Shown here: positions 1 through 64,000 of the stretch, one piece after another | Layout: each line of letters starts with the position of its first letter | Position numbering within the stretch: the stretch's first letter is position 1 | Source: Planctomycetota bacterium | GTDB lineage: Bacteria; Planctomycetota; PLA2; JAEUHO01 | Assembly (NCBI GenBank): GCA_965223505.1 | Contig: CBDCWP010000044.1 | Span: forward strand, 224,001-288,000 | Length of the DNA stretch: 64,000 nucleotides | Direction: 5' to 3' | Position numbers and translations under genes: made by a program | The notes under the pieces: generated by a model | Databases searched by the model: none | What the model was told of the DNA's origin: nothing | What the model saw: only the letters and a program-made list of their open reading frames with translations

Positions 1-2916
1 GCCATTTTCTGGGCGCCGCAGCCGATCTCCGCCGACGCCGACCGCGTCAACGACGTCGTCGCGGCCATCCGCGAGGCCCACGAGCGGGGGGACCGCGCCA
101 CGATCGAATATCGGGCGAAGTCCACCAAGAGCGACCTGTGGTTGGTCGTCGAGCACCTGATCGCGACCGGAGCGATCGACGCGGCGGAGGTCGCTGCCAA
201 GGCGGTGACGGATCGGGGCCTCTACAAGAAGCTCGCCGCGTACGTCGCCTGGCGCCGCGAGCATCCGATCACCGCCGAGCAGTTCTGGGCCTTCAACAAG
301 ACGGTCGTCCTGGCCGTGCGTGGCGAGCGGGAGGAGGCGCTCGAGCGGTTGGGTGGGCACGCCGACCTGGACGGCGTGACCGGGGCGCGCGTCGTGCACA
401 CACGCGCCTCCATCTACGCGTCGCAGAAGCGGCCGCCGAAGGAGCTGATCGAGGCGTACGAGCGGTCGGCGGAGGCGGCGACCGAGATCGGTTGGGTCGG
501 GGCCGCATTCCATCACCATCAAAAGGGAATCGAGATCGCGAACAAGGCGGGGCTTCACGAGACCGCCATCGAGCTGGCGCTCGCCTCGCTGAAGATCGTC
601 GAAGAGGCGGGGATCCGTTGGTCGCGGCGGTACATGCACTGGGCCGCGTCGCGCGGGTTCCAGAAGTCGAGCAGGTACGACCTGGCCATCGCGCACGCGA
701 AGTCGTCTCTCGAGCTGTCGCAGGGGCCGAAGGAACAGCGCTATGCGCTGCGACACCTCATCTCGCTCGAGATCGCGGCGGGGTACCGGCGCGACGCGCG
801 CAAGCACTTGATGGCGGTGCGAGGGCTCGACGATGCGCTGAACACGCCGAGTGCGGTCGCCGCGAACGATCTGCATCTCGCCTCTCTCGACGCCATGGAA
901 GGGCGCTTCACGTCGGCGCTCGCGAAGCTGGACACCGTACTCTCGTACTTCGAGACGCACGGCTCCAAGGGCGAGATCCGGGGCGCGAACCTCCACGCCG
1001 GGAAGGTCTGGTTGCACCTGCGCGACTGGCCGCGGGCGCGGGAACATCTGCGTCGCGCACGCGAGGCGGGGAGGGGGCTCGGATACAACGACGCGGCGCT
1101 GCTGCATTTCGAGGCGCTGGCATTTCTCCAGGAGGGCAAGCCCGTCGACGCCGAGCGGGCAATCCGCGCCTCGATTGCCGAAGCCGACACTGCGTCGGCG
1201 GACGCGCGGATCCAGGGGCGCCTCACCCTCGCGTCGGCGTTGATCGATCAGGGTCGGGCGAAAGAGGCGCTGGCGGAGATCGAAGTCGCCAAGGGACTGC
1301 TCACCGCCAAGACGTCTACGGCGACGCGCATCCACCTTCTGTCGAGCGAGTGCATGGTGCTCGTGGCGTTGGGAGCGTTCGATCGAGCGATCGAGGTCGG
1401 CGAGGGCGCGCAGAAGCTGTTCACCCCGGGGCTGGCGGGCCCGCTGGACGCGCTGCTCGAGACGCGACTCGCGACGGCGTGGCTGGCCAAGGGCGAACCC
1501 CGTCGCGCGCTGGACGCGCTGCGTCTCGCGATCAAGCTGATCGTTCGGGCATCGAGCGGCCTTCCGGACGCCGTCGGGGCGCAGCATCGCTCCGAGATGG
1601 CGGACATGTTCGCGCTCGCGGTGGCGGCGGCCGCCGCCGTCCCCGATCCGGCGATGCTGTTCGAGCTCTCCGAGACGGCGCGCGCCGTCGCGCTGAGAAC
1701 GAGGATGGACGCGGGTGAGATCGTGCACCGATCGCTTTCTCCCGAGCTGGCCGAGCGCGAGGTCGAGCTCGAAGAGGCGGAGATCCGTGCCGTCGGTTCG
1801 TACCGCGCCGCGTTGGTGACCGGCGCCGGGGGCGATGCTCGCAAGGCGTTGGCGCAGCTGAATCGTGTGCGCGAGGACCTCGAGCGTCACAAAGAGCTGA
1901 TTCGCGCGCGTGATGCGGTCGTCGGACAGGTCCTGAGTCCGAAGGTCGACAGCCTGGCGGAGACGGTATCGCGTCTCGACGCGGGCACGGCGATCGTCGT
2001 GTACGCGCGGGGCATGAAGGCCGTCCATGCCTTGGTCCTCACGAGGGCAGCGTCCCGACTCGTGTCGCTGGGCAGTCGGCAGCAGATCGAAGCGCTCATT
2101 CGCGGCAGCGCGTTCGAGGACGTCACGTCCTCGCCGCAGGAGACCCACGCCAAGATGCGTACCACCTTGATCGAGCCGCTTCGCCTCCCTGCGGATGCCA
2201 AGCAGGTTCGCATCGTCCCCGGCGGCGACATTGCGTGGGTTCCGTTCGCCGCGTTGCTGCCGGAGCGCGACGTCGTCCTCCTGCCGTCGGTCACGGTCGG
2301 GCGCATGCTGGCACAGCGGTCGGAGAAGGCCGGCGGCGTGCTGGCGGTGGGGGACGCGCGGCCCGCGCTCGGCGCCGCGTTGCCTGCAACGGAGGTCGAG
2401 GCGCACGCCATCGGACACCGCGTCCTGGTCGGCGACGGGGCGACGGAAGAGGCGTTGCGCGCCGCGCTGGAACGCGACGCCGCATGGCGGTCCGTGCACC
2501 TGGCCTGTCACGGGCTGATCGATCCCGTGCACTCGTTGCGCTCGGCGCTCTCGCTACGGCCGTCGAAAGGCTACGACGGCCTGTGGACCGTTTCCGAGAT
2601 CCTCGAGGCGTCCGTTCGATCGGAGCTCGTAGCCCTTTCCGCGTGCTCCACCGCCCGCGGCAAGGCCTTTCAGCAGGAGGGGATCGTCGGGTTCGTACAC
2701 GCGTTCCTGGTGTCGGGTGCGAAGCGCGTGCTCGTGAGCCTCTGGGACGTCGACGACGAGGCGACGGCGGAGCTCATGCGTCGGTTCTATGCCGCGTGGC
2801 AGCCCGGAACCGACGCCGCGACCGCGCTGCGCATCGCGCAGACCGCCGTGCGCGCCCAACAGCGTTGGAAGCACCCCGCGTTCTGGGCGGGTTGGCAGCT
2901 GTGGGGCGTGCCGTAG
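1..2916 (+). CDS. TPR/helical-repeat plus CHAT (caspase-like) domain protein, 5' end outside window
   Basis: Frame open from base 1. C-terminal CHAT motifs VHLACHG, LSACST, VLVSLWDVDD, HPAFWAGW; Ala/Leu-rich helical N-terminal region. Confidence 0.9.
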   Translation, partial: AIFWAPQPISADADRVNDVVAAIREAHERGDRATIEYRAKSTKSDLWLVVEHLIATGAIDAAEVAAKAVTDRGLYKKLAAYVAWRREHPITAEQFWAFNKTVVLAVRGEREEALERLGGHADLDGVTGARVVHTRASIYASQKRPPKELIEAYERSAEAATEIGWVGAAFHHHQKGIEIANKAGLHETAIELALASLKIVEEAGIRWSRRYMHWAASRGFQKSSRYDLAIAHAKSSLELSQGPKEQRYALRHLISLEIAAGYRRDARKHLMAVRGLDDALNTPSAVAANDLHLASLDAMEGRFTSALAKLDTVLSYFETHGSKGEIRGANLHAGKVWLHLRDWPRAREHLRRAREAGRGLGYNDAALLHFEALAFLQEGKPVDAERAIRASIAEADTASADARIQGRLTLASALIDQGRAKEALAEIEVAKGLLTAKTSTATRIHLLSSECMVLVALGAFDRAIEVGEGAQKLFTPGLAGPLDALLETRLATAWLAKGEPRRALDALRLAIKLIVRASSGLPDAVGAQHRSEMADMFALAVAAAAAVPDPAMLFELSETARAVALRTRMDAGEIVHRSLSPELAEREVELEEAEIRAVGSYRAALVTGAGGDARKALAQLNRVREDLERHKELIRARDAVVGQVLSPKVDSLAETVSRLDAGTAIVVYARGMKAVHALVLTRAASRLVSLGSRQQIEALIRGSAFEDVTSSPQETHAKMRTTLIEPLRLPADAKQVRIVPGGDIAWVPFAALLPERDVVLLPSVTVGRMLAQRSEKAGGVLAVGDARPALGAALPATEVEAHAIGHRVLVGDGATEEALRAALERDAAWRSVHLACHGLIDPVHSLRSALSLRPSKGYDGLWTVSEILEASVRSELVALSACSTARGKAFQQEGIVGFVHAFLVSGAKRVLVSLWDVDDEATAELMRRFYAAWQPGTDAATALRIAQTAVRAQQRWKHPAFWAGWQLWGVP

Positions 2917-2925
2917 GCGGACCGC

Positions 2926-3735
2926 CTACTTGCCGAAGCCGATGCCCTTCAGCTTGTCGAGCGCCTTCTCTTTGAGCGCATCCGTCTCGGGCGTGCCGCC
3001 GCCGGGCAGCGCGAGCCCGTCCAACGCGTCGGCGCACGCCTGCTTCAGGCCCGTCAGCGACGTGAGCCGTCCGTCGAGCGTGCCCTGCACGAGCCCCGGC
3101 AGCTTGCCGGTTGCCGAAGCGCGCTTCAGGATCGACTCGATGAGAATGCCGGCGAGCTCGGAGAGCAATACGCCTTTGTCCGACTCCGTGCCGACGTCGT
3201 TCAGCTCGATCTTCTCGATGGGGATCTTCACCTCGCCGAGGTTGAGCTGCTTGACCGGCAACACCGACACGACCGTGTCTTCGATCACGAGCTTCTCGAT
3301 GATGAAGCGCTTGCCCTCGCTGTCGTCCTTGCTCGTGCCCTGAAATGCGGCGAGGTTCTCGAGAATCGTCCCGTAGTTCGATCGCTTCAGGTCCTGGATG
3401 AGCCGGATGCGGGGGCCGGTGAGCGTCAGCTGCGGGACCGCGACCACGTCGTCCATGAGCGACGAGAGCGAAACCTCGACCGCGCCGTTGCCCAGCTCGA
3501 AGAAGTTCGTCGCCGGATAGCCCTCGGGATTGGCAACGGCGAGATCGTCGAGCGAGACCGTGCCGCTGAAGAAGCCCACGTCGACGTCGTCGGCGGTGGT
3601 CGCCACTCCGAGCGCCTTCGATCCGGCCTTCTCGATGCCGGCTTTCGCCAGATCGTCGGCGTAGATGCCCACGACGACGAGGCCGACGATCAGGAGGACG
3701 ACGAGTCCGATGACGAGCTTGAGGAGGCGTTTCAT
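2926..3735 (-). CDS. AsmA/DUF748-like membrane-anchored protein
   Basis: N-terminal TM helix, then the ALGV...L.VANPEGYP pattern typical of AsmA-like N-terminal domains. Confidence 0.7.
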   Translation of the reverse strand: MKRLLKLVIGLVVLLIVGLVVVGIYADDLAKAGIEKAGSKALGVATTADDVDVGFFSGTVSLDDLAVANPEGYPATNFFELGNGAVEVSLSSLMDDVVAVPQLTLTGPRIRLIQDLKRSNYGTILENLAAFQGTSKDDSEGKRFIIEKLVIEDTVVSVLPVKQLNLGEVKIPIEKIELNDVGTESDKGVLLSELAGILIESILKRASATGKLPGLVQGTLDGRLTSLTGLKQACADALDGLALPGGGTPETDALKEKALDKLKGIGFGK

Positions 3736-3833
3736 GGGCGGCATCGTAGGGACCGGGATGACGGAGGACCCGTTCCTTCCGATCGCTCGCCCGACGGACT
3801 GGCGCCCGCGCCGCCGACGCGTATCCTCCCCGC

Positions 3834-4247
3834 ATGCGAACCCTCTCCTCCCTGGTCCTGATCGCGTGCGTCGTCGCGGCGTGCGGCGAGGCCGACAAGA
3901 CCTCCGAGCCCGAGACGCCGGCGCCGAGCGGCAAGCTCCGCGTCGAGTACTACGAGATCAGCAAGCAGTGACCTTTCTGCCAGAACATCGTGCGTGCGGT
4001 CGGCACGCTGCAGGAAGATCCTGCGTACAAGGACAAGATCGAGAGCGAGATCGTTTCGATGAGCTCGGAGAAGGGCAAGGCGTCCGACGCGCTCTACGAC
4101 TGGGGCGACCGGATGCACGGACTCGTCGTGCTCGGACCCGACGGCGACGTGCAGGCCGTGCTCAAGGGACACTCGTGGGGCGGCCGCGACGACGTGTCCA
4201 TTGCTTTGAACAAACTGAAAGAGACGATCGACCCGCTCTTGAAGTGA
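3834..4247 (+). CDS. Putative selenoprotein: thioredoxin-fold lipoprotein with UxxC motif (in-frame TGA 3969-3971)
   Basis: ATG 3834 with lipobox VAAC. Reads ..VEYYEISKQ-TGA-PFCQNIVRAV.. in frame with the 3990..4247 ORF; 137 aa. Hairpin follows the TGA. Confidence 0.85.
3972..4017 (+). promoter_or_regulatory. SECIS-like hairpin
   Basis: Lower stem CTTTCTGC/GCAGGAAG; upper stem GCGTGC/GCACGC; loop GGTCG starting 26 nt after the TGA. Confidence 0.7.
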
Positions 4248-4361
4248 AACGACCGGTGCGCTCGTGAACCGACGGATGTATCGGATTCGATGGGCTCGTC
4301 GCCGCGCCGGCCGTCTTGACGCACCTCTCTTGTTTAAAGTCTGCGGGAGAACATCGGTTAC

Positions 4362-4571
4362 GGGGGCCACGAGAAAAGCATTGCCAACCGGGGGAGAGTT
4401 CCGGTCGTATGAGCAAGGAAGCGAGCACGGGCAGAGAGCCCTAGGTGAAGAAACATGCCCCCCCCAGCAGAATTGAAGCCGCATGACGAAGTCGGACTGG
4501 CAGGAGGACTACGAGCCTCTGAGTGAGCCAAGCCGGCGGGGAGGGCTGGCAACTCCCTCTGCCCCATTTTT
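4362..4571 (+). ncRNA. Candidate structured cis-regulatory leader RNA, copy A (family not recognised)
   Basis: Shares ordered sequence blocks and stems with 51130-51296 upstream of a paralogous gene; ends in a GC-rich stem plus TTTTT. Confidence 0.6.
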
Positions 4572-4583
4572 CGAAGGACTTGC

Positions 4584-4931
4584 ATGGCACCGATCACGCT
4601 GACGAGACGAACGTTCATGGCCGCGACCGGCGCGACCGTGGGCGCGATCGCGCTCGTGGGATGCGGCGGCGGCTCGACGCCGACCGCGACGCCGATCGAT
4701 ACCAGCAAGGCGTGGCGGCTGTCCGGCGCGAGGCGCCGGATCTCCAACGCCGCCAAGAGCCACAACGCCAACAAGGTCTTCGCAACCCCCCTGGCGGCCC
4801 ATGTGGGCCGCGCGCACCCCGGCGACACGTCCAAGATCGTTCCGATGGACGTCAATCCGAACACGTGGTTGAAGCACTTCGGCGCCGGCGACCCTTGCGT
4901 CGACCTGCGTCAGATCGGCGACAAGCTGTAG
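4584..4931 (+). CDS. Small Tat-exported lipoprotein, unknown function (paralog of 50695..51111)
   Basis: TRRTFM twin-arginine motif and LVGC lipobox; conserved SNAAK.HN.NK.FAT..AA..GRAH.GDTSK core. Confidence 0.8.
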   Translation: MAPITLTRRTFMAATGATVGAIALVGCGGGSTPTATPIDTSKAWRLSGARRRISNAAKSHNANKVFATPLAAHVGRAHPGDTSKIVPMDVNPNTWLKHFGAGDPCVDLRQIGDKL

Positions 4932-4934
4932 CCG

Positions 4935-5627
4935 CTACTTCGGGTTCGTCGCCCAGAGCGTCGCTTCCGTGATGAAGCCGCGGTCGTGCATCGCGAGCAT
5001 GTCGACGATCATCTGCGCGACGTCGATCGCCTGGAGCTTCGTCGGGTTCTCCGGCCGTTCGCGCCCGCCGAAGCCGGTCTGCACCTCGCTCGGGTTGACC
5101 TGCATGACGCGCACATCGTGCTCCCGCAGCTCCGCGCGCCAGCACTCCGTCAATGCCGTGAGCGCAAACTTGCTCGCCGCGTAGGCGCCGCCGCCCTTGA
5201 AGCCCTTGCGCGCCGCCGTCGAGGCGACATTGACGATGTGACCGCTCGACTGGCTGATGAAGTGCTTCGCCGCGGCGCGCGCGACGAAGTAGGCGCCGAG
5301 CACGTTGACGCGTAGCGTCTTCTCGAAGTCGTCTCCGTCGCTGTCGACGAGCAGACCGAAGGTGCCGATCGCGGCGTTGTTGATCAAGACGTCCAGGCCG
5401 CCGAGCTCCGCGATCGCTTCGCTGACCATCATGTTCGCGTGGTCCTCGCGACCGACGTCGGCCTGGATCGGGTGGACGCCCAACTCCTCGGCCGCTTCGC
5501 GCAGCGCGGTCTCGTCGCGGCCGCAGATCGCCACGTCGGCGCCCTTGCCGTGGAGCATGCGCGCGGTCTCCTTGCCGATGCCGCGGCTGCCGCCGGTGAT
5601 GAGTACGCGGGCGTTCGAGAGATCCAT
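4935..5627 (-). CDS. SDR family oxidoreductase
   Basis: TGGSRGIG, NNAA and YAASK motifs. Confidence 0.95.
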   Translation of the reverse strand: MDLSNARVLITGGSRGIGKETARMLHGKGADVAICGRDETALREAAEELGVHPIQADVGREDHANMMVSEAIAELGGLDVLINNAAIGTFGLLVDSDGDDFEKTLRVNVLGAYFVARAAAKHFISQSSGHIVNVASTAARKGFKGGGAYAASKFALTALTECWRAELREHDVRVMQVNPSEVQTGFGGRERPENPTKLQAIDVAQMIVDMLAMHDRGFITEATLWATNPK

Positions 5628-5694
5628 GCCGTGCTCCGTGTCGTCCAGGTGCGGGATTCGCTATTCTGCGTTCGGTCGGAAGGAGGGACGAACG

Positions 5695-5952
5695 ATGGCC
5701 GGTATCGAATGGGCCGTTCTGATCCTCCAGGGCTACGTCGCGGCCGGCTTCCTCTTCGCCGTGCCGTTCGCCTTCGTCGGCGCCAAGCGCATCGACCCGG
5801 CGGCCGCCGAGGGAACGCTCGGGTTCCGACTGCTGATCATCCCCGGCGCGGCCCTGCTTTGGCCGCTGTTGATTCGACCGTGGTTGCAAGGCGCGGCGTA
5901 CCGCCCGGCGATTCGTGACGCGCACCGCGACGCGGCGGACACGGACGCATGA
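5695..5952 (+). CDS. Small two-TM membrane protein, first gene of Rieske/ferric reductase operon
   Basis: GGAGG upstream of ATG 5695; two hydrophobic segments; stop overlaps next ATG. Confidence 0.75.
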   Translation: MAGIEWAVLILQGYVAAGFLFAVPFAFVGAKRIDPAAAEGTLGFRLLIIPGAALLWPLLIRPWLQGAAYRPAIRDAHRDAADTDA

Positions 5953-6368
5953 TCCGGCGGCTGCGGCGGCAACATCGCGTCACGTTCCTGATCCTGGCGG
6001 TCTTGCTTCCGGCCGTGGTCGTGGCTGCGGTCCTGGCGCGACCCGAGCTGCCGCCGGAGCCGGAACAGCTTGCGTGGCGCGACCAGCGCCCCGGGGGCCG
6101 GACGACGTTCGAGATCGCACAGGAGTCCGGCTGGATCACGCTCACCCGCACATCCGCCTGCGGTGCGCCGGACCTGCTCCTCTACTGGGCGCCCGAACCG
6201 GGCCGGACGGGAGAGGCGGGGCTGCCCGAAGGTGCTCGCCTGCTCGGGACCCTCCCGCCGCAGCCCGACATGCGCGTTCGCCTGAGCGAGACCGGGGGAC
6301 ACGTGATCCTCTACAGCCTGGGTCATCGGGTCGTTCACGCGACGCGAGCGCTGGAGGCAGGTCGATGA
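5949..6368 (+). CDS. Hypothetical membrane-anchored protein
   Basis: ATGA overlaps at both ends; N-terminal TM; PDLLLYW and LYSL.H motifs. Confidence 0.7.
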   Translation: MIRRLRRQHRVTFLILAVLLPAVVVAAVLARPELPPEPEQLAWRDQRPGGRTTFEIAQESGWITLTRTSACGAPDLLLYWAPEPGRTGEAGLPEGARLLGTLPPQPDMRVRLSETGGHVILYSLGHRVVHATRALEAGR

Positions 6369-7399
6369 GCGTGAACTACCGCGCCGTCGGCTGGAATCGC
6401 CAGAAGCGCATCTACGACCTCGTGATGCTGGCCAGCGTTGGGGTATTCCTGATCGGCTTCACCGCCCTAGGTCGCATCGTCGATCCCAATCTCACGTCGA
6501 TCACACTGATGATCAGGGCGACGGCGGTGGCGGCGTTCGTTCTGCTTCACGTCACGCTGTCGATCGGACCGCTGTGCCGCTTGGACCCCCGCTTCCTTCC
6601 GTTGCTCTACAACCGGCGCCACATGGGTGTGACCGTGTTTGCCCTGGCGGCCGTTCACGCGTTCCTGGTCTACGCGCAGTTCCACGCCAATGGCGTGCTG
6701 CATCCGCTCGTGAGCATCCTCGTGGGGAGCGACCGCTACGACAGCCTCGCATGGTTCCCCTTCCAGCCGCTCGGCCTCGGTGCCTTGATCATCTTGCTGC
6801 TCATGGCAGCGACGAGCCACGACTTCTGGCTGCGAAACCTCACCGCCCCTGTGTGGAAGGCGCTGCACATGCTCGTGTATCTGGCGTACGCGCTCGCCGT
6901 CGCGCACGTCGCACTCGGCGCGCTCCAGCCCGAGCGAAGTCCCGTGCTGCTTGCGCTCCTCGGGCTCGGCGTGGCGTGGATCGTCGGACTCCATGCCTTG
7001 TCGGCGACTCGCCATCGAGTGATCGCGCCCGATACCGGCGACGACTTCGTCGATGTAGCGGCGGTGAGCGAGATCGCCGACAAGCGCGCAAAGATCGTCG
7101 AGATCTCCGGAGAGCGGGTCGCGGTGTTTCGCGACGGCAACCGGATCAGCGCCGTTTCCAACGTCTGCCAGCACCAGAGCGGGCCGCTGGGAGAGGGGCG
7201 CATCGGGAAGAACGGGTGCATCGCCTGCCCCTGGCATGGCTACGAGTACGAGCCGGCGACGGGCGCTTCGCCACCGCCGTTCACGGAGCGTATCCCGACG
7301 TTCAACGTTCGCGTCGAAGGAGATCGGGTCCTCGTGCATCCGCGACCGAACGCACCGGGCACGCGTGTCGAGCCCGCCGTCGTGGAGGGCGTCCGATGA
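6365..7399 (+). CDS. Ferric reductase-like (MsrQ-like) TM domain fused to a Rieske 2Fe-2S domain
   Basis: RRHMGV and WKALH heme-type TM motifs; Rieske CQHQSGPL and CPWHG. Confidence 0.9.
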   Translation: MSVNYRAVGWNRQKRIYDLVMLASVGVFLIGFTALGRIVDPNLTSITLMIRATAVAAFVLLHVTLSIGPLCRLDPRFLPLLYNRRHMGVTVFALAAVHAFLVYAQFHANGVLHPLVSILVGSDRYDSLAWFPFQPLGLGALIILLLMAATSHDFWLRNLTAPVWKALHMLVYLAYALAVAHVALGALQPERSPVLLALLGLGVAWIVGLHALSATRHRVIAPDTGDDFVDVAAVSEIADKRAKIVEISGERVAVFRDGNRISAVSNVCQHQSGPLGEGRIGKNGCIACPWHGYEYEPATGASPPPFTERIPTFNVRVEGDRVLVHPRPNAPGTRVEPAVVEGVR

Positions 7400-8148
7400 A
7401 CGACGACTTCTACGTCGGCTATCACAAGCAGGCCGCGCCGCGCGTTGCTTCCTTCCTGCGCAAGGCGGTGCCCGTCGTGGTGGTCACCGCGCTCGTCGTC
7501 GGCGTCGTTGCGCTCACGGCCCATCGAAGGGTCGAAGTGTCCGTCTACGAGGCGCGAGAGATCCGTGAGCTCGAAGGTGTCATCCAGGAAGCGCCCTACC
7601 CGATGCTCCTCGTGGAGCGCCCGGGGCAGGCGGCGTCGGCGGCGCCCTACTCACGCTATCTGATCGTTCGATCGGGGCGGTACGGCGCAGCCGAGGACGT
7701 ACGCGGCCTGAACGGTCGTCGTGCCCGAGTTCCGGCACGGCTCATCTACCGGGGCAATCACACCGTCCTCCAGCTTGCGGGACCGATCGAGCCGCTCGAC
7801 GGCCCCGTCGTCGTGCCTCCGGATCCCGTGCGTGTCCATGACGTAGCTGTCGTGGGGGAGGTCGTGGACGGCAAGTGCTACCTCGGCCGCATGAGCCCCG
7901 GCGGAACGAAGGTCCATCGCGGGTGCGCGGCGCAGTGCATTCGCGGCGGCATCCCGCCGATCCTCGCCTCGATCGACCCGAGCGGCGTGCCCATGTACTT
8001 CCTGCTGACCTCCCCTGACGGGGCGCCGGTCAAGGACGCAGTCATCCCGTTCGTTGCAGAGCGCGTCCGCGTACGTGGCAGCTGGTATCGCCATGGAGAT
8101 CTCTACGAACTTCGCGCGGATCCGTCGACGTACGAGCGCGTGCCCTAG
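7396..8148 (+). CDS. Membrane-anchored Cys/His-motif protein of the same operon
   Basis: ATGA overlap; N-terminal TM; KCYLG.M.PG..KVHRGCAAQCIRGGIPP motif. Confidence 0.75.
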   Translation: MNDDFYVGYHKQAAPRVASFLRKAVPVVVVTALVVGVVALTAHRRVEVSVYEAREIRELEGVIQEAPYPMLLVERPGQAASAAPYSRYLIVRSGRYGAAEDVRGLNGRRARVPARLIYRGNHTVLQLAGPIEPLDGPVVVPPDPVRVHDVAVVGEVVDGKCYLGRMSPGGTKVHRGCAAQCIRGGIPPILASIDPSGVPMYFLLTSPDGAPVKDAVIPFVAERVRVRGSWYRHGDLYELRADPSTYERVP

Positions 8149-9185
8149 CCGCCGTCGATTACCGACATGGGCTGGACCGACAGCGAGCTGAACCGCTGCG
8201 TCTTGCCGTCGAGCTTCTGGTCGAGGATCTTCTCGAAGACCGCCTGCTTCCACTCCAGAGGCGTACGTGGACTCGTTGCCGCGATCGCGTCGTGGATCTG
8301 GATCGAATAGAGCCACAGGCCGCCGGGCTCGACGACGGTGATGGTCTCCGATGAGAGACCGATGCCGGACTTCGACAACAGCGCGACGCTCATCACGTCG
8401 TCGGCCGTCGCGCCCATGGCCAGCCGCTGCTTCAGCTTCCGATGCGCGGCGGAGACGATCGACTCCGCGAACTCGGGCGTGATCTCGTGTTGGGCCGCGA
8501 TCTCGTCTCGGCGCTTGCGGTTGTAGTCCTCGATCGCGTGATCGGGCGCGCCCTTCGAGCTCTCATAGAAGGCCGCCGCGCGCTCGATGGCCGCGAGGGT
8601 CACGGCCGGCGACTGCAGCGCCGGCAGGCAGTCGAAGACCATGCCGTCGGGACGGCAGAAATACAGCGCGATCTCGCCGCCGATCGTGCCGCGAACGCTC
8701 TTGCCGTCGCCCAGGTCGAACTCGGCGATGGCCACGGGCGAGACGGACTCCCAGACCGGGGTGAAGGACTTGCTGACCGCGTCGATGATCCGGCGATCCG
8801 AGAACGTCACGGTTCTCGCAAGCTTGCCGTTCGCTCAGCAGAACTCCTCGTCGAACTTCCCGAAGAGGTGCAAGACCATCAGCGGCTTGTCTCCGCCCTT
8901 GGCTTCCTCCACGGAGCGCCGCCAGAGCAGGCGGCCGTCGCCACCCCACTGGCCGGTGATCTTCGAGAGCGCGCGCCGGCTGTGAACCTGCACCTTCACG
9001 CTGTCGCTCTCGAGTCCCGCCTGCAGGTCGGGAATCGCGTCTGCCCCCTTGGCGGCCCACGCCTGCACGGCGGCGCGCGCAACCTCCGGGTCGCCGCGGA
9101 ACTCGGCGAACGGCTGTTCACTCTGCGCATCACCGCAGGCGGCGAGCGCGACCAAGGCGATACAGGCGAGCACGGCGTGCTTCAT
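8145..9185 (-). CDS. Putative selenoprotein: Selenoprotein N-like lipoprotein with CU motif (in-frame TGA 8837-8835)
   Basis: ORFs 8835..9185 and 8145..8810 are in frame, joined by TGA plus 8 sense codons: LFGKFDEEFC-U-ANGKLARTVTFSDRRIIDAVSKSFTPVWESV; lipobox LAAC; 346 aa. Confidence 0.85.
8793..8834 (-). promoter_or_regulatory. SECIS-like hairpin
   Basis: Perfect 7-bp stem CGAGAAC/GTTCTCG with loop CGTGAC starting 23 nt after the TGA; basal GCGA/TCGC pairing. Confidence 0.7.
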
Positions 9186-9269
9186 GGCGGCCTCCCAACG
9201 GGCTGAGGACTCAGCCTGCCTGTGGAAACGAGCGGCGGTCGCAAAGAGTTCGCAAAACCCCGGAAGCGA

Positions 9270-9617
9270 TCATCCGCCCGCGCGCTTGACGGTCCAGCCG
9301 CGCGCTTCGAGCACGCCGACGAGCGCGTCGCGGTGATCACCCTGGATCTCGATCGTGTCGCCTTTGACGGCCCCGCCGGCGCCGCAGCGCGCCTTGAGCT
9401 GCTTGGCAAGCTGCTTGAGATCGGCGCCCGCCAGCGGAACGCCGGTGATGACGGTCACGCCCTTGCCCTTGCGGCCCTTCGTCGATCGGGAAACGCGCAC
9501 GATGCCGTCGCTCGGCGCGCCCGTGGAGGACGCCTTCTGCTTGCACCGGCACGCCGTCACGAGCCGGTTGCAATCCGGGCACATGCGGCCGTGATCGGTC
9601 GAGTAGACGCGCCGCAT
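9270..9617 (-). CDS. yciH: Translation initiation factor SUI1/YciH family
   Basis: VYSTD, KGRKGKGVTVI, CGAGGAVK and IEIQGDHRD motifs. Confidence 0.95.
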   Translation of the reverse strand: MRRVYSTDHGRMCPDCNRLVTACRCKQKASSTGAPSDGIVRVSRSTKGRKGKGVTVITGVPLAGADLKQLAKQLKARCGAGGAVKGDTIEIQGDHRDALVGVLEARGWTVKRAGG

Positions 9618-9796
9618 CACTCGGCCTGGGCCCGCACGTCGGCGCGTCCCTCCGCGTCGACCTCGACGTGGAGGACGTTGGCGCGGCAGCAGACCGGACA
9701 GTCTTCGACATAGCGCTGCCGCTCGCCTTGCGAAACGTCGATCGGGACGACGATCTCCTCGCCGCAGGCGTCGCACACGTAGGCGCCTTCGTTCAT
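9617..9796 (-). CDS. CPXCG-motif cysteine-rich small protein
   Basis: CDACGE...YVEDCPVCCRAN; TGATG-coupled to both neighbours. Confidence 0.9.
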   Translation of the reverse strand: MNEGAYVCDACGEEIVVPIDVSQGERQRYVEDCPVCCRANVLHVEVDAEGRADVRAQAE

Positions 9797-10104
9797 CAGT
9801 CCACGTAGGAGACGAGGTCGTCGGCGGTGTGGCGCCGCCCGTCGGGACCGTACGAGCGCACGCTCAGGCGCTCGCCTTCCGTATCGAGGACGTACGCGTT
9901 GCCCCAGGGGTCGAGGTCTTCGACGCCGATGTCCTTCAGGGAGGCCGGCTTCGACTCGTGCCGCCGCACCTGCTCGGAGAGGGCGGAGAGGTCCATGAGC
10001 GCCGCGCGACGCGCGGCCTTGATCTTTCAGCCTCACGGCGGCTTGATGAACGCGACGTAGCCACCGACGAGGGCCAGCAGGACGAGGGGGACGGCGAACT
10101 TCAC
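9796..10104 (-). CDS. Putative selenoprotein: GspG/pseudopilin-like protein with U-G-U motif (TGAs 10035-10033 and 10029-10027)
   Basis: GTG 10104, TM segment KFAVPLVLLALVGGYVAFIKPP, then TGA-GGC-TGA-KIKAARRAAL in frame with ORF 9796..9996 carrying DPWGNAY and SYGPDG..T.DD; 102 aa. Confidence 0.7.
10001..10026 (-). promoter_or_regulatory. SECIS-like hairpin
   Basis: Stem GCCGCGC/GCGCGGC with loop GTC, 22 and 16 nt after the two TGAs. Confidence 0.6.
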
Positions 10105-10119
10105 GACGGACAGTATCCG

Positions 10120-10746
10120 TCAGAAATCGGGGCGCGCCAGCGGCCGCCCGGTCGTGTCGTAGGCGGCCGACGGAACGGCGATCTTCCGGGCGTCGGTGAG
10201 GGCCCAGACCATGAGCTTCGTCGGCGGCGCGTCCGCGGCCGCGCTCGGTCGCTCGGTCATCGATTCGTGCACGAACCCGAGCTTCTTCGGGACGTTCCAG
10301 CTCGATTCGTTGGCGGGCGCGCACACCATTTCGACGCGCGCCACGCCGTGCAACGCGAACGCGGCCCACACCATCGCCGCGGCGGCCTCCGTCGCGTAGC
10401 CGCGGCCGGTTTGGCGCACGTCGATCCAGTAGCCGATCTCGAGCGCGTCTTCGCCGGCCCGGCCGAGCAGCATGGTCTCTCCGAGCAGCGTCGTTTCGTC
10501 CCGCGAGAAGATGCCGTAGCAGAAGTCCTCGCCGTCGTAGAAGCGGCCGCGCCGCCACTGGATCCAGCCCACGGTGCCTTCGAGCGATTGCGGCTCGTGC
10601 TTCATGAACGGGACCCACGGCCGCAGATGCGCGTCGGACGTGTCGAGCGACTCCCGCACCCTGGGCGCGTCGCCCTCTCGCCACTGGCGAAGGACCAGAC
10701 GCTCGGTCTCGATGCGGTGAGCGGGCGGATGATTGGCGGGATTCAC
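10120..10746 (-). CDS. GNAT N-acetyltransferase, RimJ/RimL family
   Basis: IETERLVLR, EIGYW, GRGYATEA, N..S..V..KLGF. Start chosen at GTG 10746 (ORF extends to 10791). Confidence 0.9.
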   Translation of the reverse strand: MNPANHPPAHRIETERLVLRQWREGDAPRVRESLDTSDAHLRPWVPFMKHEPQSLEGTVGWIQWRRGRFYDGEDFCYGIFSRDETTLLGETMLLGRAGEDALEIGYWIDVRQTGRGYATEAAAAMVWAAFALHGVARVEMVCAPANESSWNVPKKLGFVHESMTERPSAAADAPPTKLMVWALTDARKIAVPSAAYDTTGRPLARPDF

Positions 10747-10793
10747 GTCGGCATCTTCATCGAGGTCGAACGAAGCGTCGTATCTTCCCACCG

Positions 10794-12059
10794 ATGCGTG
10801 TGCTGATCCAAACCCTGGGCAGCGCGGGGGACGTTCACCCGTTCATCCCCATCGGTGCGACGTTGCGCGACATGGGACACGACGTCGTCGTGTGGGGCAA
10901 CGAGGCGTTCGAGTCGGTGATCACCGGCGCCGGCCTCGCGTTCGTCGAAGCCGGCACGAAAGCCGAGCTCGAAGCGACGATGGCCGATCCCGACTTGTGG
11001 CATCCGCGCAAGGGCCTCGACGTCGTCTTCGAGCAGGGCCTCGTCCCCAGCCTCGAGCCGACGCTGGATTCGATGCTGGAGCGGGTCGAGCACGGCAACA
11101 CGCTCGTCGTCGGCAGCACGCTCGGGCTCGCGTCGCGCATGCTGCGCGACATCGCGAAGGTGCCCATGGTCACGCTCCATCTCGCGCCGTGCGCGTTCCG
11201 ATCGACGCATCGCGCGCCGCGTCTGCCGGGCATGTGGGCGCCGGACTGGACGCCGCGCTGGTTGAAGCGCGCGTGGTGGTGGTTGAGCGACAAGGTCATC
11301 GACCCGATGCTCTGCCCGGCCCTCAACGAGCTGGGCGAGCAATACGGCCTGCCGCCGATCCGCAGCGCGATGGGGGTGTGGAACCACTCGCCGGACAAGA
11401 TCGTCGCGCTGTTCCCCGATTGGTTCGGCCCGCCGCAGCCGGACTGGCCGCCGCAGGTCGTCACGACGGGATTCCCGCTGTTCGATCAAGCCGCGGGTCG
11501 CGAGGTGGACGAGGCGCTGCACGCGTGGATCGACGACGGGGAAGCGCCGATCGTCGTCACCGCCGGATCGGCGAACGTGCACGGCGAGGCCTTCTACGAG
11601 GCGTCGATCGACGCGTGTCGCCGACTCGGCAGGCGCGCGCTGGTCATCACCAGCAATCGCGCGCTGCTGCCCGCGTCCCTGGGCGACGACGTGCGTCACG
11701 CGGCCTACGCGCCGTTCAGCCGCGTGCTCCCGAAGGCGGCGGCGCTGGTTTCGCACGCCGGTGTCGGCACCTGCGCGCAGGCCCTTGCCGCGGGTGTGCC
11801 GCACCTCGCCCGTCCGATGGCGTTCGACCAACCCGACAACGCCTCGCGACTCGAAGACCTGGGCGTCGGCGCTTCGCTGCCCGCGGCGCGCTACAACGAG
11901 CGTCGCGCCGCGAAGATGCTCGCGCGCCTGCTCGAAAGCGAGACGGTGCAGGACGCGTGCCGGCGCGTGGCCGCCCGCATGCCGTCGAACGACGAGGTTC
12001 TCCGAGAGATCTGCGAACAGATCGTGAGCGCCGCCGACGCGGCGCCTACTGCTTCTTGA
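10794..12059 (+). CDS. GT1 family glycosyltransferase (RhlB/sterol glucosyltransferase-like)
   Basis: GSAGDVHPF, HAGVGT and FDQPDNA motifs. Confidence 0.9.
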   Translation: MRVLIQTLGSAGDVHPFIPIGATLRDMGHDVVVWGNEAFESVITGAGLAFVEAGTKAELEATMADPDLWHPRKGLDVVFEQGLVPSLEPTLDSMLERVEHGNTLVVGSTLGLASRMLRDIAKVPMVTLHLAPCAFRSTHRAPRLPGMWAPDWTPRWLKRAWWWLSDKVIDPMLCPALNELGEQYGLPPIRSAMGVWNHSPDKIVALFPDWFGPPQPDWPPQVVTTGFPLFDQAAGREVDEALHAWIDDGEAPIVVTAGSANVHGEAFYEASIDACRRLGRRALVITSNRALLPASLGDDVRHAAYAPFSRVLPKAAALVSHAGVGTCAQALAAGVPHLARPMAFDQPDNASRLEDLGVGASLPAARYNERRAAKMLARLLESETVQDACRRVAARMPSNDEVLREICEQIVSAADAAPTAS

Positions 12060-12606
12060 TCCGCAACGAGTAGTCGACGGCGGTCACGACGCCTTCCTCG
12101 TCGGTCGTCACGATGTAGCCGCTGACGTCGTCGAAGAACGTCCCGCGAACGAAGATCCACTTGCTGCCCTCGTTCCGGATCGCCTTCGGCGACTCCTTGT
12201 CGCCGAACGTGTGGATCGGATAGATCGCGTCGAGCGCGGCCTCGAAGACCTTCGCGTCCGCCTCGGACGTCAGCCGGAATTCCGGGCGCAGCATCTTCAG
12301 CAGCCACGGTGTCGACTGGTTCGTCGTCGGCTTGTCCACGTCTACGAACTGGCCCCCGACCCGCGCCAGCTGCAGGCCGACGGTCTGCGAAGAGCTTCCC
12401 TGGGAGACCTTGACGTCCACCTCGTAGAACGTGGCGGCGAACGCCTTGCCGAGCGCCTCGGACTCGACTTTCTTCGCCTCGGTGGTGATGCGGCGCATGA
12501 CCTCGGCCTCGAGCGCCTTCGACTCTTCGTCGGTCAGCGGATCGGCGAACACGGTCGTGGCGATCAGGATCGCCACCGACGCACCCACGAGAGCCGGCTT
12601 GAACAT
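12046..12606 (-). CDS. Exported hypothetical protein
   Basis: GGAG RBS, signal peptide MFKPALVGASVAILIATTVFA, plausible globular sequence. Confidence 0.7.
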   Translation of the reverse strand: MFKPALVGASVAILIATTVFADPLTDEESKALEAEVMRRITTEAKKVESEALGKAFAATFYEVDVKVSQGSSSQTVGLQLARVGGQFVDVDKPTTNQSTPWLLKMLRPEFRLTSEADAKVFEAALDAIYPIHTFGDKESPKAIRNEGSKWIFVRGTFFDDVSGYIVTTDEEGVVTAVDYSLRIKKQ

Positions 12607-12708
12607 GGCATGTCTCCATTGCTTTGGACCTGAGGCGCGACAGCCTACCGCGAGGCCCGGGTGCTGCGCGGTTGACGCACGGGCGCGCTTCGCGTTCCCT
12701 ACCAAGCC

Positions 12709-13584
12709 ATGGACGTCCACCTGATCGACGGTACGTACGAGCTGTTCCGGCACTTCTACGCGCTGCCTTCGCGGCGCAACGCGGACGGCGACGAGGTTGC
12801 GGCGGCTCGCGGCGTGGTCGAGTCCGTGCTACGACTCCTCGAAGACGGCGCGACCCACGTCGCCGTCGCGACGGACCACGTCATCGAGTCGTTTCGCAAC
12901 GAGCTCTGGCCCGAGTACAAGACCGGTGAGGGCATCGACCCCGAGCTGTTCGCACAATTCCCGCTGCTCGAGGACGGGCTCGAGGCGCTCGGGGTCGTCG
13001 TCTGGCCGATGGTCGAGTACGAGGCCGACGACGCCATGGCCGCCGGCGCGGCGATGGCCGCACAGGACGCGCGTGTCACGCGAGTGCTCATCTGCACGCC
13101 GGACAAGGACCTCGCGCAGTGCGTCGACGACGAGCGTGTCGTCCAGCTGGACCGGCGCAAGGGCGTCGTGATCGACCGCCAGGGCGTCATCGAGAAATTC
13201 GGGGTGCCGCCGGAGTCCATTCCCGACTACCTGGCGCTGGTCGGCGACAGCGCCGACGGGTTTCCGGGTCTGCCCGGATGGGGTGCGAAGTCGAGCGCCG
13301 CCGTGCTGTCGCGCTACGGGCACATCGACGCGATTCCGGACGAGGCGGATGTGTGGGATGTAAAGGTGCGCGGCGCCGCGCGTCTGGCGGCCACGCTGGC
13401 AGAGAACCGCGAGCGGGCGCTGTTGTTCCGGCAGATCGCCACGGTCGTTCGCGATGCGCCGGTGTCGGAGACGGTCGACGACCTGCGGTGGAAGGGGCCC
13501 GGCGAGGACTGGGCTGCAACATGCGAGGCGCTCGACGCGCCAGGCTGGGAGGGGCGGATGTCCCGCCTGCTGAGCCGGGCCTGA
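12709..13584 (+). CDS. 5'-3' exonuclease / flap endonuclease (Pol I N-terminal-like)
   Basis: LIDG, FRNEL.PEYK, YEADD, DKDL.Q and LVGDSADGFPGLPG.G.KS motifs. Confidence 0.95.
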   Translation: MDVHLIDGTYELFRHFYALPSRRNADGDEVAAARGVVESVLRLLEDGATHVAVATDHVIESFRNELWPEYKTGEGIDPELFAQFPLLEDGLEALGVVVWPMVEYEADDAMAAGAAMAAQDARVTRVLICTPDKDLAQCVDDERVVQLDRRKGVVIDRQGVIEKFGVPPESIPDYLALVGDSADGFPGLPGWGAKSSAAVLSRYGHIDAIPDEADVWDVKVRGAARLAATLAENRERALLFRQIATVVRDAPVSETVDDLRWKGPGEDWAATCEALDAPGWEGRMSRLLSRA

Positions 13585-13603
13585 GCGGCGAAGGAGACTT
13601 CAC

Positions 13604-13705
13604 ATGCAGATCGCCGCTCGCTCGTTCCTGGTTCTCTCCCTGATGGCCTGTCTCGCTTGCGCAGACGAAGAGGCGCCTCGTCCCGGCGGCGACCTCGTCG
13701 AGTAG
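13604..13705 (+). CDS. Possible 33-aa lipopeptide or truncated lipoprotein
   Basis: AAGGAG RBS; MQIAARSFLVLSLMACLACADEEAPRPGGDLVE-TAG; fills the intergenic gap. Confidence 0.4.
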   Translation: MQIAARSFLVLSLMACLACADEEAPRPGGDLVE

Positions 13706-13714
13706 TCGCGCTTC

Positions 13715-14596
13715 CTACTTGTCGTCGCCACCCTCGCCGGACGATTCATCGCCGCCGTCGCCGGCGCCCTCGCCGTCGTCGTCCGCGGCGTCGGCCTTCT
13801 GGAGCTCCTCGAGGGACTTGATGGAGGCCGTCTTCGCGTCCGCGACGACCTTGCGGACGTCGTCGAGCGGCAGCAGGAACGGGCGACTGCTGGATCCCTC
13901 GCCGACGCCCCGCTGGATCGCGCTCGCACCGGCAACGGCGCCGTCGGCCGTGTAGAGCGGCATGCCGACGAATTGACCGCGCCCGCTGATCACCCACATC
14001 GTGTGCGGCTTGGTGACCTTGCCGAGGACGCGAACGCTGTCGCAGAACGGGGCGTGATCGAATCCCTGATCGAGGCGCGTGACACCGTAGAGCGTCTGGC
14101 CGATGCGGGGCGGGGCGGTCTTGCTCATGTCGACGGTCGCGAGCTTCTTCCCTTCGTCGAGGCCGTCGATGAGCACGAACGCCAGCCCGAACTTGCTGTC
14201 CTTGGCACCCATGATCGCGGGGTGCTCTTTCTCGCTCCCCGGAAACACGACGCGGATGTTCGTCGGCGTCGCGGTCACGTTGAAATTGCGGCCACCTCGC
14301 CCGCCGCGTCCGCGACCGCGGCCGGGCGGGCGGGCGCGCGCCTCGAACGCGCTCGCGCGCACCATCACGAGTCCGCACGCGTCGACCACGACACCGCGCG
14401 TACTCGCATTGCGCTCCTGTTCGCGTTGTGTGCCGCCCATCTCGAACGTGATCTGCAGCACGAACTTGATCGACACAAGCGTCGGCGCCTTCGCCGCGAT
14501 GAGCTGCTTGTGGGGGCCGTCGCCGGGCTCCGCCAGGGCGGACGGGGCGAGGCACGTGAGAGCGAGGAAAGTGACAGTCGAGAGGAAGATCTTCAT
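13715..14596 (-). CDS. Exported trypsin-like-fold protein apparently lacking catalytic residues
   Basis: Signal peptide; GVVVD..GLV, D...LAFV, IGQTLY and GMPLYTADGAVAG in HtrA-like order but no GNSGG. Confidence 0.6.
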   Translation of the reverse strand: MKIFLSTVTFLALTCLAPSALAEPGDGPHKQLIAAKAPTLVSIKFVLQITFEMGGTQREQERNASTRGVVVDACGLVMVRASAFEARARPPGRGRGRGGRGGRNFNVTATPTNIRVVFPGSEKEHPAIMGAKDSKFGLAFVLIDGLDEGKKLATVDMSKTAPPRIGQTLYGVTRLDQGFDHAPFCDSVRVLGKVTKPHTMWVISGRGQFVGMPLYTADGAVAGASAIQRGVGEGSSSRPFLLPLDDVRKVVADAKTASIKSLEELQKADAADDDGEGAGDGGDESSGEGGDDK

Positions 14597-14692
14597 GGGC
14601 GCTCCGCCGACATCGTGGCAGGTTGGGCGTAACGGCTCAAGCCCCTTCGGGAGTACGGTATTCGGCGCCCTCGAGCCGGATGGAGTGTGACG

Positions 14693-16006
14693 ATGAAGAT
14701 CTGCGTCGTGGGAACGGGCTACGTCGGATTGGTGACCGGCGCGGGCTTCGCGGAGATGGGCAACGACGTCGTCTGCGCGGACCTCGACGAAGGCAAGATC
14801 GCCGCGCTCGAACGCGGCGAGACGCCGATCTCGGAGCCGGGGCTCGACTCGATGATCGCGCGAAACGTCGCGGGCGGGCGCCTGACGTTCACGACCGACG
14901 TCGAGTCGGCGGTCGCGGACGCGGAGGCGATCTTCGTTGCGGTCGGCACGCCCCAGCGCTCGGACGGCGGCGCCAACCTGTCTGCCGTCGATGCGGTGGC
15001 GGAGACCGTTGCGAACGCGTCCAAGCGCGAGTGCGTGCTGGTGCTGAAGAGCACCGTGCCGGTCGGAACCAACGAGCGCGTGAGCCGCATCGTGAAGAAG
15101 GTGACCGACCATCCCATTCACGTCGTCAGCAATCCGGAGTTCCTCAAGGAGGGCGACGCCGTCGGGGACTTCCTGCGTCCCGACCGCATCGTGATCGGCT
15201 GTCAGGCCGACGACGAGTTCGCGCGCGATCTGATGAGCCGGCTCTATCACCCGGTCTCGCTTCGCCGCGACAAGACGGTCTGGATGTCGCCCCAGAGCGC
15301 GGAGATCACGAAGTACGTCGCGAACACGATGTTGGCGATGCGGATCTCGTTCATGAACGAGATCGCGGCGCTGTGCGAGCGGGTCGATGCGGACGTCAAC
15401 GACGTTCGCATGGGCGTCGGATCCGACCACCGCATCGGTCCGGAGTTCCTCTACGCGGGCCCGGGCTACGGCGGCTCGTGTTTCCCCAAGGACGTCATCG
15501 CTCTCGTTCACGTGGGCCGGGAGTACGGCATGCCGCTCGAGCTGGCGCAAGCGACCGAGAACGTGAATCAACGCCAGAAGGGCGTGATGTTGCGCAAGCT
15601 CAAGGACCATTTCGAGGGCGACCTGCGCGGCAAGAAGGTCGCGCTGTGGGGCATCGCGTTCAAGCCGCGCACCGACGACATCCGCGAGTCGCCGGCCCTG
15701 ACGCTCATCGACGGGCTGTTCGCCGAAGGCGCGACGGTGTCCGCGCACGATCCCGAGGCGGGGGACGAGGCGCGCCGTCGCTTCGGCGACGCGCTCGAGG
15801 TCGTCGACGGTCCCTACGAGGCCGTGAGAGACGCGGACGCGCTCGTTCTCGTGACGGAGTGGCGCGTCTACCAGAATCCGGACTTCGGGCGCATCAAAGA
15901 CGCGATGCGAACACCGTTCCTGCTGGACGCACGCAACATCTGGGCGACGTACGGGCTTCGCAAGCAGGGCTTCGACTACACCGGGATCGGCGTGCGCGGC
16001 AGCTGA
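14693..16006 (+). CDS. ugd: UDP-glucose/GDP-mannose dehydrogenase
   Basis: GTGYVG, KSTVPVGT, SNPEFLKEG, GYGGSCFPKD and FKPRTDDIRES motifs. Confidence 0.95.
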   Translation: MKICVVGTGYVGLVTGAGFAEMGNDVVCADLDEGKIAALERGETPISEPGLDSMIARNVAGGRLTFTTDVESAVADAEAIFVAVGTPQRSDGGANLSAVDAVAETVANASKRECVLVLKSTVPVGTNERVSRIVKKVTDHPIHVVSNPEFLKEGDAVGDFLRPDRIVIGCQADDEFARDLMSRLYHPVSLRRDKTVWMSPQSAEITKYVANTMLAMRISFMNEIAALCERVDADVNDVRMGVGSDHRIGPEFLYAGPGYGGSCFPKDVIALVHVGREYGMPLELAQATENVNQRQKGVMLRKLKDHFEGDLRGKKVALWGIAFKPRTDDIRESPALTLIDGLFAEGATVSAHDPEAGDEARRRFGDALEVVDGPYEAVRDADALVLVTEWRVYQNPDFGRIKDAMRTPFLLDARNIWATYGLRKQGFDYTGIGVRGS

Positions 16007-16026
16007 CAATCGACTAGTCTCTGCCC

Positions 16027-16299
16027 ATGCCCTGTCTCGTCGTCCTGATCGCCCTCGCCGCGCCGCGCCTGGCGATCGTGCTCGTCGTCATCTTCAGCGA
16101 TTACATCGGGCAGGCGTATCAGTCAGTCTGGGTGCCGCTGCTGGGGTTCTTCTTCCTGCCGCTCTCGACGCTGACGTACGCGTGGGCCATGCACTCACGC
16201 GGGGGCCTCGAGGGCCTGCCGCTCGTCGTGTTCATCATCGCGGTGTTGGTCGATCTGGGGGTCCTCGGCGAAGGAAGCAAAAAGAAGCACCGCCGGTAG
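16027..16299 (+). CDS. Small membrane protein
   Basis: Three hydrophobic segments; PRL and LGFFFLP.STL.Y motifs. Confidence 0.8.
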   Translation: MPCLVVLIALAAPRLAIVLVVIFSDYIGQAYQSVWVPLLGFFFLPLSTLTYAWAMHSRGGLEGLPLVVFIIAVLVDLGVLGEGSKKKHRR

Positions 16300-16393
16300 C
16301 ACGAATCCTCGAGCTCGTGTGCCGTGAATTAGCGGAAGACGATGATGCTCCGCCCTTCGACGGGCGTTTCAATGGACGTACGGAGGGCCTTGC

Positions 16394-17431
16394 GTGAGAC
16401 GGTGCGTGGGAATCGGCGTCTTCGCGGTGCTGGGGACGGTCGCGTTCCTAGCCGCCGGGCCGCCTGTGTCCGGCGATCCGGCCTGGCCGTACCCGACCGG
16501 AATCTCGGAGCAGAAGCACGAAGGTCGCGAGTTCGAGATCTACATCCCGGACGACGTCCATGATCCGAAGGCGGGCTACTCGCTCATCGTCACGATCACC
16601 GCCGAGGCCGACGATTTGGAGCACCTGGGCGTCCATCGCTACATCGTCGTCGCGCCGAAACCGAAGAGCGGTGTGAGGACCGTTTGGAGCGCGGCGGAGG
16701 TCAAGGAGCTTCACGCCCTCACCAAGTATCTGACGAAGCAGCTCGAGATCGAAGAGCACCGCGTTCATGCCGTGGGCATGAACGAGATTCAAGGCGTCTT
16801 CGGCTTGATGGTCTTCGGCAAGGGCAGCCCGTTCGTGAGCGCCACGTTCGTGGACACCGCGTTTCGCGGCGGATCCGTTTCGAGCCATCTCAAGAAGAGG
16901 CTCAACGTGCTCGCCTTCGACTTCGACGGCACGCACGCCGGCGGCATCAAGACGATCGAGGAATCGCTGCGCGGCAAGGTGAAGACGGTCGAGCTGTCTT
17001 CCGCGACGGCCGGTATCCACGGCGAGTACTTCCGATATTGGCTCGGGGTGATGGACGGGCGGTTCGAGCCCGGCCACGACCTTTCCCTCGACTGGGAGAC
17101 CGACGCCGACGCGGCGCAGGACATCCCGGGGCAGGTCAAAGCGTCGAAGAAGTGCGCGCTCGTCTACTTCTGGTCGCCGTCCGACAAGGACGACGCGGAC
17201 GCGAAGGCCTTGCAAAACGAAACCTTCTTCGATCCCGTGATTCGCGCGTACGGGAAGCGCGTGATGCCGTACATGCTGCAGCGCGAGGAGCACCCGAAGC
17301 TCTTCGAGGCGCTCGGGCTGGAGCGGACTCCGGCCGTGGCGGTCGTCGACAAGGAAGGCAGGACCAAGCTCTTCGAAGGCGCGATCAGGATGAAGGCGCT
17401 GGCCAAGGCGTTGAAACGCGCGACGAAGTAG
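16394..17431 (+). CDS. Exported protein: degenerate alpha/beta-hydrolase-like region plus C-terminal thioredoxin-like domain without CxxC
   Basis: Signal peptide; IVVAP..W, RVHAVG; C-terminal ALVYF...TPAVAVVD.EG. Confidence 0.55.
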   Translation: MRRCVGIGVFAVLGTVAFLAAGPPVSGDPAWPYPTGISEQKHEGREFEIYIPDDVHDPKAGYSLIVTITAEADDLEHLGVHRYIVVAPKPKSGVRTVWSAAEVKELHALTKYLTKQLEIEEHRVHAVGMNEIQGVFGLMVFGKGSPFVSATFVDTAFRGGSVSSHLKKRLNVLAFDFDGTHAGGIKTIEESLRGKVKTVELSSATAGIHGEYFRYWLGVMDGRFEPGHDLSLDWETDADAAQDIPGQVKASKKCALVYFWSPSDKDDADAKALQNETFFDPVIRAYGKRVMPYMLQREEHPKLFEALGLERTPAVAVVDKEGRTKLFEGAIRMKALAKALKRATK

Positions 17432-17493
17432 GCGGTATGAGGGGGCGGGCGTTAGGCGTCGGTAGGATGGACGCGGTCGCCCGGAGGCCTGTC

Positions 17494-18360
17494 ATGCAGA
17501 AGATCACGCTGGTGCTCGCCGTCGTCGGCATCGGGTTCGGCGTCGTCGCGCTCATCGAGAACCGCGACCTGCGATCGGAGCTGGAGTCCCGCGAGCTGAT
17601 CGGATTCGTCGGAGACCCCGCTCAACCGCGCGAAAGCACGGAGCGAGACGTGTTGCGCCGTCTCGAGGCCGTCGAGGAAGACGTCGCGCGGGTCGATCGG
17701 GTCGTGACCGCGAAGGAGAAGGAGCCGGATGTTCCCGGTTTGGAGGGGCGGCCGAGTCTGCCGTCGATGCCGTCCCCCGATCCCGAAGGCGAAAGCGAAG
17801 CGGAGGCGGCGGCGCGGATCGCGGCGTTGGTCGACGTGGCCGTGGAGAAGCGCACCGCGCTCTACGAGGCCATGAAGAACAAGAAGCCGTCGCTGGACGC
17901 GTTCGCCAAGGCACTCGAGCTGACGGCCGAGCAACGCGCAGCAACCGAGGCCGAGGTCCTTCGCGGTCAGCGGGAGATCAAAGCGCTCTTGGAGACCGTC
18001 AGCGACGAGGGCACGAACTTCAAGGAGGAGCTGGTCGAGGTGCTGGCGACCGGCATGGCGAAGCCCGGCCAGGGGGGCGCCCGGTGGGGGAAGCTCTTCT
18101 CGAAGCTGGTCACCGAAATGGTGCCGGGCACCGATCAGACGTATGCCGAGGCGGCCAATGCGGTCAAGCAGTCCGTGCGCGAAGGATTCCGCCGGCACAT
18201 GGACGAGCGGCAGTACGCGCGCTTCGAAGCCTGGCAGATGGATCCCACCGAGGTGCAGGGCATCCCCGGAAGTCCGTGGGAGGAGCTGCAGCCGCTGATC
18301 GTCGAGCGCGCGCGTGAGCTGGGCGCGGACATTCCGGACGACGTCGGCCTCGCGAAGTAG
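17494..18360 (+). CDS. Membrane-anchored coiled-coil hypothetical protein
   Basis: GGAGG RBS, N-terminal TM, helical charged body. Confidence 0.7.
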   Translation: MQKITLVLAVVGIGFGVVALIENRDLRSELESRELIGFVGDPAQPRESTERDVLRRLEAVEEDVARVDRVVTAKEKEPDVPGLEGRPSLPSMPSPDPEGESEAEAAARIAALVDVAVEKRTALYEAMKNKKPSLDAFAKALELTAEQRAATEAEVLRGQREIKALLETVSDEGTNFKEELVEVLATGMAKPGQGGARWGKLFSKLVTEMVPGTDQTYAEAANAVKQSVREGFRRHMDERQYARFEAWQMDPTEVQGIPGSPWEELQPLIVERARELGADIPDDVGLAK

Positions 18361-18473
18361 GCCGCAAGACGAATCGCGAATCCTAATCCGCTCCAAAGCG
18401 CGCGCTCAGCCCGGCGCAAGATCGCACGCCTACGGTCCCACGCATTGGACACGAGATCCCGAAAGGAGCTCCA

Positions 18474-20540
18474 ATGCGTACCGTCCGGTTCACTCTCCTG
18501 GTCCTCGTCCTCCTCCTCACGCACGTCGCGCTCCTGCTCGGTTGCGGAACCAGCGGAAAACCGAACGATCCAGCCGAGCCCGTCTTCTCGATGTCTCTCT
18601 TCGGCCCGAACCCGCATCTGATCACGAACCCGCACTTCCCGCTCGTGCCCGGCACCACGACGCTGTCGCAGTCGGAGACCGACGAAGGCATGGAGACCCT
18701 CGTCTCCGAGGTGCTCGCGCCCACGCGCGTCGTCGCCGGGCTCGCGTGTCGCGTCGTGCGCGTGCGGGAGTATCTAGGCGAGCTGCTGGTCGAGGACGCC
18801 CACGACTGGTACGCGCAGGACGCCGCCGGCAACGTCTGGTACATGGGCGAAGACGTCGTCAACTACGAGTACGACGACGACGACAACTTGGTCGACACCA
18901 ACGGCGACGGCTCTTGGGAGGCCGGACTCGACATCGACGGCGTCGGCACGCCCGCCGCGCCGGGCATCATCATGAAGTCCACCCTGGTGGTGGGGGACAC
19001 GTACCGGCAGGAGTTCTACCCGACCGTGGCCGAGGACATGGGCGGGATCGCCGCGCTCAACGTACCGGTTGCGCTCGCCTGCGGGACCAACTACACGTGC
19101 CTGCAGACCCGCGACTGGAACCTGCTGGAGCCCGGTGTCTTCGAGCGCAAGTTCTACGCCCCGGGCATCGGGGTCGTCGCCGAAGAGGTCGAGGGCACGG
19201 ACGAGCGCGTGGAGATGCGTGGTGTCTTCCTGCCGACACCGGTCAGCTTGCCGAATCAGGGCGACGCGACCTTCTCGAACCCCACCGAGATCACCAACCC
19301 CTACTTTCCGCTTGCCGTCGAGACCATGCGGGGGCTCGTCGTGCCGACGGAGGAAGGCGGGGAGACCGTGATCCAGGAGGTGCTCGACGAGACCCGCGTC
19401 GTGAACGGCGTCACCTGCCGCGTCTTGCGGGTGCGGGAGTACGAAGGCGACCTGCTCAAGGAGGACACCAAAGACTGGTTCGCGCAGGACGACGCGGGCA
19501 ACGTCTGGTACTTCGGCGAGGAGGTCGTGAACTACGAGTACGACGACGACGACAACCTCGTCGACACGAACGACGACGGCTCGTGGGAAGCGGGCGTCGA
19601 CGGCGCGCTGGCCGGTGTCCAGATGTGGGCGGCGCCGGCGATCGGCGTGTCCTACTACCAGGAGTTCTATGCCGGTGAGGCCGAGGACATGGCAGTGCCG
19701 ATCGCGACGGGCGTCTCGCTCACGCTTCGCAACGGGATCTCGTACGACAACTGCCTGAAGACACTCGAGTGGACGCCGCTCGAGCCGAGTGTGATCGAGT
19801 TCAAGTACTACGCGCCCGGGGTCGGCCTGATCCAGGAGCAGCCGCTCGACGGGGAGTCGGAGGGCATCGAGCTCTTGGGGGTTCTCGACACGAGCTTGGG
19901 CACGTTGCCGAACTTCGCCGCGGCGACGTTCAGCGTGCCGGAGGTCATCACGAACCCGTATCTGCCCTTCGTGCCCGGAACGACCTGGGACTACGAGGTC
20001 GAGACCGACGAGGGCACCGAGACGATCTTCGTCGAGGTCTTGGCCACGACGCGCGTCGTCAACGGGCTGACGTGCACGGTGGTGCGGGACCGCGTGTTCC
20101 TCGACGGCCTCGAGATCGAGGACACGCACGACTGGTACGCGCAGGATGACGCCGGCAACGTCTGGTACATGGGCGAGGACGTCATCAACTACGAGTACGA
20201 CGAGAACGGCGTCCTCATCGGCACCGACAACGAGGGCGCGTGGGAGGCCGGTGTCGACGGGGCGTTGCCGGGCATCATCATGTGGGCCGTTCCCACAGTC
20301 GGGACGTCGTACCGACAGGAGTTCTACGAGGACGAGGCCGAGGACATGGCGGTCGTCATTGCCACCGGCGTGAGCATCACGCTCGGCGACGGCACGATCT
20401 ACAACAACTGCGTGCAGGTCCTCGAGTGGTCGCCGCTGGGACCGGAGTCGCTGGAATACAAGTTCGCGGCGCCCGGCATCGGCGTGGTTCTGGAGCTCAA
20501 GCCGTCTTCCGAAGAGGCCGTCGAGCTCGTGGGGCCCTGA
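18474..20540 (+). CDS. Acidic lipoprotein with three tandem repeats of about 220 aa
   Basis: LLGC lipobox; repeats start at ITNP (18621, 19290, 19947), each with DW.AQD.AGNVWY.GE, WEAG.DG, Y.QEFY...AED and APG.G. Confidence 0.85.
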   Translation: MRTVRFTLLVLVLLLTHVALLLGCGTSGKPNDPAEPVFSMSLFGPNPHLITNPHFPLVPGTTTLSQSETDEGMETLVSEVLAPTRVVAGLACRVVRVREYLGELLVEDAHDWYAQDAAGNVWYMGEDVVNYEYDDDDNLVDTNGDGSWEAGLDIDGVGTPAAPGIIMKSTLVVGDTYRQEFYPTVAEDMGGIAALNVPVALACGTNYTCLQTRDWNLLEPGVFERKFYAPGIGVVAEEVEGTDERVEMRGVFLPTPVSLPNQGDATFSNPTEITNPYFPLAVETMRGLVVPTEEGGETVIQEVLDETRVVNGVTCRVLRVREYEGDLLKEDTKDWFAQDDAGNVWYFGEEVVNYEYDDDDNLVDTNDDGSWEAGVDGALAGVQMWAAPAIGVSYYQEFYAGEAEDMAVPIATGVSLTLRNGISYDNCLKTLEWTPLEPSVIEFKYYAPGVGLIQEQPLDGESEGIELLGVLDTSLGTLPNFAAATFSVPEVITNPYLPFVPGTTWDYEVETDEGTETIFVEVLATTRVVNGLTCTVVRDRVFLDGLEIEDTHDWYAQDDAGNVWYMGEDVINYEYDENGVLIGTDNEGAWEAGVDGALPGIIMWAVPTVGTSYRQEFYEDEAEDMAVVIATGVSITLGDGTIYNNCVQVLEWSPLGPESLEYKFAAPGIGVVLELKPSSEEAVELVGP

Positions 20541-20549
20541 GCCACGCGA

Positions 20550-20987
20550 TCAGCTCGAGGCGCCCGGCTCGGTGGGCATCGACGCCAGCCACGCCGTGAC
20601 GGCGAGGCACAGCGCGATCAAGACGCCGCGCAGGATCCAGCTCTGGGTCGCGAACACGGTCGTCAGGCCGAACGACAGCAGAGTGAACACGATCGCCGCT
20701 GCCTTCGCCCGCGGCGGGAGGTAACGGCCCTCCTCGCCGCTGCGGCAGATGGGGCCGAAGAACCGGTTCGAGCGCAGCCAACGGTGCGCCGGTTCCCACG
20801 CGCGCGCATAGCAGCCTGCTGCCAGCAGCACGAACGGCGTCGTCGGGACGAGCGGCAAGATCACGCCCAACACGGCGAAGGCGAGCGACACCGTGCCACC
20901 GACGATCAAGGCCGCGCGCACGCTCCATGACGTGCGTGCACCGGCGTCGTCTTCGGGGGTGGGGGGCATGGCGCGCACATCGTCCAC
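20550..20987 (-). CDS. YbaN/DUF454 family membrane protein
   Basis: LGVILPLVPTTPFVLLAA motif. Confidence 0.9.
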   Translation of the reverse strand: MDDVRAMPPTPEDDAGARTSWSVRAALIVGGTVSLAFAVLGVILPLVPTTPFVLLAAGCYARAWEPAHRWLRSNRFFGPICRSGEEGRYLPPRAKAAAIVFTLLSFGLTTVFATQSWILRGVLIALCLAVTAWLASMPTEPGASS

Positions 20988-21011
20988 GGATGCAGGTGCG
21001 GTTCAAGCGGT

Positions 21012-21752
21012 TCAGCGGACGCGGCGGAACACGTCGAGAGAGAATCCCATGGTCTCGCGTCCCCACCGCTGCTGTGCGGCGTTCCACGCCCGCTTCTCGG
21101 CGATCATTGCATCGACGGCCGGATCGCCGGCGTGCGCGTCGGCATACGACTCGTGGTTCGCGAGCACGGTGCCTTCGAGTCGATCCCATGCCTCTCGGGA
21201 TGCGATCTGATGCCGCTCGCTCTCGAAGCCGCATCGCCGCGCGACATCGAGAAACGACTCGCGATCGCGCAGTGCGTCCGCGGGCAACCCCGTTGCCTCG
21301 AGGTACTCGACGGGCGGCGGCTGCATCCAGAAACCGTCGCCGTAGATCAGCCACCCGTCGCCGCGAAGCCAGCGCGCGTAGAGCCGCAGCGTCTCGTCGA
21401 GTCGGTCGTCTCGATACGGCCCGCCGTTTGCGATGACCACATCGAACGAATCGTCCGCGAACGCCAGGTCGTCGGCATCGCACGCGAGCCAGGCCGCGTC
21501 GGCGTCAGGCACTCGGGCCTGGAGGGCCGATCGCGCGAGCCCGAGCGCCGCCTCGGATCGATCGACGCCCGTGATCCGCGCGCCGAGCCGTTCTGCGAGA
21601 TCGATCAACGTCGTGCCCCGGCCGCAACCGACGTCGAGCGCCGACAACCCTGCGGGCAGCGGCAGCGACGCGAGCAGCTCCCTTACGTCCGCAGCGGAGA
21701 CCGGCCCCCACATGTCGAGGCCGGCGTAGTGATCGATGTCGCTCCGGCCCAT
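21012..21752 (-). CDS. Class I SAM-dependent methyltransferase
   Basis: LDVGCGRG, TGVD and FADDSFDVV motifs. Confidence 0.9.
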   Translation of the reverse strand: MGRSDIDHYAGLDMWGPVSAADVRELLASLPLPAGLSALDVGCGRGTTLIDLAERLGARITGVDRSEAALGLARSALQARVPDADAAWLACDADDLAFADDSFDVVIANGGPYRDDRLDETLRLYARWLRGDGWLIYGDGFWMQPPPVEYLEATGLPADALRDRESFLDVARRCGFESERHQIASREAWDRLEGTVLANHESYADAHAGDPAVDAMIAEKRAWNAAQQRWGRETMGFSLDVFRRVR

Positions 21753-21810
21753 GGCGCCGAGCCTACCGCGGCGGATCGACGCCCGGGCGAAGCGTGTCTA
21801 TACTTCGCCG

Positions 21811-23082
21811 ATGCGCAATCTGATTCTCGCGTGCGCCGTGCTGGCGCTCTCGCCCGTCGTCCTTGCCGAGGAGCTCACCGAAGCGTCCGCTCCGATCTTC
21901 TCCGAGCCGATCCAGGTCATGGCCGACGGCGTCCCGATCGCGGTCGAGGCGCCCGGATTCGCCTGCCCGACCTTCCACGACGTGGACGGAGACGGATTGC
22001 GTGACCTCGTGGTCGGGCAGTTCAAAGAGGGGAAGCTCCGACTCTTCAAGAACGTCGGCAGCGCCAAGGCGCCCAAGTTCGCGAAGGGCGAGTGGCTCAT
22101 GACCGGCGAGAAGGCCGCGGTCGTTCCCGGCGTGTGGTGATGCACCAGCTCCACGCCGCAGTTTGCGGACATGAACGGTGACGGCCGGCTCGACATCGTC
22201 TCCGGTTGCTACAGCCAACGCGGGCAAGCGATGGTGGCGCCCGTCTGGGTGCTCTACCGCAACGAGGCCGGCGACTTCGCCGAAGCGGTCGCGCTCAAGA
22301 ACGACGCCGACGAGCACATCGTCGCGCGGGACATGGAGGGCGTGGTGACGGAGCGCATCTGCACCGAGCCCTTCGCCTTCGACTGGGACGCGGACGGGGA
22401 CCTCGACTTCGTCATCGGGAACTTCAGCGGAGCGTTCCTGCTAGCGATCAACGTCGGGACGGCGAAGGAGCCGAAATTCGAGGGCAAGCCCGAGTACCTG
22501 ACCAACGCCGCGGGCGAGCGCCTGAAGGTCAACGGCAATCACAGCGCGCCCTTCCTGGTGGACTGGGACGGCGACGGCGACGTGGACCTGCTCAGCGGCA
22601 CCGGCGGGGGCGGGGTCCAGATCGCCGAGAACGATCCGGGCGAGGACGGCGCGCACCGCTTCTCCGACTTCCGCGAGCTGATCCCCGCACCCGACATGCG
22701 CGCGTCGGCGGCGATCTGTCCGCCCGACACACCGGTGACGCCCGCGTCATCGTGGCGCATCTGCGTGGCGGATTACGACGGCGACGGCAAGCTCGACATC
22801 ATCGTCGGGGACTGCTTGCGCCGCAGTCATCCCAAGGGCGAGCTGACCGTCGAAGAAGCAACGGCGGAACAGGCGAAGTGGATCGAGAAGAACAACGAGT
22901 TGCGCGACGAGATGACCGCGCTGCGCAAGCAGCTGGCCGAGGCGACCGAGAACGAGGCGCAGGAGGAGCTGGCCGCCAAGGTCAAGGAGCTCAACCAGGC
23001 GCGCAGCGACCACTACCGGGCCCGCAGCGAGTTCATCGACGCCGTGTCCACCGGCCACGTCTGGGTCTACCTTCGCAAGTAG
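21811..23082 (+). CDS. Putative selenoprotein: exported FG-GAP/VCBS repeat protein with UC motif (in-frame TGA 22138-22140)
   Basis: Signal peptide and first D.DGDG repeat before the TGA; VPGVW-TGA-CTSSTPQFADMNGDG continues in frame into four more repeats; 423 aa. Confidence 0.85.
22141..22180 (+). promoter_or_regulatory. SECIS-like hairpin
   Basis: CACC/GGTG basal stem; CCGCA/TGCGG upper stem; loop GTT 20 nt after the TGA. Confidence 0.6.
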
Positions 23083-23097
23083 CCTTTCTCCGTCGCG

Positions 23098-23349
23098 CTA
23101 GCTCTCTTTGCGGCTTCGAAGGTAGGTTTCCCACAGCTTCGCGGCGTCGGTGACGAACACCGTGGCGTGACCGCAATCGCCGCAGATGCGCGCGCGCACC
23201 TTGCCGTAGCGGCCGCGCTTCTCGAGGGGATCGTCCGGCGCCTCGTATACCTCCACGTTGAGGTCCAGCTCGTAGCCGTCCTCGTGATCGATCACCCGCG
23301 CATTCGGGATGATCTTGTCGGAACCGCAGCTCGTGCACGTCGCGCTCAT
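23098..23349 (-). CDS. Small zinc-ribbon-like protein
   Basis: GGAG RBS; CTSCGS ... ICGDCGH. Confidence 0.75.
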   Translation of the reverse strand: MSATCTSCGSDKIIPNARVIDHEDGYELDLNVEVYEAPDDPLEKRGRYGKVRARICGDCGHATVFVTDAAKLWETYLRSRKES

Positions 23350-23500
23350 CTGGTGTTCTCCCGCATCCAGAATACGCAAGGATCGCGGCGTTGCGAGCCG
23401 CTCCGCGCCGCGCGCGACCGTTGCGACCGACGATTGCGAGACAGTCCGCGGGTTGCGTGGGGTTCCGCTCGCAAGCGGCCCTCGACGACACGGCCGTTCT

Positions 23501-25729
23501 CTACACGAGCTGCCCCGCGAAGGGTCCCGCGTTGTGGACGAGGATCGTCGGCGGCAGCGTGGCGACCAGCTGGTTGAGCCGGACGGCCGCCTCGCGTTCT
23601 TCACCTTCGTTCGGAACGCCGATGCCGAGGAAGACGACGTCCGCCGCGCTGCTCGCGGCGTGAATGGTGTCCGCGACACTGGTGTCCGGTTCCTTGACCG
23701 TCACGTGGGTGTGTGCGTGGATGCGTGTCTCGGCAACGAGCGTCTCGAGCGCCGTCTCCATGGCCGCGCGCTCGTGCTCCTTGCGAACGATCGTATGCAT
23801 GTGGATGCTCGCCGCGCTCCACTGCCGGTTGAGCTTCAGAAGGTGCGCGAGCAACAGCATCAGATCGCCGTTGTGCTCGCGGCCGCGCCACCACAGGTCG
23901 ATGCGACGCCGCCGGCGGGGTCCCTCCGCCTCGGGCAGCCGAACCAGCAGCGTGTTGAGGTTCAGGCGCGCGAGCGCCCGCGTCGTTCGCAGCAACATCT
24001 CGAGCCCTTCGTCGCCGCCCGACCAACCGAACATCATCGTGTTCGACTGCAGGCCCGCGAAGCCGTTGGCCTGCGCGATCCCGACGATGCCCGACTCGAA
24101 GTCGGGCACCACGTGGACCTCGGAGAACGCGACGAGGCGGTCGGCCTCCAAGGTCTCTTCCATCTCACGGCGCGCGCCGTCGATGTCGATGTGCTCCTTC
24201 GCCAGATCGCCGACGATCACCTGGCACACCGTCACGACACCGCGGTGCTGGTTGAACCAGTCGGCGAACCGCACGAGTCCGATGCGATTCGCCGGGTTCG
24301 CCGTGAAAACGAGGATGTTCGGCCGCCAGTTGCGGGCCTCGGTGCCGCGCTTGCGCAGCTTCATCAAGGCGAACCGGGCGAGCGCCACCCAGAGGCCTGC
24401 GCGCACGTCGCCCCATGTGCTCTTCAGCGCCTTGCGGCGCAAGAACAGGAAGATCGCCAGCTCGAGTCCGATCGCGGCGATGCAGACGAGCGGGCTTAGA
24501 AGGAACATGATCGCGACCGCGCCGAAGCTACCGAGGAGCGACAGATACCAGGGCACGTTGATGGTCGGCCGGTAGGACGGGTCCCCGACGAGCTTCTCGA
24601 GCGCGGCCGTCAGGTTGACCGTCACGTAGAGCGTCAGGAAGAAGATGGTCACCCACCGGCCGACCTCGTTGAGGTCGCCCAGCGCGACCGCCGCGAGCGC
24701 GATGGCGCCCGTCGCCCAGGTGGCGATCGTCGGCTGTCCCGTCTTGCTCATGCGTGCGAGCACGCCCGGGGCGAGCTTGTCGCTTGCAAGCGCCTGCAGC
24801 ACGCGGGGTCCGCCCAGCGCGCTGCCGAACGCGGACGAGAGAATCGCGCCCCACAAGCCCGGGTAGATCAACACCATTCCGAGCCACGCGACCTTCGACC
24901 AGATCGGCGGCGCGGTCGGATCGAGCGCCGCGAGCTGTTCCCCGTCGACCTTCGCGGTGCAACCCAGCATCACGAGGATCAGCAGGTACACGATCGCGCC
25001 GGTGAGCACGGCGAGGATCGTGCCGCGCGGAATCGACCGCTGCGAATCCTTGAGGTCTCCGCTCATGCCGATGCCCGCGGTGAATCCCGTCACGGCCGGG
25101 AAGAACACGGCGAAGACGAACCAGAACCCGCCGTTCGCCGAGCGCTCGTAGTGCGCCGTCATCTCCGGTTCGGTGAGCGGCCCGCTCAAGGCGCCGCCGA
25201 CGAGCGCGATGACGCTCAGCCCGACGGCGACCATGATCGGAAGCTGCAGCTTCAGCGCGAGATTGGCGCTCTTCCCCGCGATGGCCGTCGTCACGACGAT
25301 GATGCCCGCCGCCATGAGCTGGATGGGGGCGGCGCCCCACTCGGCCGGCCAGAACGGAGCGACCGACTCCGCCAGGCCGAACGCGTACAGCGTGAGGCTC
25401 AGGGTGCGGCACAGGAAGAGCGGAATCCCGATCGCCCCGCCCAGCTCCTTGCCGAGGCTCCGCGAGACCATGTAGTACTCACCGCCGACCCCGACCTTCA
25501 TGTTGGTGGAGATGGCGGACGCGCTCAGACCGGTGATCAGCGTGATGCCGCTCGCGAGCAGCACCGTCAACAGCGCGAGCGGCAACCCCAGATTGCCGAG
25601 CACCCACCCGAAGCGCAGGTACATCATCACGCCGAGAATCGTCAGGATGCTCGGCGTGTAGACGCCGAGGAAGGTCCCGAACTTGGTCGCAGGTTGGACC
25701 GGCACCCCGGCTGTCGTGCGGCTCGTCAC
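23501..25729 (-). CDS. Cation-chloride cotransporter (SLC12, NKCC/KCC-like)
   Basis: KFGTFLGVYTP..LTILGV.MYLR.GW, GG.YYM.SRSLG.E.GG, FFPAVTG, SGDLK, NWRPNILV and IDLWW motifs. Confidence 0.92.
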   Translation of the reverse strand: MTSRTTAGVPVQPATKFGTFLGVYTPSILTILGVMMYLRFGWVLGNLGLPLALLTVLLASGITLITGLSASAISTNMKVGVGGEYYMVSRSLGKELGGAIGIPLFLCRTLSLTLYAFGLAESVAPFWPAEWGAAPIQLMAAGIIVVTTAIAGKSANLALKLQLPIMVAVGLSVIALVGGALSGPLTEPEMTAHYERSANGGFWFVFAVFFPAVTGFTAGIGMSGDLKDSQRSIPRGTILAVLTGAIVYLLILVMLGCTAKVDGEQLAALDPTAPPIWSKVAWLGMVLIYPGLWGAILSSAFGSALGGPRVLQALASDKLAPGVLARMSKTGQPTIATWATGAIALAAVALGDLNEVGRWVTIFFLTLYVTVNLTAALEKLVGDPSYRPTINVPWYLSLLGSFGAVAIMFLLSPLVCIAAIGLELAIFLFLRRKALKSTWGDVRAGLWVALARFALMKLRKRGTEARNWRPNILVFTANPANRIGLVRFADWFNQHRGVVTVCQVIVGDLAKEHIDIDGARREMEETLEADRLVAFSEVHVVPDFESGIVGIAQANGFAGLQSNTMMFGWSGGDEGLEMLLRTTRALARLNLNTLLVRLPEAEGPRRRRRIDLWWRGREHNGDLMLLLAHLLKLNRQWSAASIHMHTIVRKEHERAAMETALETLVAETRIHAHTHVTVKEPDTSVADTIHAASSAADVVFLGIGVPNEGEEREAAVRLNQLVATLPPTILVHNAGPFAGQLV

Positions 25730-25874
25730 GGGAGCGAAGACTACAGCCCCACTACCACGCGCCGCTACGATCGGTTTTCCGCGCGCAGCGGCCCGGCGCG
25801 CGGGTCGCCGGGCGGTGGGGGCGCCGCGCAGCGCCGCTGACGGTAGACTCTCGCTCCGACTTCAGGAGCCCTCG

Positions 25875-27524
25875 ATGTCGCTCAAGCCTCGTCACCTCAA
25901 GCGCTACAAGGACCTCTTCGTTCTGTTCCTGAAGCACCGCAAGCAGATGGCGGTCGAGGCGATGGCGAAGACGCCCGCCTTCATCAACGACGCCGTCGAC
26001 AGCTCGAAGATCCCGGACGGCAAGCCCGAGGAGCTGGCCGCCGACCTCGAGCGGATGGGGCCGACGTTCATCAAGCTCGGCCAGGTGCTCTCGACGCGCG
26101 CCGACCTGATGCCGAAACCGTATCTCGACGCGCTCGCCCGGCTCCAGGACGACGTCAAGCCGTTCGCGCTGGAGGACGTCTCGGCGATCGTCGAGGAGGA
26201 GCTCGGGATCGGCGTCGACGACGCCTTTTCGTCGTTCGATCCGGAGCCGTTGGCCGCGGCGTCCCTGGCGCAGGTCCACCGCGCCACGCTCGCCAACGGA
26301 CGCGACGTGATCGTCAAGGTGCAACGCCCCAACATCGTGCAGACGATCATGGACGATCTCGATGCGCTCGACGACCTGACCAAGTTCATCGATCGCCACA
26401 CCGACGTGGGCCGGCGCTATTCGTTCAACGACATGTTCGAGGAGTTCCGCGTCAATCTGCTCGCCGAGCTCGACTACCGCCAGGAGGCGCGCAACCTCGA
26501 GCGCATGAGCGAGATCCTCTCGGGGTACGCGCGCATCACCCTGCCGTCGTCGGTGCCCGAGTGCACTACGCGCCGCATCTTGACGATGGACTTCGTCGAA
26601 GGCCGGCCGATCGACGACGTCGGCAAGTTCGGGCGGACGGAGATCGACGGACGCGGGTTGGCGGAAGATCTGGCCGAGGCGTACCTCGATCAGATTCTCG
26701 TCGAGGGGTTCTTCCACGCCGATCCGCATCCGGGCAACGTCCTGCTCACGCCCGACAGCAAGATCGCGTTGCTCGACCTGGGCATGGTCGTGCGCGTCGA
26801 GCCCGACTTGCGCTACCAGCTGGTTCGCCTGCTGATGTCGCTCGGCGACGGCCGCGGCAACGACGTGGCGCGCATCCTGGCGGACCTGGGCACGCGCCTC
26901 GAAGACTTCGACGAGCAGGACTACACGCGCACGATCTCCAACCTGGTCGTGCGTTACAGCAACGTGGTGGTCTCGGAGGCCAATCCGGGCCGCATGCTGA
27001 TGGACATCGCCCAGGCCGCCGCGCAGACCGGGCTGCGGCCGCCCGCGAGCCTCGTCATGCTCGGCCGGACCATGGCCCATCTGGCGGACGTCACGGAGGC
27101 GCTCGATCCCAAGTTCAATCCGAACGCCCTCATGCGCCGCCGCGCGCAGAAGCTGATCCGCCAGCACATGACGCAGCGCCTGTCGCCGGCGGAGATCTTC
27201 AACACCTTCCTGGAGTCCGGTGACCTGGTCCAGCGCCTGCCAGAGCGGCTCAATCGGATTCTCGAGACCGCCTCGAACAACGACTTCAGGATCAAGCTCG
27301 GCATGGCCGACGGCAACGCGGCGACCAGCTTCCGTCGTACGGCCAACCGCATGATCCTCGGCATCTTGCTGGCGGCGCTCCTGATCGCGGCGGGGCTGTT
27401 CAGCGGCTCGGACTCCGAGGCTCGCATCTGGGGCTACCCGGCGATCTCGATGCTGCTCATCATGGCGGCCGTCGGGCTGGGGATCTTCCTCCTGCTCGGG
27501 CGCCTCCTCGGCCGGGATCAGTAG
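25875..27524 (+). CDS. ABC1/UbiB/AarF family atypical kinase
   Basis: GPTFIKLGQ.LSTR.D, AAASLAQVH, VKVQRP, FFHADPHPGN and LDLGM motifs. Confidence 0.95.
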   Translation: MSLKPRHLKRYKDLFVLFLKHRKQMAVEAMAKTPAFINDAVDSSKIPDGKPEELAADLERMGPTFIKLGQVLSTRADLMPKPYLDALARLQDDVKPFALEDVSAIVEEELGIGVDDAFSSFDPEPLAAASLAQVHRATLANGRDVIVKVQRPNIVQTIMDDLDALDDLTKFIDRHTDVGRRYSFNDMFEEFRVNLLAELDYRQEARNLERMSEILSGYARITLPSSVPECTTRRILTMDFVEGRPIDDVGKFGRTEIDGRGLAEDLAEAYLDQILVEGFFHADPHPGNVLLTPDSKIALLDLGMVVRVEPDLRYQLVRLLMSLGDGRGNDVARILADLGTRLEDFDEQDYTRTISNLVVRYSNVVVSEANPGRMLMDIAQAAAQTGLRPPASLVMLGRTMAHLADVTEALDPKFNPNALMRRRAQKLIRQHMTQRLSPAEIFNTFLESGDLVQRLPERLNRILETASNNDFRIKLGMADGNAATSFRRTANRMILGILLAALLIAAGLFSGSDSEARIWGYPAISMLLIMAAVGLGIFLLLGRLLGRDQ

Positions 27525-27627
27525 CTCACGGCGTCGGTTCGGCGGTCGAGGGTCGAGAGTCCCGCTCGCGCCGCGTACGAGTCGATATTCTTGAAACGAT
27601 ATCGCCCCCGGTGTCGTGGAAGAGTTG

Positions 27628-30270
27628 ATGAGCCGATCGAGCGACCCCGTCGAAGTCGAGAGCCTGCTGTCGCATCGCCGCTGGATTCGTGGTCTGGCTC
27701 GATCGCTGCTTCGCGACGAGAACCTCGTCGACGACGTCGAACAGGAAACCTGGATGACGGCGATGCGCAGCCGGCCCGCTCAGGGCCCGCGCATCCGCGG
27801 GTGGCTTCGCCGGGTCGTACGCAGCCGCGCGATCGACCTGCGTCGGGCCCAAGCGCGACGCGAGTTGCGGGAGGAAGCCGTAGCCGCCCAGCGGCCTGCA
27901 GCCGCCGCGGCGCATCTCGTCGATCAGGCGGACATGCAACGCGCCGTCGCGCAGTCGGTGGGTGACTTGTCCGAGCCGTACCGCTCGACGGTTCTCTTGC
28001 GCTACTTCGAGGAACTCTCGCCGCGGGAGATCGCCGATCGACTCGACGTTCCCCAGGCGACCGTTCGAACGCGACTGCATCGAGCCCACGAGATGTTGCG
28101 CGTTCGGCTCGAATCCGAGTTCGGCGGCGGGCGCCGGGACTGGCGCGGCTCGCTCGCTCTGCTCGCCGTTCCGCCGTCGCGTTGGGCGACGCCCGCGGCA
28201 GCGGGGCTCTCTACGGGAGGGATCGTGATGACGTTCGTCCAGAAGTGTGTCGTGGTGGGGGCGCTGCTGCTGATCGGCGCGGCGCTCATCGGCTACGGCA
28301 TCCATGAGTGGGACTTCGCGGAGGACAGCCACGATCTCGGCGAGGCGGATCGTGGTGGCGGCGCCGACGACCTGGATCCGGACGGTGCGGCGGCCCTGGA
28401 AGGCCGCAGCGACGGCGGCGAGCTGTCGGCCGGCGACGCCGGGGGCGACAACGCCGACCGCGGATCCCCCGCCACGGAACCCGCGCAGCGCACCCCGGCG
28501 ACGCATCTGCTTCGCGGCAGCGTTCGCGGCGTCGAGAAGAACGCAGTGGCCGAAACGAAGGTCGCGGTGTTCGTCCTTCGAGAGTACGGCTGGGTCGACA
28601 CCGACATCGAGCCGTTCCGGGGTGAGGTGCGCGCGGACGGCAGCTACGAGGTGGACCTGTCCGGCGTGTTTCAGATGGAGAGCGTTCCGAACAACCTCCG
28701 CGTTCGATTCGATCACCCCGACTACGTCGTGGCGAAGCCGACGCTCCTGACGAGCAGCGGCCGAACGAAGACCGGACGTCCTACGGAGTTTCGCGTCGAT
28801 GTGACCCTGAAGCGCGCGACCGTGGTCGCGGGGCGCGTATTGCGGCCGGACGGCAATCCTGTCGTCGGCGGCACCGTCGCCCTGCTCGTGCGTCATGACG
28901 GGCGCTTCCGCTTGAACGACGTGCAGGAGCCGAAGGCCGCCGAGAAGTCGAAGACCGAAGCGGACGGTACGTTCCGTTTGCGAACGGACCGAACCGGCGA
29001 GTACGTGCTCGCGGCGCTCACGCAGGACCTCTTGCCGGCGAGCCGGATCATGGCGGTCGAGCACGGTGTCGCGCCGGACCCGGTCGAGATCGTCATGCAG
29101 GCGGGGCTCTCCATTCGCGGTCGTGTCATCGTCAACGGCAGGCCGGTCGCGGACGCGCAGGTCGAGGCCTACGCGCCCGACCCGGCGTTCGAGTTTCAGA
29201 TCGACCACCACGACCTCGTATGGCGAGACGAGCGTCTCGTGCCGGGTGATCAGAAGGCGACGACCGACGCAACGGGCGCCTACGAGATCAAGGCGCTCGA
29301 CGAGCCGTTGCGCCGGACGAAGGTCTCCAGGGTGAAAGGTCTCCCGATCTGGTATCCGTTGCTCGAGGCCAGCAAGCGCGTCGTCCAGCCCGGATCGGAC
29401 GGCGTCGACTTCGAGATCGAAGGCGCGCACGTCGAGGTGCGCGTGCAATCCGGCGAGCAACGGCTCGAGGGCGCACGTGCCACCGTTCTCTCGCCCGGGA
29501 AGGAGCACGGCGATGCGTATCAACAGTCCGATGACGAAGGGCGTGTCCGCTTCATCCTGCCGCCGGATGCGGCGTTGAGGCTCTCGGTCTCTCACGAGGG
29601 CTACAAGACGGTCGAGCGCGAGTTCCGCACGCTGGGCGTTCGTACCCAGAGCGAGGAGATCGTGGATCTCGGTCCCTCGCTCTCCGGCACGCTCGTGCTG
29701 ACGTTGCGTGATCCCAAGGGCAAGCCGATTCGCAATGCGGAGATCCGCGTTACGAAAGAAGATGACGGGTTCGGATTCGGTTTCAACGATCCCATGACGA
29801 GCGAGATCGGCGTATACCGCCTCGAGCATCTCGAGGTGGGGGAGTCCCTGCTGCTTGTGCGGCCGGGCCGGAAAGCGGGCCTGGAGTTTACGAGCCACTT
29901 CCTGCCGATCCGCGAGCGGATCCAGCTCGACCTGGGCAAGGAGACGATGCTCAGTCTCACTGCCGAGCTCGGCGGGCGGTTGCGCGTGACCGTACGCGAC
30001 GAAGCGGGACAGCTGATCGGCGCGAGCGCGACGCTGCGCGACGAGCGGGGGCAGAAGCGCCGCGTGATGTACGTGACGCAGGGCGAGGGGTTCGCGACGA
30101 TGTCGTCGGGCGGGCCGGGTACGGCGAGTGTCAGTCGGGTCGAACCGGCGCTCGAGCCGGGCGAGTACCACATGGAGCTGTCGGCGAACGACCGCGAGAC
30201 GAAGCGCGTGAGCGTGACCGTGCGCGCCGGCGAGACCCACGACATCGAGGTCACGCTGCGCAAGCTGTAG
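27628..30270 (+). CDS. ECF sigma factor fused to a TM helix and extracytoplasmic carboxypeptidase-regulatory-like beta domains
   Basis: Sigma2 (DDVEQETW, GWLRRV) and sigma4 (LRYFEELSPREIA..TVRTRLHRA), TM segment, then repeated G.V..DG.PV domains. Confidence 0.9.
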   Translation: MSRSSDPVEVESLLSHRRWIRGLARSLLRDENLVDDVEQETWMTAMRSRPAQGPRIRGWLRRVVRSRAIDLRRAQARRELREEAVAAQRPAAAAAHLVDQADMQRAVAQSVGDLSEPYRSTVLLRYFEELSPREIADRLDVPQATVRTRLHRAHEMLRVRLESEFGGGRRDWRGSLALLAVPPSRWATPAAAGLSTGGIVMTFVQKCVVVGALLLIGAALIGYGIHEWDFAEDSHDLGEADRGGGADDLDPDGAAALEGRSDGGELSAGDAGGDNADRGSPATEPAQRTPATHLLRGSVRGVEKNAVAETKVAVFVLREYGWVDTDIEPFRGEVRADGSYEVDLSGVFQMESVPNNLRVRFDHPDYVVAKPTLLTSSGRTKTGRPTEFRVDVTLKRATVVAGRVLRPDGNPVVGGTVALLVRHDGRFRLNDVQEPKAAEKSKTEADGTFRLRTDRTGEYVLAALTQDLLPASRIMAVEHGVAPDPVEIVMQAGLSIRGRVIVNGRPVADAQVEAYAPDPAFEFQIDHHDLVWRDERLVPGDQKATTDATGAYEIKALDEPLRRTKVSRVKGLPIWYPLLEASKRVVQPGSDGVDFEIEGAHVEVRVQSGEQRLEGARATVLSPGKEHGDAYQQSDDEGRVRFILPPDAALRLSVSHEGYKTVEREFRTLGVRTQSEEIVDLGPSLSGTLVLTLRDPKGKPIRNAEIRVTKEDDGFGFGFNDPMTSEIGVYRLEHLEVGESLLLVRPGRKAGLEFTSHFLPIRERIQLDLGKETMLSLTAELGGRLRVTVRDEAGQLIGASATLRDERGQKRRVMYVTQGEGFATMSSGGPGTASVSRVEPALEPGEYHMELSANDRETKRVSVTVRAGETHDIEVTLRKL

Positions 30271-30418
30271 ACCAGCGACCGATCCGCCGAAGTCGATCTG
30301 TCCGACCGCGCGGCGGGCTTTCACACCCGGGACCTACGCCCACCGAATCACATGGCGTCGCAGGGTGCCGGCGCGTTCGTACATGCGGGCGACGGCGGTA
30401 GGGGGGCGGAGCCAGCGA

Positions 30419-32134
30419 ATGCGCGTTCGGCGGAGTCTCACTGCGGCGTTCTTGCCGCTGCTCGTGTTCGCCTTCGCGCCCCGGTCCGTCGCTGCGGACG
30501 ACGCCAAACGTCAGATGCGTGCCTTCGAGCAGGCGCTTGCTTCCCATGACTGCGTGCAATGGGATCGCTCGCTTTCCGCGCTGTCCCGAATGGACCACCC
30601 TGCTGCCGTGTTGATGCTCGCGCGGTTCTACGTGGAGCAGGAACGCTACGAAGGCGAGTGGACGAGCTTGCACACGCGGTCGGCCGCGCGCGTGCGCAGT
30701 GCCGACCCGCTGCGCGCCTACGCCGCGCGGCTGTCGAGTCACGGCAACGTTCGATCGTTGCGCGTCATGGTGGACGCGCTCGACGACGAGGACGGCATCG
30801 AGGTCGAGCTCTTCACCGAGGCGCTGCGCGGCAATCCGGCGCTTCACCTCGTCGACGATCCGCTGCGCCAGGGGCTTCAGGTCTCGTTGCGCAAGGGCAA
30901 GGACGAGATCGCGCGGCGCTACCTGGCGTTGTTGTGGGGCCGGCTGCACGCCGGGGACGTAGCGTGGGTCGAGGCGCTGGTTGCGAATCCTCGCGTCGAC
31001 GAGGTGCTGCGTCTCGAGCTTCTGGAGACGTTTCCGTTCCACGACCTCTGGCGGCGCTTGCTAGCCCATGCCGACGAGGACCCGGTGCTCGACACCGCGG
31101 CGTTCGTCGCGGTGATCGCCGAGCAGCTGGAGCTGCCGCTGTCGAGCGCGAGAGCGGCGCGGTCCGCCCTGGAGCGCGTCCGCTCCGATGCCGATCAAGT
31201 CGAGCAGGTGCTCGCCGAGAACGAGAAGCTCGACGAGGCGATCGGCGGCGTGTCGCGCCCACGGGCACGGGCCGCGCTGCACGAGCTCGTCCAGCGCGAA
31301 TGGAAGGCGCTTTTCGAAGAGCCCGCGATGGAGGCGCTTGCGTCGTTGCACGCTTCGTTCGTGACGATCCGTTACGCGCGTTCGTTCCGACGGGATCGCT
31401 ACTTCTTCCAGAAGGAACAGCGGCAGCGCTTCGACAAGCGCATCGACGACGCGAAGATCGTCCAGCGATCGGGTTCGATCGATCTTACGCGACCGCCGTT
31501 GGCGGGGCGCGTAACGAAGCTGGCCGTTCTCGAAGAACGACTCGACGCGCTCGCAAGCGACGTGCCGACGGTGCGCGTGGGAGCGCCGTACCACCGCGAG
31601 CTACTGGCGCTGAACAGGCACGGTGCGTGCGACGTCGAGTCGATCGCGTTCACGCCCGCCGAGCGCGCGTGGCGAACGCGGCGCGACGAGGTGCTCGCCT
31701 ACAACGCGGCCGCCCGAGGACCCACGCCCGCGGAACGCGAGAACGTGGCGTTGGTGAACGCGTATCGGCTTCAGTACGACCTGCTGCCGCTACGCATCGA
31801 CGCCGACCTGACGGTCAGCGCGCGCAAGCACTCCGCGTTCCAGCGCTCGATGGGCCAGATCGCGCACGAGTTTCCGGCCGGCCGGGAGCCCGAAGGCCGA
31901 ACGGCCGTGCAGCGCATGGTGCGCGCCGGCTACCCGTTGCGGTATGCCGGAGGCGAGAACGTGCTGGTCGGCTCGAGTGACCCGGCGCGCGCGTTCCGCT
32001 GGTGGCAGGGGTCTCCGGGGCACCGCGCCAACATGCTGAGCCCCGCCTGGACCGAGATCGGTGCCGGTCGCAGCGGCAAGTACTGGACGCAGAACTTCGG
32101 TCGTGAGCCCTACGATCAGGACGATGACGAGTGA
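30419..32134 (+). CDS. Exported helical protein with C-terminal CAP/SCP domain
   Basis: Signal peptide; VNAYR, SARKHS, GENV, W.GSPGHRANML and YWTQNFG. Confidence 0.85.
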   Translation: MRVRRSLTAAFLPLLVFAFAPRSVAADDAKRQMRAFEQALASHDCVQWDRSLSALSRMDHPAAVLMLARFYVEQERYEGEWTSLHTRSAARVRSADPLRAYAARLSSHGNVRSLRVMVDALDDEDGIEVELFTEALRGNPALHLVDDPLRQGLQVSLRKGKDEIARRYLALLWGRLHAGDVAWVEALVANPRVDEVLRLELLETFPFHDLWRRLLAHADEDPVLDTAAFVAVIAEQLELPLSSARAARSALERVRSDADQVEQVLAENEKLDEAIGGVSRPRARAALHELVQREWKALFEEPAMEALASLHASFVTIRYARSFRRDRYFFQKEQRQRFDKRIDDAKIVQRSGSIDLTRPPLAGRVTKLAVLEERLDALASDVPTVRVGAPYHRELLALNRHGACDVESIAFTPAERAWRTRRDEVLAYNAAARGPTPAERENVALVNAYRLQYDLLPLRIDADLTVSARKHSAFQRSMGQIAHEFPAGREPEGRTAVQRMVRAGYPLRYAGGENVLVGSSDPARAFRWWQGSPGHRANMLSPAWTEIGAGRSGKYWTQNFGREPYDQDDDE

Positions 32135-32198
32135 TCCAACCGAGCGGCTCTTGACGCGCAGCGGCTTCGCTTGGTGAGGTAGAGGACTCCGAAGAGGA

Positions 32199-33458
32199 GT
32201 GGCTGTGCGGAAAACGTGCCTCTGGCTGATGCTCTTGGTGCCGCTCGTTCCGGCCGGCTGCGGCAGCAGTGGTGGTGGTGGCGGCGGCGGCATCACCGTG
32301 ACCGGGCAGGTGACGAGCCGGAGCGGCGCGCCGCTTCGCTTCGCCCCCGTGGTGATCAACGGCGTGCTGTACGTGACGGACTTCGACGGCACGTTCACGG
32401 CGCCCGGCGTAAGCGTGCCCTACACCGCGGTGCTCGTGGACACCGGCGCGACCGCGTCGCCGCAGGCCACCGTCTACCAGGGACTCACGCGGGCGGATCC
32501 GATCCTGACGATGTTCTTCGAGGACAGTGGGTTCACGGGCGGGTTCCTGGGCAGCCTCACGGGCGGCGTCGGGTATCCGCTGCCACCGAACCACGAGACG
32601 CGCGTGCGTGTGGTCGGGTCCGGCAATCTGGACACCCTCGGCCTCGTCAACGAGGCCAGCGGGAGCTACAGCGACTTCGGGCCGGGCGCGGCAACCTGGT
32701 CGGGAAGCGGCATGGTGCCCGCGCTTGTCCTGGCGTTTCAGCACGACACGCTCAACGACACGTATCCCTTCTTCGGATTTACCGCAGGCATCCTGAATGC
32801 GGGCGCGGATGTCTTCATCCCGCAGATCGCGATGATCCCCACCACGGCGACCGAAGTGAAGTCCGGAACGATCACGTTTCCGGCCGGCTACGGCTTCGCG
32901 GAGCTGTCGACGAGCGTGATCATCACGCCCGCGTTGATCGCCCCGATTCGGTTCCTCACCTCCGACCCGGGCATCAACTTCACGACACGCGTACCGGTGT
33001 TCGGCACGGCGACGTACGAGCTGGTCGTGACAGGCACCCACGCGAACGGAACCACGACGCGCGCGCGCATGGAGGTGCCGCAGGGCGCGTTCGGCATCGC
33101 TCTCGACCCTCAGCCGGCGAACAGTCTCATCGCGCCGGCGAACGGCGCGGCGAACGTGGATCACTCGACGGTCTTCAGCTGCACGCCGTCGTCGCTCGGT
33201 GTGCACAAGTTCCTGTTTTTCGGCGTTGACAGCCGCATCGCCGTCTTCACCACCGCGACGCAGGTGACGGTCCCGGATCTCTCCGAGTACGGCGTGCGGC
33301 TCGAACCGGGAGCGGCCTACAACTGGCGGGTCGTCGGCCACGGACCGTTCGCGTCGGTCGACGCGCACTGTGGCGTGGCAGGTTCGTACCCGACGGGGAT
33401 CGGGGTGATCGGTTACGAGACGCTGTCCGACTTCCGGGTGTTCACCACGGCGCCGTAG
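32199..33458 (+). CDS. Beta-rich lipoprotein
   Basis: PAGC lipobox, Gly linker, TD.DGTF...VSVPY carboxypeptidase-regulatory-like start. Confidence 0.7.
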   Translation: MAVRKTCLWLMLLVPLVPAGCGSSGGGGGGGITVTGQVTSRSGAPLRFAPVVINGVLYVTDFDGTFTAPGVSVPYTAVLVDTGATASPQATVYQGLTRADPILTMFFEDSGFTGGFLGSLTGGVGYPLPPNHETRVRVVGSGNLDTLGLVNEASGSYSDFGPGAATWSGSGMVPALVLAFQHDTLNDTYPFFGFTAGILNAGADVFIPQIAMIPTTATEVKSGTITFPAGYGFAELSTSVIITPALIAPIRFLTSDPGINFTTRVPVFGTATYELVVTGTHANGTTTRARMEVPQGAFGIALDPQPANSLIAPANGAANVDHSTVFSCTPSSLGVHKFLFFGVDSRIAVFTTATQVTVPDLSEYGVRLEPGAAYNWRVVGHGPFASVDAHCGVAGSYPTGIGVIGYETLSDFRVFTTAP

Positions 33459-33471
33459 TGCGTCGGCCGCG

Positions 33472-33969
33472 TCAATCGACGAGTTTCGTGAGCGCGCCGG
33501 TCGCTTCACCGTGGCTCCACCCGTCGAGCTTGGGAGGCGTCACGCCCAGGCGCCGGAGCATGAACGACGCTTGTCGGCGGTGGTCGTTGGCGTGGTTGAG
33601 GACCTGCACCAGCACGACCCAGCGCTTGAAGGCGTAGCCGTCGGACGCTCGAATCTCCCGCTCCATCTCATGCTCCGAGTCGTCGACGAGGGCCAGCAGG
33701 CCGTCGCCGCTCTCTTTCGCCGAGGTTTGCAGCTCCTCGTACGCAGCGGGCTCGAACCGCTCTCCGTCGGGTTGGTGCAAGAGGCACAGATAGTCCTTCT
33801 GGCAGTTCACGAGGTGGATCAGTGTTTCTCGTAGGGACCACGCGTCCGGGTCGTCGCGGGCGTCGAGCTGTTCGTCGGAGAGGCTCGCGCACGCTTCGAG
33901 CAGCGTGGCATTGGCCCAGTTGTTGTGTTCGAGCAGCTTGACGAGCGCGAATGCAGACATGGAGTTCAC
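33472..33969 (-). CDS. DinB family protein
   Basis: HNNWAN..LL, SLRETLIHL and NHANDHR.Q motifs. Confidence 0.9.
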   Translation of the reverse strand: MNSMSAFALVKLLEHNNWANATLLEACASLSDEQLDARDDPDAWSLRETLIHLVNCQKDYLCLLHQPDGERFEPAAYEELQTSAKESGDGLLALVDDSEHEMEREIRASDGYAFKRWVVLVQVLNHANDHRRQASFMLRRLGVTPPKLDGWSHGEATGALTKLVD

Positions 33970-34018
33970 CTCGTGGGAACGATCCTACCGATTCGGAAAC
34001 GAGCAGTCGATTCCGACT

Positions 34019-34861
34019 TCAGCCCAGCTCGAAGGTCGTGACGCCGAACACGCGCCCGAGATCGATGTCGGGTTCGCCGCCGGTGTACATCCGCGCCGTC
34101 TCGAAGACCGGCTGCATGTCGTTCGTCTCGGCCAGACTCACCGCGGCCGCGTTCGGAAGGGGAACGTCGAGGAAAAGCGGTTCGCCCGGAACGGCGGCGC
34201 GCAGCGCCGCGAAGAGCTTCGCCGCGGTGCCGGCGTCGTCGGCGAACAGCGGGCCGACCTTGTGACCGGTCCGGCAACGTCGAAGGACCGCGTAGCCGCG
34301 CAACCCCGCGCTCCCGGACACGGCGTAGCCGACGCTCTCGGGTAGCGCCACCCAATGCTCGAGGAACGCGTCGCGAGGGGCAGGAAAACAGGCGCGGTCG
34401 TAGTCGGTGATCTGTTCGAACGGCACGTTCTCGAGCGGCGTCACGCCGTTCGGCATGCGACCGCCGCCGGCGCCCTCGTAGCGCTGGTTACCGTAGGCGT
34501 AGCGAAAGCCCGAGCGTTCGTAGTTCGCCTGCTGGTCGACGACGCCGTCGAGGCCGACGTTGCGCGAGCCCAGGTACGCCATGCCGGCCTGCCAGATGGT
34601 CAGCCCGAAGCCCTGGCCGCGATGGTTCGGATGAACGATGTAGAAGCCGAGGAATCCGAACGCGTCGCCGTAGGTGACGACGGAGATGCAAGCGACGGGC
34701 TCCTCGTCGAGCGTGCCGACCAGGAAGCCGCTCGGGTCGGCCGCGTAGAACGCGTCGGCGTCGTGCAACCCCGGGTTCCAGCCCTCGGCGGCGGCCCAGT
34801 CCACGGCGATGTCGAGCTCGTCGCGCGACATGGTCCGGACTTGGTCGAGCGTCGTCGTCAC
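34019..34861 (-). CDS. GNAT acetyltransferase (YitH-like, tandem fold)
   Basis: WAAAEGWNPG, RGQGFG, LDGV..QQ.NY..SGF, VGPLFA and FETARMY. Confidence 0.92.
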   Translation of the reverse strand: MTTTLDQVRTMSRDELDIAVDWAAAEGWNPGLHDADAFYAADPSGFLVGTLDEEPVACISVVTYGDAFGFLGFYIVHPNHRGQGFGLTIWQAGMAYLGSRNVGLDGVVDQQANYERSGFRYAYGNQRYEGAGGGRMPNGVTPLENVPFEQITDYDRACFPAPRDAFLEHWVALPESVGYAVSGSAGLRGYAVLRRCRTGHKVGPLFADDAGTAAKLFAALRAAVPGEPLFLDVPLPNAAAVSLAETNDMQPVFETARMYTGGEPDIDLGRVFGVTTFELG

Positions 34862-34963
34862 CTGCGCAGCGTACCCCGCACCGTTGCGCGCACGATCGCG
34901 TCATTCACGCCGCTTTTGTATGCTCCTGTCGTTGAAGACTGGCTTTGTTTGGGGAGTGAAGAG

Positions 34964-35423
34964 GTGAAACAGCGAGAATCTTGGCTTCCGGCCGCGCTCG
35001 TGGTGTACCTACTCCTTTTCGGCGTCGGCGCGGCGGTCTGTCTGGTCGTCAATTTCCCTGCGCAGAGGATCGTCGACAACCAGGCTCAGGTGGACTTCGG
35101 GAAGCAGATGCAGCTCTGGTGGTGGACGGGCAGGACGCGGAGCGCAAAGACAGCGGCGCTCTCTTCCGCGGCCCGTCGTGTCGAAGGTGGCTCCGAGCCC
35201 CGTCAACAAGACCGATACAGCGGTCGACGTCCTCGGGAAGGACTTCACGAAGGGAGCGGTCGTCGTGGCGGACAAGACGGAGTGCGGGACGACGTTCGTG
35301 TCGGCGGAGAAGTTGACGGCGGCCATCCCTGCCAATCGGCCGACCGGCAAGGTGAAGCTGATCGTGAAGAACCCCGAAGGGCTCGAGAGATTCTCGGAGC
35401 CCGTCGAAGTCGACTTTGCCTAG
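34964..35423 (+). pseudogene. Probable broken gene: TM N-terminus plus IPT/TIG domain in a different frame
   Basis: TM-coding segment from GTG 34964; IPT-like 35178..35423 (V.G.DF..GA.V, T.FVS...L.A.IP, V.NP.G) is out of frame with it. Confidence 0.45.
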
Positions 35424-35513
35424 GAGGTATCGCAGTGCGTACGATTGGACTGCCGGCTCGATGGAACATGGGAGCCGGCCCCGACGTACCTGCATGACCG
35501 GGAGAGCAGCCGC

Positions 35514-37313
35514 TTGCGCCGCGTCTTCGTCAGTTACCGCCGTGAAGACAGCGCGGATGTGACCGGGAGGATCTGCGATCGCCTCATCAGTCATTTCGGC
35601 CGCGAGAACGTCTACATGGATGTCGATGCCATTCCCCTTGGTGCGGACTTCCGTGACCACATCGACGAGGCGGTCGGTCGGTGCGACGCATTGTTGGCGG
35701 TCATCGGACCGAAGTGGGCCGGAATCTGCGATGCGGAAGGGAAGCCTCGTCTCCAGGACGTCAACGACACACTGCGAACAGAGATCGGGTCGGCGCTGGC
35801 ACGTGGGATTCCCGTGATTCCGGTGCTGGTTCGAGGGAGCGAGATGCCCAGCCCCGAGTCGTTACCTGCGGATCTCAGAGAACTCTGCGACCGCAACGGA
35901 ACCCCGGTGAGGCCCAACCCCGATTTCGACGCCGACATGAGCCGCGTCGTCGAGGCGTTGGAGGGGCGCGGCCGATCCCCCGCCGCCGGGCGGCGCCGTC
36001 GTCCGAATAGCCGCAAGCGCCGTTGGGTTCCGATGGTGGCGCTGATGCTCCTCGTCGCCGCCGCGGCGCTGTCGTCGGGCATCGTTCCCATGACTCTTCT
36101 CGATGACGACGTTTCCGGCCCGGCCTGGGCGAGGGTGGCCGACGATCAGATGGCGGAGGCGAAGCGTCTCGGGGTACCGGTCGCATTCGAAGACCCGCTC
36201 GGCGTCCGATTCGTGCTCGTTCCGACCGGCACGTTTGAAATGGGGTCGTCGAGACGCAGAAGTACAGAGAGATACGAGTGGCCGCAGCACGAGGTCACAC
36301 TCGGACCCTTCTACATGGCGACGACCGAGACCACCCACGGGACGTGGGAGGCCGTCATGGGCTCGAACATCTTCGACTTCAGTGACCGATCGCTTCCTGC
36401 GAGAAATGTGTCTTGGAGTGACTGCCGGCGCTTTCTCGATGCGTTGAACCAACGCGGCTACGGGACGTACCGCCTGCCTACTGAGGCAGAGTGGGAGTAC
36501 GCGTGCAGGGCCAACAGCGCGGAGCCCTGGTTCTTCGGCAACGACGAGACGAAGCTGCATGAATACGCCTGGTTCGAAAGCAACAGCGGGCAGCGCGTCC
36601 ATCCTGGAGGGGGGCGGAAGCCCAACGCCTGGGGACTCTACGACGTGTACGGAAACGTGATGGAGTGGTGCGCGGACTCACGGCACAGTTCCTACGTCGG
36701 CGCTCCCGTCGACGGGACCGCATGGGTGGACCATGGCGACGGCTACCGCATCGTCCGAGGCGGTTCGTCCCGAAGCTCGGCCTTGCGCGCGCGTTCGGCA
36801 AGCCGGAACTGGCAGCGCGAGGGCGATCGCTTCAATGATGTGGGATTTCGACTGGTTCGGTCGTCGCTGGATCCGCCCCGAGAATTCCTTTCCCAGGGGT
36901 GGGTCAAGCTCGTCGCCGCCGCGCTGGTCGTACTGGTCATCGTCGCGTTGATTCTCTCGTTCCGCAGGCGTTCTTCGCCGAAGGCGGCGCGGGCAGCCAA
37001 CGCGCTGCCCGCCGAAGAGATTCGCTCGGAGGCGTTGCGTGACGAGCTAGAGAAGACGCGAGCTGACATCCAGCGGCACAAGGGGACGGTCGCCAAGCTG
37101 GTCGTTGTTGCGCTGATGACACTCGGAGGCATGTGGCTCGCGTTCGCGGCCAGCGCGAGAAGCAGTCCGACCGGGGACGGGAGTCCGGTCATCGTCATTG
37201 TCGGCATCATCATCGCCTCGATTCTGTTCGCCTGCGCGGAGGCCTGCTCGAAACGGAAGAAGAAGCTCGTCGAGAGAGAGCGGGAATTGCTGGACGATCT
37301 CACGTCGGGATGA
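35514..37313 (+). CDS. TIR domain - TM - FGE/SUMF1 (CLec) domain - TM protein
   Basis: VFVSYRRED, EI..AL..IPV TIR motifs; RLPTEAEWEYACRA, PNAWGLYDVYGNV.EW and GFRLV; three C-terminal hydrophobic segments. Start TTG with GGAG. Confidence 0.9.
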   Translation: MRRVFVSYRREDSADVTGRICDRLISHFGRENVYMDVDAIPLGADFRDHIDEAVGRCDALLAVIGPKWAGICDAEGKPRLQDVNDTLRTEIGSALARGIPVIPVLVRGSEMPSPESLPADLRELCDRNGTPVRPNPDFDADMSRVVEALEGRGRSPAAGRRRRPNSRKRRWVPMVALMLLVAAAALSSGIVPMTLLDDDVSGPAWARVADDQMAEAKRLGVPVAFEDPLGVRFVLVPTGTFEMGSSRRRSTERYEWPQHEVTLGPFYMATTETTHGTWEAVMGSNIFDFSDRSLPARNVSWSDCRRFLDALNQRGYGTYRLPTEAEWEYACRANSAEPWFFGNDETKLHEYAWFESNSGQRVHPGGGRKPNAWGLYDVYGNVMEWCADSRHSSYVGAPVDGTAWVDHGDGYRIVRGGSSRSSALRARSASRNWQREGDRFNDVGFRLVRSSLDPPREFLSQGWVKLVAAALVVLVIVALILSFRRRSSPKAARAANALPAEEIRSEALRDELEKTRADIQRHKGTVAKLVVVALMTLGGMWLAFAASARSSPTGDGSPVIVIVGIIIASILFACAEACSKRKKKLVERERELLDDLTSG

Positions 37314-37650
37314 CACAGGACGTCGCCGTTCGCGAGACGCAGGTGTCCGATCGGGCTTCCCGTTCCGGGTCGGTGCGTTGGCGCAATGCCGTGGGTCGGA
37401 CGTGCATCGGTGCACGTGCTTGCAGCGAGCCAAGCCGTGCGGTGAAATGGGATTGGGAGATTCCAGCCCTATCTGTGGTGGACGATGCGAATTCCGCTGC
37501 GAATTCCCGCTTACCTGGACCTCGCCGGCGCAGAGGCGACAGCACCGCGAGCGCTCGCCCACAGGATCACGGGCGCCGGGGCACCATTGCAGCGTGTGCA
37601 CGCGCGAGAGATCCGCATGGTGCGGAGCGTGGCACGGGAGGACAGCTGAG

Positions 37651-39270
37651 ATGCGTAAGGTCGTCCTCGCCTTGCTCCTCGGCGGCACGACCACTCTGCT
37701 CGGGACCCCGTCGTGCGGCAGGTCCGTCCCGAGCTTGTTGTCCATCGATCCTCCTGAGGGCTATCCGCGCCAGATGCTGAGCGTGACGGGTGGACATCGC
37801 GGTACGACGCTCATCTGGGACGTTGATCTGGAATCCGAGCATGAGATCGTCGCACAGGCGCCGGACTCGCGCTATTTCCAGATTCCGCGTACGGCCGGAC
37901 CCGGCACCCACCGCGTAGCGATCCGCGACGCCAGCGGAACGTCGAATGCGCTGGACGTGACGGTCTTGGAGCGGCCCGAGGGCTTTCCCACGCCTCGCAT
38001 CGAAGACGTCGGCGTGTTCGAGGTTGCGAGCGAGAACGTCGAGGCGAACACGGCGGATGTGCTTCTCACGGTCTCCGCCGCGAATCTGGACATCGACGCC
38101 GAGATGATCATCAACGGCAAACCCGTACCAACCGTCTTTTGGAGCGGCCTTCCGATCGATCACATGCAGTCGGAGAGGCCGGGTGCCTACGCCTATCCGA
38201 TCTACCACTACGGCCAACTGCTCGGTGTGTTGGAGGATGTCCCCTGGGGAACGACGTTCGAGGTATCGGTTCGCAACGACGACGATGGCCCGTTCGACAC
38301 CAGGCCGTACACCCTGCCCTCTTCGGCGGTGCTGCTCGACAGCGACGGCGATGGGATCACGGACGTGGCCGAGAAGCGTGGGTTCCGACCGCCGGGCGGC
38401 GGCGGTGTGATCGACATCGCCGCAATGGGGTGCACGCACCTGCGAAAGGACATTCTCGTCGAAGCCGATTGGATCAGGGCGGCGAAGCCCGACAACTCGA
38501 TCTGGGCCACAATTCAAGCGGTGTTCGCGAATGCGCCCGTCCTCAATCCCGACGGATCTCGAGGCATCGATGTCATCATCGACCGCGGTCAGGGTGGAGC
38601 CTTCCAGGACGGCGGAGACGAGTTGGCCGACCACGCGATCATCGACTTCGAGCTCACGTTGCCGGGCGTGAAGAACTATGTGAGCTTCTACACCTACAAG
38701 AACGCCAGCTTCGATCGAGACCGGCTGAGAATCTTCCACTACTGCGTCTTTGGACGGGCTCGTCCGGGGAACCACTCGGGACGGGGTGAGATCTGGGGCA
38801 ACGACTTCATCGTCTCGTTCTCGGACTGGAAAGAGTGGTCCAGCCCACTTGCCCAGGTCGGGACGTTCGTTCACGAGCTCGGACACAATCTCGGCCTGCG
38901 TCATGGTGGGATCGACAACGGCGCACCCGACATGGACGAAGTGTACAAGCCGAACATGGCGTCCACGATGAACTATCGTTGGCAGTTCGGAGGAGTCTCG
39001 AACGACTGCGACTGGAGCTCGGAGGGGTTTCATACGTTCAGCTCGGGTGTGTACCGCGTCATCGATGAACGAAAGGTGTACGAGAAGCAGGGCATCTGCG
39101 GTTCATTCGCCCTGGACATGAACGAGGACGGCAAGATCTCCAATGGCGTCGGCATCAACACGAATGTCGATGGCGACAATGACAAGACGGATCGCCATGT
39201 GGACTACAACCAGTGGGGCAACTTGCTGCTCGACTTCGATGCCGCCGGCTCCCGTTGGGGTAGCAACTGA
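37651..39270 (+). CDS. Exported zinc metallopeptidase (metzincin-like)
   Basis: HELGHNLGLRH and STMNY Met-turn; DSDGDG Ca-binding motif; signal peptide. Confidence 0.85.
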   Translation: MRKVVLALLLGGTTTLLGTPSCGRSVPSLLSIDPPEGYPRQMLSVTGGHRGTTLIWDVDLESEHEIVAQAPDSRYFQIPRTAGPGTHRVAIRDASGTSNALDVTVLERPEGFPTPRIEDVGVFEVASENVEANTADVLLTVSAANLDIDAEMIINGKPVPTVFWSGLPIDHMQSERPGAYAYPIYHYGQLLGVLEDVPWGTTFEVSVRNDDDGPFDTRPYTLPSSAVLLDSDGDGITDVAEKRGFRPPGGGGVIDIAAMGCTHLRKDILVEADWIRAAKPDNSIWATIQAVFANAPVLNPDGSRGIDVIIDRGQGGAFQDGGDELADHAIIDFELTLPGVKNYVSFYTYKNASFDRDRLRIFHYCVFGRARPGNHSGRGEIWGNDFIVSFSDWKEWSSPLAQVGTFVHELGHNLGLRHGGIDNGAPDMDEVYKPNMASTMNYRWQFGGVSNDCDWSSEGFHTFSSGVYRVIDERKVYEKQGICGSFALDMNEDGKISNGVGINTNVDGDNDKTDRHVDYNQWGNLLLDFDAAGSRWGSN

Positions 39271-39282
39271 GAGGAGATCCAG

Positions 39283-40026
39283 ATGCGCGGTTCGATCGTT
39301 CTGTGTCTCGCGCTCTCATGCGCGGCCTGCGGAGATGAAGAGGAATCGCCCAAGCCGCGTCATCCGGCACTGTCCGGTCTTTCCCCACCTCCGGTGAACG
39401 CACCACTGCAGCCCCCTCGGGGACAGGCGGCGCAACAGCCTCGCGCGAGCCTTCCGCCCGGCGAGCACCCCGCGGAGCTCGCGCTTCGGGACGACGTTCC
39501 CGTGACGGGTACGGTGCAGTTGGAGGGAACCGCCGACCTGTCGCCCGGGTCCATCGTCGTGACGCCGGATCAGGGCAGCCCACTCGAACTTCTCTACCGC
39601 CTCCCGAAGAACATGCTCTCTCCCTCCCTGGTTCCCGAGCGCGTGACGGCGACGATCAGCGAGAAAGGCGGACCGCACGGCGCGGATCGCCTCTTCGTCC
39701 TCATGGGGGACGGGCAGCTGACCTACGCGACGGCGTGGCGGTCTGCAGGCGAGCCCGTGGTCGTCACACTGACGGGGTCCGTCAGGCTCGAACAGCGACA
39801 GGCGGAGAGGGCTACGGCCGGTGGCTATTCGCTGGCGCGGCTCTTCGTCATGGACGGAGACCGAGAGGCTGCAGAAGTGCCGATCGGAGAGCCAACGCGT
39901 GTGAAGACGACAGCCGGCTCTTTGGCCGTGTACGCGCAGATGAGTCACCGGCACTTCGTCGCGGAGGAACGGAGTGACGCCGGGGACCAATACATCCTTC
40001 GCGCGTGGGTGACCGGGCAGAAGTAG
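39283..40026 (+). CDS. Hypothetical lipoprotein
   Basis: GAGGAG RBS, CAAC lipobox, Pro-rich linker. Confidence 0.7.
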   Translation: MRGSIVLCLALSCAACGDEEESPKPRHPALSGLSPPPVNAPLQPPRGQAAQQPRASLPPGEHPAELALRDDVPVTGTVQLEGTADLSPGSIVVTPDQGSPLELLYRLPKNMLSPSLVPERVTATISEKGGPHGADRLFVLMGDGQLTYATAWRSAGEPVVVTLTGSVRLEQRQAERATAGGYSLARLFVMDGDREAAEVPIGEPTRVKTTAGSLAVYAQMSHRHFVAEERSDAGDQYILRAWVTGQK

Positions 40027-40079
40027 CCGTTCGGACCCATCATACGGTACCGGGGTTTTTTCGACGGCCACACAGCGCC

Positions 40080-41186
40080 TCAGCGTCCGATCGCTCGGTA
40101 GAAGCGCACCATCGCCTCGACCTTCTCGGGCTCCTTGCGAAGCGCATTCCAACGAAACACCATCGCGCCCGTCGCGGGCAATCGCGTACCGTGATCGAGC
40201 ACGGTCTCGATCTGTTCGACGGGCACGGCCTCGCCCCAGTCGCTGATCTGGACGATCGGCCAGATCTTCACACGCTCCTCCGGGCGACCGCGAAGACCGA
40301 GGTGCTCGCCCAACCACGCCGTCTGTTTCGAGATCCACGCGGGGTCGTCCGCATGCCCGAAGCGCGCGTGGTACGGCATCGGGCTGAACACGTCGACGTA
40401 GGGCTTCTGTCCGCGCAGGTCGATCGCCAGCTTCGCTTCGAGCGCGCCGTCGTGATCCTCGGTGCTCCACGGACAATGAAACGTGCCCAGCAGCGCGTTC
40501 GGTCGGGTCTCGTCGCGTACGTCGCGAAATGCTCGCACCCAGTCCGTGAACACGCCGCAGCGCCAGCGGATCCACGCCTTGCGCTGTGCACCGTCCTTCT
40601 TCGCCAGGAACGACGCCATCGCGGCGGGCGAGTCCGCGCCCTCGGTGCCGGTGTCCTTCCGAAACTGGGCGAGGCAGCGTGCGCAGAAGCACGTGTCGGG
40701 TAGCGCAGGTTCGGCACGTTCCCAGCTCGAGTGCGCGTGGTGGTAGTCGAGCCATACGCCGTCGAGCGGGTGTGTCGAGAGCAGCTCGCGAAACGCGTTC
40801 ATCCGCCACTCGCGATAGGCGGCGTGGGTGGGGCAGATCCCCTGCCAGCCATGCGGCGCCGGCGCGCGCTTCCCGTCCAATGCCACCGGCGCGGCGTCGG
40901 GATGTTCTTTGAGGTACTCGGCGCGGTGAAGGGTGTTGAACTCCGCGAAGACGCGCGCGCCCTGCGCCTTGAGGGCGGCAACGCGTTCCTTCGTGAAGCC
41001 GCGCTCGCCGATCCAGACCGCGTTCACGCCCGACCCCGAGAGCGTGCGTCCGTTCTCCATCAACATCTTGGGCACGCCGCCGTAGATGCCGCGCACCTGG
41101 ACGTGCTTGCGCGCCGGCGGCCTCTCGTCGCCTACGACGGTGCCGGCGAGCAGAAGTAGAAAGGCAAGCGACAGGTGGGCGCGCAC
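40080..41186 (-). CDS. Exported glycoside hydrolase-like TIM barrel (GHL10/DUF187-like)
   Basis: ICPT...YR, LDGVWLDY, CFC.RC...F and VDVFSPMPY. Confidence 0.75.
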   Translation of the reverse strand: MRAHLSLAFLLLLAGTVVGDERPPARKHVQVRGIYGGVPKMLMENGRTLSGSGVNAVWIGERGFTKERVAALKAQGARVFAEFNTLHRAEYLKEHPDAAPVALDGKRAPAPHGWQGICPTHAAYREWRMNAFRELLSTHPLDGVWLDYHHAHSSWERAEPALPDTCFCARCLAQFRKDTGTEGADSPAAMASFLAKKDGAQRKAWIRWRCGVFTDWVRAFRDVRDETRPNALLGTFHCPWSTEDHDGALEAKLAIDLRGQKPYVDVFSPMPYHARFGHADDPAWISKQTAWLGEHLGLRGRPEERVKIWPIVQISDWGEAVPVEQIETVLDHGTRLPATGAMVFRWNALRKEPEKVEAMVRFYRAIGR

Positions 41187-41274
41187 GTCCCCGTGATACA
41201 CGGCTCGCGGTCATCAATCCACTCACCGGCGGGTCCGGGACAACTCGGCGTCCCAGCAGGCGGTGCTCTCCGCG

Positions 41275-42492
41275 TCAGCGGCTCGACAACACCTCTGCGA
41301 CCCTCCCTGCCTGCTCGCGCTCAGGCCCCGTGACCAGCGCGTTGTTCGCGAAGTCGCGGACCGCGCTCAGTTGCTCCCGGGACCCGAGCTTCTCCAGAAT
41401 CTCGAGCAGTCCGCGCCGTACATGAGGAGATGTGCTGGCCGCCAGTGCCTTCGCGGCTTGTTCTGCCGCGAACGGCCGATCTTCGGGCAACGTGTTTCGC
41501 ACGACGCGTCCGGTCAGCAACCCGCCGTCGTGATTTCCCTGGGGGCTTCCGAGAGTCTCGAAGACGACCTCGATGATCGGACGGTGCATCGGCTTCATCT
41601 GCCCCAGAATGTGGAACCACAGTCCGACGCTCCGCCCGGTCTTCTGGTGACGGCGCCAGGCATCTGCGACGGCTTCGTGCACTTCGAGAGTGGCGGGTCG
41701 TCCGCGCAGGTAGTTCGCGGCGTCTCGCGCTCGATCAACGTTTTCGTCACGAATCAGCTCCTCGAAGAGCGCGGCAAGCTCGCCTTCGATCCTGCCACCG
41801 GTTGCGAACATCGCCGCGCCGGCGAGTCCCAACTCGGCCTGGGAGTCCTCTCGTGCGAGCTCGATGTAACGAGGCACGTCGCGGTCTGCGTCGGAAGCCA
41901 TGCTGTTGAGCGCGTACGCCGCGGACACCCGCATTCCTCCGACGCTCGACTCCAGGTGCCGGACCAGCAGCGGTCGCCAGGTTTGAGCGTCCGTATCCAC
42001 GTTTCGCAGTTGCGGCAGCACGCGCAACGCCGCCCAGACGGTGGCCTGGTCGTTCGAGCCAAGCATCGCAACCAGGTCGCGGATTCCCTCTTCGCGTTCG
42101 GACGCATCAGCGATTTGAAGAACCTTGCTCTGTGCGGCTTGCGCACGACGCACGGCATCTTGCGTCGGCGACGGGTTCTGCGGGCGGACGCCGGGCCGCG
42201 GTACGAGCTTGGGCCGGGGTCTTGGCGTTGCCGCGCGTGAGTCATTCGGCCTACTCGTGGGTCTCGAACTTCCGCGTTCCGGCGCGCGCCCAAGCAACGG
42301 GGTCGCATTGCGCTTGCGATTGTCGTTCGCACGCCGCTCGCCCAGCGCCTCGAGCTTCCTCTCGATGTGGATCAGACGGTCGGCCAGAGCCGTCGTCGTG
42401 CGAAGCTGCTCGTCCCGCCGTTCGAGAAGCTGCCAGGCGACGTACCCGTTGACCAGCACTGCACAACCCATTATCGCGACCACGATCCTCAT
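41275..42492 (-). CDS. Membrane-anchored HEAT-repeat protein
   Basis: N-terminal TM, coiled coil, Pro-rich linker, HEAT-like helices. Confidence 0.7.
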   Translation of the reverse strand: MRIVVAIMGCAVLVNGYVAWQLLERRDEQLRTTTALADRLIHIERKLEALGERRANDNRKRNATPLLGRAPERGSSRPTSRPNDSRAATPRPRPKLVPRPGVRPQNPSPTQDAVRRAQAAQSKVLQIADASEREEGIRDLVAMLGSNDQATVWAALRVLPQLRNVDTDAQTWRPLLVRHLESSVGGMRVSAAYALNSMASDADRDVPRYIELAREDSQAELGLAGAAMFATGGRIEGELAALFEELIRDENVDRARDAANYLRGRPATLEVHEAVADAWRRHQKTGRSVGLWFHILGQMKPMHRPIIEVVFETLGSPQGNHDGGLLTGRVVRNTLPEDRPFAAEQAAKALAASTSPHVRRGLLEILEKLGSREQLSAVRDFANNALVTGPEREQAGRVAEVLSSR

Positions 42493-42602
42493 GGGCACCA
42501 TCCTAGCGCTTTTGGAACACTGCACCTGCCGTGGATCTTGAACTAGGATGCTCTTGGTGCGCGGGGTGAGCGCGCCCCACACGACGCGCACTGCGAGGTG
42601 TC

Positions 42603-43844
42603 ATGTCACGAGCCGTTTGGATAGTGCTCCTGCTGCTGCTCGCCACGAACGCCGCCTGGGTCGTTGCGTGGATCGGAGGAGACGAACCCGATTCGACGGA
42701 TGTCGCGGACACTGCCGTTCTCGAAGAGACGATCACGGAGCTGCAAGAGGAGCTGTCGGCGTTGCGGCGGGCAGAGCCGATCTTGATCGGATCCAACGAG
42801 GCGAGCGGCCACTCGACAGCGGCCGAGGCCGACGGCGGCACGCATCCGACGGGCGAGCGTCCTACGCCGACGGAGGAGGATCCCGCCGAGCAGGCCGAGC
42901 GCGAGGCCGAGGCGGCGAAGGTGGCCGAAGCGGACGCGGCCAGGCAGAAGGCCTACGAGGAAGCCCGCGCGGCGATCACGGCGATGTACAGCAAGGTGAT
43001 GCAGGTCGCCGACCCGGCGCTTCGGGAAGAGGGGCTGCGCGAGATCGCCGCGGCGCTTCGCGGCACCGATCCCTACCTGACCGAGTACGCCCTCAGCGCG
43101 CTCTACTCCCTTCGAAACGTCGAGTTCGAGCGGGGCGAGTTCGCCTCGTTGGCGCGCGGGCTGTTGCAGTCGGAGAACGGCGGCATCCGTCGATCCGCCC
43201 TCTACGCGTTGGCGGCGATGGACCCGGAGGGTTCCGACCCGCGCGTCGCGATCGACAGCGCGAGCGACCCCGACCCGATCGTACGCATGCACACGGCGAA
43301 GCTGCTCACGCTCTATGGCGGGTCGCGCATCGAGGGCGACGCGGCAGACGCGGTGCTCCTTCTGCTGGAGGACGATGACACGAGGGTGCAGCGCGGGACG
43401 TTGCGCGGGCTTGCGGGTGCTCAGGTCGCACCTGCGATCGAAAGCCGGCTGATCGAGCTGACGACCGATCCGTCGCGGCGGCAGGAGGCGGTGCAGTTCG
43501 GGCTGGGCCCGCTGAAGGAGAAGTCACGCGAGGTGATCGATGCGCTCTTCACGCATCTGGGCGACGAGAACGGCCGCGTTCGGCAGCACGCGCACAAGGG
43601 GCTTCAGCAGGGCGTTCCGAAGGGCGAGCAGCTCTACGTGGCGAAGCGCTACGCGGATCAGCTGGGGACGTTCGTGAATCCGAAGACGCACCGGGAGGCG
43701 TTGAAGCTGATCACGCAGTACGGGGACGCGAGCCTGAGGCCGCAGCTCGAGGCGTTCGCAGAGAACGAGCTCGTGGACGCCAAGGTGCGGGCGCTGGCGC
43801 GCAAGGCCGCGGACTATCTCGTCAACAAGAAGCCGGATCGTTAG
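42603..43844 (+). CDS. Membrane-anchored HEAT-repeat protein
   Basis: N-terminal TM; IRRSALYAL, DPDPIVR and DENGRVR repeats. Confidence 0.8.
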   Translation: MSRAVWIVLLLLLATNAAWVVAWIGGDEPDSTDVADTAVLEETITELQEELSALRRAEPILIGSNEASGHSTAAEADGGTHPTGERPTPTEEDPAEQAEREAEAAKVAEADAARQKAYEEARAAITAMYSKVMQVADPALREEGLREIAAALRGTDPYLTEYALSALYSLRNVEFERGEFASLARGLLQSENGGIRRSALYALAAMDPEGSDPRVAIDSASDPDPIVRMHTAKLLTLYGGSRIEGDAADAVLLLLEDDDTRVQRGTLRGLAGAQVAPAIESRLIELTTDPSRRQEAVQFGLGPLKEKSREVIDALFTHLGDENGRVRQHAHKGLQQGVPKGEQLYVAKRYADQLGTFVNPKTHREALKLITQYGDASLRPQLEAFAENELVDAKVRALARKAADYLVNKKPDR

Positions 43845-46087
43845 GAGGCTAGACCGACGTCGCCGAGGAGCGCGACGCCGCCTCGATCGCGGTAGACCTC
43901 GAGCGCTTCCGCGTAGGCCCGCGACGCGACGTCCACGATGGGCGCGAGACGTCCGTCCGCCCGGACCGGTTCCAGCCACGGATCGCGTCGCATGGTGTCC
44001 GCACAGCAGAATCCCTTCGCGACGATCGCCTCGAGCATCTCGAGGCCTAGCGCTTCGTCGCCGACATGGACCGCATCGCGGGCGAGGAGATACCAGCCCT
44101 CGGGATCGTGGAAGCTCGACTCGAACACCCGACGCGCCGACGTCGACGTGAGCTCCCGGTCGCCTTCCAGTGCGCCGCGCGCGGCCGCGAGGTTGGCGCG
44201 CAGGACCGGATGGTCTCCAGCGCGTGCTTCGGCCTCGCGCACCGTCGCCAGCGCCTCCTCCGTGCGTCCCAGCAATGGCAACGCGGCGTGATGGACCCAG
44301 CGCATGTCCTCGTCGTCCGCCTCGATGGCGGCCTCGTAGTCGCCCCGCATCCAGTACGTGTAGGCCACGCTGGTTCGGACGGCAGGGTCGAGTCGCCGCG
44401 CGCGGCGGTCCGCTTCGACCGAGGCGTCGAAGAGCCCACAGAACCGGCAGGCGACGACGAGGCCGGCCAGAAGATCCGGGTTCGTCGGTGCGTTGTGGGC
44501 TTGGTCGAGCAGCCGCGCCATGGCGTCCTGCGGGCGTCCGAGCTCCTCGATCTCGAAATAGGCGAAGAGGTTGTGCGCCAGCGCGAGGTCGGGCGAGAGT
44601 TCCAACGCGCGCCGGAAGGCCTCCTCGGCTCTGACGATGTCGTCGTCCTCGCCTTGTCCGTACTTCGCCATGACGCGATAGGTGCGTCCGAGCTTCGCCC
44701 ACGCGGGCGCGAACCGCGGGTCTTCCTCGAGTGCCGCGAGGTAGAGATCGCGTGCCGCGGGCAGCGTGCCGGTGTTGTAGCTCAGCTGATTTGCGCGCAG
44801 GAAGTACTCGTAGGCCTTGCCGGTCGCCGGTACGTCGATGCGTCCCTCGGCCGACGTCGTGCGCCGTGCGAGTTGCAGGGCGAGCGAGCTCGAGATTTCC
44901 GACGTGAGCTGGTCCTGCAACGCGAACACGTCTTCGAGTCCGCCCTGTCGCGTGTCCGACCAGAGGACGTCGCCCTCGGGCACCTCGACGACCCGGGCCG
45001 TCACGCGGACCTGTTCGCCCGCGCGCAAGATGGTTCCCGTCAAGACGAGCTGTACGCCGGTCTCCCGGGCGACCTCGACGGGGTCGATCTCGCCGGCCCA
45101 GCGTTCGCCTCCCGCCTTCACGACCAGCCCGTCTCGATTCGAGAGCGACGAGACCAGGGCGTCGGCGAGCCCGAGCGGGAGGAAGTCGATCTCCGCGTCG
45201 GGCCGAAGGAGGCGGAACGGGACGACGAGCAGCCTGCGCACGCGTTGGGACGATGCCTGGTCGCCCTCGTGGACCAACGGAAGCGCCGCTTGGAGCTCGG
45301 CCGACATCGCGCCCGCGGACGTAGGACGGTCGTACGGGTCCTTGGCGAGCGCGCACTGCACGACCCGATCGACGACCTCGACGCCGGGCCCTCCCGTGAG
45401 GGACGGGGACGGCTGACGCGCGATCGCGTCGTAGACGTCGAGCGCGTTCTTGCCCGGGAACGCCGGGTCGCCGCTGACCATCTCGAAGAGGATCGCGCCG
45501 ACGGAGAACAGATCGGCCGCCGGCGTCACGTCGGATTCGATCCACTGTTCGGGCGCCATGAACGCCGGTGTCCCTACGATCGTCCCGGTCTGCGTGAGGC
45601 GGTCGTCGGCGTCCTTGAAGGCGCTCTCGATCGGCAAGGCGACGCCGAAGTCGAGCAGCTTGATGCCGCGCGGCGTGAGAAACACGTTCGACGGCTTCAG
45701 GTCGCGATGGACGAAGCCGCGTGCATGCAGCGCGGCCAGGGCATCGAGGATTTCGATGGCGATCCGAATCGCCTCCGCGACGGGGACGGCGCCGCGGTCC
45801 ATGCGGTCGGAGAGAGGCTCGCCGTCGAGGCGCTCCATGGCAAGGAACAGTTGCCCGTCGTGTTCTCCGATTTCGAACACCTGGCAGATGCCCGGGTGGT
45901 TGACGGCCGCGGCCGCTCGCGCCTCGCGCCGCAGGCGCGCTCGCATCGTGTCGTCGGCGAGCTGCTTGTGGAGCGTCTTGATGGCGACGTCGCGCCCGAG
46001 GTCCTCGTCGCGGGCAGCGAACACGGACCCCATGCCGCCTTCGCCGATCTTCGCGACGATCGTGTACCGTCCGATCGACTCCTGCAC
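43841..46087 (-). CDS. Ser/Thr protein kinase with TolB-like and TPR domains
   Basis: IGEGGMG, VAIK, HRDLKPSN, DFG, GTPAFMAPE; VVPF..GLADAL; DPRFAPAWA TPRs. Confidence 0.95.
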   Translation of the reverse strand: MQESIGRYTIVAKIGEGGMGSVFAARDEDLGRDVAIKTLHKQLADDTMRARLRREARAAAAVNHPGICQVFEIGEHDGQLFLAMERLDGEPLSDRMDRGAVPVAEAIRIAIEILDALAALHARGFVHRDLKPSNVFLTPRGIKLLDFGVALPIESAFKDADDRLTQTGTIVGTPAFMAPEQWIESDVTPAADLFSVGAILFEMVSGDPAFPGKNALDVYDAIARQPSPSLTGGPGVEVVDRVVQCALAKDPYDRPTSAGAMSAELQAALPLVHEGDQASSQRVRRLLVVPFRLLRPDAEIDFLPLGLADALVSSLSNRDGLVVKAGGERWAGEIDPVEVARETGVQLVLTGTILRAGEQVRVTARVVEVPEGDVLWSDTRQGGLEDVFALQDQLTSEISSSLALQLARRTTSAEGRIDVPATGKAYEYFLRANQLSYNTGTLPAARDLYLAALEEDPRFAPAWAKLGRTYRVMAKYGQGEDDDIVRAEEAFRRALELSPDLALAHNLFAYFEIEELGRPQDAMARLLDQAHNAPTNPDLLAGLVVACRFCGLFDASVEADRRARRLDPAVRTSVAYTYWMRGDYEAAIEADDEDMRWVHHAALPLLGRTEEALATVREAEARAGDHPVLRANLAAARGALEGDRELTSTSARRVFESSFHDPEGWYLLARDAVHVGDEALGLEMLEAIVAKGFCCADTMRRDPWLEPVRADGRLAPIVDVASRAYAEALEVYRDRGGVALLGDVGLAS

Positions 46088-46240
46088 GCGCGCGCGTCCT
46101 CCCGTGTCCGCCGACGATTCGGATCGGTAGGATACGGGATGTCCGGTACCGGTTCTTTCGCGGGCCCGGGGTGCCCGGCGTCAGGACCGCTTCTTGCCCT
46201 CTCGGCTTCGGATCGACGGGGCGCGGTTCGTGCGAGGCGG

Positions 46241-46798
46241 CTAGGGGATGATCAGCAGAGAGGGGTCGCCGCCGGCGCCGCCGCCGACGCCCATGTTGTA
46301 GCGGTCACCGCTCGGGCCGCCGCGGAGGCTGAAGCTCACGTATGGTTCGGCCGCGGCGACGACCTCCTTGACGACGCTGGTGACGTCCAGGGAGATCGTG
46401 TAGACGCCACCGGGGATGTTCCACAAGTCGGCCAGCAGGGTACCGGCATCCCACTCGTCGGGACTGACGTTCCCGTCGCCCGCGAAGGGGTAGACCTCGA
46501 GGGTGCCCAGGGGCAACCCTGCATCGATGTTCACGACAGGGATCTTCAGGATCGCGGTCGAGATCGAGGCCGGGAGGTCGGTCACGGCGAAGTGCATGAC
46601 CGTACGGTCTTCGGTTCCGGCGTTGATGCTCAGGTGCGTGAGCGCGATCACGTTGACGCCGTTGTCGAAGCTCCTCAGCCCGGACGCATGCGCCGCTGCG
46701 ACCTCGACCATCGCGGATGCTGCGCCGGTGTCTCCTCCCCGTCCGCCACCGCAGCCTGCAAGGAGAACGAGGATGAACAGAGTCGTCGTGGCGCGCAT
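46241..46798 (-). CDS. Hypothetical lipoprotein
   Basis: AGGAGG RBS, LAGC lipobox, beta-rich body. Confidence 0.7.
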   Translation of the reverse strand: MRATTTLFILVLLAGCGGGRGGDTGAASAMVEVAAAHASGLRSFDNGVNVIALTHLSINAGTEDRTVMHFAVTDLPASISTAILKIPVVNIDAGLPLGTLEVYPFAGDGNVSPDEWDAGTLLADLWNIPGGVYTISLDVTSVVKEVVAAAEPYVSFSLRGGPSGDRYNMGVGGGAGGDPSLLIIP

Positions 46799-46943
46799 GG
46801 CGTTCCTCCTGTGCCGGGTCGAATCGCGGCCTTTGTTCGTGGGAGTCACGACGGGCGTTCGAATTGCGGGAGAAAATCGCCCCCCACGAGACGCCCCGTG
46901 GGGCGGTCGGCGTTCGGGACCGATGCCGGCCCTTGGCGCCCCC

Positions 46944-47199
46944 CGAGCCGAACGACGCGCGCCTCCGGGCTCGCCTGCACCAGACGATCGAGGAGTTCCT
47001 GCGCCTGCCGTGGCAGGGCGGCGCCCTGAGGGGGCTCTGCGCAGGAGGAAACGTCGTTCGTCGAGGCGGCAGTACGATGACGCCGAACGACATCGACAAC
47101 GGCCGGGTGATCGTCGTGATCGGCGTCGCGCCGGTCAAGCCGGCTGAGTTCGTCGTCTTCCGCATCGGCAAGCTCGCCGCGGCGGCGGGTGACGCGTAG
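46944..47199 (+). pseudogene. C-terminal remnant of a contractile tail sheath gene
   Basis: EPND..L, W..GAL.G, TMT..DIDNGR and GVAPVKPAEFVVFRI; the N-terminal part is absent. Confidence 0.8.
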
Positions 47200-47204
47200 G
47201 ACGC

Positions 47205-47633
47205 ATGCCCAGATCCGACCCGCTGCGAAACTTCCGATTCCGTCTCGAGATCGACGGCATCCCGCGAGCCGGATTCAGCGAAGTCACCGGCTTCGACGCG
47301 ACGCTCGAACCCAGCGAGTGCCGCGACGGGAACGAAGAGACGAACCTTCGCAAGGTCCCGGGGCCCACGAAGTACGGCAACCTGATGCTGAAGCGGGGCG
47401 TCACGAACACGTTGGATCTACGGAAGTGGTATGAGGACGCCGCTGGCGGGGACGTGCGCCGCAAGAACCTCGTCATCGTGGTGCTCGACGAGGCCGGCGC
47501 CGACGTCGCTCGCTTCGAGGTGATCGAAGCGTGGCCGTGCAAGTACGCGCCCATGGATCTGAGTGCGAAGGGCAACGACGTCTCGATCGAGACACTTGAG
47601 ATTTGCCACGAGGGTGTGAGGCGCGTCGCGTAG
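47205..47633 (+). CDS. T4 gp19-like tail tube protein (eCIS/Afp type)
   Basis: DPLRNFRFRLEIDG, GFSEVTG, KVPG..KY.N..LKRG, AWP.KY and IETLE..HEG. Confidence 0.92.
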   Translation: MPRSDPLRNFRFRLEIDGIPRAGFSEVTGFDATLEPSECRDGNEETNLRKVPGPTKYGNLMLKRGVTNTLDLRKWYEDAAGGDVRRKNLVIVVLDEAGADVARFEVIEAWPCKYAPMDLSAKGNDVSIETLEICHEGVRRVA

Positions 47634-47669
47634 TGCGCCGGGGCGTTCGGTTTCGCGGACGGGCGACGA

Positions 47670-48257
47670 CTATCCTCCCCAGTCGGTTCGCTCGCCCTTC
47701 TCGAGGTAGCGTCGAAGCGCCTTCATGAGCTTGACGTTGCTCTGCGAGAAGAACCGGAGCAGCTTGTCGAGCTCTTGCGCGTCGCCGTAGCCGATCCCGT
47801 ACGACACGATGCGCGTCTCGTTCTCGGAGAGCTCCTCGAACAGGACGACGTTCGAGAGCTTGTCCCAGTCCTTCTTCAGGATCTCGGGCCAGTTGGGGCT
47901 GACATCGGCCCGCATGGTGAGTACGCGCTCGGGCACGTAGTTGATGATGCGCAGCGTATTCGTAGCGGGGTCGCCGATCTTCGCGCCCTTGCCGTAGTGC
48001 GTGCGGATGGTGCCTCCGACGCGCAGATCGACCTCGGCCACCGGCGCGGCCCACGCCGTGAAGCCCTCGGCGGTGGTGTAGGCCTTCCACGCCTTCGCGA
48101 CGGGCGCGCGGACCACGACGTCCTGAACGAGGATGCGTTCCCCGGCGGCGGTCTTGATGACCCGGCTGCCGACGGCGCTGCGTTCCTTTTCGCCGAGCGC
48201 CGGGACGGCGAGTGCGGAAGCGACGAGACAGATGGTGAGCAGAGTGGCGGTTCGCAT
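47670..48257 (-). CDS. Exported SRPBCC/AHSA1-like domain protein
   Basis: V.AP....W.A.TT.EG...W and DLRVGG; signal peptide. Confidence 0.85.
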   Translation of the reverse strand: MRTATLLTICLVASALAVPALGEKERSAVGSRVIKTAAGERILVQDVVVRAPVAKAWKAYTTAEGFTAWAAPVAEVDLRVGGTIRTHYGKGAKIGDPATNTLRIINYVPERVLTMRADVSPNWPEILKKDWDKLSNVVLFEELSENETRIVSYGIGYGDAQELDKLLRFFSQSNVKLMKALRRYLEKGERTDWGG

Positions 48258-48317
48258 GGCGGACTCCTTGGGTGCCCAAAACCCTAGGGCCTGCGCTCGA
48301 GCCGTCTTGAAGGTTTC

Positions 48318-49151
48318 TTACTCGACGTCGTCGTCGGGGAAGAAGTTCACGCGATCGTGTTCCTGGGCTGCGAACTCGCTGGGCCGATAGCCGGAGAACG
48401 CTCGAAACTCGCGGATGAAGTGGGCCTGGTCCGCGTAGCCGAGCTCCAGGCTCAGACCGGCCCAGTCCACGGACGACTGCGATTGGAGCCGCTCGAACAC
48501 CTGATAGAAGCGCAGGATGCGTTGCATGCGTTTCGGCGTGGGCCCGACGTGCCGGCGGAAGAGCTCGAGGAATCGGCGGTACGACACCGATCCCTCCTCG
48601 GCGACGAGGTCGGTGAATCGCACCGTGCCGGGTGTCGCGAGGAGGTGCTTCATCACGAAGCGGATCACCGGCGGCGCTTCGCGGGATGGGTCGTGGCGGT
48701 CGCAAAGCCACGTGTGCAGCGCAGCCAGGCCGGCCATGGCTTCGTTTGCGAGGAGCGAGTCGCGCAGCGTGGCGATCTCGGGGCCGAACACCTCGCTTGC
48801 GGGTACGACCCGGTCGCAGTAGCGGTCGAGGTCGTCCGGCAGGAGGCAGCGCGCGCGGCCGGGCGCAAACTGCGCGGCGACGAGCTTCGAGGCGGGGCGC
48901 GTTTCACCGATCGTGATGTAGTTGCCGTGCACGCCGGACAGCCATGCGCCTTTGCAGGGTTGTCGGGGTTCACCGGTCTCGTTGTCGAAGACGTATCGAG
49001 TTCGTCCGTCGAGCTCGATCACCAGATGAATGCGACCGTCGGGGACGAGTCGTTCGAGCCGGTGTTCCGGTTCGTAGCCGGAGACCGAGAACATGTTCTC
49101 GACGACGCCGACGAGCGGCGGCTCTGACGGGACGTACGGCACGTACTCCAT
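48318..49151 (-). CDS. AraC family regulator (DUF6597-like N-terminal domain)
   Basis: ERLVPDG; F...VG.TPK..RI.RF and GYADQAHFIREFR.FSG. Confidence 0.92.
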   Translation of the reverse strand: MEYVPYVPSEPPLVGVVENMFSVSGYEPEHRLERLVPDGRIHLVIELDGRTRYVFDNETGEPRQPCKGAWLSGVHGNYITIGETRPASKLVAAQFAPGRARCLLPDDLDRYCDRVVPASEVFGPEIATLRDSLLANEAMAGLAALHTWLCDRHDPSREAPPVIRFVMKHLLATPGTVRFTDLVAEEGSVSYRRFLELFRRHVGPTPKRMQRILRFYQVFERLQSQSSVDWAGLSLELGYADQAHFIREFRAFSGYRPSEFAAQEHDRVNFFPDDDVE

Positions 49152-49244
49152 CCGTAAAACGTACGGAGGGTGGGGCGGCGGTGCCATGCCTCCTGCCGAT
49201 CGTCATCGCGGATTCCGGATCGCGCGGTGGGGGCGCGAGAGAAG

Positions 49245-49291
49245 TGGTGGGCGTTACTGGACTCGAACCAGTGACCCCCAGCTTGTCGAGC
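49245..49291 (-). tRNA. 3' half of tRNA-Val(GAC); att-site remnant, not a full tRNA
   Basis: Minus strand GCTCGACAAGCTGGGGGTCACTGGTTCGAGTCCAGTAACGCCCACCA gives anticodon loop, T-arm and 3' acceptor with CCA; no D-arm or 5' acceptor strand upstream. Confidence 0.85.
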
Positions 49292-49325
49292 GAACGAGCA
49301 GCTTGGCGGGGAACCGCTCCGACCT

Positions 49326-50205
49326 CTAGCGAACGCCCTCGAAGACGACCGCAGTCCCGTTCGTGGTGCCTCGTTGCGGAGCACCGACGACGACCGTCGT
49401 TTCGGCGGCACCGGCGGCGTAGCCGAAGCGATCGCCGGAGAGGGGGTTGGGGGCGGACAACACTGCGCCCTCGCGCTGCGTCCACCCTGCAGGGGTCGCA
49501 TCAAAGAGATACGCCGCCCCCTCTCCACCCGCGCCTGGAGCCCCAAGGAGAATGACCCCAGCAAGGGCCGCCACCGACCCGCCGAGTTGGTCTCCGGCCT
49601 CGCCGCCCACGACAGTGAGTGCAGGCAAGGACGACCAAGAGCCGGTGGATCGCTCGAAGACGTAGCCTGCCCCAGCGTTCGCAACGCCACCCACATCGTG
49701 AAGAGGTGCGCCGACTGCCAGCAAGTCTCCGCGCAACGACACGTTCGTGCCGAAGCGGTCACCCGTAGCAGCGTCGCTTGCTTGGACTCGCTGCTCAAGT
49801 GACCAAGTGGATCCAGTGCGAACGTAGATGTACGCTGCGCCGGCGCCTGACTTCCCGCCGTGCGACTCGAGTCGGCCCCGACTGCCGCCGTGTCTCCGTC
49901 GATGGCGGCCGCGAACCCGAACTCGCCCCAGATACTCGAGAGCAACTTCGCTTCCGGAACTGTGTTCCACCCCGCCGCGCCTCGGCGGAAGACGTAGGCC
50001 GCACCCTCGACGTGGGCCCCTACCACGATAGTGTCAGCGTCGATGGCGACTACGCGGCCAAACTGTGCTCCGCCCCCGCCGTTCGGGAGCAGTTTCGTGT
50101 CGAACTGCCAGTCCGTTCCGCTCCACTCGTACACGTATGCAGAACCTGCCTGGGATGCCCAGTCATCGTCGAGGACCGCCCCGATAACGAGGGTGTCGGC
50201 GACAT
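49326..50205 (-). pseudogene. FG-GAP repeat protein remnant, 5'-truncated and frameshifted
   Basis: FG..VAI.GDT.VVGA...GAAYVF repeats split over two frames near 49870. Confidence 0.8.
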
Positions 50206-50399
50206 CCTTGCGGACAAGACGCGCGGGACCAGGCCTCGCGAGCCCATGCCCCGCCAAGCGAAAGCGAGGTTCTGGCGCGGGATGCCGCCACCGAGAGAGC
50301 CCCCAGAGCCAGCCGGCCAAGTTGACGGCGCTGGAATACCGATTCTCCCTCCGAGAACGAGAGCTGGTTCCCAGACGGAGCGGCCAGAGCGACGCGTAG

Positions 50400-50560
50400 G
50401 CCTCGGCAGGTGCTCAACGGGGTGTTCTGGATTCTCCGCACGGGAGCGCCGTGGCTTGACCTGCCGGAGTGCTACGGACCGTGGACGACGGTGTACTTCC
50501 GCTTTCGCGAGTGGGAGCGAGACGGCGTCATCGATCGGATGGTGGCCCGGTTGCAGTCGC
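50400..50560 (+). pseudogene. IS5-family transposase N-terminal (DUF4096-like) fragment
   Basis: VLNGVFWILRTGAPW.DLP..YGPW.TVY.RF..W..DG; no DDE domain follows. Confidence 0.85.
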
Positions 50561-50694
50561 GCCGGGCTCGGGGCGCGAACATCGACGGAGCACTCCTCGA
50601 GCGTCTACGCGTCCAGGGTGGCGACGGGTCGGTCCGATCACCTGCTGCCCCGCTTCCAGAGCGAGCCGAGGCACCAACGGAGATCGGCATCTTC

Positions 50695-51111
50695 CTAGAT
50701 CGCCGGAAGTTGCGCGATGGGGGTCGTCATGATGCCGCGGTCCTCGGGATCGCGGAGGTCCACGACCGCCTTGAGCGGCACGCCCAACGGGTCGGGAGGC
50801 GGGGTCGTCATGATGCCGCGGAACACCGCAATCCATCGCCGCGGGTTCATGTCGATCGGGACGACCTTCGAGGTATCGCCCATGTGGGCGCGGCCCTCGT
50901 TTGCGGCGGCCTCCGTGGCGAAGATCTTGTTGTGGTTGTGGCACTTGGCAGCGTTGGAAACCCGGCGTCCCTTGCCCGAGAGCAGGAAGGCCTTCGTGGC
51001 GTCGACGCCCTGCGGAGGGCCGCTGCCGCCGCCGCAGCCGACCAGGCCAACGGCCATGGACGCTCCGGTGGCCACGATGAAGCCCCGGCGAGTCAGGCGA
51101 ACGTTGCTCAT
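50695..51111 (-). CDS. Small Tat-exported lipoprotein (paralog of 4584..4931)
   Basis: TRRGFI, LVGC, SNAAKCHNHNKIFAT..AA..GRAHMGDTSK and VDLR. Confidence 0.8.
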   Translation of the reverse strand: MSNVRLTRRGFIVATGASMAVGLVGCGGGSGPPQGVDATKAFLLSGKGRRVSNAAKCHNHNKIFATEAAANEGRAHMGDTSKVVPIDMNPRRWIAVFRGIMTTPPPDPLGVPLKAVVDLRDPEDRGIMTTPIAQLPAI

Positions 51112-51129
51112 GCGACCGTCACTCCCGGG

Positions 51130-51296
51130 AAAAAGGGGGTGGAGGGCGTCTCCCGACCGCCCCGCCAGCTCCGCCTTGTGAGCGGGTCCGACTTTGCTCT
51201 GGGACTTACTTGCGGGGGGGACCGTTCACGGGACGTCTCATCGTCCGCCTTACACGCTCCTTAGCCGAGGCTGTTGCGCTTTTCTTATCCGACCCC
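51130..51296 (-). ncRNA. Candidate structured cis-regulatory leader RNA, copy B
   Basis: Same ordered blocks and stems as 4362-4571. Confidence 0.6.
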
Positions 51297-51328
51297 TGAT
51301 ATTACCTCCACAGGCTTACCACACCTTG

Positions 51329-51357
51329 GATCTACGAAAGCCGACGGCCCCTGTCAA
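51329..51357 (-). promoter_or_regulatory. Sigma70-like promoter for leader B
   Basis: TTGACA-N17-TAGATC on the minus strand. Confidence 0.5.
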
Positions 51358-51756
51358 GCCGGTAAGTCGCGCGGTACGGAGTCCGGACCGATTCCGGACG
51401 TTTATTGCGGGAGTGCCTGAGGCAATACTCAAGGCTGATCTTCCCTGAGGATTGGTGAGGATTCCGACCGAGCAGAGGGCGATGCTTGCTCGCGGCCAAC
51501 CAACCGACATTCGTGTCTTTCCAAGCCGGAACTTGGTCCCCCGAAACGAACATGCGGAGATCGTGCGGCCCACGCGCTGCTTGCTCCCAGGTCGCCTCAT
51601 CAATCAGATCGGTCCGCACGCCAAGGTTGTCCATCTTTGATGCCGTTCGTACGACCTTGTCTCCCTCGACGAATAGGTGACCTGCGAAGGGCAGGAAACC
51701 GGTGTTGATAAGGCTCTCTCCTTTGGCTGGCCTATGTGCCAGGGAAAGGAAGAGAG

Positions 51757-53118
51757 ATGAACGACGATACGAAGGCGCCCGAGAGGTTGGACGGCCCGCT
51801 TCCGAAGGGAGGCGGAGGCGACGAAGTCGCCGGAGCCGAGCGGAGGAAGCGGGCCGTGAGCGGCTACGTGCCCCGCGGCACACGCAGCCGTCGTGCGCGA
51901 ACGGTGCGAAGCGACGCATCGCGTAGCGCGGAGTTCACGGGCGAGCAGCGCCTGTTGGCGCTTGACTGTTGGTTTCGCAGCGAGCTTGCGGCCACGGAGT
52001 TCGCGCCGCTGATCGGCGTGAGCACGGCGTCGCTGTACGCGTGGCGTCGCAAGTTCGAGGAGGAGGGCCCCGCCGGTTTGCTCGGGCACAAGCGCGGCAT
52101 GAAGGGCAGCGGGCTGCCCGAGCCGGCGCGCCGTGCGATCCTGATGATGAAGGACGCGCATCCGGACTGGGGCCAGGATCGGATCCACGACATGCTGATC
52201 CGAACGGAGGGTATCTCGGTTTCAGGCGGCGCGGTTCAGCGCGTGCTGAAGGAAGCGGGCTACGAGGTGGAGGCGGTTGCGCCGGCGCGCAACCCGCCCA
52301 AGGTGAAGCGATTCGAGCGCAAGCGACCGAACGAGCTTTGGCAAACGGATCTATTCACGTTTCTCCTGAAGCGCGAGCGTCGGCGCGTGCACCTGGTTTG
52401 CTACCTGGACGACTTCTCGCGTTTCATCGTGGGCTTCGGGCTTCACGCATCGGCGTCGGGTGCGATGGTTCGGGAGACGTTCGAGCAGGCGATCGCGAAC
52501 TTCGGCGCGCCCGAGGAGATTTTGACCGACAACGGCGCGCAGTATCAGACCTGGCGCGGGAAGAGCTCGTTTCGCAAGCTTTGCGAGAAGCGCGGCATCA
52601 AGCAGATCGTGGCCAGGCCGAGGCGGCCGCAGACGCTTGGCAAGATCGAGCGTTTCTGGGGCACGCTGTTTCGCGAGCTGATCGACGGAGCGATCTTCCG
52701 CGGCATGGAGGACGCCAAGACGCGCATTGCCCACTTCATCGGCTTCTACAACTTCCAGCGCACCCACCAGGGCATTGGCGGCCTGGTTCCAGCGGACCGA
52801 TTCTTCGAAGCCTCGCAGAGCGTGCGCAGCGCCCTGCAGGAGGCGGTTGCAACGAACGCCAAGGAGTTGGCGCTTCACGGTGAGCCGCGCAAGCCCTTGT
52901 ACCTGGCGGGTCGAATCGGCGACGAGCCGGTGTCGCTTCACGCCGAGGGCGACAAGGTGCTGTTGACGGACAAGGACGGCGTTCGCGAAGAGGTCGACTT
53001 GCGGGCATCGGGCAAGCGCAAGGATGCGGCCAAGGAGGGGCCGGGCGAGAGCGTGCTCGACGACGTGCTCGAGGAGCTCAAGGCCCTTGACGAGGCGCCC
53101 ACGAAGGAGCAGGAGTAA
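51757..53118 (+). CDS. IS481-like transposase (HTH plus rve core)
   Basis: RFER..PNELWQTD, DDFSRF, LTDNG.QY, PQTLGKIERF and YN..R.HQG. Confidence 0.92.
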   Translation: MNDDTKAPERLDGPLPKGGGGDEVAGAERRKRAVSGYVPRGTRSRRARTVRSDASRSAEFTGEQRLLALDCWFRSELAATEFAPLIGVSTASLYAWRRKFEEEGPAGLLGHKRGMKGSGLPEPARRAILMMKDAHPDWGQDRIHDMLIRTEGISVSGGAVQRVLKEAGYEVEAVAPARNPPKVKRFERKRPNELWQTDLFTFLLKRERRRVHLVCYLDDFSRFIVGFGLHASASGAMVRETFEQAIANFGAPEEILTDNGAQYQTWRGKSSFRKLCEKRGIKQIVARPRRPQTLGKIERFWGTLFRELIDGAIFRGMEDAKTRIAHFIGFYNFQRTHQGIGGLVPADRFFEASQSVRSALQEAVATNAKELALHGEPRKPLYLAGRIGDEPVSLHAEGDKVLLTDKDGVREEVDLRASGKRKDAAKEGPGESVLDDVLEELKALDEAPTKEQE

Positions 53119-53624
53119 TGCCTACGAAGAAGAAGAACGTGACGACGATCACGGCGAGCAAGACGTCGCGCAAGCACGTGGCAGTGATATTGGAAGCGCT
53201 CTCAGGCGAGATCGGCACGAGCGAGGCGGCTGAGCAGATGGGCGTGTCGCTCTCGCGCTACTACCAGCTCGAAGGCCGTGCTTTGAAGGGCATGCTGCGG
53301 GCGATGGAGCCGAAGAAGCGCGGCATCCAGAAGACGCCGCAGCGCGAGATATTGGCGCTGAAGGCCGAGAAACAGCACCTGGAGAAGGAGCTTCGGCGGC
53401 ACCAGTCCCTGCTTCGTGCGGCCAATCGAAGCCTGGGGCTGGCGCGCGGCGGGCGCAAGCAGGCATCCTCGAAGAAGGGCCGCAGCGCCAAGCGCGGCCA
53501 CCGCGGCAAGACGGTGCTGAAGACGCTGCGCACGGGCCTTGAAGAGAAAGGAAACGGCGATGGGACGGCGAAGCGAGATGCCGACGCTGGTGGCGCGCAC
53601 GTCGGCGAGCGAGACGGCGCGTGA
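53118..53624 (+). CDS. Small basic HTH/coiled-coil accessory protein
   Basis: EAAEQMGVSLSRYYQLE HTH; TAATG coupling to the transposase. Confidence 0.75.
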   Translation: MPTKKKNVTTITASKTSRKHVAVILEALSGEIGTSEAAEQMGVSLSRYYQLEGRALKGMLRAMEPKKRGIQKTPQREILALKAEKQHLEKELRRHQSLLRAANRSLGLARGGRKQASSKKGRSAKRGHRGKTVLKTLRTGLEEKGNGDGTAKRDADAGGAHVGERDGA

Positions 53625-53955
53625 GCGCGTGAAGGTGATTCTGCTCACGCTTGGCCGGCAGTGGAGCGTTGGCGATGCGTGCGAGCGTTTGGGCATCGGC
53701 CGAACGCGCTTCCAGGATCTTCGACGTAGGTTCTTGCAGGCCGGCGTTGAGGCGCTTGAAGGCGGCGCTTGTGGCCGGCCGCGCGCCGTGCTGCCTGACG
53801 ACGATCATGAGCTTGAGCGCGAGGTGTCGAAGCTACGGCACCGAGTGCGCGTGGTGCGAACGCAGGTGGACATCTTCGATTGCGGGCTTGGCGAGGCGCC
53901 GCGGGTTCGGCACGCGCTGCATGTGGCGCACCAGGGAGGATGGAGGCAGGGATGA
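53560..53955 (+). CDS. Small HTH accessory protein
   Basis: SV.DACERLGIGRTRF HTH followed by GRP. Confidence 0.75.
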   Translation: MGRRSEMPTLVARTSASETARERVKVILLTLGRQWSVGDACERLGIGRTRFQDLRRRFLQAGVEALEGGACGRPRAVLPDDDHELEREVSKLRHRVRVVRTQVDIFDCGLGEAPRVRHALHVAHQGGWRQG

Positions 53956-55058
53956 GCGAGAGGATGTCGTACGAGGAGCAGGTGAAGTTCCGGCTTCAGG
54001 CCGTGGAGGTGATGCGGCGAAGTGGCTGGGACAAGGAAACACGCGCCTACCTGGCGCGAGTCCTTGGCGTGGCCGAGCGAACGATCAGGCGGTGGGAGCT
54101 TCGCGTTCGCCAGGGCAAGCCGGTGTACGAGAAGCGTGGCCGCAAGGCCGATGACGTACCACGAGCGAAGCGGCAGAAGGTGCTGCGTGCGATGTTCGAG
54201 CTCGGGCCGTTCTCGGGTGTGACCGTACTTCGGGGAATGTTCAGCGACGTGCCGTATCGAGTGCTCTCAGAGATGAAGAGGCGCCTGCTACGGGTGGCGC
54301 TGCGTCGATGGCGCTGGTATCGGAGGCGGCTAAAGTGGGTTCGTGCCGGGGCGGTGTGGGCGGCGGACTTCACCAGGCCCAAGGCTGGCCTGTGGCAGGG
54401 CAAGGATCGACTGTTCCTGGTTCGCGATCTCGGAAGCGGAGCGCAGCTGGCGGCCGTAGCCTGCCGGGGCGAGAAGACGAAGACTGTGTGCGCGGCGCTG
54501 CTCGCATTGATCACGCTGTTCGGAGCGCCGCTCATTCTGAAGAAGGACAACGCCGGCGCATTTCGCTCGGAACAGACGGCCGCGTTGCTCGAGGAGCACG
54601 GCATCACGCCACTCACGTCGCCGCCGTACACGCCCGCCTACAACGGCGCGTGCGAGCGCAGCGGCGGGAACTTCAAGCGACGTGTACAGCACATCGCGCA
54701 GATGGAAGGACATCCCCGCATCTGGCTACCTCAAAACCTCGACGACGCCTTGCTCGTTGCGAATACGACGGCGAGGCCATGGGGTGCGACCGGGCCCACG
54801 CCGGCGGAGGCCCTCGAAGACCGCCGGCCCATCACGAGGCAAGAGAGAACGGCATTCGCGCACGATCTGAAGATCGAGACCGATGCCGCGCTCAAGACAT
54901 TCAAGGAAAGAAACGCTAGAATGCCGACGTGCATCGAGCGCGCGTCAATCGACCGCAGCGCGACGCAGAGAACGCTCTGCAAGCACGGCTATCTACAGTT
55001 CCGGAGAGGGCGTTTATCAACACTAGTTTCCGCTTGGCGGAGGCGGCCTAACGCGTAG
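53952..55058 (+). CDS. Second integrase-core transposase
   Basis: HTH (LGVAERTIRRW); WAADFT, VRDL.SG, K.DN..AF and SPPYTP.YNG.CER. Confidence 0.85.
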   Translation: MSERMSYEEQVKFRLQAVEVMRRSGWDKETRAYLARVLGVAERTIRRWELRVRQGKPVYEKRGRKADDVPRAKRQKVLRAMFELGPFSGVTVLRGMFSDVPYRVLSEMKRRLLRVALRRWRWYRRRLKWVRAGAVWAADFTRPKAGLWQGKDRLFLVRDLGSGAQLAAVACRGEKTKTVCAALLALITLFGAPLILKKDNAGAFRSEQTAALLEEHGITPLTSPPYTPAYNGACERSGGNFKRRVQHIAQMEGHPRIWLPQNLDDALLVANTTARPWGATGPTPAEALEDRRPITRQERTAFAHDLKIETDAALKTFKERNARMPTCIERASIDRSATQRTLCKHGYLQFRRGRLSTLVSAWRRRPNA

Positions 55059-55129
55059 GGGACACAACGACACCCAGCCGTCGAAAAACCCCTGCGACGC
55101 CCGTCTCACTAGATCACAATCAAGTAACG

Positions 55130-56908
55130 ATGCAAAAACGCGCAACGGTCGTCGCTGCTAGTACAGCTGTCGCTATTCTCCTCGCCCTTTGGCTCTTCCT
55201 GGCGGAGGGTGAAGTGGGTTCCGACACTGGGCCTCACGAGTCCGCCGACGTGCAGAATGGAATTGCTGCGGGGCTGGATGTGCGCACTGGACGAGTATCA
55301 GCGAGTACGAATGAGAGGGGCGACGACGCCCAGTCGAGCGACTACGTCGCGCGGATTGCCGGAACAGTCGTCGATGAGTGGGATCAACCTGCTTCGGGAG
55401 GACGCCTTCGGCTCCTACGTGCGCCTCCAGGCACCAAGTGGGCAGCTGAGCCGATCGTCTCTCCAGAGGGGCGTTTCGAGACGGAGATAGGATTCGCGGA
55501 TCCAGCACGCGTGGGTCTGATCTACATCGGGCCAAAGGAGCTTAGATCTGTAGTTGAGTGGGTAGATCTCAAGCCAGACGCCGATGTCGCCGAGCTAACT
55601 CTGTTTGCGTTTCGCGCAGCACGACTTCGAATCAGAGTGATGGACGCCACTGGAAGAACCGTTGAAGGTGCACGGATAGCCCAAGTGCCCTTGAACATGC
55701 TGACTGGTTCCGTCCTTACTGACTCCCAAGGCTGGGCGGACGCGCTGGTGCCCGCCGAACCGTTGTCTGCCGTGAGGGCGACTGGCCCGGACGGCACGAG
55801 CGGTCAAACCAAGGGGCTGTTCCTGCTGCCCGGCGAAGAGCGCGAAGTCGATATTCGACTCTTGGATTCGGCCCTGCGTGTTCCGGTTTCGCTTGTGTCA
55901 GGCGGCGACGCGAATGTTGGCGGGAAGAGAATGTCGATTCGATTCGACCTCCCTCCTACTGAAGTCGTGCAGGCGATAGTCGACGGACCGCCGATCTTCG
56001 TTGATCTCACTCCGCGGCAACGACGACTCAGCGCACGCGTCTGGGGTGATGGAATCGATGCGACAAGGCACAGTTGGCAGGACGTCCTCAAACCCGACCT
56101 ACTCGACGGGCTGTCAATACCGGTCGGGTTCAGGTCGCGAACGACGGTAGTCGTGACGGATGCGCGCGGCGATCCACTACGCAACCTTCACGTTGAGCTC
56201 GTGCGCTCCGATTCCAACAGAACGACCCCACGAGTACTGAGAGCCACCACGGATTGGAACGGGGCCGCCCAGTTCAATGCGCTGCACCACGGTGAATACG
56301 TCGCTAGCGCTTTCGGCCAGCAGTTGGGGAGGCTCGTTGTCGATGCGCCTAGGTCGGTTCATCAGTTGTCACTCATGTCGGCGGGTGTTGTGGGAGGAAA
56401 CTACGCCGGACCTGACCGTATTGGGCGGACCTTGATCGGCTTGAGTGTGAGATCGGAGTCAGGCCAGACGTTCAGATGGCCCTCCGCCGGTTGGCACTCG
56501 AACGCGCGCTGGGAGGTATGTGTCCCATTCCCTGCAGGATCATCGGTAGCGATCGAACTGATTAGCAGCAGAAAGACCGTTGCCGGTCCCATCGAGTGTG
56601 CTGTTGGAGATCGGCAAGTGGAACTCCCACTGCCGACGTTTACACAAATCAATGTTCGTGCAGGAAAGCGAGTGCGCGTGCGGGGTTGGCTACAGTTGCG
56701 GCGCGAAGGCGAAGCCGGGGGTAAGAACTTCCCGATTGACAAACGAAACAGCACAGTCGTGCTTCCACGACTTGAGCCGGGAACGTATCAAGTGTTCTAC
56801 TCCACAACCCTGTGGGGAAACTCCGTTCTCGGTACAAAGCACGCGCCGGTGGCGTCGCTCGTTGTTCTGGACGGCCAGACCGCGTATGAGGTCGATGTTG
56901 GGTCTTGA
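55130..56908 (+). CDS. Membrane-anchored carboxypeptidase-regulatory-like domain protein
   Basis: N-terminal TM; V.D..G.P and TD..G.A.F repeats; more A/T-rich codons than the core region. Confidence 0.7.
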   Translation: MQKRATVVAASTAVAILLALWLFLAEGEVGSDTGPHESADVQNGIAAGLDVRTGRVSASTNERGDDAQSSDYVARIAGTVVDEWDQPASGGRLRLLRAPPGTKWAAEPIVSPEGRFETEIGFADPARVGLIYIGPKELRSVVEWVDLKPDADVAELTLFAFRAARLRIRVMDATGRTVEGARIAQVPLNMLTGSVLTDSQGWADALVPAEPLSAVRATGPDGTSGQTKGLFLLPGEEREVDIRLLDSALRVPVSLVSGGDANVGGKRMSIRFDLPPTEVVQAIVDGPPIFVDLTPRQRRLSARVWGDGIDATRHSWQDVLKPDLLDGLSIPVGFRSRTTVVVTDARGDPLRNLHVELVRSDSNRTTPRVLRATTDWNGAAQFNALHHGEYVASAFGQQLGRLVVDAPRSVHQLSLMSAGVVGGNYAGPDRIGRTLIGLSVRSESGQTFRWPSAGWHSNARWEVCVPFPAGSSVAIELISSRKTVAGPIECAVGDRQVELPLPTFTQINVRAGKRVRVRGWLQLRREGEAGGKNFPIDKRNSTVVLPRLEPGTYQVFYSTTLWGNSVLGTKHAPVASLVVLDGQTAYEVDVGS

Positions 56909-57211
56909 GGCCTCAGCCCCATGGTCAACGGCGGCGGGCACAGTGCCTTGCCTATGGGCAGAGCTGTGGTGAGCAAGATGAGAGTGGAGGAGCCGCCCGG
57001 ATGGCGCCAAGAAGACGCCAGTCGGAAGGTCTTGGCGCAACGGACCTGACCCTCCCCAAGGCGTAACCAGCTCTCAGCGTCGCCTAGTGGCAACTCCATG
57101 CCAAAGCGGGCCTGAGCGAAGCGACCGAATCGTAGTCCAAGAGCTGGGGCACCTCGAGTGACTTTCCCCGGGTAGGCAGCCTGTCGAGGCACGTCAAGAG
57201 AAGCGTTGGAA

Positions 57212-57680
57212 CTACTCCTCGGGAATCGTGACCGCGACCCGAAACCCAACTACGGATTCCCCCTTCTGTGGTGGGAATCTCTGTCTTGAAGACGCGCGCA
57301 AGTCGTGCGGACTACTCAGCCACGTCCCGCCCCGGACGACTCGCTCAATCCCGGTCGTCGGGCCTGTCGGGTCTCTCGTCGGCGAGTCTCGGTAGTAGGA
57401 CTCTCCGAACCAGTCCGAACACCACTCGCACACGTTGCCGAGCATGTCGTAAAGGCCCCACGGATTAGGAGCAAATGAGCCCACCGGCGCACTGACACGA
57501 TATCCGTCGTCGTGGGCGAACGAGGCCCAGTCGAGCCCGAACAGTTGCGCGGTCGTGGAGTCATTCGCGTTGGCAAAGCAGTGCGCATGGCTGTCGTCGT
57601 CGCCCCAAAAGCGGGTCGTGGTGGTCTCCGCTCGGCAGGCGTACTCCCACTCGGCCTCAGTCGGCAATCGGTATATACAG
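57212..57680 (-). pseudogene. C-terminal fragment of an FGE/SUMF1 domain protein
   Basis: YRLPTEAEWEYACRA, PNPWGLYDMLGNV.EW, RGG.W and GFRV; N-terminus missing. Confidence 0.8.
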
Positions 57681-58052
57681 CCCTTCAGGCCGTTCCCCCA
57701 GCTTCGCGAGTTCGCCACATCGTGGGCGACGAAGAACGCTCCTGGCAAGTCAACGCTGCTTCTCAACATGATCCTGCAAGACCTAAAGTCCGGAGAAGGA
57801 CTGGCGCTCGGGCGGGAGCCCTACGCGCCCTTTGTGACCTGCGCAATACCAGATCGGCGCGTGGTCCACGGTCCACGACGCAGCGTGTCACACTGACCAA
57901 CGGTGAGTGACACCTGCGTCGGACCTAGGACGTATCCTGTGGGAGACGGAAGGGTCAGCGGGCCCCGCGAGGGGGTATGGGGGTTCTATGAACGGCTGGT
58001 GCGTCAGGCAATCGCTGTGTAGCGCAGGCAAGACACTTCAGCGTGCGCGGTT

Positions 58053-58935
58053 CAGTCTGGCTTCGCCACGCTGCGCCGTGTGGCGACGTACGCCGTCGTA
58101 CGCCGTTTGCGCGGCGGGCGCCGAGGCGATGCGAGTGCTGATCAACGAGTCCATGAGAATCGAACGCAGGCCTTCCTCGGCGCTGAACCGCACGAGCGCA
58201 GCGAGCAGCGTCGGGTACGCGGGTTCAAGCCCAGCGCGTTCGCGTCGCCGCTGTTTTACCCATCGAGCCTTGAACGCGGCCAGCGAAGCGAGAGACAGTT
58301 TCGTGGCAGCTCCACGAGCGTGTCGCGAGCAGCTGCGCTGCTCGATGAAGTGGCGCACACGGCCGCTCGGGGCCAAGTACCTCGTGCTCGATGCCCGCTA
58401 CGAGAAGGTGCGCCACGGCGGATCGGTGCGCGACTGCGCGCTGTCATCGCCATCGGCATCGGCCACGACGGCAGGCGCAGCGTGCTGGGAACGAGCGTGA
58501 GCCTTTCGGAAGCCGAGGTTCACTGGCGCGAGTTCCTCAGCTCGCTTCCAGGACCACTGCATGGCGTCGAGCTCATCACCAGCGACGGCACGCTTGGCCG
58601 CCGCGCGGCCCTTCGCCGGTGTGCGCTTCGAGCTTCGACGCGACGTCGCCGCTGATCTTCGCGCCGCGTTCAACGCACGTCGCGGCGCGGCAGAAGCTGA
58701 GGCCTTCGTAAAGAACCGTGACAAGCCCGGCCGCTTGGCGCCGAGGAGAAACGATTCAACGCCACAGGGCGCACCACCAACAGCCTCAGAAGATCCGCGC
58801 GTTGCGCCACGAAGCGTCCTTGCTGCGGCGAGACAGACGACGAATCGAAACCGGACGGAGGTACCAAGCTGGCTTGCCCAGTCTGGCCCACGCTGCGCCG
58901 TGTGGCGACGTACGCCGTCTTTTGCGCGGCGGGCG
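58053..58935 (+). repeat. Imperfect direct repeat pair of about 60 bp around the degraded IS256
   Basis: CCACGCTGCGCCGTGTGGCGACGTACGCCGTC at 58066-58097 and 58888-58919, each followed by TTTGCGCGGCGGGCG. Confidence 0.8.
58120..58745 (+). pseudogene. Heavily deleted IS256 transposase copy
   Basis: Patches near-identical to 62191-63375 (AEAMRVL.NE, KYLVLDARYEKVRHGGSVRDCA, SVSLSEAEVHWREFL, LRRDVAADLRAAFNA) in shifting frames and opposite orientation. Confidence 0.9.
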
Positions 58936-59149
58936 TTCAGCCAGTGTGCCACAGGGCCGTACGCGGCCCTGTTGCGCTTCGAGACTGCATGGCTGAGACC
59001 GTGCGGCCGCCGCCAACGAACGCCACAGGGCGCTCAGAAGCGCGCACGCCACTTTGCGGCGACAGACACGCTCGCCCAATCTAGGACCTGTTCTTTGTTG
59101 CGCGTCCTCGACGAATCTGCAGTGCGACATCAGTGGTCAGCAGGGCTCC

Positions 59150-60013
59150 CTACTTCGACTGCAACGACGCGACGACGCGGAATCCGATGAAGTCGATGGC
59201 GTAGTCCGCGTACGCCGACCATCGGTTCGCCGAGCGCGCCTGCCAGGATGCATTGAGCCAACTGCCCCCACGCAGAGCTCGCTGCCTTCCCCATGGATGC
59301 ACCAGCTCATCCGCGCACCACTCCCAGACATTGCCGTGCATGTCGTATAGGCCCCAAGGATTCGGGGAGTACGTGCCCGCGTTCACAGTCCGGTTGGGCG
59401 CACTTGCTGACCGATCCGTTGGTAGGTAGAGCCCGTATCCATTCCAGTTGGCGTCCTTTACGGAGATGGTCTCCCCCGTGGAGAACGGCGTCTTCGTTCC
59501 GGCCCGACAGGCGTACTCCCACTCTGCCTCCGTCGGGAGCCGATAGTGGTGCCTCGGGTCCCGGTCGCTGAGCCATCTGCAGAACGACATCGCATCGTCC
59601 CACGAGACCTTGATCACAGGCTGGTCGGGCGCGTCGCCGGGCAACTGGTCTACGCCGCTTATCATGTTCCCACTGTCGTGCACGGGTCTGAACCTCGTGT
59701 ACTGGGAGTTCGTAGTCTCCGTCGTGTGTATATAGAAATGGCGCTCGACCTGTACGGTTCGTAGCTGCTCGTCTTCGTGTCGGGCGTGTTCCGATTCCGG
59801 AGAGCCCATCGTGAAGGACCCCGCGGGAATCAGAACGAATCGCATCCCGATATCGTTCTCCCACGCCACGGGAATGCCTAGCCTAGCGGCTTCTCGCCTC
59901 TGCTCGTCGCTCCCCTTGAACCAGGCCGGAGGTTCGGGAGGGAGAGCGTTCGGGTCTTCGCCGCAAGCTGCAAGAAGGAGGCTCATTACGACTGTCAACA
60001 GGCACCGCGTCAT
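59150..60013 (-). CDS. FGE/SUMF1 (CLec) domain lipoprotein
   Basis: LAAC lipobox; F.MGS, PV..VSW.DA, RLPTEAEWEYACRAG, GLYDMHGNVWEW and IGFRV. Confidence 0.92.
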   Translation of the reverse strand: MTRCLLTVVMSLLLAACGEDPNALPPEPPAWFKGSDEQRREAARLGIPVAWENDIGMRFVLIPAGSFTMGSPESEHARHEDEQLRTVQVERHFYIHTTETTNSQYTRFRPVHDSGNMISGVDQLPGDAPDQPVIKVSWDDAMSFCRWLSDRDPRHHYRLPTEAEWEYACRAGTKTPFSTGETISVKDANWNGYGLYLPTDRSASAPNRTVNAGTYSPNPWGLYDMHGNVWEWCADELVHPWGRQRALRGGSWLNASWQARSANRWSAYADYAIDFIGFRVVASLQSK

Positions 60014-62150
60014 CTCAGAGAAGATGGTAGCGCGCTCGAGCCAAAGCGGCCCCAGCGCAGCTACTTGCCGTTCTTTGGGGGGAAGGGGGCGAGCCGCAGT
60101 TGGACATCCTCACCTGTGGAAACGGTCTCCTCTGCCTTCCATACGACGTCATCCGGCGCGCGACACCACACACGAACGGTCCAATTCGAATCCGGGAGCC
60201 CTTCGATCCTAAAACGTCCCTCGCTGTCGGGAGTACTGCCGGGTAGCCACCTTCGTCGATTGTCCGTGATGCTAATGCGAACTCTGGAGGAGTTCTTCGG
60301 GCGATTGACGATGCGACCGTCGATAGCTCCTCCAGTTCTTCGTTTGAGAACAAGCGATCCTACCTCGGCCGGGAATTCGACGTAGACGTACTCTCCATCG
60401 ACCGGGGTCATCCACGCCGCGTACGTGTCGCCGGGAACGAGGCCGTCGAGTGTCAGCCTGCGGCTGTTCCTCATTGAGAACACCGGGCTCAGGCTCCGGA
60501 AGTAGTCCCATCCTTCTTCCGTGAGCCTGATCACCGCTACTCGCGTCGCGTCGAAGTGTTGGCGGGAGAATCCTTTGGGGGCTCGGCCTAGCGCGGCAGT
60601 CTTTGGGATTACTACCGTAGCGCTGATCGTCGCCGGAAGACGGAACGTGACGTCGGTCAAGTCCTCTATCACGTTCAGTCTTGTCCACTTGCGAACCGGA
60701 GGCGGCGAATCCAGGGAGTACCTCTCTCGGGGTCCATAGCTCGCGTCCCACATCGTCTCGCGCTGGCGGTCGACGATCCCGCCCATATCGCCGCCATCGT
60801 CCAACCCCATGTAGATCACTCCCGCCGGAACGCCATGAAACTCAAAGCTCCCGTCATGGGTAGTCGAGTAGACGCCGAAGCCAACGCTCGTGCACATTCC
60901 AACGTGGCAGTTCTTCACGGGGAGGTCATTGGTGTCCAGGACCTGCCCCGAGACCATGTATCCCTTCTCGAGTTGAATCGTCGTCTCAGCTGGTATCCAG
61001 TGCTCAAGCGCGTATTCCGCGAGAAACGGGGGCTTCCTGGGCTCCGCCTTTGGCTGCCCGTGCCAGGAAGGTGTTGGATCCCTGATGATCTCGTATTCGT
61101 AGTAAGGGTTGACGGTCAGCTTGTAGGTCCGCTCCGGATCCACACGCTCAAGCACAGCGACGCCTTGCGCGTTGGTTCGTGCGTGAGTGATCGACCCGAA
61201 CCCGTTCTCACCCGGTTTCATCAACCGTACGTAGGCGCCTTTGACTGGCTTCAGCTCCGGCCCGACTACGGTTACACGTGCGTGGGTGGGGCTGCGAACA
61301 CGAAGCTCCAACGGGTTGTCGCTCACGCGAACCTCTTGCTTGATCCGTAGAAATGGCCTCGGCACGTTGACGCTCAGTTCGTGAACGATGTCTCGAAAGA
61401 ACGCGACGCGGAATCGTCCGGCCTCGTCTGTCCGAACGATCGTCTTGAGCCCCTCGTGGGGCAGTCTCTGCGGAAGCGCGGTCGAGGGCGACTCAACGCC
61501 GGCGTCGATCAGATCATCGTCATCGATCGTCTCCCACCAGCGGTCTAGAGGACGAAGCTCGATCTCGAAAGACTCCGCAAAGGGCCCTCGCTGGCCCAGC
61601 ACCACGCCCTCAACCACGGCCCCGCGTTGCATCCGTATGTCTACTTCGCTTCGTTCAAGGGCAAGCGGTCCAACGCGTACCGGAGCGTAGGGCAGCCCAT
61701 GGTCGCTTGTATCGCGTGCGCCCCAGACTTCGAGGTCTGCGTGGGCCCATTGCTCGGCCTCGCCCTTGAGAGTGAGCGTGCCGTCGGCCCCAGTGCCGAG
61801 GTCCATGTATCCGTTCGGTGACAGCAGCCGAGCGTCGAATCGCGGTACGGGAATTCTATCCGGGCTCAAGACGCGTATCCGCAGTGTTCCGGACGACGGT
61901 GTGAGTCGGAGTTGGAGGTCAGTGACTCCCGTGTTCGTCCAGCTCTCAGCTGTGAGACGCTGCGTCCCCTCGATGACAAAGGCGCACACCCTGTAGCAAC
62001 CCTCTTCAGGCACCTCAAACACGAAGGAGCCGTCTTCGGCGACCGTCGTGCTCACGACGCTCTCGCTGCCCTGCCGCACCGCGAGTACTTCGGTGCCGAT
62101 AGTGGGGCGGCCGTCACCGCGAGTTACGCGGCCACCGACCTTGAAAGAGG

Positions 62151-63548
62151 GGCAGAGCAACGTTCTTTCTGTAAATCGCTGAGCGGTTGATCAAGCGTCG
62201 TCCCTCGGCAAGTACCTCCGTCCGGTTTCCCATTCCTCGCTGATCTCGATGAGCACCGCGCTTGCGAGCCGCAGCAAGGACGCTTCGTTCGGAAACAATC
62301 CGGCGACGCGAGTGCGGCGGCGGATCTGCTGATTCAGGTTCTCGAGGCTGTTGGTGGTGCGAAGGCGCTTGCGCTGCGCTTCGTTCAGGCCGAGATCGAA
62401 CACGGTGAAGCCCTGCGGAATGTTCTCTTCGGCCCAGCGCGCCAGGTCGGGCGCGGGCTTGTCCCACTTCTTCACGAAGGCCTTGAGCTTCTCTTCGGCC
62501 TCGCGACGCGACGTCGCATTGAACGCGGCGCGAAGGTCAGCGGCAACGTCGCGTCGAAGCTTCTGGCGCGGAACGTAGCTCTGCGCGTTCTGCTGCAGGT
62601 GGAACTGGCAGCGCTGCCAGGCCACGCCGGCGAACCGCGCCGCCAGCGCGGCCGCAATGCCCTTGTGGCCGTCGCTGGTGATGAGCTCGACGCCGTGAAG
62701 GCCGCGATCCTGGAGAGAAGCGAGGAACTCGCGCCAATGGACCTCGGCCTCCGAGAGGCTCACGCTCGTTCCCAGCACGCTGCGCTTGCCGTGAGAATCG
62801 ACGCCGATGGCGATCAGCACAGCGCAGTCGCGCACCGATCCGCCGTGGCGCACCTTCTCGTAGCGAGCGTCGAGTACGAGGTACTTGAACGCGCCGAGCG
62901 GACGTGTGCGCCAGCGCTCGAGCTCCTCGTCGAGCAGCGCAGCTGCTCGAGACACGCTCGTGGAGCTGATCTCCAGGCCGTTGCAAAGCACCTTCGTGAT
63001 CGCCTCGACACGCCGCGTCGAGACGCCCTGGACGTACATCTCCGCCAGGGCCAGCGTGAGCGCTCTCTCGCTTCGCTGGCCGCGTTCGAGGCTGGAGGGG
63101 TAGAACGTGTCGCCGCCCTCGACGTCGCGAACCTGGGGCACCTGGACGTCGATCTCGCCCAAGCGGGTTCTGACGCGCTTGCGCTTGAAGCCGTTGGCGT
63201 AGCCGCGGCGCTGATCCGTGCGTTCGTGGGGCTCGGCGCCGAGGAAGGCACTGCGTTCGACCTTCATGGCCTCGTTCACCAGCACCCGCATCGCCTCAGC
63301 CATGCCGTCGAACCCGTTCTCGCTGAGCGCTTCCAGTGCGTCGCCCCAAGGCGTACGCTGTTCGTGGTGGGTCACGTCGTTCCTCCTTTGCGTGGTGTCG
63401 TTACCTGCAAAGGTACGGCGTTGATCCGCCACTCAGTTCGCCCCGGGAGATGGCGGCGCGCCCGCTTCGCTTGAATCAGCTAGCTGATTCAAGCGAAGCG
63501 AGCGCCTCTCCTCCGGGGAGCCATTTACAGAAAGAACGGTACACCCTC
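62151..63548 (-). mobile_element. IS256-family insertion sequence
   Basis: Perfect 16-bp inverted core CGTTCTTTCTGTAAAT (62161-62176 / 63523-63538), 10 bp inside each end; 8-bp duplication GAAAGAGG (62143-62150, 63549-63556). Confidence 0.95.
62191..63375 (-). CDS. IS256 family transposase
   Basis: EMYVQGVSTRRV, LDARYEKVR, SDGHKG, WQRCQFH, TTNSLE.LN..IRRR and FPNE.S; GGAGG before GTG 63375. Confidence 0.95.
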   Translation of the reverse strand: MTHHEQRTPWGDALEALSENGFDGMAEAMRVLVNEAMKVERSAFLGAEPHERTDQRRGYANGFKRKRVRTRLGEIDVQVPQVRDVEGGDTFYPSSLERGQRSERALTLALAEMYVQGVSTRRVEAITKVLCNGLEISSTSVSRAAALLDEELERWRTRPLGAFKYLVLDARYEKVRHGGSVRDCAVLIAIGVDSHGKRSVLGTSVSLSEAEVHWREFLASLQDRGLHGVELITSDGHKGIAAALAARFAGVAWQRCQFHLQQNAQSYVPRQKLRRDVAADLRAAFNATSRREAEEKLKAFVKKWDKPAPDLARWAEENIPQGFTVFDLGLNEAQRKRLRTTNSLENLNQQIRRRTRVAGLFPNEASLLRLASAVLIEISEEWETGRRYLPRDDA

Positions 63549-63878
63549 GAAAGAGGCGACAGCAGTTTCGTGTCCGTGGCGACCGAGGGTCGGCGACTGG
63601 TCACTATCGGTAGAAGTCGGCGCGTCATGGTCGCCCCAGGGCTGGGCGCCACGATCCCAAAGCGCGAACCAGCCAATCACGGCAACAACACACACTGCCA
63701 ATAACACCCATCGCGTGCGCATGGGCCACCTCCGCAGCACGCAGGGTACCAACGGTGCGGCTGGGCATCCTTACGGAGAAGAGCACCGTTGATTGTCGGT
63801 CTCACATTGTCAGCCACTACGCCTGCCAAAGGGGGCAACGTCGTCAGACGCGCGCGTTGCATGTGTAAGATGGGAGCG

Positions 63879-64000
63879 ATGTTCCGCGCTCCTGTGCTTC
63901 TGCTGGCGATTCTCGGCGTGGGGGGGTGCGGAGATCCGACCGCGGCACCAACCACGAGGCTTGAATGCGCCTTTGATCAGAGAGCCGCCAATCTAGCTCA
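63879..64000 (+). CDS. Start of a putative lipoprotein, runs out of window
   Basis: MFRAPVLLLAILGVGGCGDP..., open to the window end. Confidence 0.45.
   Translation, partial: MFRAPVLLLAILGVGGCGDPTAAPTTRLECAFDQRAANLA

Follow-up and report, generated by a model that had tools for sequence, protein, structure and literature searches.

A pseudoknotted leader RNA upstream of small Tat-signal lipoproteins in Planctomycetota and other bacterial lineages: a candidate orphan riboswitch absent from Rfam 15

The glmS RNA (RF00234) is a large pseudoknotted 5' leader that accompanies a single gene family across distant phyla. In the cobalamin riboswitch (RF00174), the interior of a multi-helix aptamer contacts the loop of a 3' regulatory hairpin, and surface or lipoprotein scavengers are often the genes repressed. 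The ZTP (pfl) riboswitch (RF01750) is composed of two sub-domains joined by a pseudoknot, with inserts of variable length and a U-run in many members. Ribosomal-protein leaders, which are autoregulatory, show the same linkage of one leader to one gene family, kept across phyla.

In the window, i.e., the whole stretch of 64,000 nucleotides of Planctomycetota DNA that was analysed, a leader element is present twice, as copy A (4332-4571, + strand) and copy B (51322-51130, - strand). With the first three of these RNAs it was compared by cmscan. Like glmS, the element is a large pseudoknotted 5' leader bound to one gene family over distant phyla, but cmscan gave no match, and the gene here encodes a small exported lipoprotein whereas glmS encodes the enzyme that makes the ligand. 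As in the cobalamin riboswitch, the interior of the putative aptamer base-pairs with the loop of a 3' regulatory hairpin; however, the contact here is a single strand-loop pairing and not a loop-loop pairing, the junction sequences differ, and the cobalamin models RF00174 and RF01689 were both absent at E ≤ 10 on both copies. With ZTP it shares sub-domains joined by a pseudoknot, variable inserts between them, and a U-run after many members, but again no cmscan match was obtained, and the present leader far exceeds it in size and contains two additional long-range closing helices. Unlike in the ribosomal-protein leaders, the protein is an exported one, and no RNA-binding fold was recognised in it. 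Orphan riboswitch candidates in general (review PMC7266159) are likewise conserved, covarying leaders upstream of uncharacterised genes with an orphan ligand, whereas the present motif is not among the Rfam 15 families and was not found by term search in genome-survey papers. Both window copies are best read, with a probability of roughly 0.55, as members of an uncatalogued leader family that is cis-regulatory for Tat lipoproteins, and specifically as an orphan riboswitch; the leader probably switches the lipoprotein gene in response to a signal.

The two look-alike stretches had been noticed in a first-pass annotation made from the sequence, which placed them at 4362-4571 (+) and 51296-51130 (-). 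Both were found at these positions, and index slicing located every one of the reported conserved blocks, in order, in A and B. The starts needed revision, since the element begins approximately 30 nt further upstream in copy A (4332) and 26 nt further upstream in copy B (51322), and the added stretch contains the 5' strands of P0 and P1, long-range helices that the annotation lacked. Aligned over 324 columns, the copies have a mean column identity of 71%. All coordinates below are on the + strand for copy A and on the - strand for copy B.

The element opens with the 5' strand of P0, at 51322-51319 in copy B, where it pairs at four of four positions with the 3' strand at 51142-51139 and includes a compensatory pair relative to most relatives; the corresponding position in copy A, 4332-4335, is able to pair with 4559-4562 at two of four positions. 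The 5' strand of P1 follows (4340-4346 in A, pairing with 4479-4487 with one bulged base; 51313-51308 in B, pairing with 51204-51199 with one mismatch). Next come the G-run that forms the 5' strand of P2 (4362-4367, pairing with 4457-4462; 51296-51293, pairing within the C-run 51220-51214), a conserved octamer (4372-4379; 51285-51278), and a variable hairpin (4387-4405; 51272-51263). The pairing of G-run and C-run that had been proposed is helix P2, a homologous helix being predicted by RNAalifold in compact relatives, and the hairpin described with a GAGA-ending loop is P3 in both copies (4429-4441; 51246-51231). After P3 there is a conserved GUGAA (4445-4449; 51229-51225) and then the C-run (4458-4465; 51220-51214). 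The last bases of the C-run, together with those next to them, form the 5' strand of a pseudoknot that was not in the annotation (4464-4468 in A, pairing with loop bases 4545-4549; 51216-51213 in B, pairing with loop bases 51155-51152, four pairs only); the partner is the loop of the last hairpin.

Downstream of the 3' strand of P1 (4479-4487; 51204-51199), the conserved junction and variable stem seen earlier correspond to the junction and P-var (4488-4536 in A, with a lower helix, an internal loop and a variable hairpin; 51198-51165 in B), the pairs of which covary. The stem for which a compensatory change had been reported is the last hairpin, P-term (4538-4558 with loop 4544-4552 carrying the 3' strand of the pseudoknot; 51163-51143 with loop 51157-51149). 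The 3' strand of P0 (4559-4562; 51142-51139) and a U5 run (4567-4571; 51134-51130) complete the element. In copy A the U5 run is followed by a Shine-Dalgarno-like site (4574-4578) and the P0001 gene (4584-4931), which encodes a 115-aa Tat-signal lipoprotein; copy B precedes the P0002 gene (51111-50695), which encodes a 138-aa Tat-signal lipoprotein. The two proteins are paralogous, as had been stated, and are 50-59% identical. In copy B all helices are present, with the single mismatch in P1 and the four-pair pseudoknot given above.

Several features of the surroundings were recorded. Upstream of copy A lies an ORF of 924 aa that encodes a CHAT domain and TPR repeats (142-2916, +), and downstream an ORF with a ferric-reductase-like transmembrane domain and a Rieske 2Fe-2S domain (5915-7399, +). 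A gene for an FG-GAP-repeat protein (49019-50320, -) lies 375 nt downstream of the P0002 gene on the same strand, and may or may not be co-transcribed with it. Two integrase-core (rve) transposase-like genes (51736-53118, +; 53880-55058, +) are located beside copy B, the first being divergent from it; the RNA-gene cassette may have mobile DNA as its neighbour. An inverted repeat that resembles a terminator and has a T-rich tail (51377-51399, +) is found just upstream of the promoter-like hexamers of copy B.

The 64-kb window was searched with cmscan against Rfam 15, as the annotation had advised, and no family matched either copy (0 matches at the gathering score over the window). At E ≤ 10, copy B gave nothing and copy A gave two chance-level rows, both on the opposite strand. 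For seven distant relatives, with the limit set at E ≤ 1, the sole match was an unrelated tRNA. The annotation had been unable to assign the element to the TPP, SAM, cobalamin, glycine or cyclic-dinucleotide riboswitches. Its suggestion that the 3' part recalls domains V-VI of a group II intron (Intron_gpII) was not supported: those models have as their hallmarks a conserved domain V hairpin and a bulged branch site in domain VI, no intron family was reported at E ≤ 10 on A or B, and the region consists instead of the junction, P-var and P-term with covarying pairs. No description of the motif was found in the literature, where genome-survey papers were covered by term search of their text. 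The leader is a real, conserved, structured RNA and is absent from Rfam 15. Its size, pseudoknot, highly conserved junctions and attachment to one gene family across phyla would also suit a glmS-like self-cleaving or metabolite-dependent ribozyme that governs mRNA stability, but no ribozyme family matched at E ≤ 10 and no conserved candidate cleavage site was identified, which makes a ribozyme extremely unlikely.

Loci were collected by way of the protein. Of 100 related genomes sampled, 28 were further members of the window's own family, and 13 of these had the lipoprotein, whereas it was found in none of the 72 outside the family. A protein-profile scan of species-representative genomes gave 42 loci, ten of which duplicated earlier loci; the lineages named in the record titles were Planctomycetota (including Phycisphaerae), Candidatus Dadabacteria, Thermodesulfobacteriota, Nitrospiraceae, Candidatus Hydrogenedentota, Candidatus Binatia, Acidobacteria, and an FCB-group bacterium. 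By eye and with MAFFT, the leader was recognisable without a model in 16/16 loci of the window's own family and also in distant phyla. A covariance model of the 3' half of the element (R1) matched 46 of 48 non-redundant protein-anchored loci, 45 of the 46 being training sequences and one (L066, 22.9 bits) not. At the two loci missed (L053 and L065), the available upstream DNA amounts to only 13 and 25 nt, so all 46 testable loci carry the leader. In total, the element precedes a homologue of the downstream gene at 44 additional loci in other genomes. The element is carried by at least eight labelled, almost entirely uncultured lineages, and its conservation at the nucleotide level spans genomes of 41% to 74% G+C. 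A scan of metagenomes with a pattern of the conserved core returned 80 loci, 0/80 of which were matched by the model; these were set aside as chance matches in G+C-rich DNA.

RNA-first searches were then considered, in which approximately 236 genomes were searched with the model at E ≤ 0.001 and the best 25-150 first-look candidates were scored per genome. The window's own genome gave the two window copies and no other among the best candidates. Among the best candidates from 150 other genomes of the phylum there was one match, at a known locus (in G015), and five genomes from five lineages gave one match apiece, also at the known locus. From 80 genomes around two of those five, 20 further matches were obtained, 10 of them outside the training set with scores of 53.5-82 bits; in all 20, a gene of the family is on the same strand, 26-219 nt past the end of the model. 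Altogether, 28/28 matches (27 genomes) among the best 25-150 candidates per genome were directly upstream of a family gene, a figure from which RNA copies beside other genes could have escaped. Since the element recurs at 44 further loci and in RNA-first matches outside the training set, the likeness of the two window copies is judged to be far beyond chance. To judge by position, the element lies in the 5' UTR of the gene and on its strand. The data describe a previously uncatalogued family of pseudoknotted 5' leaders of ~150-330 nt that precedes one family of small Tat-signal lipoproteins. Such exclusive linkage to one family would also be expected if the leader were autoregulatory and bound by a protein, or were a glmS-like ribozyme.

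For the homologue leaders, whose comparison had also been recommended, strong conservation and covariation were found. Compensatory changes support an architecture of six helices plus a pseudoknot. P0 is a 4-bp closing helix between the presumed 5' end of the transcript and the bases just past the last hairpin. Nested in P0 is P1, a helix of 5-9 bp that encloses P2, an internal loop, P3 with its GAGA-type loop, and optional inserted hairpins. On the 3' side of P1 are the highly conserved junction, P-var, in which the internal loop is conserved and the tip variable, and the G/C-rich P-term, the loop of which pairs with the single-stranded stretch that separates P2 from P1 to give the pseudoknot. 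The leader is thus a covarying structured domain.

Two alignments were used for counting, one fitted to the covariance model (A6) and one a sequence-only MAFFT alignment of 46 full-length elements, the 5' ends of which were chosen with the pairing in view (A7). As the sequences are related, the shuffle and permutation figures given here overstate significance and are not probabilities. For P-var and P-term, 94.4% of the cells were paired in A6 compared with 75.9% in shuffles, 13/15 pairs were changed on both sides, and slid registers reached at most 56.5%. For P0, 97.3% were paired in A7, with three of the four pairs changed on both sides; 41/46 rows were counted as fully paired at the four positions, and copy B (L009) also has 4/4. 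The exceptions are two alignment gaps, L022 with 2/4 in this register, which is taken for a register shift resulting from a 2-nt deletion, and copy A. For P1, 82.7% were paired in A7, a value lowered by members that are off by one register, 6/7 pairs were doubly changed, and slid registers reached at most 48.2%. RNAalifold applied to 12 compact members predicted P0, P2, P3, P-var and P-term unaided, with compensatory changes in 20 of the 27 pairs.

Counting of the pseudoknot in fixed columns was abandoned, as the register of the loops and of the 5' strand varies from sequence to sequence in both A6 and A7, and a permutation test was used instead. In 34 sequences, the 20-nt window 5' of the P1 3' strand was compared with the P-term loop, leaving out one duplicate, L066, and 10 Dadabacteria-type members. 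The last were excluded because the best partner of their P-term loop overlaps the 3' strand of P2. The sum of cognate complementarity was 504, compared with 381 ± 15 (maximum 440) for permuted loops, and 0/20000 permutations reached it. In the corresponding test of P0, with windows placed by P1 alone, the sum was 330 versus 188 ± 22 (0/20000), and a free search for P1 was weakly significant (776 versus 730 ± 17, reached by 82/20000 permutations). Unrestricted searches had low power, which is why the window-restricted tests were substituted: for P0 plus P1, cognate and non-cognate means were 28.5 and 22.2, the cognate being strictly best in 6/46, and for the pseudoknot they were 15.1 and 12.9, with the cognate strictly best in 5/46. 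The folding energy of the single sequences was no better than that of shuffles (z of +1.42 and +1.14 for the two window copies); the support for the fold is comparative, not thermodynamic.

In the Dadabacteria-type loci (L028, L030-L032, L041, L043, L045, L046, L052, and L056), the 5' strand of P2 resembles the P-term loop. The overlap in these members may represent built-in mutually exclusive pairings or a different register of the pseudoknot.

Copy A (L010) is the sole true loss of P0 among the 46 leaders, the loss being in the 5' strand (2/4 pairs). The TTGAC hexamers that the annotation had pointed out are present upstream of both copies (4316-4321 in A; 51357-51352 in B), but the promoter scan called no sigma-70-like promoter at either. 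The hexamer of copy A is 10 nt before the P0 position and that of copy B is 29 nt before P0, i.e., 19 nt closer to the fold in A. Copy B also has a -10-like hexamer (51334-51329) after a 17-nt spacer; it ends 6 nt before P0 and falls below the threshold of the promoter scan. If the promoter of copy A had the geometry of that of copy B, the transcript would start after the 5' strands of P0 and P1. With the complementarity of P0 lost, copy A could escape or alter the control by the leader, and it may be a decoupled or differently regulated paralogue. The relative L031 has a 12-of-12 sigma-70-like promoter, the end of which lies 7 nt upstream of P0. From this promoter and from the placement of the copy B hexamers, the RNA seems to begin at P0.

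A U-run of at least four residues within 16 nt past P0 is present in 22/46 members, including both window copies, and absent in 24/46. The low-GC Dadabacteria-type members have it in 0/10, and their folded 3' end lies ~17-21 nt before the start codon, whereas many members have 60-240 nt between the fold and the coding match. The earlier proposal of a riboswitch or attenuator came through both tests that had been named as able to refute it, a significant Rfam match and a lack of covariation or conservation in homologue leaders, and it stands as far as a new structured leader is concerned. A canonical terminator was not detected: a terminator scan on the RNA strand called no hairpin plus U-run in copy A, in copy B or in L044, a locus with a U8 run, and no G/C-rich hairpin is followed by a U-run within 0-2 nt. 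The U-run starts 8 nt past P-term in both window copies, and no canonical terminator is called because the 3' strand of P0 and 2-4 C residues separate P-term from it. With 7-8 nt between P-term itself and the U-run, termination would need a hypothetical stacking of P0 and P-term. An extended terminator with three extra pairs flanking P-term was examined by eye and rejected, as the changes that are compensated in P0 are uncompensated there and the pairing is also missing in lineages rich in U-runs.

A U-run directly after the fold in these 22/46 members, together with a fold-to-coding gap in many that leaves room for a second promoter, would also be expected of a stand-alone small RNA of ~200 nt, made from a separate promoter and with its 3' end at the U-run, that acts in trans or in an RNP, the lipoprotein gene being merely a conserved neighbour or read through. 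This is very unlikely, given that a canonical terminator was not detected, that the Dadabacteria-type members have no U-run and a start codon within ~20 nt, which makes the element a 5' UTR there, and that 0/28 RNA-first matches among the best 25-150 candidates per genome were apart from the gene, with 20/20 of those checked on its strand.

The Shine-Dalgarno-like site bears on the direction of the switch. By eye, in the window's family, this site resembles the 5' strand of P-term and is complementary to the 3' strand, so the polarity might be the opposite of the one proposed below: the folded state would hold the 3' strand of P-term off the Shine-Dalgarno site, and the ligand would turn translation on. 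However, the complementarity is missing in most other lineages (by eye), and since any G-rich strand looks Shine-Dalgarno-like the resemblance could be coincidental; this polarity is regarded as improbable.

The proteins were analysed with several tools. Both P0001 and P0002 have a twin-arginine motif, a hydrophobic stretch and a lipobox cysteine at the N-terminus; P0002 scored just above and P0001 just below the cut-off of the NCBIfam Tat-signal model, and beyond the Tat signal no Pfam or NCBIfam family matched either protein. The window's own genome has two genes of the lipoprotein family and no more. A profile search of 1.84 billion representatives gave 348 clusters (at 50% identity) with E ≤ 0.001, of which 163 had E ≤ 1e-10, and nearly all are 100-150 aa long. 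The mature domain contains an invariant, strongly basic stretch, and AlphaFold2 (40 sequences) predicted a confident small alpha/beta domain with pLDDT >95 for residues 41-110. A sequence search of the PDB returned nothing for the lipoprotein, Foldseek with the predicted domain gave no match at E ≤ 0.001, the best Z in VIA-align was 2.9, and an Atlas search returned nothing named. For residues 40-110 of P0001 (window 4701-4913), many very weak rows of both fold searches belonged to the ADP-ribosyltransferase superfamily (Tpt1/KptA, ParT, Arr, and RES), with scores far too low for a claim of kinship.

Among the 10 longest relatives picked, three (P0115, P0124, and P0126) carry cell-surface modules, namely SLH plus TIG, carboxypeptidase-regulatory plus dockerin, or a T9SS C-terminal sorting domain; a word search for longer forms, which is weak evidence, found none. 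The fused modules point to a role of the domain outside the cell, and the regulated protein is, by its predicted signal and lipobox, extracytoplasmic. Riboswitches often repress scavenging and surface functions, and the extracytoplasmic location predicted here fits such a function. The neighbouring genes of the lipoprotein loci showed no conservation and included no conserved regulator gene. A gene for a Na+/phosphate cotransporter is directly upstream on the same strand in L028 (1017-2612) and, as equivalent ORFs, in L031 and L056; it was seen in these three closely related low-GC loci only and in none of the other lineages.

The same protein data bear on a leader bound by a protein, in which the fold would be recognised either by the folded Tat precursor while still in the cytoplasm, giving feedback when export is saturated, or by a dedicated RNA-binding regulator, and the binding would set termination or translation. 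Tat substrates fold prior to export, and the invariant basic stretch of the mature domain and the strict linkage to one gene family in the 28/28 RNA-first matches are in keeping with it. On the other hand, the rare relatives fused to surface modules indicate that the domain has its function outside the cell, the protein showed no recognisable RNA-binding family or fold, and a conserved neighbouring gene for a regulator was not seen. Control by a bound protein is consequently considered unlikely, and the orphan riboswitch is retained as the preferred reading.

For the orphan riboswitch, the following mechanism is proposed. The fold would act as an aptamer for a small molecule or ion, and binding of the ligand would lock the pseudoknot, P1 and P0. 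In the members with a U-run (about half, the window included), the locking might then stack P0 under P-term into a helix of ~10 bp that ends 2-4 nt before the U-run, so that termination could be favoured and the gene turned off. In the Dadabacteria-type members, the compact 3' end near the start codon might instead place the control at translation initiation; the steps after locking are suggested with less assurance than the locking itself. A bolder version, which is doubtful though conceivable, would combine a new riboswitch class for a novel RNA-sensed ligand, a surface lipoprotein of new fold as the scavenger or receptor of that ligand, and a 'split terminator', in which the closing helix stacks under the last hairpin and completes the terminator stem only when the whole fold is locked, pseudoknot included.

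Orphan riboswitch classes have repeatedly led to unrecognised metabolites, ions and signalling molecules. If the closing helix does supply the missing part of the terminator, it would be a new type of expression platform. The window offers a natural comparison in this respect, between the intact copy B and the paralogous copy A without the closing helix. Identification of the ligand would give the first functional handle on a lipoprotein family that lacks a Pfam entry, a relative of solved structure and a recognisable fold.

What the first reader, a model, noticed from the sequence alone, without database searches (positions are those of the whole stretch)
8145..9185. Bacterial Selenoprotein-N-like lipoprotein retaining a C-U motif
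Seen: LHLFGKFDEEFC-U-ANGKLARTVTFSDRRIIDAVSKSFTPVWESV, with a perfect 7-bp hairpin after the TGA. From memory, animal SELENON reads about [43 protein letters not shown], which gives matching G..D...CU..G...R and SF...W spacing. Inference: a Sec-containing prokaryotic SelN relative with a lipobox and a short HEAT-like N-terminal region, relevant to the origin of SelN.
Basis: partly seen in the sequence, partly recalled or inferred. Interest (0 to 1): 0.82.

Follow-up and report, generated by a model that had tools for sequence, protein, structure and literature searches.

The report
Hidden selenocysteine thioredoxin-fold lipoprotein gene
What looks like two short genes split by a stop codon is one gene for an exported, selenium-containing redox protein, part of a very large and unnamed bacterial family that may be related to the human muscle-disease protein selenoprotein N.

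Summary
Window 8145-9185 (minus strand) is one 346-codon frame with a single in-frame TGA at codon 117, in the quoted F-C-U-A-N context, followed by a 7-bp hairpin.

The TGA is almost certainly a selenocysteine codon:
- It sits at the same column in 28 of 32 related loci, and the other 4 have Cys there.
- In 27 Sec forms the hairpin keeps its place, its GU-containing loop and its pairing through compensatory changes. It is lost in 5 of 5 Cys forms.
- The genome has selA, selB, selD and tRNA-Sec.

The protein has a lipobox, a short HEAT-like region, a thioredoxin fold of the DsbD-gamma/DsbH/AGR type with Cys116-Sec117 just before helix 1, and a helical C-terminal domain. It belongs to a family with at least 1840 representative clusters. 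Those that carry a name are called "hypothetical". The family is absent from the 119-family 2026 inventory of prokaryotic selenoproteins.

The selenoprotein N link could not be tested, because no tool yielded a SELENON sequence. It rests on recall and a few published residue positions.

Earlier notes of this scan report the same kind of gene on other DNA, mainly Poribacteria.

The parts
8145..9185 (-). Whole gene: 346 codons plus TAG stop (8145-8147), with one in-frame TGA
   Evidence: Both halves are conserved and in frame in 10 of 10 orthologue loci.
9191..9196 (-). Shine-Dalgarno-like GGGAGG, 5 nt before the ATG
   Evidence: Read directly; no test run.
9135..9185 (-). Signal peptide with lipobox L-A-A-C (residues 1-17)
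   Evidence: By inspection. A lipobox-like Cys occurs in 7 of 11 orthologues, and 3 have a plain signal peptide. Model helix 2-15 has low pLDDT. No signal-peptide predictor was available.
8955..9107 (-). HEAT-like helical repeats (residues 27-77)
   Evidence: Pfam HEAT_2 E 0.013, 16.2 bits against a cut-off of 27.7. Model helices 33-45, 47-57 and 63-77 at pLDDT about 95. Foldseek CpcE/F and alphaRep rows.
8553..8939 (-). Thioredoxin-fold domain (residues about 83-211)
8835..8840 (-). Codons TGC TGA = Cys116-Sec117, the predicted redox centre just before helix 118-125
   Evidence: TGA at this column in 28 of 32 loci, TGC/TGT in 4.
8799..8818 (-). bSECIS-like hairpin: 7-bp stem, loop CGUGAC, starting 16 nt after the UGA
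   Evidence: Alignment A3 of 27 Sec forms: 95.8% of cells paired, 5 of 7 pairs with compensatory changes, 0 of 500 shuffles as high. Sec forms keep 6-7 of 7 pairs, Cys forms 2-4 of 7.
8148..8552 (-). C-terminal, mostly helical domain (residues 212-346), role unknown
   Evidence: Model helices 215-233, 237-257, 260-273, 290-303 and 309-320; residues 273-283 have pLDDT below 50. Conserved among orthologues. Not searched as a separate domain.

Best explanation
Window 8145-9185 (-) is a single gene of a Planctomycetota bacterium. Its mRNA carries UGA at codon 117. I infer that SelB with Sec-tRNA(Sec) reads this UGA as selenocysteine, recruited by a hairpin 16 nt downstream (window 8799-8818) that lies inside the coding sequence for A-R-T-V-T-F-S. 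The 346-residue product is exported and probably lipid-anchored at Cys17 (inferred from the lipobox). It consists of two or three HEAT-like helical repeats, a thioredoxin fold of the DsbD-gamma/DsbH/AGR (Thioredoxin_7-like) type, and a helical C-terminal domain. Sec117 sits where thioredoxins place their attacking cysteine, immediately before helix 1, and Cys116 is its direct neighbour. The most likely chemistry (inferred, not shown) is an extracytoplasmic thiol/selenol oxidoreductase that cycles between a vicinal Cys-Sec selenenylsulfide and the reduced selenol/thiol. This is the same chemistry as the Gly-Cys-Sec-Gly centre of mammalian thioredoxin reductase, as I recall it. Such an enzyme would reduce oxidised cysteines or peroxides in envelope proteins and be recharged by a membrane electron shuttle such as DsbD. 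The gene belongs to an all-Sec orthologue group inside a very large, unnamed bacterial superfamily that gene callers cut in two. That superfamily is plausibly, but here untestedly, the bacterial counterpart of the thioredoxin domain of animal selenoprotein N.
For: Sec codon:
- TGA is at the aligned column in 28 of 32 loci (27 distinct Sec forms), with TGC/TGT in the other 4.
- 27 further divergent copies in 20 more loci all carry TGA in the motif.
- Protein conservation runs across the TGA, with invariant residues on both sides in 11 orthologues of 40-71% identity, including a Verrucomicrobiota one.
- All 67 database relatives are 192-249-aa C-terminal pieces, so none is a full-length Cys orthologue.

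SECIS:
- The six inner pairs are formed in 27 of 27 Sec forms. Five of 7 pairs show compensatory changes. G and U in the loop are invariant. No shuffle of 500 reaches the observed values, and partners slid by 1-3 columns give 20-55% pairing.
- Five of 5 Cys forms keep only 2-4 of 7 pairs, although some encode the same R-T-V-L-Y-A peptide.

Machinery in the same genome: selB 335.7 bits, tRNA-Sec 69.2 bits, selA 507.2 bits, and selD 338.1 bits (itself with a TGA), all over cut-off.

Fold:
- AlphaFold2 mean pLDDT 87.9, pTM 0.85; strand 102-109, then residue 117, then helix 118-125.
- Sub-threshold Thioredoxin_7/DsbH hits in 8 of 16 paralogues, and AGR2 as the best PDB sequence match.

Family size: 1840 representatives at E <= 0.001 and 877 at <= 1e-10 for a 69-column profile around the Sec.
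Against: - No experiment: Sec insertion, export, lipidation and redox activity are all inferred.
- The window protein itself has no significant Pfam or NCBIfam hit.
- Foldseek found no PDB match at E <= 0.001; the best was 0.016.
- The hairpin region's folding energy is not better than shuffles (z -0.08), and Rfam has no match there.
- The stem codons also encode a conserved peptide, so part of the nucleotide conservation is protein-driven. The outermost pair fails in 8 of 27 sequences.
- No conserved neighbouring gene points to a pathway.
- The residue before Sec is Cys in all 11 orthologues but Thr, Ser or Leu in other classes. A vicinal Cys-Sec couple therefore cannot be the mechanism of the whole superfamily.
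- The model was built with Cys in place of Sec.
Confidence: 0.82

Rival explanations
1. The gene is a real selenoprotein of the thioredoxin fold, but its likeness to animal selenoprotein N is only the shared general fold plus a convergent Cys-Sec pair. It is not specifically related to SELENON.
For: No tool result links it to SELENON. The PDB profile search, Pfam, NCBIfam and the protein atlas gave only Thioredoxin_7/DsbH/AGR-type neighbours. A DNA pattern for S-C-U-G..R..R.T-V with Asp at -5 found no family member in metagenome contigs: 18 chance hits and no profile match. Among roughly 54 Sec forms seen, none has Gly after Sec as SELENON does. SELENON's EF-hand and membrane anchor are missing. 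One earlier scan note on this link is marked 'part of it fell'.
Against: Published SELENON residues fit the family's most conserved columns. These are Cys directly before Sec inside a Trx domain, Arg469 at U+7 where the family has an invariant Arg, and Arg466 at U+4 where the window has Lys and five paralogues have Arg. My own recall of the SELENON sequence, unverified and not used in any call, suggests similarity over about 130 residues.
Confidence: 0.3
2. The Cys-Sec pair is not a catalytic redox centre. Instead it is a binding site for a soft metal or chalcogen (Cu, Hg, Se, S), making the protein an envelope chaperone or sensor.
For: CU motifs occur in several metal-handling selenoproteins listed in Table 1 of PMC13188914, such as MbdU, HgcA, SaoL and a CopZ-family form. 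The C-terminal domain and HEAT-like part have no assigned role. The residue before Sec varies between classes.
Against: Sec sits at the classic attacking-cysteine position of a thioredoxin fold. The closest folds are disulfide reductases and isomerases. No metal-transport or resistance gene is a conserved neighbour.
Confidence: 0.12
3. The TGA is a genuine stop. The locus is two genes or a pseudogene, and the hairpin is incidental.
For: All 67 database entries are annotated as separate C-terminal proteins. The C-terminal frame has a GTG start at 8810. Hairpin energy is not above chance.
Against: The TGA is kept at one column in distant genomes while flanks stay conserved. The hairpin covaries and is lost in Cys forms. 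Cys-containing relatives run uninterrupted through the same column, 144 of the top 150 with S-C. The genome has full Sec machinery. The thioredoxin fold would be cut between strand 1 and helix 1.
Confidence: 0.03

Closest known systems
Animal selenoprotein N (SELENON / SEPN1)
   Same: Both have a thioredoxin-like domain carrying Cys directly followed by Sec (S-C-U-G in SELENON). Both are located outside the cytosol (ER lumen versus bacterial envelope). Arg is at U+7 (Arg469), and a basic residue is at U+4 (Arg466). Both have an RNA stem-loop in the coding sequence right after the UGA that helps Sec insertion: the SRE in SELENON and the bSECIS-like hairpin here.
   Different: There is no EF-hand, no type II membrane anchor, and no large luminal domain upstream of the Trx domain. 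The motif is F-C-U-A, not S-C-U-G. The protein adds a HEAT-like N-terminal part and a 135-residue helical C-terminal domain, and it is lipid-anchored. Homology itself was not tested, because no SELENON sequence was obtainable from the tools.
Thioredoxin_7 / Thioredox_DsbH group (PF13899, PF03190): DsbD-gamma, DsbH, AGR2/3, ERp19, UAS domains
   Different: Pfam scores are below the curated cut-off: none for the window protein and at most 20.2 bits against 27 in paralogues. The active site is C-U (or x-U / S-C) instead of CxxC/CxxS, and the position three residues after Sec is Gly. There is no cis-Pro before strand 3, where Glu171 or Asn is conserved instead (my own comparison with the thioredoxin motif recalled from memory; family residues).
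C-terminal Gly-Cys-Sec-Gly redox centre of mammalian thioredoxin reductase (recalled; mentioned in PMC12839072)
   Same: A vicinal Cys-Sec pair that could form a selenenylsulfide. This is the chemical model for how the site may work.
   Different: In the reductase the pair sits on a flexible C-terminal tail of a flavoenzyme. Here it is inside a thioredoxin fold at the helix-1 N-cap. There is no sequence or fold relation.
Catalogued bacterial thioredoxin-fold selenoproteins decoded by SelB and an in-gene SECIS (e.g. Trx UxxC, thiol:disulfide interchange protein UxxC, Trx7/PDZ protein NF041199 CxxU; Table 1 of PMC13188914)
   Same: The same decoding system, the same general fold, and the same habit of being cut at the UGA by gene callers.
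   Different: No catalogued family has this architecture or a C-U motif in a Thioredoxin_7-like fold. No NCBIfam model matches.

Membership tests
Bacterial SelB/bSECIS-decoded selenoprotein gene | In-frame UGA conserved among homologues, with conserved coding sequence on both sides | tested here: met
   28 of 32 loci have TGA at the column. Invariant residues lie on both sides in 11 orthologues.
Bacterial SelB/bSECIS-decoded selenoprotein gene | Stem-loop shortly downstream of the UGA with a small apical loop bearing G/U. The published consensus spacing is recalled, not read here. | tested here: met
   The hairpin starts 16 nt after the UGA, with loop CGUGNN and invariant G and U. 95.8% of cells are paired, 5 of 7 pairs are compensatory, and 0 of 500 shuffles reach this.
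Bacterial SelB/bSECIS-decoded selenoprotein gene | Cys-containing homologues align Cys with the UGA | tested here: met
   4 loci plus the own-genome paralogue L049 have TGC/TGT there. 148 of the top 150 representatives have Cys at the column.
Bacterial SelB/bSECIS-decoded selenoprotein gene | Genome encodes selA, selB, selD and tRNA-Sec | tested here: met
   All four are over the curated cut-offs.
Bacterial SelB/bSECIS-decoded selenoprotein gene | Selenium actually incorporated | not testable with these tools
   Needs 75Se labelling or mass spectrometry.
Selenoprotein N (SELENON) | Significant sequence or profile similarity to SELENON | not testable with these tools
   No SELENON sequence could be obtained.
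Selenoprotein N (SELENON) | Cys-Sec within a thioredoxin-like domain (S-C-U-G) | tested here: inconclusive
   C-U is present at the Trx active-site position, but the flanks are F and A instead of S and G. SCUG is taken from papers.
Selenoprotein N (SELENON) | EF-hand calcium sensor and single-pass type II membrane anchor | tested here: not met
   No EF-hand in Pfam at E <= 1. The N-terminus is a lipoprotein signal, not a membrane anchor followed by an EF-hand.
Thioredoxin_7 / Thioredox_DsbH (Pfam PF13899 / PF03190) | Score over Pfam's gathering cut-off | tested here: not met
   The window protein has no hit at E <= 1. Eight of 16 paralogues hit below cut-off, with a best score of 20.2 against 27 bits.
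Thioredoxin_7 / Thioredox_DsbH (Pfam PF13899 / PF03190) | Thioredoxin fold of the DsbD-gamma/DsbH/AGR type | tested here: met
Bacterial lipoprotein | Signal peptide ending in a lipobox [LVI][ASTVI][GAS]C | tested here: inconclusive
   L-A-A-C17 after a hydrophobic stretch, by eye. A similar box occurs in 7 of 11 orthologues. No predictor was run.

The most novel reading that the evidence does not exclude
This bacterial superfamily may be the stock from which the thioredoxin domain of animal selenoprotein N came, with selenocysteine already in place. On the midpoint-rooted quick tree the superfamily is mostly Sec-containing and the deep branches are all Sec. If so, the stem-loop that sits right after the UGA in the SELENON coding sequence (the SRE, which includes the Arg466 and Arg469 codons) could be a relic of the bacterial in-gene SECIS hairpin. 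Here that hairpin covers the codon of the matching invariant Arg124. Simple bacterial members would then be tractable models for the unknown chemistry of a human muscle-disease protein.
Probability: 0.3. Interest if true: 0.85.

Novelty: new variant of a known kind. Interest (0 to 1): 0.62.

Why it matters
- A family with at least 1840 representative clusters, whose Sec members are systematically cut in two by gene callers and labelled hypothetical, is missing from the newest inventory of prokaryotic selenoproteins. Bacterial selenoproteomes, at least in Planctomycetota, are therefore undercounted.
- The active site is unusual for a thioredoxin fold: a Cys-Sec neighbour pair instead of CxxC/UxxC.
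- If the untested link to selenoprotein N holds, it would give that poorly understood disease protein its first prokaryotic relatives. These are small, soluble, single-domain proteins suited to structure and enzymology. The link would also raise a concrete hypothesis for the origin of SELENON's odd in-frame recoding element.

Tried and rejected
With the genome's natural Cys paralogue it returned only unnamed bacterial clusters (score 0.97). Restricted to named clusters it returned Thioredoxin_7-type clusters at 0.77, which is lead level only.
- PDB sequence profile search: only AGR2 at E 0.11, and no SELENON chain.
- Representatives search with a 69-column profile spanning the Sec, meant to favour unsplit proteins such as SELENON: the 150 rows shown were all high-scoring 138-549-aa proteins whose match begins within the first 300 residues, and the 10 looked up were unnamed or 'hypothetical'. 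SELENON, if among the 1840 hits, could not be seen.
- Metagenome DNA pattern for S-C-U-G..R..R.T-V: 18 chance matches, none of the family.
- The search for homologous proteins 'longer' with alignment A5: it searched only 995-2840 aa and found nothing, so it was uninformative.
- Supplements that might print SelN sequences were unreadable or empty.
- Full-text search for short SELENON motif strings found nothing relevant.
- Conserved gene neighbourhood: none within about 1.5 kb in 10 orthologue loci, apart from three close relatives that share neighbours with each other.
- Rfam: no match on the hairpin, only a sub-threshold H19_2 hit on unrelated sequence.
- The careful tree search did not finish in 288 s, so only the quick tree is reported.
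- I recalled that a 2020 PNAS paper used a bacterial SEPN1 homologue. The text holds no such mention, so that recollection is withdrawn.
Full report
OBSERVATION. On the minus strand, window 8145-9185 is one frame of 346 codons with a single TGA at codon 117 (window 8835-8837) and a TAG stop at 8145-8147. Sixteen nucleotides after the UGA lies CGAGAAC-CGUGAC-GUUCUCG, a 7-bp stem with a 6-nt loop, at window 8799-8818. Two points are weak when taken alone. The 81-nt stretch folds no better than shuffled sequence (z -0.08). Long open frames are also common in this 70% G+C DNA. The case therefore rests on comparison.

THE TGA IS A SELENOCYSTEINE CODON.
- A search of 401 genomes of the phylum found relatives in 70, and in 40 of the 243 high-quality ones. 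A scan of species genomes added a Planctomycetales and a Roseibacillus (Verrucomicrobiota) locus.
- In the 32 loci read through, the aligned column is TGA in 28 (27 distinct sequences including the window) and TGC/TGT in 4.
- Twenty further, more divergent loci gave 27 copies, each with TGA inside the same motif.
- Among 11 orthologues of 40-71% identity, invariant residues lie on both sides of the codon (T77 G78 Q79 ... F115 C116 U117 A118 N119 ... R124 T125 V126 T127 F128 S129 ... W145 E146). Both halves are adjacent and in frame in 10 of 10 orthologue loci.
- All 67 database relatives are 192-249-residue C-terminal pieces. Annotation stops at the TGA everywhere, and no full-length Cys orthologue was found in the 190-606-aa range searched.

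THE HAIRPIN.
- In an ungapped alignment of the 27 Sec forms, it keeps its position. The six inner pairs are formed in 27 of 27.
- Five of 7 pairs show changes on both sides (A-U to C-G, U-A, G-C). G and U in the loop are invariant.
- 95.8% of cells pair, against 84.3% in shuffles (0 of 500 as high) and 20-55% when the partners are slid.
- The outermost pair fails in 8 of 27.
- As a control, 5 of 5 Cys forms keep only 2-4 of the 7 pairs. Several of them encode the same R-T-V-L-Y-A peptide with other synonymous codons.

The genome holds selB (335.7 bits), tRNA-Sec (69.2 bits), selA (507.2 bits) and a selD that itself contains a TGA (338.1 bits). All four are over the curated cut-offs.

THE PROTEIN.
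- The N-terminus (MKH, a hydrophobic run, L-A-A-C17) looks like a lipoprotein signal by eye. Seven of 11 orthologues have such a box and three have a plain signal peptide.
- AlphaFold2 on a 67-row alignment gave mean pLDDT 87.9 and pTM 0.85.
- The model shows helices 33-77 (HEAT-like; Pfam HEAT_2 E 0.013, below cut-off; Foldseek CpcE/F).
- A thioredoxin fold follows, with strand 102-109, residue 117 directly before helix 118-125, and strands 142-188.
- A helical C-terminal domain runs to about residue 320.
- Foldseek alone had no match at E <= 0.001 (best 0.016).
- The window protein has no Pfam or NCBIfam hit. Eight of 16 paralogues hit Thioredoxin_7 or Thioredox_DsbH below cut-off.
- Sec117 thus occupies the attacking-cysteine position. 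The residue three places on is Gly, and the only nearby thiol is its neighbour Cys116.

THE FAMILY.
- A 69-column profile around the Sec found 1840 representative proteins (50% clusters) at E <= 0.001 and 877 at <= 1e-10.
- Of the 150 best, 144 read S-C at the two motif positions. Two read T-C, two C-C, one C-S and one C-W.
- Of ten looked up, four were named 'hypothetical protein' and six carried no name.
- The genome's own Cys paralogue (L049, 446 aa) lies nearest to unnamed clusters from Acidobacteriota, Myxococcota and Planctomycetota.
- Sec forms come in many classes: C-U-A-N, C-U-T-N, T-U-T-N, G-C-U-A-A, x-L-U-L-G, x-L-U-S-A and T-U-N-N. Some stand in tandem arrays.
- I built a quick IQ-TREE of 98 core segments: 53 Sec, 43 Cys and 2 other. 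Of the 150 representatives I kept every fourth S-C row and all non-S-C rows. Segments under 100 aa were dropped, and the careful search did not finish.
- The tree puts the window in an 11-row all-Sec clade (SH-aLRT 98). It puts 41 S/T-C-A-N Cys rows inside a 46-row clade (97) with five C-U-A-N Sec rows. The Sec/Cys label needs only 3 changes.
- Under midpoint rooting the deep branches are all Sec. The root is not established.

CONTEXT. The neighbours are a ferric-reductase/Rieske protein, an unknown convergent gene, a SUI1-family gene, a GNAT acetyltransferase and a glycosyltransferase. None is conserved next to the orthologues. The gene appears to stand alone.

THE SELENOPROTEIN N QUESTION. 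I could not obtain a SELENON sequence from any tool; the attempts are listed under Tried and rejected.

What I saw in papers (passages only):
- SELENON has a thioredoxin domain with an S-C-U-G motif and Sec462. Arg466Gln/Trp are pathogenic (PMC8967691; PMC12839072).
- G463V, R466Q and R469W/Q lie in a stem-loop (the SRE) immediately after the UGA that promotes Sec insertion (PMC3541580).
- W453S is a patient variant (PMC6438913).

Counting from Sec, the window protein compares as follows:
- It shares C at -1 and R at +7. The R at +7 is invariant in the 27-row profile.
- It has K for R at +4, where five paralogues have R.
- It has F for W at -9.
- It differs at -2 (F for S) and at +1 (A for G).

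That is suggestive but thin. SELENON's EF-hand and type II anchor are absent.

Earlier notes of this scan call similar genes in Poribacteria and other bacteria 'bacterial selenoprotein N homologues'. One is marked 'part of it fell'. They are leads, not evidence. I put the chance of specific homology at about 0.6.

LITERATURE.
- Table 1 of the May 2026 inventory of 119 prokaryotic selenoprotein families (PMC13188914) was read in full. It has no Thioredoxin_7-like C-U family and no selenoprotein N entry. Its text names SelD, GPX, deiodinase-like, SELENOW-like and MsrA as examples of families that are also present in eukaryotes.
- A 2026 SelN review (PMC12839072) and the 2020 PNAS paper (PMC7474598) contain no occurrence of 'bacteri'.
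- Searches for bacterial or prokaryotic SelN homologues found nothing relevant. The library lacks most subscription papers.

MECHANISM.
- Shown: a conserved UGA, a covarying hairpin, the Sec machinery, the thioredoxin fold, and Sec at the active-site position.
- Inferred: SelB-dependent decoding, export and lipidation, and a Cys116-Sec117 selenenylsulfide/selenol cycle acting on oxidised envelope thiols or peroxides.
- Other classes have Thr, Ser or Leu before Sec. The conserved element of the superfamily is therefore the lone Sec/Cys, and the vicinal couple may be a speciality of this class.

Noticed in passing
G000:C8:36851-39232 (own genome, other contig): selA (507 bits) is directly followed by selD (338 bits), and selD itself carries one in-frame TGA, so it is a Sec-containing SelD.
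   Followed up: no
L049:1229-2569 (-) = G000:C5: The genome's own Cys-form paralogue (446 aa, motif S-C-A-N-S, C-terminal D-P-W-L-G-L). It lacks the hairpin, with only 2 of 7 pairs.
   Followed up: partly
L050 (G335:C92:9300-13600) and L051-L053: Tandem arrays of divergent Sec paralogues in other Planctomycetota. L050 holds three G-C-U-A-A-G copies. Other genomes hold x-L-U-L-G and C-U-L-A pairs side by side.
   Followed up: partly
P0072 and P0071 (representative proteins): Two database proteins read C-W-T-N and C-S-T-N at the Sec column. The Trp may be a TGA translated under another code by a gene caller (my guess, unchecked).
   Followed up: no
window 6362-7399 (+): A fusion of a ferric-reductase-like transmembrane domain with a Rieske [2Fe-2S] domain. 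An unknown 251-aa protein follows at 7393-8148, convergent on the selenoprotein gene.
   Followed up: no
window 9270-9776 (-): A SUI1-family translation factor gene with a roughly 90-residue Arg-rich N-terminal extension in the longest frame, 85 nt upstream of the selenoprotein gene on the same strand.
   Followed up: no
L018:4012-4014: The Planctomycetales orthologue ends at an ordinary TGA stop two codons before the frame's next stop. TGA therefore serves both as Sec and as stop in the same gene.
   Followed up: no

Follow-up and report, generated by a model that had tools for sequence, protein, structure and literature searches.

Does the TGA triplet that interrupts an otherwise continuous reading frame at this locus end a gene, mark recent damage to one, or encode an amino acid? 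The window (the whole stretch of DNA analysed here, 64,000 nucleotides) contains on its forward strand, at 21811-23082, one frame of 423 codons running from ATG 21811 to TAG 23080-23082, in which TGA 22138-22140 is the sole internal stop. The codon directly 3′ of this TGA is TGC (Cys111), and the context reads VVPGVW-TGA-TGC(C)-TSSTPQFADMNGDG. The parts of the gene are as follows (positions in the window, strand, description).

21811..23082, +, whole gene, 423 codons including Sec110, plus the TAG stop; interpreted as an exported five-bladed FG-GAP/VCBS propeller selenoprotein
21811..21867, +, predicted signal peptide, residues 1-19 (MRNLILACAVLALSPVVLA), judged by eye from the translation; similar hydrophobic N-termini occur in relatives
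22138..22140, +, TGA, interpreted as the selenocysteine (Sec) codon (U110) from Cys in 21/22 full-length homologues, TGA in 68/75 loci and the Sec machinery of the genome
22141..22143, +, TGC, Cys111, vicinal partner of Sec; near-invariant column, with TGC or TGT after the TGA in 68/68 Sec-type loci

The explanation that we favour, and regard as probable in its entirety, is that of one intact exported propeller gene, in which UGA is read as Sec by means of an in-frame SECIS element and Sec and Cys form a U-C redox centre.

Reading frame and annotation

The N-terminus (MRNLILACAVLALSPVVLA/EE), read by eye, resembles a cleavable signal peptide. With translation table 11 the frame is split into an ORF at 21736/21811..22140 and an ORF at 22171..23082 (303 aa), and the database entry for the window gene, P0002, is the 303-aa fragment. 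The initial annotation had described a signal peptide and one repeat before the TGA with four repeats after it, and a downstream ORF devoid of a signal peptide and starting in the middle of a repeat; the translation bears this out, with one calcium-type loop before the TGA and four after it, and with the start of the downstream ORF, M121, located inside the DMNGDG loop of repeat 2.

When the full frame was compared with Pfam, it matched FG-GAP_3 (PF13517) with 81.6 bits (cut-off 26.9) and FG-GAP (PF01839) with 37.6 bits (cut-off 22.1), and these two scores above the gathering thresholds, together with five D-x-[DN]-x-DG-x-x-D loops, place the protein in the FG-GAP/VCBS class. No NCBIfam model reached its cut-off for the full-length protein, and neither the Pfam nor the NCBIfam search of it gave a thioredoxin-type hit; with U-C as its motif and a propeller as its fold, the protein lies outside the thioredoxin-fold UxxC/CxxU selenoproteins.

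Homologues at the TGA site

Of the 1454 matches found among 5.8 billion proteins, the best 120 were examined. Among these 120, the query coverage was at least 88% in 23 and no more than 77% in the other 97, most of which corresponded to exactly the 72% of the query that lies 3′ of the TGA. Short matches that begin just past the TGA are the signature of gene callers halting at the same codon. Twenty-two of the 23 long matches were aligned (P0105 was left out), and the residues at U110-C111 were Cys-Cys in 21 and Gly-Asp in one (P0116). The gene thus has an in-frame UGA where homologues carry Cys, as is characteristic of bacterial selenoproteins. The Sec-Cys pair that had been proposed in the initial annotation, and against which non-Cys residues in homologues would count, is strongly supported by these 21 Cys-Cys pairs in 22 sequences and by the covariation of the hairpin described below.

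For searches at the DNA level, genomes were translated in six frames and stops were read through. In the lineage of the window, 23 of 41 genomes contained a match, and every match spanning the site had exactly one TGA; in the order around Novipirellula, 14 of 81 genomes contained a match at E ≤1e-25, mostly with one TGA. A scan of one genome per species yielded 79 loci. At the codon level, 75 related loci were read as TGA-TGY (68 loci), TGY-TGY (7 loci: L052, L055, L065, L070, L073, L123 and L124) or TAA/TAG (none), and the remaining loci beyond those 75 were distant FG-GAP proteins without the motif. Outside these counts stand L038 and L129, which were misaligned in the automated pass (L038 reads N-W-U-C), and L086, whose TGA is shifted by one column (C-G-U-S); a one-codon insertion kept L080 out of one alignment. 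The same TGA-TGY at the same column in 68 related loci is more than chance would produce. The motif occurred in several flavours, namely VPGVW-UC-TSSTPQ (window type), VPxG-UC-[VI]GFGPQ and NW-UC-IGMGSQ, besides IY-[UC]C-IGSSPQ, and its carriers are labelled mainly as Planctomycetota and Verrucomicrobiota, with a few MAGs labelled otherwise.

These counts bear on the reading of the locus as a pseudogene, that is, an ordinary FG-GAP gene with a recent nonsense mutation. Such a gene would be split by gene callers and represented by a truncated entry, as is the case here with the 303 aa of P0002, but a TGA at the same column is present in 68 loci of several phyla, never replaced by TAA or TAG, and both halves of the gene are conserved in frame. 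The pseudogene reading is effectively refuted by the 68 loci with the same TGA, and we give it almost no weight.

A quick maximum-likelihood tree was built from 74 rows with the U-C site masked, after L024, a near-copy of L023, had been dropped. The Cys forms were nested among the Sec forms, and the Cys label needed at least four changes on the tree, at least three of which were forced by well-supported branches. The window protein fell in the VPGVW-UC clade, where it grouped with two genomes belonging to its own family.

SECIS-like hairpin downstream of the TGA

A small hairpin follows the TGA in the frame.

22152..22173, +, SECIS-like hairpin, in which CCGC 22156-22159 pairs with GCGG 22165-22168 around the loop AGUUU 22160-22164

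An A-U pair can close this apical loop to GUU, and the spacing from the UGA to the apical loop is 19 nt. The hairpin is built from the codons for P-Q-F-A-D in the window, the corresponding peptide being P-Q-x-[VA]-D across the family. In the consensus of the bacterial SECIS (bSECIS), the stem has 4 bp or more, the loop measures 3-9 nt and carries a G within its first two positions and then a G or U, the spacing between UGA and loop is 16-37 nt, and the minimum free energy is -7.5 kcal/mol or lower (PMC13188914). The window hairpin agrees with this geometry in every respect (stem of 4-5 bp, loop of 3-5 nt), and its energy is borderline, being -7.3 kcal/mol for 31 nt and -8.2 kcal/mol for a 39-nt segment. 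When sequences were shuffled, 43 of 200 shuffles folded as well as the 31-nt hairpin (z -0.80), and the 101-nt fold around the site gave a z of +1.10. Thermodynamics alone was rejected as evidence for a SECIS element, as these values do not single out the window hairpin. A search of the window with Rfam at gathering thresholds returned no family, and near the site there was only a chance match with E = 7.3. With an unremarkable folding energy, the case for a SECIS element rests on comparison across genes.

When 55 Sec-type sequences were aligned without gaps, 84.4% of 385 cells were paired, and in a control in which the 3′ partners were moved by 1-3 columns only 27-41% were paired. Changes on both sides were found at five of the seven stem pairs, and the observed covariation score was reached by none of 500 shuffles; covariation of the SECIS, which the initial annotation had listed among the properties to be checked, is therefore present, with five of seven pairs compensatory. 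The synonymous third position of the Pro codon covaries with the second position of the Val/Ala codon in the stem, in the combinations CCA...GUG (A-U, 44 sequences), CCG...GCG (G-C, 6 sequences) and CCG...GUG (G-U, 3 sequences), and changes from C-G to U-A occurred in L032, L063 and again L068. Of the 68 Sec-type genes, 66 had all four core pairs, as did none of the Cys-type genes, which form a small control (n=7), and the stem valine codon was GTG in 58/58 Sec-type genes and GTC in 3/3 Cys-type genes. Two Cys-type genes share the peptide P-Q-L-[AV]-D, yet they use GCT or GTC, by which the stem is broken. As the hairpin lies across conserved codons in a set of related sequences, a part of the pairing signal reflects coding constraint and shared descent.

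Selenocysteine decoding capacity of the genome

The Sec machinery was searched for in the window's own 5.15-Mb assembly (92% complete). The tRNA-Sec (69.2 bits, cut-off 47; anticodon TCA by ARAGORN), SelB (335.7 bits), SelA (507.2 bits) and SelD (338.1 bits) were found, each above its curated cut-off, and the SelD gene itself contains one in-frame TGA.

It is very likely that the UGA at 22138-22140 is read as selenocysteine by SelB and tRNA-Sec under the direction of a SECIS element, for which the small in-frame hairpin with its core at 22156-22168 would serve. The readings to be weighed against this are read-through of UGA by a near-cognate tRNA (Trp or Cys) in place of Sec, and termination followed by re-initiation, from which two products would arise. 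The identity of the inserted residue cannot be proved from sequence alone, and the hairpin of the window is weak, both of which leave some room for read-through of this type; against it stand the full Sec machinery in the genome, the Cys at the site in homologues lacking the TGA, and a stem that is conserved at the codon level only in TGA-bearing genes. As for two products, the downstream ORF would begin inside a blade and without a signal peptide. Taken together, these readings are very improbable.

Fold of the protein and position of the U-C motif

The features of the mature protein were assigned from the translation, the family alignment and an AlphaFold2 model as follows.

21979..22005, +, calcium-binding-type loop of blade 1, DVDGDGLRD, residues 57-65, with (near-)invariant D and G columns
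22168..22194, +, calcium-binding-type loop of blade 2, DMNGDGRLD, residues 120-128, inside which the downstream ORF of table 11 starts
22381..22407, +, calcium-binding-type loop of blade 3, DWDADGDLD, residues 191-199 (translation, family alignment)
22561..22587, +, calcium-binding-type loop of blade 4, DWDGDGDVD, residues 251-259 (translation, family alignment)
22771..22797, +, calcium-binding-type loop of blade 5, DYDGDGKLD, residues 321-329 (translation, family alignment)
22849..23025, +, helical hairpin in blade 5, residues 347-405 (AlphaFold2 secondary structure, pLDDT ~97)
23035..23079, +, C-terminal strands with the signature G-[HFY]-V-W-[LV]-Y-x-[RQ]-K (AlphaFold2; G415, V417 and W418 conserved)

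The AlphaFold2 model, calculated from a 64-sequence alignment (pLDDT 90.8, pTM 0.89), contains five groups of four strands, then the helices H347-377 and H381-405 and two closing strands. The two helices correspond to what had been called a coiled-coil insertion in the initial annotation, and the C-terminal signature strands presumably close the predicted propeller. When the model was compared with the PDB by Foldseek, the FG-GAP propellers UmbA4, Psathyrella lectin, CRTAC1, integrins and TcB were retrieved at TM 0.3-0.4 and five-bladed GH43 enzymes at a target-normalised TM of 0.45-0.54; no close solved relative was found by Foldseek against the PDB. With five repeats, five blade-like strand groups and TM values of 0.3-0.4, the protein does not belong to the seven-bladed integrin type, and the term 'adhesion-type' used for it earlier is the label of a fold class.

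By repeat register, the Pro at the start of the innermost strand of blade 2 comes 4-5 residues after U-C, from which we infer that U-C is located in the loop between blades 1 and 2. The loop between consecutive blades of an integrin-type propeller is on the face opposite the calcium loops, and by analogy with this topology the repeat register would place U-C on that opposite face as well. The vicinal Sec110-Cys111 pair would accordingly be presented from a loop leading into the innermost strand of blade 2. The (near-)invariant columns of the family are the Asp and Gly of the calcium loops, Gly, Pro, Asn, Tyr and Trp of the scaffold, and C110-C111; as the other conserved columns belong to the scaffold, U-C is the sole conserved candidate for a functional motif.

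A Se-S bond between inserted Sec and Cys might be purely structural and stiffen a ligand-binding loop of a lectin- or adhesin-like propeller. The top structural neighbours (FG-GAP lectins, CRTAC1, integrins and UmbA4) are in keeping with this, as are the peptidoglycan-binding or dockerin domains found by Pfam in some family members and the insertion in L060. Sec is, however, costly and overwhelmingly located at catalytic redox sites (PMC13188914), 68 of the 75 loci retain it, the tree requires at least four switches between Sec and Cys, and the DsbD_N and TlpA-like fusions described below have no obvious structural rationale. A purely structural bond is accordingly considered improbable.

Domain fusions and gene neighbourhood

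A DsbD N-terminal domain (DsbD_N, PF11412; cut-off 25 bits) comes after the propeller in the IY-[UC]C subfamily.

L053, Sec-type, PF11412 37.4 bits
L057, Sec-type, PF11412 36.7 bits
L061, Sec-type, PF11412 35.9 bits
L052, Cys-type, PF11412 30.1 bits

L055 has the same C-x4-C motif with PF11412 below threshold, and both catalytic cysteines of DsbD_N were invariant in eight of eight aligned domains. At its C-terminus, L053 extends into a TlpA/ResA-like thioredoxin-fold domain (AhpC-TSA, 64 bits) containing a second in-frame TGA, in W-U-G-P-C. The DsbD_N fusion is confined to this one subfamily (5/75 loci), with none in the clade of the window. A region search with the L057 protein retrieved only its own truncated entry, P0386 (PF13517 and PF11412), so that the prevalence of the fusion stays at 5/75 loci.

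The genome of the window encodes two stand-alone DsbD-type proteins, one of which has a TGA at the first position of the CxxC of its gamma-domain (W-U-A-T-C), followed downstream by a hairpin with a GUC loop. These DsbD-type proteins, together with the DsbD_N and TlpA-like fusions, suggest that U-C is a redox centre on a periplasmic thiol relay; by such guilt by fusion, drawn from one subfamily, the chances that U-C would be served by a relay of this kind are put at about even.

When 105 flanking ORFs from 55 loci were compared with Pfam, they were heterogeneous and no recurring partner was found, nor was one found by Pfam among nine neighbours in the window, which include a methyltransferase, a DUF454 protein and an SLC12-type permease. 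A peroxiredoxin lies beside L023 and SelO beside L053 (one case each). For a permease next to the window gene, the closest named relatives, with 69% identity, come from MAGs labelled Deltaproteobacteria.

Relays of the DsbD/ScsB type serve copper tolerance too, which counts for another reading, in which Sec is inserted and U-C binds or hands over soft metals or metalloids (Hg, Cu(I), As, Se or Te) in a periplasmic chaperone or sensor. Adjacent Cys and Sec residues are also known from metal-related selenoproteins, namely the GxUC form of the CopZ family, the MerB-like SaoL, HgcA, and MbdU with CU (PMC13188914). The family alignment, however, offers no other conserved His, Cys or Met as a ligand near U-C, no metal-resistance genes recur beside the gene at the 55 loci or among the window neighbours, and the fused partner domains are those of a thiol-disulfide relay; a metal site is thus judged unlikely.

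Returning to the favoured explanation, in which U-C is a redox centre, the pair would most likely cycle between the selenolate/thiol form and an eight-membered selenenylsulfide ring, would act, in a redox protein of the periplasm or the extracellular space, as the centre that performs catalysis or accepts electrons, and would be kept reduced by a thiol relay of the DsbD type. Tentatively, the protein might represent a new class of exported redox enzyme, composed of a calcium-stabilised five-bladed propeller with a Sec-Cys catalytic centre on its central face that is recharged by DsbD/TlpA. The thiol relay of the window organism itself appears, from its gene sequences, to use Sec. The enzyme could then correspond, outside the cytoplasm and on a non-thioredoxin scaffold, to the Cys-Sec centre of thioredoxin reductase and act on an oxidant or a chalcogen compound of the periplasm or the extracellular space, an assignment that we hold to be possible though somewhat doubtful.

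Selenoprotein catalogues and significance

To our knowledge, the bacterial selenoproteins described so far are, with few exceptions, oxidoreductases that have a thioredoxin fold or a metal cofactor. A catalogue of prokaryotic selenoproteins from 2026 contains 119 families or subfamilies in its Table 1, and an FG-GAP, VCBS or propeller family, PF13517 and PF01839 are absent from it (PMC13188914). The paper of BSepDB and its supplement of ~4 million characters contain no FG-GAP, VCBS or repeat entry and none of six motif strings, and the deep-Sep paper with its supplements contains no FG-GAP, VCBS, propeller, integrin or repeat family. The protein consequently belongs to none of the families catalogued in these three sources. 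A full-text search of openly accessible papers found no FG-GAP/VCBS selenoprotein, and a search of the literature for a vicinal selenenylsulfide in the periplasm found nothing relevant. The protein had been called an unusual home for Sec at the outset, a description that holds against the 119 families (PMC13188914), with neither of its two Pfam domains among them. The decoding mechanism is the ordinary bacterial one, and the protein family is uncatalogued in the checked lists.

The gene product is very probably a selenoprotein, with a scaffold that is new for Sec and a U-C motif that is unusual, and it belongs to a widespread family that is split by gene callers. The scaffolds known to use Sec would thereby come to include an exported integrin-like propeller, in a large family that spans several phyla. 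Because annotation cuts such genes at the TGA, selenoproteome counts are too low in Planctomycetota, in Verrucomicrobiota and in the lineage of the window. The present analysis adds a control at the DNA level, in which Sec and Cys codons are compared, and a functional lead based on fusions, where DsbD_N and the Sec-bearing TlpA-like domain provide a concrete and testable hypothesis on function.

Comparison with known systems

As in bacterial selenoprotein genes with a SECIS inside the ORF, for which fdhF of E. coli is the paradigm, the UGA stands at a Cys position and is directly followed by a hairpin, the apical loop contains G[U/G] at a spacing of 16-37 nt (PMC13188914), and tRNA-Sec, SelA, SelB and SelD are present in the genome. 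Unlike the products of those genes, the window protein is not of a known oxidoreductase type, and its hairpin has a core stem of only 4-5 bp built from the codons of the conserved P-Q-x-V/A-D motif.

The Cys-Cys members of the family (such as P0082 of Bremerella sp. and L070 of Novipirellula rosea), with 30-42% identity, have the motif at the same position and share the signal peptide, the five FG-GAP blades, the helical hairpin and the G-x-V-W-L-Y-x-R-K end; they differ in having Cys for Sec and in the absence of the downstream hairpin (0/7). Their annotation goes no further than 'VCBS repeat-containing protein' or hypothetical.

The FG-GAP/VCBS propellers integrin alpha, Psathyrella velutina lectin, CRTAC1, TcB and UmbA4 share the D-x-D-x-DG calcium-type loops with the window protein, which has five blades in contrast to their seven, and we know of none among them with Sec.

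For partners of the DsbD alpha-domain (DsbC, DsbG and CcmG) and for reductants of the TlpA/ResA type, fusion is a link to be expected within one thiol relay. Known clients of DsbD_N have a thioredoxin fold and CxxC, whereas the presumed client here would be a beta-propeller with a vicinal U-C.

In mammalian thioredoxin reductase, adjacent Cys and Sec in the C-terminal Gly-Cys-Sec-Gly can form an eight-membered selenenylsulfide ring that serves as a mobile redox centre. The window protein likewise has adjacent Cys and Sec, which by analogy may be able to form such a ring; it is not homologous to that enzyme, being exported and without a flavoprotein domain, and the order of the two residues is reversed (Sec-Cys), with the pair placed in an internal loop of the propeller and not in a flexible C-terminal tail.

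Family members per genome and sequence variants

One gene of the propeller family was found in the genome to which the window belongs, and several paralogues per genome were found in G026, G031 and G115, among which a single genome carries up to three U-C genes with different motif flavours. In a family relative from a Gemmataceae MAG (locus L086, near 3297), the TGA is placed one column ahead of the usual site, in the context I-P-C-G-U-S-R-P-E-F-T-P-Q-F. The family motif would here take the variant form C-G-U; the locus was left out of the TGA-TGY and TGY-TGY tallies. A peptidoglycan-binding-type segment (PF01471, precomputed Pfam annotation) is present in some members (proteins P0054, P0091 and P0100) and, as an insertion, in locus L060 (2977-4428). 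Such segments are consistent with a periplasmic, wall-associated location.

The window also encodes the following protein:

18474-20540, +, secreted protein, 688 aa

It consists of three internal repeats of about 210 residues each, is rich in acidic D-D-D-D-N-L-V-D-T-N segments, and gave no Pfam match.

Additional in-frame TGA codons

L053 3001-5712, double selenoprotein candidate, 904 residues (Planctomycetaceae MAG)
L061 2917-5700, propeller and DsbD_N followed by a further TGA
L138 1033-3177, continuing into L140 5-265 (G000:C11, the window's own genome, outside the window), DsbD-type gene with an in-frame TGA

In the L053 product, the FG-GAP propeller with its U-C motif is followed by DsbD_N, then by a region of helical repeats and finally by a TlpA/ResA-like domain, in which the second TGA lies within W-U-G-P-C; a SelO gene is located upstream in divergent orientation. 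In L061, the further TGA corresponds to residue 680 (D-W-L-U-L-C-L-H), C-terminal to the propeller and DsbD_N, and the frame continues stop-free for about 248 residues, a stretch without a Pfam match. Either this TGA encodes Sec a second time (U-x-C), or the stretch after it belongs to a separate gene that shares the frame by chance.

The L138/L140 protein contains DsbD_N (65.6 bits) and a CcdA-like membrane part. Its table-11 ORF terminates at ...LLDFTADW-TGA, and the frame read past this codon gives W-U-A-T-C and 86 further residues belonging to a thioredoxin-like gamma domain; a hairpin (UCCAG-GUC-CUGGA) is located about 24 nt 3' of the TGA. The product is probably a Sec-containing DsbD.
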